A DNA stretch of 64,000 nt, from NCBI GenBank assembly GCA_965240325.2, contig OZ251246.1:1-64000 (forward strand). The letters are read 5' to 3'. A model generated the notes under the pieces. It did not search any database. It saw nothing but the letters and a program-made list of their open reading frames with translations, and was not told the origin of the DNA. This DNA is from Rebecca billardiae RCC1528. Its lineage: Eukaryota; Protista; Haptophyta. Positions 1-64,000 of the stretch are shown in pieces; position 1 is the stretch's first letter, and the number at the start of each line of letters is the position of its first letter. The translations under genes and the position numbers were made by a program.

Positions 1-3000
1 TGAGGCGCGTGCGCGACCAGCGGCATGCAGCAGCTGCGCGTAGAACGCGCGCGGCCGTGATGGCGCGCACCAGAGGCAGCTCGGACGAGGTGGGAGATGG
101 GGGCGCGGGGCGGGGGCAGCTGAGCTGGTGCGCGGCGCCAGCCACGTCCGCGGCGCGCTCCCGCCACGCGCCGCCGAGCAGCACGCGCTGCGATCGCTCG
201 GCTGGCTCGCACCGCCCCGCGCGCTGCCGTCGCGCCCACTTTGGCGCGCGGTGGACAGCCCCCGACGACAGCGCGCGCTGCCCCAGGCGGCCCAGCATCG
301 GTACGGCCGCGACAGCCCGCGAGCCTGGGGCACGGGCAGCCCGTGCGGGCCCGCGCGGGCATAGTCGCGGGATGCCACGCCTCGACCTCGGCCGCGGCGC
401 CGCGTGCTGCGCCGAGGTCAGACGAGCCCAGCCGAGCCGCACTGGACGCGGGCGCGCCTGGCATCGCGCGCTCGGCGCAGCCGGCTCCGGACGCACTAGC
501 TACCATGCATGCGCGGCGTTGCACTACACGTGGCGGCGCACCCGGGCGCAGAGGCGGGCTTGAGGACGGGTCGGTATCGCGCGTGGTGCGGGCAGCGCGC
601 GTGCGCCTCGGCCCCTCTCCGTGCACGCTCGCCGCCCCCGGCGCGGGTGCAGCCCCGCAGCGTGTGATGGCTCGCGGCCAGCCGATTGTCGCCAGGCTCG
701 CGTGCTGCCGGCGTTCGCGGCGCGAGTCGGCGAGAAGCCTGCACCATGTGGGCTGTCGCGCGTCAGACGCGCGCATATATGCCACCCTACTCGTGCGCAC
801 CCGGCCAAGCGCCCTCCACCGCATATCCGCCGCGCGTGCCCTGCCGCCTGCTGCGTGCTTGGCATATGCGAGGCAGCGCGGGGGCAACCACCAGTCGTCG
901 GTCGGCGATCGCCATCCAGCTTGCGCGCGCTGGGCGAGCGGCACACGGTTGCCGCTCACTACGCGCACAAGGTGCAATTTGGACGAAGAGTAAGATGGGG
1001 GGGCGGGGCGGGGGCAGCTTTGACCAGGGCGAGGCGCTGAGACGGTCGTGGCACTGCATAGCTGGCGCGCGCCGCGCTTCAAATCGGTAGTGGTGCGCTC
1101 GGGGGAGCAGATGACGAGCCATGGCTGGATCCGCCTCGAAAGCAGCATCATCATTCCAACCTACCGAGCCGAGTCCTCCGACGGCCAGCCACGCCGCTTG
1201 TCAGGGCGGATGCCGCCTCGCAGCGAGCTGAGGCCTCACGCGCACCGCAGCGCGGTCGCAGCGCCCAACCAGTTGAACCACCGCCCGAGAGCCGCCCGCC
1301 CGAGCGCCGCGCTGCAAATCATCCGTGCGCCAAAGCGAGTTGAAGCGCCGGGTGGATCCGCCTCTAGAGACGCGTTCCGACCGACCGAGTCGACCCCCTC
1401 GACGGTCAGCCACGCCGTCGGTCAGAGCGGACGCCGCCTCGCCGCGAACGGAGGCCTCACGCGCACGTCCGCGCGGTCGCAGCATCCAACCACCGCCCAC
1501 GAGCCGGCCGCGCGCGAGCGCAGCGCTGCAAAAGAAGCAGTGATGCACCAATGCGAGTCGAGGCGCCAGGTCGATCGGCCTCTAAGGACGCGTTCCGACC
1601 GACCGAGCCGACCCCCTCGACGGTCAGCCACGCCACCAGCTAGAGCGGACGCCGCTTCACCGCGAACGGAGGCCTCACGCGCACTGCCGCGCGGTCGCAG
1701 CGCCCAACCACCGCTGTCGAGCCGACGGCGCGAGTGCAGAGCTGCGAATCATCAGTGCGCCAAAGCGAGACGAGGCGCCGGATCGGCCTCGAAAGACGCG
1801 TTCCGACCGACCGAGCCGACCCCCTCGACGGTCCGCCACGCCACCAGTTAGAGCGGACGCCGCCTCGCCGTCAGCTGAGGCCTCACGCGCACGGCCGCGC
1901 GGTCGCAGCGCCCAACCACCGCTGTCGAGCCGACCGCGCGAGCGCCGCGCGGAGAATTATCAGTGCGCAAAAGCGAGTCGAGGCGCCGGGTGGATCCGCC
2001 TCAAAGGACGCGTTCCGACCGCCCGACCCGACCCCCTCGACGGTCCGCCACGCCACCAGTTAGAGCGGACGCCGCCTCGCCGCGAACGGAGGCCTCACGC
2101 GCACGGCCGCGCGGTCGCAGCGCCCAACCACCGCCCGCGAGCCGACCGCGCGCGCGCCGCGCCGCGAATCATCAGTGCAGCAAAGCGAGTCGAGGCGCCG
2201 GGTGGATGCGCCTCTAAGTACGCGTTCGAGCGACCCGACCCCCTCGACGGTCAGCCACGCCACCAGTCAGAGCTGACGCCGCCTCGCCGCGAACGGATGC
2301 CTCACGCGCAACGCCGCGCAGCATGAGCATCCAACCACCGCCGGCGAGCCGAGCGCGGGCGCGCCGCGCTGCGAATCAGTGCACCAAAGCGAGTTGAAGT
2401 GCCGGGTGGATCCGCCTCTAGAGACGCGTTCCAACCGACCGAGCCGACGCCCTCGACGGTCAGCCATGCAGCGAGTTAGAGCAGCTTATTCCGCATCGCC
2501 GTCAGCTGGCTCACGCGAACCGCAGCGTACGCGCGCCCGCCACCGCAGCCGGCTAGCCGACCGTGGGCGCGCGCCGCGCTGCGAACCGGCGCGCTCGGGC
2601 GGGATAACGCGTGTGGACACGCCCGACAGACGTCCCGACAACCACGCGCCACGGCAAAGGACGGCCGCTCTCCCTCGAAGCGAGGCGCGTGCGCGAGCAG
2701 CGGCACCCAGCAGCGCGCGCAGCGCGGCCGTGATGGCGCGCTCTGGAGGCAGTTCGGACGAGGTGGAGGATGGGGGCGCGGGGGCGGGGGCAGGCTGGGC
2801 TGGTGCGCAGCTCCAGACACCGCCGCGACGCGCTCGCGCCACGCGCCGCCGACCTAGCATGCGCTGCGGTCGCTCGGTTGGCTCGCGGCCCAACCCACGT
2901 GCTGCCATCGCCTGCCATCGCGCCCGATGGCGGCACGGCCGGTGGCGGCCACGCGCGCGCTGCCGCCGACGCAGCGTCGGTGCGGCCTCGACAGGTCGAA

Positions 3001-6000
3001 CCTTGGGCGCGGGCAGCCCGTGCGGGCGCGCGCGAGCACGCCGCGGGGCGCCACGCCTCGATCTCGGTTGCGCCGCCGCGTGCGGCGCCCAGGTCCGACG
3101 AGCTGACCAGCCGAGCCGCACGGCGTCGCGAGCTCGCCGGCGGCACCAGTCGGCACGGCTCCAGACGCAGCCTCTGTCCTGCAGCCGCCGCAAGAGCCTG
3201 GCTCGTAGTCGTCGCGTGCGCCCTCGCGCGAGCAGCCCGTTGGGCTCTACGCTTCGCGCTCGGCTGGACCGCCGCGTGCTGCGCCGCGGTTCGTCGTCGC
3301 ACCTTGCCAGCCGGAAGGCAGAGGCCAGCAGCTGTCAAGTGGTCGGAGCACTCAGCGCAGGCCGCGAGCGGCAACTGCGGCTACTTATGGCGGCGGCGGG
3401 CGCGGGCGCGGGTGATGGCTGCTTGGCTAGGCGACGCGCACGATGCAGCCAAGGCTCGCCAGCAGACGCTCGCCACCGCTGACGACCCGCGATGGTCACG
3501 CTCAAAGGGGCTCGTCTCGGCCGCGCCCAGCGGTGACGCAGTGGGCGCGTACGCGGGGCGGCAGTGCGCAGAGAGCTTGCTGCGCTCACGCGCGGTGCAG
3601 GGCCTGGTCGCTGCAGCGGCTGCCGCTCACTACGCGCACCAGGTGCAGGTTGGGCGAGGAGTAAGATGGGGGGCCGGGGCGGGGCCAGCTTCGACCCAGG
3701 CGTTGGGACGGCTGCGCGTCCTCCGAGCTCCCTGCCGCGCGGCCCGCCTCTGGGGCGCTGGCTTTGCGTCTGAGCCCACTCAGCACTACTAGGCTTCAGC
3801 AGCACTCAGCGGGCGCCAAGCTCGAGCTGCGGCGCGGCCACGGCGGCCCTGGTGCGGCGGCAGCGCGCACAGCGTGACGCGGGCTCACACACCCAAGCCC
3901 CACTGCGCGAGAGCCGCGCCACCGGCAGCCGCGACGCGCTGCTCGGCGCGGCTGCCTGGCTACGCTCCAGCCGCCTGACTAGGCCGCCCTTGCTGCCAGC
4001 GGGTATGCCCTCGCTGGCGTGGCCCGTTCACCCACCAATTCGGCCGTCCAAGTGGCCCGACTGCCCGCACACAAACATGCAGTGCTGCGCCACCTAGCCA
4101 GCCAGAAAGGCAGAAGCCAGCGGCAGCTGCCGAGTGGTCAGCGGGACACACTACCTGCAGGCAGCAGCGACTGAGACTCCGCATGGCGGCGGCGGGCGCG
4201 GGCTCGGGTGACGGCTGCCGACGAGACGGCGCTCACGATGCATCGACGGCTAGCCGAGGTGGACGCCCAGCATCGCGGACCCCCCGCCCGAACCGCCGGG
4301 CGCAGCTGCTGGAGAGCCCACTGCGGGCTAGCCGGAGGCAGGTCGGACGACGAGTGAGACGGGGGGGCGGGGGCGGGGGCGGAGGCCGCCTTGGGCTGGT
4401 GCAAGGCGCAGGGGCGGATACGGCGCTTCACGTGCGTACCTCCAGGCGCACGATCGCCCCGTGCGACGCGGGCTCGCGCCCATCTTGCGCCGCGGGATGC
4501 AGACTCGTGGGGAGAGGCCATGCTGGTTCGCGCGCAGCCGCGACCAACGGTCGTCGGTGACGTCGCGAAAAAAAGATGACCAACGCCGATATTCCAGGCG
4601 AGGGAATTCAGGGAAAAGTCAACTGGGCCTCGGAAGCCAGCATGGCGGCGCCGCTTCCCGGCCGTCCGCCGGAGGGCGGCTCTCGTGCGCGTCGCGTGCG
4701 CGCGCACGGCGGCCCAGTGGCGCGCGAGAGGATCCACGCGCCGTCGAAGCACGCGCCCAGAGCGCCGCTCACCACGTCCCACGCGCTGCCATCGCGACAG
4801 TGCGCGGCGGCGCGAGCGCACCGCCACTCCCCTCGCTCGGCCGCGCCGCCACGCAAACGCAGCCGGCTGCGCGCGGCCGCGCGAGCGCACGGCCGAGCGG
4901 CCGAGCGCGCGTGCTGGGGGGATGCACTCGCGTCTCCGCCACTCGCACGCACGACGCCGCGCAGTGCGTGGTGCCCGTCAGCAACGCGTGAACAGCTGCC
5001 AAGTCTGCGCGCAAAGCTCGGTCGCGGCGCGCGCGCGGCTGTTGAAAATGAAGGCTGCGCGACTCCTGCTCGCCACCGCCGACCCGCGGTGATCATGGGC
5101 GCCGGAGTGTGCGCTCGTCTCGACCGCCACGCACCACGGCAAGGGACGGCCGCTCCCTCGAAGCGAGGCGCGTGTGCGAGCGTGCGCAGCGCGGCCGTGA
5201 TGGCGCGCAGTGGAGGCAGCTCGGACGAGGTGGAGGATGGGGGCGCGGGGGCGGGGGCGGGCTGGGCCGGTGCGTTGCGCCAGCCACGGCCGCGGCGCGC
5301 TCGCGCCACGCGCCGCCGACCTAGCATGCGCTGCGCTCGCTCGGCCGGCCCACCCCACGCGCTGCCATCGCCTGCCATCGCGCCTGGCCGGTGCCGGCCA
5401 CGCGCGCGCTGCCGCCGACGCGGCGTCGGTGCGGCCGCGATAGGTCGAGCCTGGGGCGCGGGCAGCCAGTGCGGGCGCGCGCGAGCACGCCGCGGGGCGC
5501 CACGCCTCGATCTCGGCTGCGCCACCGCGTGCTGCGCCCAGGTCCGACGAGCCCAGCCCAGCCGCACGGCGCGGCGAGCTCGCCGGCTGCGCCAGTCGGC
5601 ACGGCTCCGGACGCAGCCTCTGACTTGCAGCCTTCGCCAGAGCCTGGCTCGTAGTCGTCGCGTGCGCACTCGCGCGAGCAGCCCGTTGGGCCCCACGCCT
5701 CGCTCTGGGCTGGACCGCCGCGTGCTGCGCCGCGGTTCGTCATCACACCTCTCCAGCCGGAAGGCAGAGGCCATCAGCTGCCGAGTCACAGCCGAGTGGA
5801 CGTGGTCGGAACACTCTGCGCAGGCCGCGCGCGGCAACTGTGCAAATGGCGGCGGCGGGCGCGGGCGCGGCTGCTTGGCTAGATGATGCGCATGATGCGG
5901 CCAAAGGCTCGTCAGACGCCCGTCGTCGCTGATCCGCCGCCCAATCGGCCCTACCAGAGGCGGCCCGGCCGCACCCGGACGCAGCGACCGGGCTGCCGGC

Positions 6001-8430
6001 CCTCTCAGACTTGAATGCAGATGGCGTGACTCCCAGCGCGGTGGGATAGGGCGGTGCCTGCGCGGCTGCCGCCCATCACCGCGATGCTGACCAGGCGTGA
6101 GCGCGCTCGAGTGTGCTCTTCTCGACCGCCACGTGCCCGCGCCGCGGCAAGGCGCACCCGCTCCTTCGACGTGAGGCGCGCGCGCGCCCGGCCGCACCGC
6201 AGAGGGACGGCCGTGCGCAGATGAGCTGGCGCTCACGCGCAATGAGGAGCGCCCTGATGCTTGCCGCTCACTACGCGGCCCACCAGGCGCAGGCTTGACG
6301 GAGGGTAAGATGGGGGGCCGGGGCGGGGGCAGCATCGACCGGTGCGAGGCGCTGGGCCGGCTGCGGCGCTCCACATCCGCAGCGCCCGGCCGCGCGGCCC
6401 GCCTCTCCGGCGCGGCCCAGCCAGCAGCGCTCGGCGGTAGCTGCCACTACAGCAGCAGCGCCCGGCAGGCGCCGCCGCGCGCGCCGCGCGATCTGCTCTG
6501 GCGCGGAGCAGCAGCCTCGGTGCCGCAGGAGCGTGCGCGGCGGGGCTCACACACACGTCCCACCGCGCAAGAGCCGTGCAATCGGCAGCCGTGACGCGCC
6601 GCTCGGCGCGGCCGCGCTCCCGCCCTGACTGGGCCGCCCTTGCTGCGCGCTGGGATGCCCTCGCTGGCGTGGCCCGTTCACCCACCACTATTCGGCCGTA
6701 GTCCAAGTGGCCCGATTGCCAGCACACAATCATGCCGTGCTGCGCCACGCTGGGCGCAACAGCGCACCTGGCCAGCCAGAAAGGCAGAAGCCAGCGGCAG
6801 CTGCCGACTGGTCAGCGGGACACACTACTCGCAGGCAGCAGCGACTGAGACTCCGCATGGCGGCGGCGGGCGCGGGCGCGGGTGACGGCTGCCGACGAGA
6901 CGACGCTCACGATGCATCGACGGCTCGCCTGTGGACGCCCAGCATCGCGGACCCCCCGCCCGAACCGCCGGGCGCAGCTGCTGGAGTGCCCACTGCGGGC
7001 TGGCCGGAGGCAGGTCGGACGGCGAGTGAGACGGGGGGGGCGCGGGGGCGGGGGCACCCTTGGGCTGGTGCAGGCGCAGGGGCGGATACGGCACTCCACG
7101 CACGTACCTCCAGGCGCACGACAGCCCCGTCCGACGCGGGCTCGCGCCCATCGGCGCCGCGGGATGCAGACTCGTCCCAGTGGGGAGAGGCCATGCTGAA
7201 TTCGCGCGCCGCCGCGACCAACGGTCGTCGGTGACGTCGCGAAACAAATACCAACCGATCGAGAGAAATCCGGCCTCAAAGACCAGCATGGCCGCACTGC
7301 ATCCCCGCCGTCCGCCAAGGCGGCTGTCGTGCGCGTCGCGTGCGTGCGCACGCCGGCGCAGTGGTGCGCGAGGGGATCCACGCGCCGTCAAAGCACGCGC
7401 GCCTCGGCCAGCTGGCCACGTCCCACGCGCGGCCTTCGCGGCGCGAGCGCACCGCCAGCCCCTCGCTCGGCCGCGCTGCCACGCAAACGCAGCCGGCCGC
7501 GCGCGGCCGCGCGCGTGCACTGCCGAGCGGTCGAGCGCGCGTAGTACTGGAGGGATGCACTCGCGTTTCCGTCGCTTGCACGACGCCGCGCAGTGCGTGG
7601 TGCCCGTCAGCCACGCGTGAACAGCTGCCAAGTCTGCGCGCAGAGCTCGGTCGCGGCGTGCGCGGCCGTTCAGCATAGAGACTGCGCTTCTGCTGCTCGC
7701 CACTGCCGACCCGCGCTGACCGCGCTCGGGTGTGCTCGTCTCGATCGCCACGTGCACGCGTCCTTGTAAGGGGCAGCCGCGCCTTCGACGTGACGAGGCG
7801 CGACCAGCTGCACTGCAGCAGCTTCGCGTCGGCGGCTCACACTGCCCTCATGGAGCGCACGGGAGGCGGCTCGGACGAGGTGGAAGATGGGGGCGCGGGG
7901 CGGGGGCAGTGTGGGCAGGTGCGCGGCGCCAGCCACGCCGCCGCGACGCGCTCGCGCCACGCGCCGCCGGGCAGCATGCGCTGCGGTCGCTCGGCTGGCT
8001 CGCTGCCCACCCCACGCGCCGCCATCTAGCGAGGCGCGAGCACACCCTGAGCAGCCGATGGCGGCCACGCGCGCTGCCCCCGATGCAGCGCCGGTGCGGC
8101 CGCGACAGCTCGAGCCTGGGGCGCGGGCAGCCCGTGCGAACGCGCGCGAGCATGCCGCGGGGCGCCACGCCTCGATCTCGGCCGCGGCGCCGCGTGCTGC
8201 GCCCAGGTCCGACGAGCCCAGCGCACAGCGCAGGAGCGCAGATCGAGCGTGCCCGTCAACAGTAGCGCCACTCGGCTCCGTAAGCAGCCTGGCTCGCGTA
8301 GTAGTCGCCGCGTGCGCCCTCATGCGTACAGCACAGGTGCCACGCCTCGCGCTCGGCTTGACCGCCGCCGAGTGCTACTCTGCGCCTGCTAGCATTCACT
8401 GGCTGGCGCGCGCCGATCAGCACTCATGAC
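1..8430. repeat. Degenerate tandem macro-repeat, unit ~2.5-2.7 kb, about 3.3 copies (open at the window start)
   Basis: The anchor GGCAGCTCGGACGAGGTGGAGGATGGGGGCGCGGGGC (with variants) recurs at ~76, ~2748, ~5215 and ~7865. GTAAGATGGGGG..GGGGCGGGG recurs at ~990, ~3661 and ~6305. Block ~3950-5080 matches ~6600-7710. No coherent coding frame is conserved between copies. Confidence 0.85.
1201..2530. repeat. Tandem satellite, ~210-220 bp unit, about 6 copies
   Basis: AGAGCGGACGCCGCCTCGCCGCGAACGGAGGCCTCACGCGCA-like starts at ~1203, 1424, 1642, 1850, 2062 and 2268. Each unit also carries ACGCGTTCCGACCGACCGAG..CCCCTCGACGGTC. Confidence 0.9.
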
Positions 8431-8809
8431 GCGACTCGTCAGTGACTTACCGACGCGGCAGCCGACGGCAGTAAGTACACGTATATGTATACCGGGCCAG
8501 ACTACTCGGACGAGTCCGCCCGGGACGGAGCGCGATCGCAACTATACGCCGGTGGACGACGATCGACGCGCGATCGATATGCAGCATGACGATGCTGTAT
8601 ATAGGCGCGCTGCGCGTGCCATGGCTGCTCGGCTGATCGGCGATACCGGTGGCAGTGACGCCGCCTGACCGCGTGATGCTGCGACGCGCCTGCGACTCTA
8701 CGACTGCTGCGCTAGCTCATCATGATGGCGGGCGCGCGGGCTATATATATACTGTATAGTATGTAAGCACATACGCCATCAGCATGGAGGATCACGCGCT
8801 TGCATCAAG

Positions 8810-10994
8810 TCAGGAGTAGGACGACGCGGGCCGGCCGCGCGGCGCGCGCAGCTCGCGCTGGATCTGCTCGAGCGACTTGCCCTTGGTCTCGGGCACGCAC
8901 CACGCGCCGAGCGCGGCGGTGGCGGCGCAGACGAGCGCGAACGGCGCGAACGCGTACGGCCCGAGCGCGTCCGCCACGCCGAGGAACAGCTGCCCCACCA
9001 GCAGGTTGGCGAGCCAGTTGGCCGACGCGGCGACCGACGCGGCGAGCGCGCGCGTCTCGGCGGGCATCAGCTCGGACGGCAGCAGCCACGGCACGGGGCC
9101 GAGCCCGACGCCTGCGCGCGCGCGCGCGCGTCGGGGCGCGCGCGTCAGCAGCGCACCCACGCGCGCGCGCGCGCGCGCAACAGACGGCGGCGCGCGCACC
9201 GAACGCGGCGACGAACGCGACCATGCTCGAGATGAGCAGCGGCGCCGCCCAGCGCGCGCCGCCCGCCGCGCCGACGAGCGCGAGCGTGAGCGCGGCGCCG
9301 GCGGCGGCCATGGCGGCGGCGGAGGTGACGAGCAGCGCGCGCCGGCCGGCGCGGTCCATCAGGTACACGCTCAGCGCCGTCACGCCCACGTTCCCCCCGT
9401 TCATCAGCACGGCGATGGCCGTGATCGTCGCCTCGGAGAAGCCGCTCGCGTGCAGGAACGTCGCCGAGTAGTTGAAGGCGTTGTTGATGCCCGAGAGCTG
9501 CTGCAGCACCATCAGCGCCATGCAGATGGCGAGCGGGTAGGCGGTGGGCGGGCGGAGCAGCCGGCCCAGCCGCGCGCCGCCGCGCGCCGCCGCCCGCCCC
9601 CCGCGCCGCTCCGGCTGCCGCTGCGCGCCAAAGCCGCGCCAGCCGCCGAGCTCGGGCGTCTTTGGCGGCGGCTCGGGCGGCGAGCCAAACGGCCGGCCGC
9701 CCTCGGCGTCGGCGGCGAGGAGCATGGCGTCGAGCTCCTCGAGCACGACCTCGTCGTCGGGCGCGGCGTCGCGCAGCAGCGTGAGCGTGCCCACCGCCGC
9801 GTCCACCTCGCCGCGCAGGCAGTGCCAGCGCGGCGACTCGACGAGCGCGCCGCCGAGCGCGAGCTGCAGTAGACCGGGCAGCGCGACCGCGCCCAGCACG
9901 AGCGGCCAGAGGCGCGGCGTGCCGAGCGCGGCGGGGAGGCCGAGGAGCTGCGCGACGAACATGGCCGAGACGAACGTCAGCTGGAACGCCGTGCCCAGCG
10001 TGCCGCGCAGGTGCGCCGGCGCCACCTCGCCCAGGTACATGGGCACGACGACGGTCGAGCCGCCCGACGCGGCGCCCGAGAGCGCGCGCCCGGCGCACAG
10101 CAGCGCGAGCCGCGCCCAGCACGGGCCGGCGGGCGCGGGTGCGCAGCAGCGCGGCAGCGCGCACGCGGCCTGCGCCGCCGCGCCGAGCGTGTACACCCCC
10201 GCGCTCGCGAGCAGGAAGCGCCGCCGCCCCCACGCGTCCGCGAGCGAGCCCGACGCGTTGCAGCCGAGCAGCGCGCCCGCGCAGAAGACGGACACGCACG
10301 TGGACCACGCGGTGTCGGCGCCGACGCCGGCGCCGACGGGGATGCCGAGCGCGGCGCGCTGCACGCCGGCCTGCGTGTTCATGCACCCGTTGTTGTACCC
10401 GAACTGCACCGCGGACAGCAGCGCGACGCCCGCCGTGCGCAGCAGCGCGCGCGTGAGGCCCGCCTCCTCGTCCACGTAGCAGTGCTCGTGCAGCTCGGGC
10501 GAGGCGGGCTCGGCGGCGCGGGCGGAGGGCGCGGAGCCGAGCGCGCCCTCGGCCAGCCGGTTCGCCGCGATCACGTCGATCACCGCCAGCCGCAGGTACG
10601 ACTTGCGCCGCGCGATCCCGCCGCCGCCGCCGCCGCCCGCGTCCGGCGCGAGGTTGACGGCGAGCGACGCGCGCGTGGCGATGCGCGAGGTGACGCCGGC
10701 GTGCGCGACGTACGCGAGGTCGGCGAGGGCGGAGCGCTTGTCGAAGGTGACCAGCCGCGGGATGTTGTGCAGGTCGTGCTCCGTCAGCCGGCGCTGCCCC
10801 CTCAGCAGCCCCTGCTTGAGGTCGCGCAGCCCCGAGAGCGCCGTGTCGGCCGCCTCGTGCTCGAGGCACGCGGCGGCGCTCGAGACGTGCGGGATGGTGT
10901 GCCCGGCGAGCGGCACCGCCTCGTCCGAGTCGTGCCGCCGCGCGCGCGCGATCGGCGGCCCGCGCGCCGGCCGGTCGCTGTCGTCGTCGAGCAT
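8810..10994 (-). CDS. MFS sugar porter (GLUT/SLC2-like hexose transporter), 2 exons (intron 9112-9199)
   Basis: Sugar-porter motifs are present: QFGYNNG, LADAWGRR, VVPMYLGEVAPAHLRG, VESPRW, QQLSGINNAFNYS, MDRAGRRALL, G-V-GLGPVPWLLPSEL, NWLAN and VPETKGKSLEQI. A GT..AG intron restores the frame. Start taken at MLDDD (10994). Confidence 0.93.
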
Positions 10995-11166
10995 TGCCGT
11001 CTGCGCGGGCGGGCGAGCCCTCCGTCGGGGCGGCGCGGGCCGAGAGACCAACTGTCCGGCCGCGCGCTCGTCCCCCCGTGGTCCGGGCGACTGGAGACGG
11101 CTAGGCGGACTTTAATTTTCCTTGTTTTTAAAAAGAGAGAAAGAAGGAAGGAGGAGAGACGAGCAG

Positions 11167-14100
11167 CTAGTCGCTCTCCTCCTCCGCCTCCTGGAGCCAC
11201 GTGACAAACGCGGCGGCGCCCTTGCGCGCGGCGACGTGCGCCGCCTTCGCCTCGGGGTGCGTCGCCGCGTTTCCGCCGAACGGCGTCCCGTACCACGCCA
11301 CGACCGCGCCCTCCTCCAGCACGTCCGCGTCGTACAGCCGCTTGAGGATCTGCGAGCCCTTGGGCGCGAGCTCGGCGCACTCGACCGAGACGAGCCGCTC
11401 GAGCGCGGCCAGCATGGCCGCCTGGCAGCGCGAGGGCTTGACGCCGCGCTCCTTGGCCGCGCCGAGCAGCGCCGCCGCCGCCTGCACGCGCGGCTTCTCC
11501 TTGAGCTGCGCGACGATCGAGCCGTCAAAGATGCCCTGCACCGAGCGCGCGCGGTGGGCGGCGCGGCGAGCGTGAGCGCGCGCGGCGCGGCGCGGCGCGG
11601 CGCGGCGCGGCGGCGCGGCGCACCCGCATCGCCGTGCCGATGACCTCGTCGGTCTGCAGCCCCTCGCCCACGCCGAGGGCGAGCGCGTCGCGGCACGCCT
11701 CGCGCAGCCCGCGCTTCGCCTCCGCGCCCTCCGCCTGCGCCGCCGCGCACCGCACACCCGCGTCGAGCGCAGCGCGCACGCGCGCGCCCACGGCCGCGGC
11801 CGAGGGCGGCGCGGCGCCGAGCGTCGCGAGCCGCATCGTGCGCATCGACAGGAAGACGGCGCGGCCGTCGCGGCGGAGGCGGCCGAGGAACTGCTGGTGG
11901 TCCTCCCACGAGAGCGCGGCGCCGAGCTCCTCCGTCATGATCAGCGTGTCCACCGCCACCGAGTCCGTGCCGTACACCGACGAGTAGTCCACGACCACCG
12001 TGTGGATCGGCGGCAGCCGCGCGGCAAACGCGCGCTCGGGCGCGTGCAGCAGCGTCTGCGTGTACAGGCGCGCGACGAGCGGCTCGGTGCCCTCGGAGGC
12101 GGCGTACGCGACGCCGGCGGAGAGCATGAGCAGCGTCGCGTCGTCCACGCCCTCCGCCTCCTCCAAGTCCACCAGCAGCCCCTGCCGCAGCCGCAGCCGC
12201 GTGTCCGCGCCGGCCGCGCCCGCGTCCTCGGGCGCGTCGTCCGCGTCGGTCTTGCGCGAGCGCTCGCGCTCCTTGTCGGAGAGCTTGGCGGCGCCGCGCA
12301 GCTCGGACTTCTTGCCCTTGAGGGCGTGCAGCCGCTCGGTCCACGCGTCCGCGTCGGCCGCGCCCGCGAGCTGCAGCGCGAGCTCGCGCGGCCGCACCGT
12401 CGCCACCATCGTCACCCCCGTGCTCGACAGCGCGCCCACGAGCCCGCCCGGCCGGCGCGCCTTTGTCGTCGGGTCGAGCGTCGCCAGCTTGCGCGCCGGC
12501 TCGTCCCACGCGGCCCTGCGGCGGCGGGGGCGGGGCGGCGGCGGGGCGCGCGCGTGAAGGGGCTGGGCGGGTGGCGCGCGGGCGCGTACGCGCGCGCGCG
12601 CGCGCGCGCACCGGAGCGTGGCGAAGCGCTGCGCGGTGAGCGAGGCCAGCGCCTCCTCGCACGCCTCGCGCGCGCCGCGCAGCGAGTCGTGCAACGCCAT
12701 CCAGCTCGAGGCGGCGCGCGCCGCCTCGTCCGCGTCGTCGGCGGCGGCGGCGGCGGCGGTCGAGTCGGGCGGGGCGTCGTCGGCGTCGGCGAGGGCGAGG
12801 AGCTGCGCCGCGTGCTTGGGCGTGAGGTGGCGCAGCAGCAGGCTCGTGCGCAGCGAGCCGCGCTGCGACGCCGCGTCGGCGAGCTCGCCTGCGCCGCGCG
12901 GCGCGCGCGCGCGAGCGAGTCAGCCAGCGCGCCGCCGGCGCCGGCGCGGCGCGCGCGCGCGCGCGCGCGCGCGGTGCGCACCCCAGTCGCGCACGAGGCG
13001 CAGCAGCGAGACGGGCGCGAGCGTGTCCGCCGCGCGGTCGAGCAGCGCGAGCTGCGCGGTGGGCAGCTCGTACGGCGGCAGCGCGATCGTCGAGCGCACG
13101 GCCGCGCGCCCGCCGCCGTACCACCACTTGGGCAGCGCGCCCCAGCTGCCGAGCGTCGCCGAGGCGAGCACGGTGGTGGCGGGCGCGTGCCGCATGATCG
13201 AGGCGACGGCGGCGGCGACGCGGCCGTTGAGGTGCACGCCCATGTTGGGCTCGTCAAGGTAGAGCACCAGCGAGTCCGGGTGGCACGCGTGCCCGGCCCC
13301 AAACTTGCCCGCCGCCGCGTCGGAGAGCAGCGCGGCCGTCGCCCAAATGTCTGCGATGATCACGGCGGGGCGGCCGCGGCCGCGGTCCGCGTTCTGAGCG
13401 CCGTTGTGCGCGGCGAGCGCGAGCTGGTCGGCGATGGGCCCGGAGCCCGCCGAGCCGTCCTTGGCCTTCTTCGTGCGCACCGAGTACGGGCGGCGCACCT
13501 GCACCGCGCGCGGCGCGGGCGAGGGCGTGTCAGGGCGTGCGCCGCGCGCCGCGCCGCGCGCGGCGGCGGCGGCGGCGGCGGCGGGCTTACCTGGAATGCC
13601 GACGCGGCGCCGTCCGCGGCCGCGGCCGTCCAGTAGACGAGGCGGTGCGCCTCGCACTGCACGCCCACCGCCTTGAGCACCTGCGCGGCGCCGCGCGTGG
13701 AGGGGGAGGGGGGAAGGGTCAGACGGGTGCGCGCACCCAGCACACACCGCGGCGCAGGCACACACACACACACACACACACCTGCTTTGTCGGCACGGTG
13801 TACAGCAGACACGCGCTCGGGTGCGCGCGCTGCAGCAGCTGCATGCCGAGCATGAGCGCCGTGAACGTCTTGCCCGAGCCGGTGGGCGTGGAGAGCACGA
13901 GGTGCAGCGGCAGGTGCGCGCCGCCCGACGCCGCCACGTGCGTGAGCTGCGCGTCCACCATGTCGAGCAGCACCTGCTGATGCCGGTACCGCATCGGCCG
14001 GCCCAGCAACGTGCCGCGGTTGGCGGAGGTGAGGGCAGTGTGCGCGGCGTCGCGGCGCGCGGAGGCGGGCGCGGCGCGCCACGCGGCCTCGCCCGCGGCC

Positions 14101-15633
14101 CAGAGCAGCGAGCCCGGCCCCGTCGCCGCCGCGTACTTGCGCAGCAGCAGCAGGTCCGCCGCCCGCCCGCCCTCCACCGCCTCGAGCCAGCGGCCAAGCA
14201 ACGCCGCCTGCGCCGGCCCGGCCGCGCCCTTGAGCGCGTCGAGCGCGGCGGCGCGCTTCTGTTTGTCGAGCTCGGCCTTGCGCGGCTTGTCCTTGCGCGC
14301 CTCGGCGAGCTCGGGCTCGAAGCACGCCTTGAGCACCTCCTTCGGCGCGCGCGCGTCGCGCAGCGGGAACAGCGCCTCGAACAGCCGCGTGCGCGCCGCG
14401 CCGCTCGGGTCGGCGAGCGCGGACGCGGCGGCCTCGGCGGCGGCGTCGTCGTCCGCGCCGCCGCCGCCGCCCGCCGAGATTGCAATCTCGGCGGGGTTGG
14501 AGAGGTCGACGTACGGCGCGATCTCGCCCATCAGCCGGAACGCCGGCGCGCCCTTCGCCGCCGCCACCACGTCCTTGTTGTCGATCTCCGCCCAGTCCTC
14601 CGCCGAGAGCGACGAGCCGGTGTCGATCATCAGCTTGACGCCGCCCACGTGCGCGACCGCGGCGGCGGAAGCTTCGGCCGAAGCTTCGGGGCCGTCGGTG
14701 GCGGCGAGGGCGGTGCGCGCGTCGGACGCGGCCGCCTCGGAGGCGAGCAGCGCCGCCGCCGCCTCCGCCTCCGCCGCGTCCGCCGCCGCCACCGCCGCCG
14801 CCGCCTCGGCCGCCGCGCCGTCCGCGTCGTCCAGCGAGGCGGCGAGCGGCGGCGCGCGCGGCGGCACCGTCGCGGGCGCGAGCGCGGCGGGCTCGTGCGG
14901 CGGCGCGGAGAGGAGGAGCTCGCGGCAGAGCGCGAGGTCGTGCGCGCCGCGCGCCGACGCGAGGAGCAGCGCGTGCGCCGCCACCACGTCGCGCGCCACG
15001 CTCGCGTGCGCCGCGCCCGGCGCGAGCGCGTGCGCGCCCGCCGGGCCGACGCGCGCGCCGCCCGCGCCGAGCGCGGCGGCGAGCGCATCGTAGCACGCGG
15101 CGGCGTCGGCGCCGGGCGGCAGCGCGGCGAGCTCGGGCGCGAGCGCGAGCGCCGCGCCGTCGTACGGCGCCACCGCCACGCCCGGCGCGTCCACCTCCGG
15201 CGCGAACCAGCCGCCCGCCGCCGGCGCCGAGATTGCAATCTCGGCGGCGGCCGGCTCGGCGGCCGGCGGCGGCGCGGCGGCGCGCGCGCGCGCGGCGGCG
15301 AGGGCGGCGGCGTGCGCGGCGGGCGGCGCGTCGACCATGCAGCGCAGCGCGCCGGCGCTCCCGTCCCACTCGTACACCGGCAGCGGCCCCGCCAGCTCGC
15401 CGCCGCCCGCCGCCGAGCCGTGCGCGCCGAGCGCGGCGCGCGGCGGGTCGGCGCGCAGCGCGGCCGCGTACGCTGCGCCGCGCGCGCCGCGCAGCACGCG
15501 CGCGGCGTGCGCGCCGGCGGCGGCGGCGTCGGGCGCGGTGTCGCGCGCGTCGGCGACCGCCGCGTCGAGCGCGCCCGCGCCCGCCGCCGACGCGAAGCCC
15601 GACGCCACCGCGTCGAGCAGCGCGCGCGGGCAC

Positions 15634-15668
<35 letters not shown>

Positions 15669-16761
15669 CGCGGCGGGCAGCGGCGGCGGCGCGGCGGGCG
15701 GCGCGGCGGCCGCGGCGGCCGCGGCGGCGGCGAGCACGCCGATCGCGCCGCGCAGCGCGCCGAGCTCCTTCTCGCCCACCTCCGACGGCGGCACGCGCAG
15801 CGTCCCTTCGAAGAAGGCGCGCGGCGGCACGGCGGGCGCGCCGCCCAGCCCGGCCTCGGAGAGCCACTGACCTGCGGCGAGCGCGGGCGAGCGCACGGCG
15901 GGCGGGCGCGGCGCGCCGCGCGGGCGGCCGCCGCCGTAGAGCGCGGCGACGGCGTAGCGCAGCTCGGGGCCCACCGCGCCGCGCGCGTGCGGGCACCACC
16001 GCCGGCGCAGCGCGCCCCAGCACGCCGCCCCCTGCCACACGTGCAGCGTCGCGCCGCCCGTGCAAGCCGCCACGTCCGACACCGTCGCGAGCCGCTCGGC
16101 GCCGAGGACGATGTACTCGGCGGAGGCGGAGAGGATGGCGAAGACGGGCGCGCTGCTGCGCGTCGCCTCGTGGTACGCGAGCAGCTCTGCGCGCGCGCGG
16201 CGGCGCGCGCGGCGGCGCGTGAGCGCGCGCGCGCGCGCAAGCGCGAGCGCGCGCGCGCGAGGGGCAAGCTGGGCGCGAGATTGCAATCTGGGCGCGGCGG
16301 CGCGCACCGGGCAGGTGGGCGAGGCCCGAGCCGGCGACGGTGGTGGGCCCGGCGGCGGGGGCGCGCCACTCCACGCCGAGCTCGGCGCACACCGCCGCGA
16401 GCGCCGCGTGCCCCGCCACCGCCTCGTCCTCCTCCGCGCCGTCGCGCGCGGCGCTCGCGGCGAGCCGCGCGCGCGCCTCGGCCGGCGCGGCGGCGCCGCC
16501 GGCGAAGACGACGAGCTCGAGGCCGGTGTCGCGCAGCGCGCGGAAGAAGTCGAGCAGCTCGAGGTACAGCACCCGCGCCGCCGCGTGCCCGTGCGCCGAG
16601 CGCCCGCGCGCGGGCGCGCACCGCTCGGCGCAGTGCGCGATCACGGCAGGGCCGTCGACGAGCAGCGCGCGCGCGGCGCGCGAGCGCGCCTGGCCGCGGG
16701 TGAGCGTGACGATGGTGGGGCGGACGTCGCGCTGGAACGCGGTGAGCAGCGCCTGCGCCAT
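11167..16761 (-). CDS. DDX60/Ski2-like SF2 helicase with an N-terminal PIN-like region and a C-terminal W2 (eIF5C) domain; 7 exons
   Basis: Introns 16187-16307, 13681-13781, 13499-13590, 12889-12981, 12516-12611 and 11536-11623 (all GT-AG) join into one frame. Helicase motifs: LVLSTPTGSGKT (I), YTVPTKQ (Ia), LYLDEP (II), LASATL (III), QQFLGRLRRDG (VI). The N-terminus (LLVDGPAV..FFRALRDTGLELVVF) is PIN-like. The C-terminus (ILKRLYDADVLEEGAVVAWY..FVTWLQEAEEESD) is a typical W2 domain. Confidence 0.8.
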
Positions 16762-17025
16762 TCGCTCCGCGTGCGCGCCGCCGTGCGCCCTGGGTCGCGC
16801 TGCGCGCCGGGTGGGTGTGGTGTGCGGCGGGCGGCTTTTGGGGGCTGCTCCCGCGCGGGACGCGATGCGGCCGCGCGCCGCTTGGAGACGTGGCGGTCCG
16901 GGCGCGTGGCCCGCTCGTGAGTCCGGAACTCTTTCTTTCCTTTTGTCGCGCGGGCTTTTATTTCGATCCAATTCTGCTACTACTGCTGAATGATTAATGG
17001 CGGCTATTCATTTCTTGCTCTCGTA

Positions 17026-17237
17026 TCAGCGCGCGAGCGCGAGCTTGGCCGGGCTGGCGGGCTTGGACGAGCCGGCCGCGGCCGCGCACGAGGAGGGCGC
17101 GCGGCGGAGCGCGCGGCGCTCGTCGTCGGCGTCCTCGTCCTCCTCCGACGCGCCGTCCACGTCGTCGTCCGCGCCGCCCGAGCCGCCGCTGTACTCGCCG
17201 CCGAGCCGCACCGCGCCGTCCGAGCCCGAGCCGCCGC

Positions 17238-17286
<49 letters not shown>

Positions 17287-18314
17287 CGCCGCCGCCGGGA
17301 CGTAGGCGCCGCTGAGCGCGGCGGCGATGGCGCGCGGCGAGCCGATGATCCCCGCCTCGCCGAGCTCGGCCCACAGCCCGCCGCTCGAGCGCCGACCCCG
17401 CCGCCCCGACCGCGGCAGCCTCCCGGACTCGAGGAACGCCGCGGCGGCCGGACCATATGGGTGCGGGTGCGTCGCGAGCGCAGACTTGCACACTGGACGC
17501 GGCGCGCGGCGGCGGCGCGCGGCGGCGGCGGCGCGCGGCGGCGGCGCGCGGCGGGGGCGCGCGAGAGGCGGCTCGGTGAGCGGCGGCGCGTGCGCGGCGG
17601 CGCGAGCGAGCGGCGGCGGCGCGGTGGTGCTGCGGCGGCGCGCACCCGAGATGAGCGGCACCGCCAGCGCCATCCCGGAGCCGCCCCACAGCGTGCCAAA
17701 GGCGGCCAGCCCGACAACAATGGCCGCCGGGTGGAGCGTCATTGCGCGCGCCATGAACACCTGCTCGACGCAGTTGTCGACGACGAGGTGCATGGCGGCG
17801 GTGGAGAGGGTGAGCGCGAGGAGGCGCACGCCGGTGGTGCCCGGGTCCGCCATCGCGAGCGGCAGCGGCAGCACGATCGCGATCGCCGAGCCTGCGCGGC
17901 GGCGGCGCGGCGGCGCGGCGGCGCGGCGGCGCGGCTCGCGGCGGTCAGCCGCGCGCGCGCCCGCGCGAGATTGCAATCTCGGCCGCGGCGCGCACCGGCG
18001 ATGGGGATCCAGTTGAGCCAGAAGACGAGGAGGCCGACGACGGGCCAGAGCGGCACGGCGAACCCCGCGCAGATCGCCGCCGCGCCCACCGCCTTCCCCA
18101 GGCAGATCAGAAGCTTCCATCGAACGTAAGTCGAAGCCTGCCGCTGCCACGACGGCGGCGCGGCGGCGCCCGCCGACGCGGAGCGGTGCCGCAGTGGGCG
18201 CAGCGCCGCCGCGGCGGCGGCGGCGGCGGTGGGGTTGGGCGCGGGGTGGTGCGGCGGCGCGGGGAGGCCCTTGGCGCCGCGCTCCGCCGCGCCGGCCGCG
18301 CCCTCCTCCTCCTC

Positions 18315-18345
<31 letters not shown>

Positions 18346-19460
18346 CCCGGCGGCGGCGAGTGCAGCGGCGCCCAGCGCGCGCCGCCGCCGCCGCCGCCGG
18401 GCCGCGGCGGCGGCGCGGGCGAGCGCGCCGCCGCCGCGGCCGCGGCCGCGTCGTCGCCCGGCGGCGCGGGGCCGATGAGGAAGAGCCAGAGGACGACGAC
18501 GACGAGCGCCGACGAGACGAAGCCGAGCACGCCGCCGAGCAGCCCGCCCACCACCTGCGCCGACGCGAGCTGCGAGAGCGCCGCGTCGAGCAAGCCGTCG
18601 AGCTCCAGGTAGCGGTCGTATCCGCGCGCCGCGTACCACGCGCGGAAAGTCCGGACGCCCTCGCCGACGTGGGCGGCGTACTGGTCGGCGTTGGAGAGGA
18701 AGTCGGAGACGGCGGAGAGCGTGAGCAGCACCACGCCCGCCACCGCGCCGAGGCACACGCACAGCGTGCCCACCACCGCGAGCGGGCGCGGCAGCCCGCG
18801 CGCCGCCGCGCTCTCGACGAGCGGCTCGAGCATGATTTTCAATAAAAGCGCGAGCAGCAGCAATTTTAAAATCCCCTGGAAGTACCACAGCGCAAACCCG
18901 GCGGCGACGAGCGCAATCACGCCGAGCGCGATCGGGACGAAGCGGCCCTCGAGGCGCTCGGCGCTCGGCGCGGAGGCGTGCGCGCCGCCGCCGCACCCGC
19001 CGCCGCCGCCACCGCGCGCGCCGCCGCCGCACCCGCCGCCGCCGCCGCCGCCGGGCGAGTGCGGCGAGATGGGCGCGCGCAGCGCGTGCTGCGCGCCGCC
19101 GCCGGGCCGCTCGCGCGTGCGCGCGCGCAGCGGCGGCGCGTCGGCGCCGCCGGGCGCGGCCTGCGCGCGCACCGCGCGCTCGAGCGCCTCCGCGTCGAGC
19201 AGCACCCACTCCGCCCCGCCGCTCGCGCCGCCGTACCCGCCGGGCGCGCCGCCGCCGAGATTGCCATCTCGCGCCTCGACGTACGCGCTCGGGTGCGCGC
19301 CCGCGGCGGCGCGGAGCGCGCGCGCGGCGGCGCGGTGGTCGGCGCGGCCGGCGGCGTCGCGCGAGACCGCCAGGCGCACGCGGCGCAGCGCCGCGCCCTC
19401 GTCCACCTCGAGCAGCGTGCGCACCACGCACGGCGGCGGCGCGGGCGGCGGCGCCGCCAT
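17026..19460 (-). CDS. AI-2E (UPF0118/PerM) family membrane transporter, 3 exons (introns 17892-17995 and 17493-17645)
   Basis: Family-like segments: ILKLLLLALLLKIMLEPLV..RGLPRPLAVV, YVRWKLLICL, LVFWLNWIPIAGSAIAIVLP, VVDNCVEQVFMARAMTLHPAAIVVGLAAFGTLWGGSGMALAVPL. Several hydrophobic helices. GT-AG introns restore the frame. Confidence 0.88.
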
Positions 19461-19969
19461 CGGAAGAGGGCCGCCCGCCCTTTCCTTCCGGGAGGTCGTC
19501 GGGCAACCGCGCCCGCCGCCTTTTTCTATGAGCAGCAGGCAGCAGCAGTCTTTCGGCAGCGGTGCGCACCCAGGCATTGTCAGAGGAGAGAGAAGGGGCA
19601 GACGTATCCTCGAGGATCGGCGCGGGACTTGGAGGAAAACCATGTCTCAGCGGATCCTCGAGGATAGAACTTCGCCGGCTCCAGAGACTTGCGCGCAGTG
19701 ACGATGCTTGCTCGCCACCTCGCCTCCGCTTCGCAGCGGTTCCTGCAAGCTCTGCCCGGTTCACACAGCGCGTGTCCGCCCTCCCTCCGACGGTGCTCGG
19801 CTCAGCTCGACGAGACGACGACGACTCGCACCAGGCGGGCGAGGACTCGCACCAGGCGGACTCGCACCGGGCAACGCGCCGTGCCTGACCTGGTCGATCC
19901 TCGAGGTGGGGCCATCATGGGCGCGCGCCATGCCGCTTCAAGCCTGCGCCGTTGGGCATGCCATGGCGT

Positions 19970-20330
19970 GCACGAGCGGCGCACGCGTGGCTCGTGGCTC
20001 GCCGCTGCCTGCCGCTGCCTACCAGGCGAGCCGCTGGCCCTGATCGGCGCATCGACCCACCTCCTCGCGCCGCACGGCTCGCCGCGTACACACCGGTGGG
20101 CGCACAGGCGACGACAGTAAGCATGTCGCGACCGAGGGCGGCTCGCCGTGCGCGCGCCGCGCCCCCGTTTGTCTACCCGGCGGCGGCGCGCGGTACGGGC
20201 CGCCAGGGCGCGCGGTTGACCATCGGAACCGACTATCGCACGCAGCGCATTCGCGCTTTTCCACTGGCGAGCCACGCGCGCGCAGCGGAGCGAGAGCACG
20301 CCCCCGGCTTCACGCCGCCCGCACGGCGCA
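19970..20330 (-). repeat. Inverted, diverged copy of the unit at ~21340-21660
   Basis: 20020-20145 (CCAGGCGAGCCGCT...GTAAGCATGTCGCGACCGAGGGCGGCTC) is approximately the reverse complement of 21500-21620 (GAGCCGCCCTCGGTCGCGCCATGCTTAC...AGCGGCTCGCCTGG). Confidence 0.8.
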
Positions 20331-20774
20331 GCACCAGCATAGCTAGCTGAAGACCAGCCTATCAGTGTACCTACCAGATCGACTGCCAGACGATAGTAAT
20401 ATTATTATAGTTATACGTGCTTTGGCTGTCGGAGTCGCGTGTCGTCACTTGCTGTCAGTCCGCGGGCGGCGCTACGCCGCCGCCGCCTAAGAGGCGCCGT
20501 GCCAGTGCCTGACTGACGGCGGGGGCCCCGCCGGCGGCCGTGCCGCGGGTGGCGGGCCCGCGGCTCGGCCGGCGGCGGCGCTCGGGCCGCCCCGCGCCTC
20601 CAGCGGGCCCGCCAGCGGCCATAAGCTAGCGCAGTATGACAGCGCGCAACATGCATCATCAGCATCGAGCGATCATCGTTCGTCTGAGTCTGACGACGCA
20701 GCGCAGCCCGCGTACCGGATACGGGATAGCACGGGGCGCGCATCTCCGAGAGTAACAGCTGCCTACTGCTGCTG

Positions 20775-20874
<100 letters not shown>

Positions 20875-21499
20875 TTTAGCGCATATATCTGTCTGCGAGC
20901 CGACGGAGTATCATCGAGGCCACAGAGTCGACCGTCCGAGTCCGTCAGACCGTCATCACCGAGCCGCCCGCGTTTAATGTAATATAATAATACTATATAT
21001 TATTGATGTAATATATATATAGCCTGACACGCACATATATGCGTGATGACGACCAGTAATCTGCCGTGTCGGTCGTCCACCGTGCCGCTCGGCTGCGCTG
21101 AGCCGACACTGGCCGAGTCAAAGTGTACGGTCGTCCTGCGCGGTACGGCCGGGGTGGTACTACGGGCTGCTGGTCTATATATATACGTAGTGAGTAGGCA
21201 GCCGGGACGGTTCGACCGCGCCGGGGCGGCCGCCTGCGGCCTGGCACTGCCCGCAGTGGGCTGACACTGCGTGCTCAGTCTGGTAGGCTGCTGGTAGGCT
21301 GGTAGGCTATGCTGGTACTGCGCCGCGACTAGGGGCATGCTCTCGCTACGCCGCGCGCGCGTGGCTCGTATGAACAAGCGAATGTGCCGCGTGCAATAGG
21401 CTGGTCCGATGGCTAATCGTGCGCCTGCGCGGCCCGTGCCGCGCGCCGCCGCCGGGGGAAAGAGGACGAATGAAAAATTGGCAGCGCGGCGTGCGCAAG

Positions 21500-22510
21500 G
21501 TGAGCCGCCCTCGGTCGCGCCATGCTTACAGTCGCCTGCGCGCCCGCCGGTGCGCCCGCGGCGAGCAACGCGGCGCGAGGAGGTGGGCCGATGCGCCCAG
21601 GGGAGCGGCTCGCCTGGTGGCCAGCGGCGAGCCACGTGCCGCTCGCGCGCCGCCCGTGCACGCCGCCGGGGGGACAAATGGATGTGGGCGCGGCGCGCGC
21701 GGTGTGAGCCCTGAGCCGCCCTCGGTCGCGCCACGCTTACCGTCACCTGCGCGCCCGCCGGTGCGCACGCGGCGCGCCAAGCGGCGCGAGGAGGCGGGCC
21801 GATGCGCCCAGGGGAGCGGCTCGCCTGGTGACCAGCGGCGAGCCACGTGCCGCGCGCGCGCCGCGGCGCCGCCGCCCGTGCGCGCCGCCGCGGGCACAAA
21901 TGGATGTGGGCGCGGCGCGCGCGATGTGAGCCCTGAGCCGCCCTCGGTCGCGCCACGCTTACCGTCACCTGCGCGCCCGCCGGTGCGCACGCGGCGCGCC
22001 AAGCGGCGCGAGGAGGCGGGCCGATGCGCCCAGGGGAGCGGCTCGCCTGGTGGCTAGCGGCGAGCCACGTGCCGCGCGCGCGCCGCCCGTGCGCGCCGCC
22101 GGGGGGACGAATGGATGTGGGCGCGGCGCGCGCGATGTGAGCCCTGAGCCGCCCTCGGTCGCGCCACGCTTACCGTCACCTGCGTGCCCGCCGGTGCGCA
22201 CGCGGCGCGCCAAGCGGCGCGAGGAGGCGGGCCGATGCGCCCAGGGGAGCGGCTCGCCTGGTGGCTAGCGGCGAGCCACGTGCCGCGCGCGCGCCGCCCG
22301 TGCGCGCCGCCGGGGGGACAAATGGATGTGGGCGCGGCGCGCGCGGTGTGAGCCCTGAGCCGCCCTCGGTCGCGCCACGCTTACCGTCACCTGCGCGCCC
22401 GCCGGTGCGCACGTGCTGCGCCAGGCGGCGCGAGGAGGCGGGCCGATGCGCCCAGGGCGAGCGGCTCGCCTGGTGGCCAGCGGCTAGCGCGAGCGGCGAG
22501 CCACGCGTGG
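21500..22510. repeat. Tandem satellite, ~211-222 bp unit, about 5 copies
   Basis: GAGCCGCCCTCGGTCGCGCCA recurs at ~21502, 21714, 21936, 22147 and 22357, and the unit bodies are near-identical. Confidence 0.95.
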
Positions 22511-23466
22511 TGCGCACGCCGCCTGTGTGCCTCTTGCTGAGTTGCTGTGCGCACCGACTCATCCTTTGCGCCCACGCCCCGCAGCTCGTCCACCGGGCGC
22601 CTCGCCGCGCCGTGCGCTAGCTGCAGGTCAAAAGTGCCCGTGCCGCAGGTCGCGGCGCTCAGGCATGGCATCAGCTTCGCCAGTGGGTGCCAACGGTGCC
22701 GCGCGCAACGCCGAGCACGTAGGCAGCGCGTCGCCAAGACGGTGAGGCGCGCGACGGGCGCCTCCTCTATGCCCGCTGCCAGCACGTCGCAGAGCATGCG
22801 CGTGCTTGGCGCGACCGGCGCGACGAGTAGCAGCGCGCGCCCATCTCCAGCTCCAGCCAGCTCCGACGCAGCGTCTTGCCCGCATGCAGCACGATGCTGC
22901 GTGTGGCACTCGGGCCCGCCACTCATGCGCGCGCAGCAGCAGTGCTGGCAGCCTAGGCTCTGGCCGCCTGGCACATCGCACAGCCGCTGGCTCGTCTCGG
23001 GCAGGGTGCCTGGGCGCCCCCGCAGCACGCGCACAGTGCACGCCCCACTGCCCCACCGCCACCGACCAGCGAGCGCCCATCAACCCTACCCTAGTCCCTA
23101 CGCCCTCCGACGTTCGTCGTCCCTACCCTACCCCATCACCCGACCGAGCCGGGGCGCGGCTGCTACATACGCTCCGGCAAGCGCCACATAGTAAACGTCC
23201 CCCCGGAGGCAGCTCGGTAGTGTCGTCAATTATCGTCGACATACCATAACTACACGGAAGCGGGTGCGTCCCCCTCGGGATCCGGATTAAGCTCGGCACG
23301 CCTGCACCCCTAGCGTAGCAGCTGAGGACTTACCAGCATCGATTAAGTATCCCCTTACCGCAGGTTGCTTCTATGCTGGCTTATGAATGCAGTACTCACC
23401 GCCCCCCCGGAGGCAGCGCACCCCGCACGCTGCTGGTATTGATGCCTTGTACGGCGCCGTGCCGGG

Positions 23467-23517
23467 CTAGTCCGGAAATAACGGCACGCCGACGGCGCGC
23501 CGTTATTTCCGGACTAG
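23467..23517. other. 24-bp-stem hairpin/palindrome with a 3-nt loop
   Basis: CTAGTCCGGAAATAACGGCACGCC-GAC-GGCGCGCCGTTATTTCCGGACTAG; the arms are reverse complements with one mismatch. Confidence 0.9.
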
Positions 23518-23996
23518 TCGTCCGGCAACCCCGAACCCGCGCGTTTGATTTTGAAGGACTACCACCCGCAGACGCAGCTCGTCATCATCGGCCGCGATGT
23601 TCGGAACCGTCGCCTTGCCCGCAGCCCAGCGCTCTGCTCTCGCTCGTTCAACGCCGCCATCATCCCAGAGAGCCATCATCAGACGCTACTACTACTGCTC
23701 CAATCCTCCAGCTGCACTTCTCTCAGCCTCAACGCGCAGAGGCGCCGCAAGCGCGTAGAACACGCTCAGCCGTCAGCACGTGCGAGCACGAGCGCCGGGC
23801 GAATCGGCGCGGCGAACTGTGCGCGCCGCACGCATGCGCGCACTGGACGGGCAACGTACGAACGCGCGACTGCTCCACCTACGCATCGCGAATGACGCAA
23901 TGCACCAGATCCGCCCTCGCGCGCGATAAACTGACCGCGCAACTGCCGCCGCACCAACTGCCCCGTCACTCGTGTGACCCCCGCCCCCCCTTGCAG

Positions 23997-24526
23997 GAAG
24001 TCCAGGCGTTCGACCCGGCGGCTCAGGCGAACGAGGAGCTGCTCAAGCTCCTCGCGCTCTCCAAGGTGCGCGCGCCGACGTGCGCGCCGACGCGCGCCAA
24101 CGCACGCGCGCGCGCCGCCGCTCACCCCGCTGCCGCGCCGTCTAGTCACTCTAGTCTAGCGCCCCGTGCTCTCAGGACTATGTGTTCACGCGGCGCATCC
24201 GGCAGTTCCTCTCGCACCTCGACCTGGAGATGGTGTTCCAGAACGAGCCCACGTTCTCCAACATCGAGCTCTCGTTCGGCGTCCTCTCCATTGGTGCGCC
24301 CCACCGCGCATGCGGGCGGCGCGCGCGCGCACTGCCTCCCTGCACGACTGACCGCGCGCGCTGGCTGGGCGCGCTGCCGCTTGCGCGCGCGGCGCGCGCG
24401 CAGGCACTGGCTACGACCGCTTGCTCTTCGGCTTGAAGATCGCCCACGACACCTCGACGCGGAGACGGCTGATGCAAGAGCAGACGGCTGATGCAAGAGC
24501 ACACCGCCATCTCACTACGCTACCAG
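23997..24526 (+). pseudogene. Intron-containing gene fragment of unknown family, frameshifted
   Basis: Exons 23997-24065, 24176-24293 and 24404-~24526 are joined by GT-AG introns and show host-like codon usage: EVQAFDPAAQANEELLKLLALSK/DYVFTRRIRQFLSHLDLEMVFQNEPTFSNIELSFGVLSIG/TGYDRLLFGLKIAHD. A 19-nt tandem duplication (AGACGGCTGATGCAAGAGC, ~24463-24500) shifts the frame. No clear start or end. Confidence 0.6.
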
Positions 24527-24661
24527 TGCGCAGCACCCGCGTCGGCGCCCAATGCCACGCTCGCTCGCGCTATCCGCGCGCGCAGGCTGGATCAAGAATC
24601 TGCGAGTACGGCTGGCGCATTCTGCAGGAGACGGCGGTGCATCGTACACCCACAAGATTGG

Positions 24662-25700
24662 CTGGCGCATCCTGAAGGCTGACTCGCTGGCGCATCCTGG
24701 AGGGGTGGAGGACTCGCTGCGTATCCTGGAGGACTCGCTGGCGCATCCTGGAGGACTCGCTGCTGGCGCATCCCGGAGGACTCGCTGCGCATCCTGGAGG
24801 ACTCGCTGGCGCATCCTGGAGGACTCGCTGGCGCATCCTGGAGGACTCGCTGGCGCATCCTGGAGGACTCGCTGCGCATCCTGGAGGACTCGCTGGCGCA
24901 TCCTGGAGGACTCGCTGGCGCATCCTGGAGGACTCGCTGCGCATCCTGGAGGACTCGCTGGCGCATCCTGGAGGACTCGCTGCGCATCCTGGAGGACTCG
25001 CTGGCGCATCCTGGAGGACTCGCTGGCGCATCCTGGAGGACTCGCTGGCGCATCCTGGAGGACTCGCTGCGCATCCTGGAGGACTCGCTGGCGCATCCTG
25101 GAGGACTCGCTGCGAATCCTGGAGGACTCGCTGGCGCATCCTGGAGGACTCGCTGGCGCATCCTGGAGGACTCGCTGGCACATCCTGGAGGACTCGCTGG
25201 CGCATCCTGGAGGACTCGCTGCGCATCCTGGAGGACTCGCTGGCGCATCCTGGAGGACTCGCTGGCGCATCCTGGAGGACTCGCTGGCGCATCCTGGAGG
25301 ACTCGCTGCGCATCCTGGAGGACTCGCTGCGCATCCTGGAGGACTCGCTGGCGCATCCTGGAGGACTCGCTGCGCATCCTGGAGGACTCGCTGGCGCATC
25401 CTGGAGGACTCGCTGGCGCATCCTGGAGGACTCGCTGGCGCATCCTGGAGGACTCGCTGCGCATCCTGGAGGACTCGCTGGCGCATCCTGGAGGACTCGC
25501 TGCGCATCCTGGAGGACTCGCTGGCGCATCCTGGAGGACTCGCTGGCGCATCCTGGAGGACTCGCTGGCACATCCTGGAGGACTCGCTGGCGCATCCTGG
25601 AGGACTCGCTGCGCATCCTGGAGGACTCGCTGGCGCATCCTGGAGGACTCGCTGCGCATCCTGAAGGACTCGCTGGCGCATCCTGGAGGACTCGCTGGAG
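24662..25700. repeat. Minisatellite of alternating 22/21-bp units CATCCTGGAGGACTCGCTG(G)CG, roughly 45-50 copies
   Basis: Directly visible. There are no unique spacers; units differ mainly by one G. Confidence 0.97.
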
Positions 25701-26020
25701 GCCGATCCTCAAGGACTGGCGCCGATCCTCCAGGATCGGCCTGGAAAAAGTCCAAAACCGTCCTCCAGGTTCGGACCGTCCTCCAAGTGGCGGCTGCGCC
25801 GCGGGTTTTCAGGATCCGGGAGCAGAAGAGTAGGATACTTGTATCGCGAATAAAAACTCCGTCCGCCACGAATCACCGGCCGCCACAAACAACAGAGCTG
25901 GGCAACCTGAACGCCTGCCGGAACCAAGTGTGCTGCACGTGAAATCATAGTGAACGTCCTAATCTCGCCTGCCCGAGCTGTGTGCGTCTCTTATTCCTGG
26001 TCGGCTGTGACAGGGCAGGC

Positions 26021-27697
26021 TCAGGTCGACAGCACGTGCGCCGCGCTCGCCGCGAGCGCGGCGCCCTCGGGCGGCGCGGCGGCGCAGCGCGCACACGCGC
26101 AGCGCGCGCACGCCGCGCGCGTGGCGGGCGCGCGCCAGTCCGGCGGCCCCGGCCCGCACGCCCACCCGGACTCGGCGCTCGGCAGCAGCTCGAGCAGCAG
26201 CGCCGCGCCCGCCGCCGGCGCGGCCGGCGCGGCGGCGTCCGGCGGCGTGGGCGTGGGCGGCGGCGGCGGCGGCGACGGCTCGGCGGGCTGCGAGGCGCGC
26301 CGCTCGGACGGCGGCGGGCTGACGGCCAGGCGCGGGAGGCGCAGCGCGCGCACGCTCGCCGCGGGCACGCACGCGCACACCAGGCCCGAGGCGGCCCCCG
26401 CCGCCGCGCCCAGCGGCGGCACGTGCGGCCGCACCCAGACGCGCACGCGCGCCTCGCCGCCGCCGAGATTGCAATCTCGCGACGCGGCGGCCGCGGCGGG
26501 CTCGACGCGCTCGCAGACGCCGAGCAGCGCGCGCGCGCCCGCGCCGCGCGGCGGCGGCGGCGGCACCTCCTGCGGCCGCGCGCCGCCCGCCGCCGAAGCC
26601 GCCGCGGGCGGCGCCAGCAGGCACAGCAGCGTGCGCGGCCCATAGCCCAGCGCAGGCAGCGGCGGCGGCGGGTGCGCCGCGGCGCGCGGCGGCGGCGGCG
26701 GCGGCGCCGGCCGCGGCGGCAGCGGCTGCAGCAGCAGAACCGTAGCGCCCTCGGCGGCGGGCTGGGCGGGCGGCGGGAAGAGGGCCGCGCCGGCGGCGAG
26801 GCACGCGCGCACCGCCGCGGGCGCCGCCGGCAGCGGCAGGCACGCGAGCGGCGGCGCGGCGGGCGGCGCGGCCGGCGCCGACAGCAGCAGCAGCGCACCG
26901 CCGCCGCCGCCGCCGCCGGGCGCGGCGCCGAGGACGCCAGCGACGCGCGCGACGACGGCGCAGCAGCCGGGCGCGGCGGCGGGGTCGGCGAGGAGCTCGT
27001 CGAGCTCGTGCGACGCGCAGCAGAGCAGCAGCTCGTCCGCCTCGCGCCGCAGGTCGAGCACGGGCACCGTCAGCTCCGACGGGAGCAGCAGCGGCGGCGG
27101 CGGCGGCGCCGGCGGCGCCGCCGCGGCCGCGGCGCGGGCGCCGGCCGCGGCGCCGCCGCCGGCCGGCGCGCCGTGCGCGGTGCGGGCGGCGCCGACGAGC
27201 AGCGCGGCGCCGGGGGCGAGGAGGTGGGCGAGGGCGGGGTCGGCGGCGGCGGCGCACAGCCGCTCGGGCAGCAACGCGTCGAGCGCCGCCGCGCGGCCCT
27301 CCGCCTCCGCCGCCGCCGCCGGCCGCGCGCGCGCGCGCAGCAGCGGCGGCGCGCCGCCGCCGCCGCCGCCGAGCGCGCACACCGCCGTGAGCCGCAGCGC
27401 GAGCGCGGCATCGGCCGGCGCGGTGCCATTCGGCACGGCGGCCTGCGCCGGCCGCAGCTCGGCGGCCGCCTGCGAGACGAGCGCGGGGCGGCCGAGGTGG
27501 CCGCCCCACGCGCGGAGCGCGCGCGCGAGCGCGAGCGCGGCGGCGGGCCAGGGGGGCGGCGGTTCGGGGAGGGCGAGGTGGAGCTCGCGCACCACGGCGC
27601 ACAGCTCGCGCGCCGCGCGCGCCGCCGCCTCGCCCTCCGCGCACCGCGGCCGCTTATTCGGCGGCGGCGCGTCGCGCGGCAGCGGCGGCGTCGTCAT
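26021..27697 (-). CDS. Hypothetical protein (Ala/Pro-rich, NLS-like PNKRPR)
   Basis: Long ORF with host codon bias and globular-looking stretches (SELTVPVLDLRREADELLLCC, RALLGVCERVE, VRVWVRP, LLELLPSAESGWACG). Head-to-head with the PRP40-like gene. Family not recognised; unannotated introns are possible. Confidence 0.65.
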   Translation of the reverse strand: MTTPPLPRDAPPPNKRPRCAEGEAAARAARELCAVVRELHLALPEPPPPWPAAALALARALRAWGGHLGRPALVSQAAAELRPAQAAVPNGTAPADAALALRLTAVCALGGGGGGAPPLLRARARPAAAAEAEGRAAALDALLPERLCAAAADPALAHLLAPGAALLVGAARTAHGAPAGGGAAAGARAAAAAAPPAPPPPPLLLPSELTVPVLDLRREADELLLCCASHELDELLADPAAAPGCCAVVARVAGVLGAAPGGGGGGGALLLLSAPAAPPAAPPLACLPLPAAPAAVRACLAAGAALFPPPAQPAAEGATVLLLQPLPPRPAPPPPPPRAAAHPPPPLPALGYGPRTLLCLLAPPAAASAAGGARPQEVPPPPPRGAGARALLGVCERVEPAAAAASRDCNLGGGEARVRVWVRPHVPPLGAAAGAASGLVCACVPAASVRALRLPRLAVSPPPSERRASQPAEPSPPPPPPTPTPPDAAAPAAPAAGAALLLELLPSAESGWACGPGPPDWRAPATRAACARCACARCAAAPPEGAALAASAAHVLST

Positions 27698-27883
27698 CGC
27701 CGACGACGCCCGCCGTTTGAGTGATTTGTGTGGCGCCACTGGCGCGCCGTTTGGAGCCTTCACGGCAGGAGGGACGAAATCGGCGCCGCCATCGTGGGAG
27801 TTCGGAGTTCAGCCGGAGGGCACACTCGGCGGGCCACGCACTCGTCGCGGCCACGCGCAGCCCGACCGCCGCGGCGCGCCGCG

Positions 27884-28792
27884 ATGAGCGACCCGCCGGC
27901 GAGCGGGTGGACGGAGCACACGGCCAAGTCGGGCCGCAAGTACTGGCACCACAAGGCGCGCGGCACCTCCGTCTGGACCAAGCCGCCCGAGCTGCAGTCG
28001 CCCGAGGAGCGCGCGGCCGCCGCCGCGGCGGGCGGCCAGTGGAAGCAGTACACCAGCGAGAAGGGGCGCGTGTATTATTATAACGCGACGACGAAGCAGA
28101 CGTCGTGGGCGCTGCCCGTCGGCGCCGCGCCGCCGGCGCAGCCGCCGCCGCCGGCGGCGCAGCCGCCGCCGGCTCCGGCGGCGCCGCTCCCGCCGCCGCC
28201 CGCGGGCGCGCCGCCGCCGCTCGGCGCGCGCCCGCCGCCGCCGCCGCCGCCGGCCGGCCCGCCGCCCTCGCACCACCCGCTCCCGCCGGCGCCCGCCGGC
28301 GCGCCGCCACCGCTCGCCGCGCTCGCCGCGCCGCCGCACCACCCGCCGCCGCACCACCACCCGCTGCAGCAGCCGGCGGAGCGCGGCGGCGCCGACGGCG
28401 GCGGCGCCGACGACGCCGCCGCCTCGCCGCACGAGCGCTTCGTCTCGCTGCTGCGGGAGCGGGTGCCGCAGCCGGACGGCACGGCGTGGGAGTCTGCGCT
28501 GCGGCTGATCGTGCACGACCCGCGGTACGCCGCCCTCCCCACCCTCGCCGCGCGCAAGGCCGCGTACGAAGCTTACGCCGCGGCCGAGCGGCGGCGCGCG
28601 GCCGCGGCCGTGCGCGCGGCGTTTGGCGCCTTGGTGAGGGAGGCGGCGCGCGCGGGCGAGCTGGGCTCGCGCACGGCGTTCGAGGACGCGGCGGCGCTGC
28701 TGGGCGCGGACGCGCGCTGGGCCGCGATGGAGGAGCACCTCGCCGCGCACGCATCCGCCAACGCGGACGGCGGCAGCAGCGGCGTTGGCGTT

Positions 28793-28823
<31 letters not shown>

Positions 28824-30151
28824 GCGCGTGGCGGCGCGCAGTGCACGCGGCGAGGCGCGAGCTCGAGCGCGCGCTGGGCGAGGAGCAGGACGCGCTCGAG
28901 GCGGAGGAGCGCGCGGAGCGGCGCGCCGCGCGCGCCGCGCGCGAGGCCACCTTCGCGCAGCTCCTCCGCGCGCTCACCGCGCGCGGCGAGCTCGGCGCGG
29001 ACACGCCGTGGCGCGCGGCGCAGTCGGCGGTGCGGCGCGCGACGGAGGCGGCGGCGGACGCGGCGGCGGCGGAGCGCGGCGAGGGGGAGGGCGGCACGGG
29101 CGAGCCCGACGCGATGCCGCACCCGCGCGCGCTGCGCGAGCTCCGCCGCCTCGACCGCCTCGACCGCCTCGCCATCTTCGAGGCGCACGTCCGAGTGAGC
29201 GCAGCCGCCGGCAGCCGCCGCCGCGCCGCGCGCCGCGCGCCGCGGCGCCGCGCGCAGCGACGCGCCGCGCCGCGCGCCAACGTCTGCGCCGGCCGCGCGC
29301 GCGCTCGTGCGCCCGCCGAGCCGCGCGCCGCGCCGCCGCCGCGCGTGCCCGCCCGCGCCGCGCGCGCCGCGCAGGCGCTGGAGAAGGAGGCGGACGCCGA
29401 GGCCGCCGCGGCGCGCGAGCGCTCGCGCCGCGAGGGCCGCTCGGCGCGCGAGGGCTTTCGGCGGCTGCTGCGCGCGCTGCACGACAGGTGTGCGCGCGCG
29501 CGCACCGCCGACGGGTTGGGCGGCGCGTGCATTGCCCTGCGTTGTTGTGCGTGGGAAGGGGCGTCGTCATTGGCGCGTGTGTACTTGTGGGGGCGTGCGT
29601 GCGTGCACGGTTGGGCTGATGAATGTGCATGCTATGCCCCCGCCGCAGCTGGGTGCGTGCCGCGGCGCGCGCGTCGGCCGCGCGGTAGCGATCGCTCACA
29701 CGCGCCGCGCCGCGCGCCGCCGTCTCTCGCCACATCTCGCAGCGCCGAGATCGCGCCGTCGGACCCGTGGCCCGCGGTGCTCGAGCGCGTGCGCGCCGAG
29801 CCCGCGTACGCCGCGTGCGCCGCGCTCGCGCACGGCGCGACGCCCGTCGAGCTCTGGGCCGACGTGGCGGAGGACGAGTGGGGTGCCGACCCGTTTGCTG
29901 ATCGCGCGGGCGGCGCGCCGGGCGCGCGCGGCGGCGGCGGCGCGCAGCGGCACGGCGGCGGGCACGGCGGGCACCACCACCACCACCAGCACGGCTCGGC
30001 GCGCGCGCGCGGCGGTGACAAGCGCCCGCGCGAGGGCTCCGCCTCTCCGCCGGGCGGCGCGGACGCTGACGGGGCTCAGGCTGACGGCGGAGCAGCCGCG
30101 GCGGCCACGACGACGCGCGCGGCGCCCAGCAGCAAGTCGATGCGGCAGTAA
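27884..30151 (+). CDS. PRP40: PRP40-like pre-mRNA processing factor (2 WW + FF repeats); introns 29195-29374 and 29488-29742
   Basis: WW1 GWTEHTAKSGRKYWHHKARGTSVWTKP and WW2 QWKQYTSEKGRVYYYNATTKQTSWALP. FF-like repeats: FVSLLRE..WESALRLIVHDPRYAAL..RKAAYEAY, LDRLAIFEAHVRALEKE, REGFRRLL. Confidence 0.88.
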
Positions 30152-31366
30152 CCGACGGCGGATATTGCTGCTATATATATATATCTGCATTCGGGCGCGG
30201 CGGTCTTGATGCGGACGCGACGATCGACTCTTATTATTATTATTGATGATGACGACGAATTGTTCGCGCGGACGACGAATATATACAAAAATTATATATA
30301 CATCAATAATAATATCAGATGACGATGACGATGACGACTCTCATGACGACGACGCTGAGTGACTACTACTACTATAGCAGCGCGGCGCTCATCCGGTAAG
30401 TACGATATCTGACGACTCTGACACGGACTCAGATGACGACGACGCGGCGACGAATCTGCGCGCGAATCATCAGATTCGGCTCCGCGCCCCGTGCGCGGGA
30501 CTACTCATCGCCATCGGGGCAATCGGCGGCCCGGCGCCGCCGGGCCCCGGCCTGCCGCCAGTGACCGAGGCCCGGCCACGCGTCGCTCAGCAGCAGTAAT
30601 CAGTCGCGGGCTGAGTGCCACTACCGGGCCCGGGCCCGGCTCACACGCGGCTGAGAGGCTCAGTCACTGCTGTGTGAGCCAGTGAGTGAGCACGGACTCA
30701 TATCATGATGACGTGACGGCGACCGGACTGTCGACTCTGCTGCTCCGATCGATCATCGTCGACGACGACGGCGTGGTCGTCGTCGTACGACTAGTCAGTT
30801 GAATACGAGCACGGCAGTAGACAGTAGTAGGCCGAGTAGCAGTGATTCCGACAGGCCGGCTGACTCCTGGGGCTCGGTCTGACCTCGGCCCGGTTGGCGG
30901 CGGCCGGCCCGCGGCCGCCCCGGTCGTCACTCTCCGGACGATCACGATCAGACCCGGTTATCAGTCATCTAGTCACTATCAGAGTTACTGCGGGCTAGCT
31001 CCGGCGGGGGCTCGCTGAGTCGCCACAGACGCCACGGCGCAGACGCGCGCCATGTCAGAATGTGTCGATCTAATATATACGGCCCGGTGCCGCCGGGACC
31101 GGCGGCCCGCGCAGGCCGCCGAGGCACTCGGCCGGCGGCCCCGCGGGCACCACCCGTGGGACTGACCGTCTCGTCGGGCACCGCAGCCGGCGCCCGGCAC
31201 TCAGGCACGGCCACGGTCACTAGACAGGCTACGGTCCCGCGCCCGCGGACGGTGCCAATCGCGCGCTGCATATGCGCTATAGCTAGTAGCGCTGATGATC
31301 GGATGAACTGCCGATCGATCTGACCGGCGCCGCCGGCTGACTATTGATTATTGGCTATAGAAGTGG

Positions 31367-31369
<3 letters not shown>

Positions 31370-31398
<29 letters not shown>
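31370..31398. repeat. Short (TA)n microsatellite
   Basis: Directly visible. Confidence 0.9.
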
Positions 31399-31931
31399 GC
31401 TAATGCTATAACTAGGTGATATACTGCTTTATGTCCGACATCGGCCGGGTCGTCGTAAGTACAGCATGAGTATCGTCGGCGCGGGTCCCGGGGTCGGCGG
31501 GGTCCGCCGTCGGGCCGCCCAAGCAGCGCTCGGCGCGGTAAATCGCGGTTCACGCGCTGCTTGGCGTCGACGTACGTCGTCGCCTGACGACCTGCTCGCG
31601 CCCACCCCGCACCCGCTGATGCCGGCCTCGCGGCGCGGATCTGCTGCCGCGTCGCCATCGCCGCCGCGTGCGGACTGCCGTTGCGCTCATGGCTGCACAC
31701 GCACGGCCTCAGGCCCACTGCTGCCGGCGAGGACCTCCGGCGTCGTCGGCCGCCGGGAGTCCGGGCGCCGATGCTTTGCGCGACGGCGGCGGCGCGCGCC
31801 GCAGCAGGGCGCCGCCTGCGCTTCGCTTGCGCGCCGGTCGGGCGCCGGCGCCACGACGGCTGCTGCTTGCTGACTGATGCGCGCGCCGCCGCGAGCGCGC
31901 GCCAGGCGCGCGCCGCGGCGGCAGCGGGCGC

Positions 31932-33653
31932 TCAGTGCGCCGCCGCCCACGCGGAGGAGAGCCGGCGCATCGCCGAGCCCGCCGCGTCGGCCATGTCGGC
32001 GGCCGACGAGCCCCAGCTCCCGCTGCTGCCGCCGCGGCCCGCGGGCTGCGGCTGCGCGGCCGGCGGCTCGGGCGCGGCGGCGGTCTCGGGCTCGGCACCC
32101 GCCGCCGCCGCGCCGAGCGACGCAAACCAGGAGACGGCGGGCGGCGGCACCGCGGGCATCTCGGGCTCGGGGGCGGGGTCCTCGTCGGCGGGCGCGGCGC
32201 TGCTGCTCGCGCCGCCGCTCAGCAGCGCGAGCGGCGCGCTCAGCGACTGGCCCAGCGCCTCGACGCCCGGCAGCCATGCTGACACCGAGGCCGACATCGG
32301 CGCGGACGGCTCGGGCGGCGCGGGCTCGGCGGCCGGCGGCGCGGGCGTCGTCGTCGCCGCCGCCAGGGCGGCGGGCGGCTCGGCGGCGTCGGCGGCGCGC
32401 TCGAGCCACGCGGGCAGCGGCGCGCCCGCCTCGACCGCCAGCCCGAGCTCGAGCCCCTCCACCAGCGCGGCGGGCGCGGCGCGCGCCGCGCCGAGCGCGC
32501 GCGCGGGCGCGCCGGCCGCGGCCGAGCCGAGCCACGCCGCCGCGCGCTCGGCGCCCGCGCGGATGTGCGGCCGCTCGAGGGCGGTGGTGACGGTGAGCGC
32601 GGAGAGCGCGGCCCACGCGCCGAGGAGCACGACGCAGAGCAGCGCCGTGAGCCAGCCTGCGCCACCGCGCGCGCGCGCGCAGGGGCGGGCGGGTGAGCGC
32701 TGCGGCGCGGGCGCCACGGCGCGCGCGGTCGCGGGCGCTGCGGCGCACCGTGCGCGCGCGCGCCGCCGCGCGCCGCCGGCTCGGCGGCGTGCGCCGGCGC
32801 GTCGGCCTCTTCTTGCGCGGCGCCGGGCTCCGCGCCGCCCTCCGCCGCCGCTTGCCGCTCAGCGAGGAACTTGTCGATCTTGGCCTGGCGCGACGCGGGC
32901 GAGTCGTGACCCCAGTCGATGCCGGTGGCGGGCGCGGCCGCGCGCGCGCCGCCGTCCGGCGCGGCGCCGCGCGCGCCGCGCCGGCCGGCGGCGGCGGGCG
33001 CGGGCGCGTCGGTGGACGCGTCGGAGATGGCGTCGTCCGCGCCGGCGCCGGCCTCGTCCTCCACGCCCGCCGCCGCCGCGGCGGTCGGCGAGTCCGGCGT
33101 GCGCTGCGTCTTGGGGCGGCGCGCGCCCGACGCGGGCGCGGCCGTGGTCGCGACCGGCGCGGGCGCGGGCTTGGCGGCGCGCGTGGCGAGGCCGGAGGCG
33201 CGGCGGGTGGAGGCGCGGCGGCTCGACGAGGTGCTCTTGGTGTCTTGCTGCGGTCGCGCGCCCGCACGCACGCGTCGCGCGCCCCGCCGCGCGTGAGCCG
33301 GCGCGCGCGCGGACGCGCGCGAGCGCGCGCGCGCGCACCGTCGTCGCCGAGGGCGGCGCGTCGGCGGGCTGCGCGGCCTTGCGCTTGAGCGACTTGGGCG
33401 TGTCCTCCGGCTCGGGCGCGACGGGCGAGCGGTTCCCGTCCGCCGTGCCGAGCGGCACGAGCGTGCGCGGCGTCGTCTGCCGCTTGTGCGCGCCGCCGCC
33501 GCCCGGCTGCTTGGTCGACTTGGCGGCCGAAAGCGCTTCGTCGTAAAGCCGGACGTACTCGGCCTTGGGGCGGTTGGAGGCGGGGAGCTGCACGTTGTGC
33601 TGCACGAGCCAGCGCTTCAGCTCGGCCACGGTCGACGGGGCGGTCTGCGCCAT
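31932..33653 (-). CDS. LEM-like/HeH-domain single-pass inner nuclear membrane protein; introns 33248-33338 and 32657-32748
   Basis: N-terminal TVAELKRWLVQHNVQLPASNRPKAEYVRLY matches the HeH/LEM-like pattern. It is followed by a basic disordered linker (KSLKRK) and a TM helix, WLTALLCVVLLGAWAALSAL. GT-AG introns restore the frame. Confidence 0.8.
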
Positions 33654-34267
33654 GTTCGCTGCGTCGCGCCGGGCTCGGGTTTGATTACGTCGTGGGGGGG
33701 CGGCGCTACGAGGGCCGCCACGCTTTTTGCGCGCGTGCGCTTTTTTGAACGGGCCGAGCCGTTTCGGCGCTTTTCGAGGGCGCCGGGGTTTTTTCGCCGC
33801 GCCGGACTGGTGCCGCGCGCGCGGCCGGACTCGCCGCGGATGGCGGCCGTCCCGGGTCGGGCAGCTTTGCCGCTTCACGCGCGACCGCCGGTCAGATTCG
33901 CGGACGTGCAGCCGCTCGGGGCCATGCGCGGCGGACCGGGTTTGAGCGGCTTTCAGTCGTCGACGGCTAGTCGGTCTTTCGGGAGCCACGGTCGGCGCGG
34001 CAGGCGATTCGCGCGCCTCTCGGGCCGCCGCGCCGCGCCGTCAGTTGCGGAGAGCCTCGGTAGTGGCGGCGACTGCAGGCTGGCCGCCGTCCGGTCGGTG
34101 CGCCAAGTGCGTGGCAATGGCTCCGTCCAGACGACGTCCGAGCATGGCGTGCTGGCATGTAAGACCGCCGCCACCGCGGGCGGGCCGGGCCGGCCCGGGT
34201 GGCCGCTCGGCCGGCGGGTCTGAGTCGCGGCCCCCGCGACTCAGGCGGCCCGCGACTCAGACCCCGG

Positions 34268-34340
34268 CACACTGCGTGTGTACGCCCGTACACACTCCGT
34301 GTGTGTACGCCCGTGCACACTCCGTGTCAGTGTACGCCTA
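34268..34340. repeat. Short tandem repeat, ~25 bp x3 (CACACTCCGTGT..GTGTACGCC)
   Basis: Directly visible. Confidence 0.75.
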
Positions 34341-35974
34341 GGAGTGCCAGCGGCAGTCCTCGTCGTAGCGGCCAGCGCAGACCCGGAGTAACCGTGCGGA
34401 CCCTGTCTGAGTACTGCGTACTCCGCGCTCATCATCAGGCCGCCGGCTCGATGTCGTGGTAGCAGGTTTTTACAAGCACGCGCCGCATATCCGCGGATCG
34501 GACGGACGACCGCGCCGTCAGTTATATACGAACTCGCGTCGTATAGCCGTAGTACTCGTCACCAAGATCCGACCGAGCCCGGCGGCGGTGTCCACTGCGA
34601 TCGTCAGCGGATGGCACGGAAGTCATCAAGCCTGCAGAAGGCCTGGATACTACTACTAGTATAATGATGAGGCTGACCGAGTTGAGAGTGCGCGCGCGGT
34701 GCCGCGGTGACGCTGACCTAGTGACGACCTGAAGTGTATGTCGTCTGAGCCGTAGTGATGATGACACTCGGCTGACGCGACGTACTGCCTGACAGTGATG
34801 ACACGGCTGCGCGCAGTCCGCGTCGGAGTCGTCGGACCGCACGGGCCCGTGGCCGGCGAGTGCAGCGTAATGACTCGTGCCCGAGCCCGGCTCTGCCAGG
34901 GCCTGAGTCCTGAGGGCAAGCACGGCCACGGACCGGACAGTGCGGCATCATCACGCGGCACAGACGCCCACTGACGACGATCTAGATGGCAGTGGCGGCG
35001 CGAGCATATTATATATATATGTCTAGCCGTCCTCGCGAACGCCGACGCCAACTGCTGGCCGAAGGTGGGCACGCCGCCTGGCATGTCGATGCCGAGGCGG
35101 CTGCCTGTGTTCCTACTCAGTGGGATTTACGTGTCCTCATGCAAAGGCGAGCGCCGTCGACGAGACGCGGTGCGTGAGAGATCCCGCGTCGTGACGTCCG
35201 CTGACGGAAGGCTGAGCGCCTGCGGACTCGTCGACAATGAACCTCCACCTGACCGCCCGGGAGCAGCACTGCTGGGGACCTAACCTGAAAAACCCAACCG
35301 TGTTGGGACGCAGGGGGTCGCATGAGCCCTAAGTGCAGCGCCGCAAGACCGGGCGGTCGGACGGCGGGTGTTGTGATCCTGCCGCCCGAGCACCAGACCA
35401 ACGGGCCCTGGGTGGGCGGGTTGCCGAAAGATGTTGGTCGGTGCACGCGACGCGCCACCCGCGTGCGAGCCGCAGCCGCCGGCGACGCAGGACGCGACAT
35501 GGCTGGATGCCCGCGCCACGGCTGCAGAGCCCGAGAAGCCGATGATGGCGATCGGAGATCTTTGGCCGGTAACAGAAAATGCCGGACGGACTGTTGTCTG
35601 TTTGTCCGGGAGCAGCTCGTTGAGGCCATGGTCCGGTAGAGGGCGATGGAGCTGATGAGCGGCGCTGGCGCCTGGCGTCCGTGTCGTCCTCTTAGACAAT
35701 CAGTTATTGTACCAATAACCCCACACATATATATATATATAGCTTATTATAATATTATATACTACGCGCGCGCAGCCGCGTACGACGCGGACCGAGTAGC
35801 GCGCCGTACAGTCGGCAGCGCCGCGAGCATCATCACTCGCGATCACTACCGTGCATGCTGCAACAATAAAAGCGATATATGACAATGACGAGCGAGTATT
35901 CGGACCGCGGTACGGACGTGTCGCTGGCTCGGACTCGCTGGCACGGACACGGACCGGACGGACACGATATGCTA

Positions 35975-37840
35975 CTACGCGTCGGCTTCTCCAATTCGCC
36001 TCGGGGTCGCGGCCGAAAAAAATCCGGCCTGCGCCCGCGACGGCGCGCGGCCGAGCTCGGGCCGACTCGGGAGGTCGGCGCGCGGCGCCACAACGCGTGG
36101 TGGCGCGCGTGCGTCCCGGAGCGCGATCTAGACTACGCGCGCGCGCTCACGTGCCCTCGGGGGTACAGAGGGCCTGCAACCGCCCCCGCGTAGTGCGGCA
36201 TGCCGCCTGCACCGCGTTCGCGTCCAGTCGTCGCCGAGCACCCAGATCCATCGGTGCACGCAAGCGTGGCCGGCCTGAGGGCCGGTCGGCGAAGCCGCTG
36301 AGCGCGGATCTGATGCATGCCATTCTGTGCATGCATGTGTACAGCACAGCGCCCACCGCGCTGACCACGACCGTCGTCATGACGTTCAGCGCGGGCATCA
36401 CGCACTGCTGCTGCCGGCTGATGGGCGCGCGGCAAGCAGTGATGGCACTAGCTGCCCCACCGCCCAGCAGCCGAGCTGGGGGGCTTAGCAGCCGCAGTAC
36501 GCGTAGCTGGGTCCTGCAGCTGGGCGGCGGGGCAGTTACGAGTACTGCTGGGCGCTCGGAGTACATCAGCGCCACAGCGTTGCGGGCCGGCGGCGCGGCC
36601 AGACGGCCGGCGGCGCGGCCGACGGCCGGCCGGCAGACGGCAGCCGGCCAGTGGCAGTAGCCGGACAGGCGGAGCGATTCGAGCTGTGTTCTGAGGTGGG
36701 CAGGCTCCGCACTGATGACAGCAGATGACATATATGTGATACGCTTTAGTCGTAGTAGCAGACAAAGATGATGTGGCATGTGCTTGTGCAATGTGCCTGC
36801 GGCCGCCGCGCGGGTCACGCCGCTGCGGTGAACCGCCGCGCAACCATAAGCCGCGAGTTCATCGATCACGCGCTGTTCCGCGTGTACCCGAGCTGCGCGC
36901 GAGGAGATCTTCGCCACCGCGGTCGCACTCGCCATGCTCAGGAGACGACACAGCAGGTGGCGGGACTTCTGAAGGGTGGCACGCTGATCCACCTCGCGCT
37001 CTGTATCTGGTGGCTCGCCGTCGCCCGAAAGGCAGGGCGTATATTGGCGGCACGACGACACTGACGGATATCCTGAACACCGATTACACTGTCATCAGTG
37101 CGGAGCCTGCCCACCTCAGAACACAGCTCGAATCGCTCCGCCTGTCCGGCTACTGCCAAGTGCTGGCCGGCTGCCGGCTGCCGGCCGGCCGTCGGCCGCG
37201 CCGCCGGCCGTCGGCCGCGCCGCCGGCCCGCAACGCTGTGGCGCTGATGTACTCCGAGCGCCCAGCAGTACTCGTAACTGCCCCGCCGCCCAGCTGCAGG
37301 ACCCAGCTACGCGTACTGCGGCTGCTAAGCCCCCCAGCTCGGCTGCTGGGCGGTGGGGCAGCTTGCCATCACTGCTTGCCGCGCGCCCTGATCCGAGCCG
37401 GCAGCAGCAGTGCGTGATGCCCGCGCTGAACGTCATGACGACGGTCGTGGTCAGCGCGGTGGGCGCTGTGCTGTACACATGCATGCACAGAATGGCATGC
37501 ATCAGATCCGCGCTCAGCGGCTTCGCCGACCGGCCCTCAGGCCGGTCACGCTTGCGTGCACCGATGGATCTGGGTGCTCGGCGATGACTGGACGCGAACG
37601 CGGTGCAGGCGGCATGCCGCACTACGCGGGGGCGGTTGCAGGCCCTCTGTACCCCCGAGGGCACGTGCGCGCGCGCGCGTAGTCTAGATCGCGCTCCGGG
37701 ACGCACGCGCGCCACCACGCGTTGTGGCGCCGCGCGCCGACCTCCCGAGTCGGCCCGAGCTCGGCCGCGCGCCGTCGCGGGCGCAGGCCGGATTTTTTTC
37801 GGCCGCGACCCCGAGGCGAATTGGAGAAGCCGACGCGTAG
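35975..37840. mobile_element. Foldback/MITE-like element: ~750-bp inverted arms (35975-36721 and 37089-37840) around a 367-bp spacer
   Basis: The left arm starts CTACGCGTCGGCTTCTCCAATTCGCC and the right arm ends GGCGAATTGGAGAAGCCGACGCGTAG. Inner ends: GCAGGCTCCGCACTGATGACAG / CTGTCATCAGTGCGGAGCCTGC. The arms are near-identical with a few indels. The outer TA could be a target-site duplication. No intact transposase. Confidence 0.8.
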
Positions 37841-38179
37841 CGCCGTCGGCTGCTGGCGCGGGCTCTTCGATCGGCGTCTGCTCGGTGCGCCCAGCGCGCC
37901 ACTGCTAGGCACTTACGTCTATACGCTGCACTAATATATCGAGCGAATAACGCTGTGACTGACGGGCCGCGTGCCGCCGCACTCGCCCGCGCCGCGCCGC
38001 CGCGGGACGACCCGACACCAGCCTGGCTCACCGCAGTGTGACGCGGACAGGTTGATGATGAATGGATGATGACCGGATGCAGTATGCGATGATCATCGCC
38101 CGCCGGGCGCCAGGCTGATACGCGATTGGCTGCGCGTGCCGCCGCCGCGCCGCCATCGCCACGACCCTCCTCGCCGTCG

Positions 38180-38765
38180 TCAGCCCCGATTCGCCACTGG
38201 CGGGAAGCGCGACGCCGCCGCGCCCGGGCTGCGCACACCGCGCACGCCGAGCTCGACGGTCGCGGCCGGCAGCGCCGCCGGCGGCTGCAGCCCCGCCGCC
38301 GCGCCCGCGCCGGCGGCGCGGCGCAGCGCGCCCTCCGCGCCGCCGCCGCCGAGCGGCGCAAAGCCGTGCATGCGCGCCTCGAAGGCGGAGACGGCGGGCG
38401 CGGGGAGCAGCGCGTGGTGGCTCGAGCCGCGCCGGCCGGGCCTCGGCCCCGGCCGCGCGCTCGTCGCCGGCCGGCGCGCGCCGGCGCCGCCCGCGGGCGG
38501 CACGTCGCCGAGCCCCGCGTCGAGCGACGCGGGCGCGTGCGGCGCGCGCGGCGGCGTGGCGGCGGCGTGCGGCGGCCGCGCGTGCGGCGCGGCGGGCGCG
38601 AGCACGACGGCGTCACGCAGCTCGAGCCCCGCCGCGCCCGCGCCCGCGCCGTGCGCCTCCGCGCCCGCCAGGTTGAGGCTCTGCAGCTCGCGGCTCAGCC
38701 GGATGCGCGGGTGCAGCAGCGCGTGCGCGGCCGCGTCCGCGCCGCCGCCGTCCGCGCCGCCGTCC

Positions 38766-38813
<48 letters not shown>

Positions 38814-39205
38814 CCGTGCGCGGGCGTTGCGAGGATGGCGCCGTCCGCGAGCGCGTCAAGCGGCACGGCGGCGGTGGCGGCCTCGAGCCGCCGCGCGGTC
38901 TCGGCGTCCGCGCGCGCGGGCGGCGGCAGCGGCGAGGGCGGCGACGCGGCGCGCGGCCCCGCCGCCGCGCCGCCGCCGGCGCGCGCGGCCGGCAGCGGCG
39001 GCAGTGACGGCCGCGCGGCGCGCGCGGCGACGGGCGAGGCATGCGGCGCGCTTGCCGCCGTGGCGCCGTGGCGCGCGCCGCCGCCGCTGCTGCTCGCGCT
39101 CGGCAGCGGCATCAGCGCCCGGCGCGAGCCGCCGCCCAGGCTGAGCGGCGAGCCCAGCAGCTGCGCCGCGCCAGGGCTGCTGTTGCTACTGCCGCCGCCG
39201 CCACC

Positions 39206-39236
<31 letters not shown>

Positions 39237-40055
39237 CCCGCGGCCGCCGCGCCGCCGCCGCCGCCTGCAAACGGCACGCGCGGCTGCGCGGCGCCGTGCG
39301 CCGAGGCGCGGCGCGCGAGCGGCGAGCGGCGGAGCGCGGCGGGCGAGACGGAGCGCTCGCGCGGCACCGCGCTCTCCGCGCGCGCCTCGAGCGGCGCCAG
39401 CTGCCGCCGCCGCCGCCCCGCCGCCGCGGCGGCCGCCGCCGCCGCGTCCGCATCCGCCGGCGCCGGCGCAGCAAACGGCTGAAGCCATGAGGGCGGCGCG
39501 CGGCGGTGGCGCGGCGCCGCGTCGGGAGCGGCGTGGCGCGGCTCGGTCCAGAGCGGCACCTCCACCGCCGCGCGCGTCGCGCCGATCGAGAACATGCCGC
39601 CGTGGCCCAGCAGGGCGGCGAGCGCGCGCGCCGCCGCCGCGTCCGCCGCCGCCGTGTCCGCAGCGTCCGCCGCGTCCGCGCCCGCGCCCGCGCCGGCCGG
39701 CGCCGGCGCGTCCGCGCCGTCGGCGCCGTCGGCGAGCGCGGGCGCGCCGTCGCCCGCCCCTTCGCCCTCGCTCCCGGCGTCCGAGTCCGCGTTGCCGCTC
39801 AGCTGCCGCTCGATCTCGCGGCGCATCTCCCGCGACAGCCGCGCCGCGCGCCGGCCGCCGACGCTCAGTCGGACGCCAAGCCGCGGCGCGGCGGGCTCTG
39901 GGGAGGCGGCGGCGGCGTCGTCGGCGGAGGCGGAGCCCGCGCCGGCCGAGTCGAGGCGCACGGCGGGCGGCGGCGCCTCCTCGGCGGCGCCGCCGGCTGG
40001 CGCGTCGGCCTCGTCGTCGCCGTCCGCGCCGCCGTCCGCGCCGCCGTCCGCGCGC

Positions 40056-40086
<31 letters not shown>

Positions 40087-40435
40087 TCGGCGCGCGCGGC
40101 GGGCGGCGCGCGGCGGAATCGGGCGGCGCGGGCACGTCGGCGTGCGCGCTCGCGCGGCGGCGGCGCTGCTCCTCGGCGCGGCGCAGCCGCGAGTGCAGCA
40201 GCTGCGAGCGCGACCCCGCCGGCGCCGCCGCCACCGGCGCCGCGCGCGCGTCGTCCTCCTCGCCGTCGCCGCCGGCGGCGCGCGCGGCCGCGCGGCCGCG
40301 CACCGCGCGCACGCGCCGCGCCTCCGCCGGCTGCAAGGCCATCCCGACGTCGGCGGCAAAGTCGAGCGCGGAGCGGAGCTGCGCGTGCGCGCCGGCGAGC
40401 GCGCTGTCGAGCGCCGTGCGCGCCCCCGCCGCCGC

Positions 40436-40466
<31 letters not shown>

Positions 40467-41300
40467 CCGCCCTCCGCTCGCGCCGAGATTGCAATCTCGG
40501 GCGCCGAGATTGCAATCTCGGGCGCGCGCCGCCCGCCGGTCTGCGCCGCCGCCGCGACGTCGACAACTTCGGCGACGCTGAGCGCCGAGGCGAGGGCCTC
40601 GGCGGCGACGGCGTGGACGAAGAGGTCGGCGCCGTGCCCGAACTCCGCGAGCGAGTCCAGACCCGCCGCCGCCGCCTTTGCCAGCGCCGTCGCGAGCGCG
40701 GCCGACGCCAGCGCGATGCCCGCGCGCCGCCCGGCCGCGCCGGCCGCGCCGGCCGGCGCGCCGCCGCCCGGCCGGCGGCGGCGCGCGAGCTCGGAGGGGG
40801 AGCGGGCGAGCTGGCCGACGGAGGTCGTGCTGCTGCCGCGGCGCAGCAGGCCCGCCGCCGACGGCTTCCGCCGGACGGGCGCCGCGCGGCCCGGCCGCGC
40901 CGCGCGCCCGTCGACGCTCGACGCGGCGCGGCGCGGCGGCGGCGGCGGCGGCTCGGCCGCGGCGGGCGCCGCCGACGCGGCGGGCGCCGGCGCGGCGTCC
41001 GAGATTGCAATCTCGGACGCCGCGCCGTCGTCCTCGGGCACGCGCGCGCCGTCGTCCTCCGGCACGCGCGCGCCCTCCTCCTCCTCCGCCGCCTCCTCCT
41101 CCCCGTCCTCCGCCGACGACGACGACGGCGTCGACCCGCCGCCCAGATTGCAATCTCGGCCGCTGCTGCGCGCGGCCGCCGCGGCCGCCTGCGCGCGCCG
41201 CGGCTTGCCGCCGAGCGCCGCCGCCGCCGAGGTGGCCGCCTCGGCGGCGCCGCCCTCCTCCGACTCGGAGCCGGTCGCGGGGGTGGTGGAGCGGCCGCTC

Positions 41301-41331
<31 letters not shown>

Positions 41332-41609
41332 TCCCGCTCCCGCCGCCGCCCCCAACCGGCGGCCTGAGCCGCTGCGCGCGGCCGAGCATGCGGCGCACGC
41401 GCGCGATCGCGCCCAGCAGCTCGGCGCGCGTCGCCTCGATCCAGTCCGGGTCGAGCGACGGGTCCGGGAGCGCGGGGTCCGGGCGCGGCGCCGAGTCCGG
41501 GCGCGAGTCCGGGAGCGCGGCCGCGTGCGGCGCGGCGTGGTGCGGCGGCGGCGGCGCGCACGAGGCGGCGGCGGGCGGCGGCGGCGGCGGCGCGCCCGCG
41601 GGTGCGGCG

Positions 41610-41647
<38 letters not shown>

Positions 41648-42832
41648 GGCCGCGGGCGCGGCGCGCGCCGCCGCCGGCTCGGCGGGCGGCGGCGGCGGCG
41701 CGCGCTGGTCGGCGGGCGGCGGCGGCTCGTCGAGCACCGCGCCGAGCGGCGGCGCGCGCGTCGCGCGCGGCGCGGCGGCGTAGTGCGCGGGCGCGCGCGC
41801 GTCCGCGCTCGCGCGCCGCCAGCGCGAGCCCGCCGCGCCGCCGCCGACCGCGCCGCCGCCCGCGCCGCCGCCGCCCGCGCCGCCGCCGCGGCCGGGCAGG
41901 AAGGCGGCGGAGGGCACGCGCTGCAGCGCGGCGGCGTCGGCGCGCTTGCGCACGGACGCGTCGGTGCGCACGTCCTCGAGCGCCAGGTACTGCCGCCGCG
42001 CCAGCGTCAGGTCGCGCGCCAGGTTGATCCTCGCGCCGAGCGCCGCCCACGCCGGCTGCCCTTCGATCGCGCCCGCCGCCAGCAGGTGGGTGATGATGCG
42101 CTGCGCGCCGGTGGGCGTGGTGACGCGGCGGTAGAGCTTGCCGAGGAAGGTGAGGTACTCGAGCTCGTCCGAGCCCTGCGTCCACAGGTCGGCGAGCTCG
42201 AACAGCCCCGCGCAGAACGCCGCGAACGGCATGCCGTCGGCCTCGTCGTAGCCGGCCATGTCCGAGGCCCAGTCGGCGAGCGCGAGGCCGCGGCCGACGG
42301 CGTCTTCCTCGCCGGCGGCGGTGACGCCGAGCGCGCGGCCGATGCGCTGGTAGATCGCGACGTACATCTCGCGCCCCATCCGCGCGCTCTCGTCCAGCCC
42401 CGCCGTCTGCCAGAACCGCGAGAGCGCCGCGCGCACGCGCGGCGCGCCCGCGAGCGCAAGCCGCTGCTCAGCGTGCCGCGCGTGCTCCTCGAGCGAGCCG
42501 AGCTCGTGGTAGCGGTGCGTGGGCGCGTGGGGCGGCGCGCGGCGGTGCTCGGTGGGCCGCGCCTCGAAGTGGAACAGGTCGGCCTCGCTCTTCGGCGCCG
42601 CGTCCACCGGCGCGGCAAAGTAGGAGCGCTCGCGCGCCAGGATCACGTTGGCGCCCGCCGGGTCGGCGTCGGCTCTGGCGGGCGGCGGCGGCGGCGAGGC
42701 GTGGGCGCCGGCGTGGACGAGGTGCGACGCGTCGCCCTCCGTCGCCGAGCGCGGCCGGCGGCGCCACGCGCCGCCCGCGCGCGCCGCCGCGCCGAGGTCG
42801 GCGTCGGCGGGCGGCAGCAGGCTGCTGCTCAT
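38180..42832 (-). CDS. Large hypothetical protein: ~200-aa helical/EF-hand-like N-terminal domain plus a long low-complexity tail
   Basis: Uninterrupted ~1550-codon ORF with host codon bias. Conserved-looking block: RAALSRFWQTA..MGREMYVAIYQRIGRAL..ADWASD..FAAFCAGLFELADLWT..EYLTFLGKLYRRVT. The EF-hand resemblance is tentative, and in-frame introns cannot be excluded. Confidence 0.65.
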
Positions 42833-43317
42833 GGCTGCGCAGTGCGCACTGCTCAGGCCAAAGGTGCCGGCTGCCGCCGCGCCCCTTGCGGTTATTCGAC
42901 GATTAAAGGGTTGCGTCGCTTGCGTTACGTGAAAAGTACCCGCTGGGCTGGAGCAGCCGCTGATTGGGCAAGAGCAGGACCAGGAAGACTCTGAGAAGGA
43001 GTTTGGAAACGCTTCGGGTTCTCTGAGGTTGCGGCTGAGGCCTGGCCGAGAAGGACCGCGCGCATTGTCATTCGAGGCCCATGATGGAGTACCCACGAGC
43101 TTGCACGAGGGTACGTTTTTGAAGGTAGCGTGCCGGTAAAGGGTTAGGGGTAGGGTTGTCGTCGCAGCAAGGTCGTGGCAAGGGCCCTTGGTCGTGGACG
43201 CACTTGCCAAGGTCCACTACTCCACTTGCACTCACTTAGGAGCGTGGCGAAGCGTGCCGAACCGCATTTTACCCGGGTTGGGTCGCGAGACCCGGAGAGC
43301 TAGCTGCCCCCCGCACG

Positions 43318-46300
43318 ATGACAGGTGCAACGGCGCGGGCGCTGCTGCGCCTGGCGGCGCTGCTCGGCGGCGCGGCCTCGCCGCGCGGCGGCGCCGCGTC
43401 GGCGCTCGAGCTCCCCGTCGGCCTCGCCATGCCGCTCGACGCCTCCGCCCGCGAGTTTGCGCTCGCCGCGCTGCTCGGCGTGCGGCACTTCAACGAGCGC
43501 AACGGCTCGCTCGTGCGCGCGCTCGGCGCGCTCGGCGGGTGCGAGGTGCGGCTGCGCGTGCTCGAGGGCGTGGACACGGGCGCGGCGCCGCTCACCGCCG
43601 TGCGCGCCCTCTTCGCCCTCGCCGACGCCGGCGTCGCCGCGCTGCTCGGCGGCGCGCGCTCGGCGCCGACCGCGGCGATGGCGGCGAACGGCGCGCTGCT
43701 GCCGCTCGTGCAGCTCTCGCCGCTCGCGACGTCGCCCGAGCTGGACGAGGGCGCGCGGTACCCGTACCTGCGGCGGATCCTGCCCTCCGACGTGCCGCTC
43801 GCCGCCGCGCTCGTCGCGCACATCCGCAAGTACCGCTGGTCCGAGGTCGGGCTCGTGCACGTCGACGACGCGTACGGCCGCGGGCTGGCGGCCGCGCTCG
43901 CCGACGCGGCGGCGGCGGGCAACGTGGCGCTGACGGCGGCGGCGTTCGACGGGGGCGAGGGCGCGGGCGGGGTGCCGGGGCCGGGCATGCGCGCCGCGAT
44001 GGCCGCCATGCTCGGCCTCGACGGCACGCCGCTCCGCGTCCTCGTCCTCGCCGCCTTCGACGAGCACGGCCTCGCGCTCGCGCGCGCGGCCGACGCGGCG
44101 GGCGTCGCCGGCGCGAGCGGGCACGTGCTGTTGACGAATTCGATGACGGTGGGCGGGCTGCTCGGCGGCGGGGCGCCGCCGGCGGCGGAGCTCGTGCGCC
44201 TGCTCGACGGCGCGGCGCGCATCGGCGCCTCCGCCGACGCCGCCGGCCGCTGGGCGGACTTTCGCGCCGCGTGGCGCGCGGCGCCGCGCGCCGAGCTCGC
44301 GGCCGCGCTGCCGCCGGCCGCGCGCGCCGCCGCGCTCGGCGCGAACGCGACGGCGGCGGCGGCGGCGGCGGCGGAGGCCGACGACCTGCTCGCGTTCGCG
44401 TTCGAGGCGGGCGCGGCGCTCGGCCTCGCCGCGTGCAACACCACCGCGCCCGCCTCGCCGCCCGACCTCCTCGCCGCGCTCACCGCCCTCGAGTACACCG
44501 GGCTCACCGGCCGCGTCGCGTTCGACCGCGCCACGGGCGCGCGCCGCGCCGACGCGGTTCCGTACGACGTGGGTAACCTCGTGTACGTGGAGGCGGGTGA
44601 TGCGGGTAATGGGAGCGCGAGCGGCGGCGCGGAGGGCGGCGGCGGGCTCGCGCTGCGCCACGCGGGCACGTACGTCCGCGGCGCGCTGCAGGCCTCCGCC
44701 ACCGACGGCGGGCCGGCGCCGCCCTTCACGTTTGCCGGCGGCGCGGCGCAGCCGCCCGCGGCGGGCGGCCAGACCGGCACGTTGCTGAGGGTAGGGTTTC
44801 TTGGCCGGTGGGGCGGCGCGTGCGACGACGGCTCGGCGGGGTGCACGGAGGCGCCGTCGCGCGCGGGGATGGTCGCGGCGCAGCTCGCCGCCGCGCACTT
44901 CAACGAGCGCAACGGCACCTTCGTCCCCGCCTTCGCCGCGGCCGCCGCCGCCGGCTGCGACGTCGTCGTCGAGCTCGGCATCGGGCACACGCGCGGCGCG
45001 CCGGTCGTCGGCCTGGAGGCGTACTTGGCGGGGCGGCGGCGGGGGTGGGGCGCGGTGGTGGGCGCGAGCCGCTCGAGCGTCTCGCTCGCCGTCGCGCAGC
45101 TCGCCGCGATCGACGGCACGCCGCAGGTCTCGTACCGCTCCTCCTCGCCCGCGCTCTCCGCCGTGACCGAATTACCCACATTTACCCGCACGATCCCGAG
45201 CGACGAGGCGACCGCGCTCGCGCTCGCGCGCTGGCTGGTGCGCGCGGGCGCGCGGCGCGCGGGGCTGGTGGCGAGCGCGTCGGCGTACGGCTCGGGCTTC
45301 GCCGAGGCGCTCGCCGCGCACTGCGCCGCGCTCGGCGTCGCCCTCGTCGCGCGCGCCACCGTCGACGAAGTGTCGGAGCCTTCGTTTGCCGCCGCGGCGG
45401 CAACGCTCGCGGCGGCGGACGCGCGCTACATCGTCGCCGCGGTCGAGGGCGGGCTGCTGCGGCGCACGCTGCGCGCGGGCGTGGCGCATGGGCTCGCCGG
45501 CGGGAGCGCGAGCGGCGCGCACCACTGGGTCTTCTCCGGCGCCATCCGCGCCTCCGACTTCGCCGCCCTCGCCTCAGACGCCGAGCTCGCCGACGCGGCC
45601 GCGGGTGCCGCCTCCGTCTCCGCGCTCGGCGGCGTCGAGGGCGCGCCGCGCTGGGAAGCCTTCTCGCGCGCGTGGGCGAGCGGCGGGCTGGACAGCCCGG
45701 AGCTGCGCGCGCGCGTGCCGCCCGAGGCGCTCCTCGAGCCCGACTTCTTCGACGCGTGGCCCCTCGAGCCCGTCGACGCCTTCGCGTACGACGCGCTGGC
45801 CGCGGTCGCCCTCGCCGCGTGCAACGCGAGCCGCGCGGCCGACGGGCGCGTCGACTTTGGCGGCGGGCGCTGGTGGGGCCGGCTGCTGGCGGAGGGCGGG
45901 TTCGACGGGCTGACGGGGACGGTGGCGCTGGACGCGAGCGGCGACCGCGCGCTGCACACCGCGCTCTTCGAGCTCGTCAACATCCGCCGCGCCGCCGACG
46001 CCGCCGCCGGCGGCGCGCCGAGCGGCGCGCTCGTCGTCCCGGCGGTCGGCCGCTTCGACGCGGCGGCGGGCTGGGCGCTCACTCAGCCGTTCGTGTTCGC
46101 GTCGGGGGGCTCGGTGGCGCCGCACGACGGCACGCCGGCGCGCGCGGAGGGCGGCGGGTCCTCCGACGCCTCCGCCGGCGCCGACGCCTCCTCCGACCGC
46201 GCCGCCGCAGCCTCCGCCGACGACGGCGCCGCGGCCGCCGCCGCCGCGGCCGCGCGCGAGGCCGAGCTCATGCGCCGCACGCAGCAGCTGGTGACTGTGA

Positions 46301-48060
46301 TATGGATCTCTGTGTCCGCGCTCTGCGGGTGCGCGCTGGCGTTGCTGGCGTACCGCGGGTGCCTCCGCGTGCGCAAGGCGTGGCGCACGCAGGAGATGCT
46401 CCTCCGGCAGCAGGACGCGCGCATCATCGAGGCCGCGCGCTTCATCAACCGCCTCCGCTTCCCCGCCGCCCTCGTCCGGCTCGAGGCGTTGCGCGCGCAC
46501 GGACGACTGCTGTCGCACGAGGAGGCGCGCGACCGCGGCGATTTATTATTTATCGACACGAGCGCGCGGCTGGCGGCGTTCTCCGAGCGCAACCACGTGG
46601 TCTTCGTGAGCCACCAGGCGCGCGCGCGCGCCGCCGCCGCCGCCGCGCCCGGCCCTGCCCGACCCTCGCCCCTCCCCCCCCCCCGCGCGCGCGCCTCGCC
46701 GCAACCGCCCCCCCCGCGCGGCGCCGCCCCGCGCGCGCGGCGCGGCGCGGCGCGGCGCTCGCGGCGGCGGCGGCGGTGCGCAGTGGCTCGGGTGGGACGA
46801 GCCGGACCCGGACGGCGTGCACTACCCGGCGGTGCTGCGCGCGCTGCACGCGCTGTGCGCGCGCGAGGACGTCGTGCCCACCGAGCTCTACGTCTGGGTG
46901 CGCGCGAGATTGCAATCTGGCGCGCGCGCGCGGCCGCGCGAGATTGCAATCTGGCCGGTCGACGTCCGTCGGCGCCGGGGACGGGCCGCCGCGCCGCGCG
47001 CGCGCGCGCGCGCTCACGCGCCCCGGCCCGGCTGGCGCGCCGCGCGCCGCCCCGCCTCTGCGCACCAGATGGACTACTTCTCCATCCCGCAGGCGAACAT
47101 GGCGCTCAAGGCGGGTAGCATTTCGTCACTCGGCGCGTACGCGTCGGCGGCGCGCTACTTCCTGGTCGTCGCGCCGCCGTGCACGCACGCGGACTCGGGC
47201 GCGGAGTGCAACCTGCAGAGCTGTGCGCGCGCGCCCCGAGCCCCCGAGCCCGAGCCTAGGCGCGGGGCCCGCGTGGCGCTCGGCGGGCGGGCGGGCGAGG
47301 CGGCCGCGCGACGGGCACGCGCGCGCCGCCGCTCACGCCCGCCCCCCGCCTGCGCCCCAAACGCTTCATTTCTTTGCGCTTTTCTTTTATTCTGCTTATT
47401 CCTGTGTCGCGTTGTATTTTTGTTTCTTTTGCTGGCGGATTTGCTCGTGTGGCCTCACCTTGCCCGCAGACGCGCGCCGCGGCTGGTGCCGGCTCGAGCA
47501 GTGGGCGCACCTCGCGACGGCGGGGACGGCGCGGTTCTACCTCGCGGACGGCGGCGCCGAGCCGCTCGCCGCCGTCACCGACGACCAGCAAGACTGGTGG
47601 GACGACTCGATCCACGTGCGCGCGAGATTGCAATCTCGGCGCGCGGCGCCGGCCGCGCGCGCGCGCGCGCGCTCCGCGGCGCCTCACGCGCCCCCGCCCG
47701 CCCCCGTGGTCTCGTGGAATGGTCGGCGCGCGGCGCAGGTGTTCGACGGCGACTACACGTACGAGTCTGACAAGCCGCTCCTCGTCGACATGGTCCTCGG
47801 CCTCTGGGCCCTCGCCCTCGAGAACTCGCACACGGCCGCCGGCCACCGTGTGGCCGCGCTCGTGCGCGCGGACCGACGCGGCGTGTTTCCGCCGGAGCTG
47901 TTCGGCTCGATGATCGAGCGGCTGGAGACGCTGGAGCGCGCGCGGCGGAGGCGGGAGGAGCGCGGCGGGGACGGGATGCGCGCCTCTTTTGGCAGCACCG
48001 CCGACGAGCCGCGCTCGCGCCAGCTCACCGACGGCTCGCGCGGCGCCTCGCGCACCGGCA

Positions 48061-48107
<47 letters not shown>

Positions 48108-64000: not shown

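What the first reader, a model, noticed from the sequence alone, without database searches (positions are those of the whole stretch)
11167..16761. PIN-like + DDX60-type helicase fused to a translation-factor W2 domain
Seen: a single 7-exon frame runs from a PIN-like N-terminus through SF2 motifs (with atypical DEPN at motif II and GRLRR at motif VI) into a clear W2 domain, joined by an 88-nt GT-AG intron (11536-11623). Established: W2 domains of eIF5, eIF2B-epsilon and 5MP bind eIF2-beta; DDX60 is a Ski2-like antiviral helicase. Inference: an RNA-surveillance or antiviral helicase tethered to the translation-initiation machinery. The PIN acidic residues look partly lost, so that region may be catalytically inactive.
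Basis: partly seen in the sequence, partly recalled or inferred. Interest (0 to 1): 0.7.

Follow-up and report, generated by a model that had tools for sequence, protein, structure and literature searches.

The report
Algal nuclease-helicase fused to W2
This is a real seven-exon algal gene from an uncharacterised family that joins a (here inactive) DNA/RNA-cutting domain, an unusual RNA-helicase-type motor and a docking domain otherwise found in translation start factors; giant viruses carry the same motor, so it may mark an unstudied link between helicases and the start of protein synthesis.

Summary
On the minus strand, seven exons (16761-11167) joined by six GT-AG introns of 88-121 nt give one open frame of 1667 codons. 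Each exon matches single-ORF relatives in order.

There are three modules:
- **N-terminus:** an XPG/FEN1/EXO1-type nuclease domain of the PIN-like superfamily. In this gene only one of five catalytic carboxylates checked survives.
- **Middle:** an SF2 helicase. Its odd motif II, DEPN, is invariant across the family, so it is a hallmark and not decay.
- **C-terminus:** a complete W2 HEAT domain, closest in sequence to the eIF5 C-terminal domain, with both acidic/aromatic boxes kept. Intron 6 splits this domain, which argues against a separately transcribed W2 exon.

"DDX60-type" is not supported. The protein has a single cassette, no winged-helix or ratchet domain, and no specific sequence or fold affinity to DDX60.

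Every named cellular relative is a green alga, listed in databases only as "W2 domain-containing protein". The nearest other helicases are giant-virus proteins. Two relatives lie on contigs that carry giant-virus capsid genes, and their tails look W2-like.

The proposed function, a helicase docked on eIF2 or the 43S complex, is inference. The scan had already noted the 14-bp palindrome seen in this gene, elsewhere in this genome.

The parts
16308..16761 (-). Exon 1 (ATG at 16761-16759): first half of the XPG/FEN1-like nuclease domain
   Evidence: Aligns with the N-termini of family members. blastp hits P0012, P0007 and P0095. Keeps the first catalytic Asp (LLVDG) but has Gly at the second site.
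16187..16307 (-). Intron 1, 121 nt, GT..AG; contains one copy of the palindrome AGATTGCAATCT (16278-16289)
   Evidence: Homology runs across the junction.
13782..16186 (-). Exon 2. Holds the second half of the nuclease domain (about 16184-15770), an Ala-rich but partly conserved middle region, and the start of the helicase (HQ motif, Walker A TPTGSGKT 13889-13866, motif Ia VPTK)
   Evidence: No intron candidates of the local type inside it. Two in-frame palindrome copies at 14477 and 15230.
13681..13781 (-). Intron 2, 101 nt, starting with a (GT)n run
   Evidence: The end of exon 2 and the start of exon 3 map to adjacent residues in six homologues.
13591..13680 (-). Exon 3 (30 codons): conserved VLKxVGxxCEAHxxxYWTAA segment of RecA1
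   Evidence: 65-90% identical to homologues.
12982..13498 (-). Exon 4: rest of RecA1 with motif II DEPN (13255-13244) and motif III SAT (13162-13154)
   Evidence: 40-53% identity to eight homologues, E down to 6e-48. DEPN and LASATL are invariant in the family. The language-model look-up gives DEAD/ResIII-type clusters.
12612..12888 (-). Exon 5: family-specific helical insert between the two RecA domains (LLLRH motif)
   Evidence: Helices at residues 301-403 of the homologue's model.
11810..12515 (-). Exon 6, first about 235 codons: RecA2 with motifs IV-VI (VVDYSSVYGTD..., QQFLGRLRRDG; GRLRRDG at 11884-11864)
   Evidence: phmmer found 65 relatives, top E 5e-63.
11624..11809 (-). Exon 6, last about 62 codons: first helices of the W2 HEAT domain
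   Evidence: Aligns with the part of the homologue's model (residues about 630-700) that superposes on the eIF2B-epsilon C-terminal domain.
11536..11623 (-). Intron 6, 88 nt, GT..AG, phase 0; lies inside the W2 domain
11167..11535 (-). Exon 7: rest of the W2 domain with acidic/aromatic boxes 1 and 2, an acidic tail and the stop codon (11169-11167)
   Evidence: Pfam W2 E 4.4e-17, 62.3 bits against a cut-off of 30. eIF5 C-terminal domain E 1.7e-8, with LYDADVLEE...W and F..WLQEAEEES aligned to the eIF5 boxes.

Best explanation
This is one intact gene of a conserved, uncharacterised family. Its constant core is an unusual single-cassette SF2 helicase (motif II DEPN) fused directly to an eIF5/eIF2B-epsilon-type W2 HEAT domain. 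Many lineages, including this one, add an N-terminal XPG/FEN1-like nuclease domain, which here has lost its catalytic carboxylates and probably serves only to bind nucleic acid or protein.

Shown: the gene structure, the three folds, conservation of the helicase motifs and of the W2 acidic/aromatic boxes, and relatives in green algae and in giant viruses.

Inferred: the W2 domain docks the motor on the eIF2-beta N-terminal tail and eIF2-gamma, or on the 43S pre-initiation complex, as the W2 domains of eIF5, eIF2B-epsilon and 5MP do. The ATPase then remodels or inspects RNA or RNP at translation initiation. In orthologues with an intact nuclease, the protein may also cut the bound RNA.
For: - **Gene model:**
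- **Family:** 65 relatives of exon 6, 20 of them at E<1e-30. Helicase plus W2 occurs in one ORF in more than 15 relatives. These include transcript-derived proteins of Dunaliella, Mantoniella and Tetraselmis.
- **Helicase motifs:** all invariant in the family and kept in the window.
- **W2:** Pfam 62.3 bits. The boxes are nearly identical to those of eIF5. In the homologue's model, residues 630-847 match the eIF2B-epsilon C-terminal domain at Z 16.3, rmsd 2.8 A, with 172 of 174 residues aligned.
- **Nuclease fold:**. Loss of carboxylates.
- **Core versus add-on:** the nuclease domain is absent in Mamiellales and the viral type while helicase and W2 persist, so helicase plus W2 is the functional core.
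- **Precedent:** kDDX60, a helicase bound to the 43S complex that contacts eIF5 and eIF3c (PMC7773551).
Against:
- No binding, ATPase or substrate data exist for any family member.
- The XPG/EXO1-type fold is typical of DNA enzymes.
- W2 domains also bind partners other than eIF2, so the docking target is not proven.
- Both structure models are of homologues, not of the window protein.
Confidence: 0.6

Rival explanations
1. A DDX60/Ski2-like antiviral RNA helicase: an orthologue or close relative of DDX60 that has gained a W2 domain.
For: - Foldseek ranks Ski2-like helicases first (MTR4 6e-8, Ski2, Hel308, Brr2), with kDDX60 at rank 16.
- The family profile touches ASCC3 and Brr2 at motifs I-Ia, E 4.5e-5.
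- kDDX60 binds 43S complexes.
Against: - Motif II is DEPN, not DExH.
- There is no winged-helix or ratchet domain and only one cassette; the W2 domain follows RecA2 directly.
- The VIA aligner ties DEAH, NS3, DEAD-box and Ski2-like cores at Z 15-17.
- Giant-virus helicases match far better, E 1e-16 and TM 0.50-0.55 against 0.38-0.40 for Hel308-like proteins.
- Pfam finds only weak DEAD/ResIII signal at the Walker A motif.
Confidence: 0.08
2. A DNA repair or replication nuclease-helicase, in which an EXO1/FEN1-like 5' nuclease works with a DNA helicase and the W2 domain is merely a general protein-binding HEAT module. The giant-virus relatives would then serve viral DNA metabolism.
For: - The N-terminal fold is that of EXO1, FEN1 and XPG, which are DNA enzymes, over about 320 residues.
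- Hel308 and Pol-theta helicases are among the fold hits.
- Giant viruses encode many DNA helicases. On contig L001 the relative lies about 5 kb from a PolX/AP-endonuclease gene.
Against: - The W2 boxes are almost identical to the eIF2-binding boxes of eIF5.
- W2 domains are described only in translation factors and their regulators (PMC9177959).
- The nuclease domain is dispensable: it is lost or inactivated in several lineages while W2 is kept.
Confidence: 0.15
3. An eIF2 decoy or sensor. The W2 domain competes with eIF5 and eIF2B-epsilon for eIF2, as 5MP/BZW does. The helicase acts as an RNA sensor, in the manner of RIG-I-like receptors, that switches this inhibition on during stress or infection. 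The viral copies would subvert the same node.
For: - RIG-I-like receptors, DRH-1 and Dicer helicases are among the fold hits.
- There is a helical insert between the RecA domains.
- The W2 boxes are conserved.
- Giant-virus relatives have a W2-like tail (hhalign probability 81%).
Against: - There is no specific similarity to the RIG-I-like receptor insertion (Hel2i) or C-terminal domains.
- The evidence for a W2 tail in the viral proteins is modest, and Pfam does not detect one.
- There are no expression data.
Confidence: 0.12
4. A gene-model artefact: the W2 exon, or the nuclease exons, belong to a neighbouring gene, and the long frame is an accident of extreme G+C content.
For: At 77-83% G+C all six frames are open for kilobases. 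No RNA evidence was obtained.
Against: - All seven exons match single-ORF relatives in order, with exact junction adjacency at intron 2.
- The W2 fold starts in exon 6 and ends in exon 7.
- Exon 7 has no upstream start of its own; the frame before it is Arg-rich junk that begins with GTG.
- The same three-domain order occurs in Mesostigma, Cymbomonas, Chlamydomonadales and Tetraselmis.
Confidence: 0.04

Closest known systems
W2 domains of eIF5, eIF2B-epsilon and 5MP/BZW (Pfam PF02020)
   Same: The C-terminal HEAT domain is the same fold, with both acidic/aromatic boxes and an acidic tail. eIF5 gives E 1.7e-8, and the eIF2B-epsilon C-terminal domain gives Z 16.3 with 172 of 174 residues aligned on a homologue's model.
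   Different: Here the domain is attached to a helicase and a nuclease-like domain, not to a GAP, GEF, MIF4G or bZIP module. Binding to eIF2 is untested.
Giant-virus (Nucleocytoviricota) 'DEAD-like helicase family' proteins
   Same: The helicase core is the same, including the helical insert.
- Sequence relatives of 25-32% identity to the window's exon 6 keep DEPN, LASATL and the other motifs, and lie on contigs with giant-virus capsid genes.
- Fold matches to Catovirus, Tupanvirus and related proteins reach E 1e-16.
- Four viral clusters in the ESM Atlas match at TM 0.50-0.55.
   Different: The viral proteins have no nuclease domain. Their tail is at best a diverged W2 (hhalign probability 81%, not detected by Pfam). 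They form a separate clade.
XPG/Rad2 family 5' nucleases (EXO1, FEN1, XPG, GEN1); compare the pseudo-nuclease Mkt1 (from my own knowledge)
   Same: The N-terminal fold and motifs match (MGxxGL, VDG, VxxD, TDDSDxxxxG, H3TH region). Foldseek E 1.6e-8 over about 320 columns. A family profile hits EXO1 at E 7.5e-4.
   Different: The window protein keeps one of five carboxylates checked. Pfam XPG_I scores stay below the gathering cut-off. The domain is fused to a helicase.
DDX60 / kinetoplastid kDDX60 and other Ski2-like helicases
   Same: Both have SF2 RecA cores and a PTK-type motif Ia. kDDX60 sits on the 43S complex and touches eIF5 and eIF3c (PMC7773551), a functional analogy to a helicase that carries a W2 domain.
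   Different: This family has a single cassette, DEPN instead of DExH, and no winged-helix or ratchet domains. It shows no specific sequence or fold affinity to DDX60.

Membership tests
W2 domain (PF02020; eIF5 / eIF2B-epsilon / eIF4G type) | Profile score above Pfam's gathering cut-off | tested here: met
   Exon 7: 62.3 bits against a cut-off of 30, E 4.4e-17.
W2 domain (PF02020; eIF5 / eIF2B-epsilon / eIF4G type) | Complete W2 HEAT fold | tested here: met
   Tested on homologue P0002, not on the window protein itself. Model residues 630-847 against 3jui: Z 16.3, rmsd 2.8 A, 172 of 174 residues aligned. 1paq gives Z 15.3 and DAP5 gives Z 14.5. The tail of exon 6 and exon 7 align to this part.
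W2 domain (PF02020; eIF5 / eIF2B-epsilon / eIF4G type) | Acidic/aromatic boxes 1 and 2 | tested here: met
   LYDADVLEE..W and F.TWLQEAEEES align with the corresponding segments of human eIF5. The boxes are defined in PMC7773551.
W2 domain (PF02020; eIF5 / eIF2B-epsilon / eIF4G type) | Binds the eIF2-beta N-terminal tail / eIF2-gamma | not testable with these tools
   Needs pull-down or co-purification.
XPG/Rad2/FEN1 nucleases (PIN-like superfamily) | Fold of the nuclease core with the H3TH region | tested here: met
   Tested on the Mesostigma homologue. Model pLDDT 80.8, pTM 0.81. EXO1, FEN1, XPG and Rad2 match at E 1.6e-8 to 1e-6, probability 1.0. The window exons align to it.
XPG/Rad2/FEN1 nucleases (PIN-like superfamily) | Significant sequence-profile match | tested here: inconclusive
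   The family profile hits EXO1 at E 7.5e-4. Pfam XPG_I matches 4 of 11 N-termini, best E 0.0019, all below the cut-off of 24.9 bits. No hit for the window's own exons.
XPG/Rad2/FEN1 nucleases (PIN-like superfamily) | Metal-binding carboxylates (EXO1 D30, D78, D171, D173, D225 equivalents) | tested here: not met
   The window has D, G, A, E, G at these sites. Chlamydomonadales and Cymbomonas keep most of them. The domain here is a probable pseudo-nuclease.
SF2 helicases | Motifs I, Ia, II, III, V, VI and two RecA domains | tested here: met
   Motifs are invariant in 16 family members and present in the window. The RecA core matches solved SF2 helicases at Z 15-17 with 300-350 residues aligned.
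DDX60 / Ski2-like helicases | DExH motif II | tested here: not met
   DEPN, invariant in the family.
DDX60 / Ski2-like helicases | Winged-helix and ratchet domains after RecA2 (two cassettes in kDDX60) | tested here: not met
   In the model the W2 HEAT domain starts right after RecA2, at about residue 630. Alignments to Ski2-like proteins end near residue 630. kDDX60 architecture is taken from PMC7773551.
DDX60 / Ski2-like helicases | Specific sequence or fold affinity over other SF2 groups | tested here: not met
   Profile hits are confined to motifs I-Ia. Foldseek E-values for Ski2-like, RIG-I-like and kDDX60 proteins all lie at 6e-8 to 3e-6. Viral helicases score 1e-16.

The most novel reading that the evidence does not exclude
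The helicase-W2 module shared by green-lineage algae and giant viruses is an unrecognised accessory translation-initiation factor. An ATP-driven RNA remodeller is plugged into eIF2 or the 43S complex through an eIF5-like W2 domain, and it has passed between hosts and giant viruses as part of the contest over the translation apparatus. In some algae an active 5' nuclease rides with it, giving initiation-coupled RNA cleavage.
Probability: 0.3. Interest if true: 0.8.

Novelty: new variant of a known kind. Interest (0 to 1): 0.62.

Why it matters
W2 domains are described only in core initiation factors and their mimics: eIF5, eIF2B-epsilon, eIF4G/DAP5 and 5MP/BZW. A conserved helicase that carries an eIF5-like W2 domain would be a new way of bringing an ATP-driven motor to eIF2 or the 43S complex. 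It would be comparable in effect to kDDX60 or DHX29, but achieved by a domain fusion.

The same motor occurs widely in giant viruses, with the closest fold matches in Mimiviridae-type viruses. This gives a testable link between virus-host conflict and control of initiation in algae.

The family has easy experimental entry points. Chlamydomonadales (relatives of the model alga Chlamydomonas) and Ostreococcus carry orthologues.

Tried and rejected
- **Exon 1 word search:** a search within a long same-frame ORF found nothing. The window's own protein does not seem to be in that collection.
- **PDB sequence search:** phmmer of single helicase exons against PDB gave only noise.
- **Pfam on the window's N-terminal exons:** no PIN or XPG hit. 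Two pieces (window:15700-16185 and 13782-14431) were out of frame, so their blanks do not count. The in-frame ORF scan covers those regions.
- **IMG/VR viral contigs:** three scans, with exon 4, exon 6 and a family alignment, found no relative. The viral relatives came from ENA contigs instead.
- **Pfam W2 in the viral tails:** not detected.
- **Extra introns in the Ala-rich part of exon 2:** none of the local type.
- **Literature:** no paper combined DDX60 with PIN-like, or W2 with helicase and giant virus, and no paper described this family.
- **Joined product:** the joined spliced protein was never sent to a search or fold tool. A script joined the exons only to count stops, length and composition. 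Folds spanning exon junctions were made on database homologues.

Full report
**Observation**

The region is extremely G+C-rich (77-83%). All six frames are open for kilobases, so an open frame alone means little here.

The seven exons are 16761-16308, 16186-13782, 13680-13591, 13498-12982, 12888-12612, 12515-11624 and 11535-11167. The six introns are 88-121 nt long, all GT..AG, and mostly GTGCGC...GCAG. Their phases are compatible. The frame has 1667 codons with a single terminal stop. The 88-nt intron at 11536-11623 is exactly as described.

The script joined the exons only to count stops, length and composition. The joined product was not printed, saved, or sent to any search or fold tool. 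All searches were done exon by exon, by reference.

No RNA reads could be laid on the gene, and read laying was not used.

**Support for the model from homology**

A full HMMER scan with exon 6 found 65 relatives. Twenty had E<1e-30 and the best were about 50% identical.

Exon-by-exon blastp against eight full-length relatives shows all exons in order. The end of exon 2 and the start of exon 3 fall on adjacent residues in six of the eight. The other junctions fit within a few residues or across variable linkers.

The Ala-rich middle of exon 2 still carries conserved patches, such as VYEWD and GWF.PEV. It holds no intron candidates of the local type.

**The three modules**

*W2 domain.*
- Exon 7 passes Pfam's W2 model (62.3 bits against a cut-off of 30).
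- It is closest in sequence to the eIF5 C-terminal domain (E 1.7e-8). Both acidic/aromatic boxes are nearly identical to those of human eIF5.
- I modelled helicase plus tail of the homologue P0002 (pLDDT 83.3, pTM 0.80). Residues 630-847 superpose on the eIF2B-epsilon C-terminal domain (3jui: Z 16.3, rmsd 2.8 A, 172 of 174 residues aligned). They also superpose on yeast eIF2B-epsilon and DAP5.
- The last 62 codons of exon 6 align with the first helices of that domain. Intron 6 therefore lies inside the W2 domain. This argues strongly against a separately transcribed W2 exon.

*Helicase.*
- An alignment of 16 family members shows invariant HQ, TGSGKT, VPTK, DEPN, LASATL, YG.DC and Q..GR.R..G motifs. 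All are present in the window.
- DEPN is therefore a family hallmark and not decay.
- The core is a standard pair of RecA domains with a family-specific helical insert between them.

*N-terminal domain.*
- The family starts with MG.QGL, then LLVDG, VV.D(S/G) and LTDDSD..V.G.
- A model of the Mesostigma homologue (pLDDT 80.8) matches EXO1, FEN1, XPG and Rad2 over about 320 columns (E 1.6e-8, probability 1.0).
- The family profile hits EXO1 at E 7.5e-4 with the catalytic motifs aligned.
- Pfam XPG_I matches only weakly.
- In the window protein only the first of five carboxylates checked is kept: D, G, A, E, G. Chlamydomonadales and Cymbomonas keep most of them. The Tetraselmis clade is also degenerate. 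The whole domain is missing in Mamiellales, one metagenomic clade and the viral type.

**Is it DDX60-type?**

No specific support was found.
- The family profile reaches Ski2-like proteins (ASCC3, Brr2) only over motifs I-Ia. RIG-I-like receptors and Dicer score close behind.
- Foldseek puts MTR4, Ski2 and Hel308 first at 6e-8. RIG-I-like receptors and kDDX60 (rank 16) fall in the same narrow range.
- The VIA aligner ties Prp2, NS3, FRH and eIF4A at Z 15-17 over the RecA core alone.
- There is no winged-helix or ratchet module and only one cassette. kDDX60 has two cassettes, two winged-helix and two ratchet domains (PMC7773551).

**Relatives**

All named cellular members are green algae:
- Ostreococcus and Mantoniella, where the protein is helicase plus W2 only, about 1000 aa.
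- Tetraselmis, Dunaliella, Volvox, Gonium, Pleodorina, Edaphochlamys and Chlamydomonas sp. UWO241.
- Cymbomonas and Mesostigma.

Databases call them hypothetical or "W2 domain-containing protein". Several come from MMETSP transcriptomes, so the fusion exists at the mRNA level in relatives.

In a tree of the exon-6 region the window groups with the Tetraselmis clade (support 96/89). Other agents' notes call this genome a haptophyte-type alga. I did not test the organism's identity.

A second clade of 780-880-aa proteins is 25-32% identical to the window's exon 6 and has no nuclease domain. It is separated from the cellular clade with support 99/94. Two of its members lie on ENA contigs that carry giant-virus major capsid genes (L001 and L003). 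Their tails align with the last W2 helices (hhalign probability 81.5%, E 1.1e-5, 41 columns), but Pfam does not detect W2 there.

By fold, the closest non-family proteins are giant-virus helicases:
- Catovirus, Gaeavirus, Harvfovirus, Yasminevirus and Tupanvirus at E 1e-16 to 1e-13.
- Four Nucleocytoviricota clusters of the ESM Atlas at TM 0.50-0.55 on the helicase part, against 0.38-0.40 for archaeal Hel308-like proteins.

IMG/VR scans found no relative.

**Mechanism**

Shown: the architecture, the conserved ATPase motifs, the conserved W2 boxes and the dispensable nuclease domain.

Inferred: the W2 domain docks the protein on the eIF2-beta tail and eIF2-gamma, or on the 43S complex. This is how eIF5 and eIF2B-epsilon use the same boxes (PMC7773551). 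The helicase then remodels or inspects RNA at initiation.

The rivals considered are a DNA-repair nuclease-helicase, an eIF2 decoy or sensor of the 5MP type, a true DDX60 relative, and a gene-model artefact. Each is listed with odds in the Rival explanations section.

**Novelty**

I found no paper that describes a helicase-W2 or nuclease-helicase-W2 protein. A review of HEAT domains in initiation lists W2 only in eIF4G, DAP5, eIF5, eIF2B-epsilon and BZW (PMC9177959).

The family is present in databases but uncharacterised. I rate it a new variant of known kinds: a new architecture and a distinct helicase family with giant-virus kin.

Noticed in passing
window 14477, 15230, 16278, 17968, 26466, 40486 ... 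63614 (21 sites): The 12-nt palindrome AGATTGCAATCT, often extended to CCGAGATTGCAATCTCGG, occurs 21 times against 0 expected. Flanks are not conserved. Several copies sit just after GTGCGCG intron starts. Two lie in frame inside exon 2 of this gene, where they read AEIAISA. Another agent's note (s1-363213) describes the same word elsewhere in this genome.
   Followed up: partly
window 8805-11051, minus strand: The gene downstream of this one reads like a sugar-porter-type MFS transporter (PESPRW and PMYLGEVAP motifs in the ORF translation). This was judged by eye only.
   Followed up: no
window 13781-13760: Intron 2 begins with a (GT)n microsatellite of about 11 units, directly at the donor site.
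   Followed up: no
L001:1-22535 and L003:1-23432: These giant-virus contigs carry the helicase relative. Nearby genes include the major capsid protein, a PolX/AP-endonuclease fusion, an FtsJ methyltransferase, many RING proteins, ribose-phosphate pyrophosphokinase-type genes and a ubiquitin gene.
   Followed up: no
P0011 (Volvox carteri XP_002956573, 5748 aa) and P0005/P0193 (JGI): The Volvox model places this helicase at residues 5104-5333 of a 5748-aa protein, which is probably a merged gene model. Two JGI fragments of the family are named 'flagellar hook-basal body complex protein FliE', an evident mis-annotation.
   Followed up: no
same genome, another piece (note s1-353163): A first-reader note reports an ABCF ATPase fused to a W2-like C-terminal domain in this genome. 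If real, W2 fusions to ATPases may recur here.
   Followed up: no
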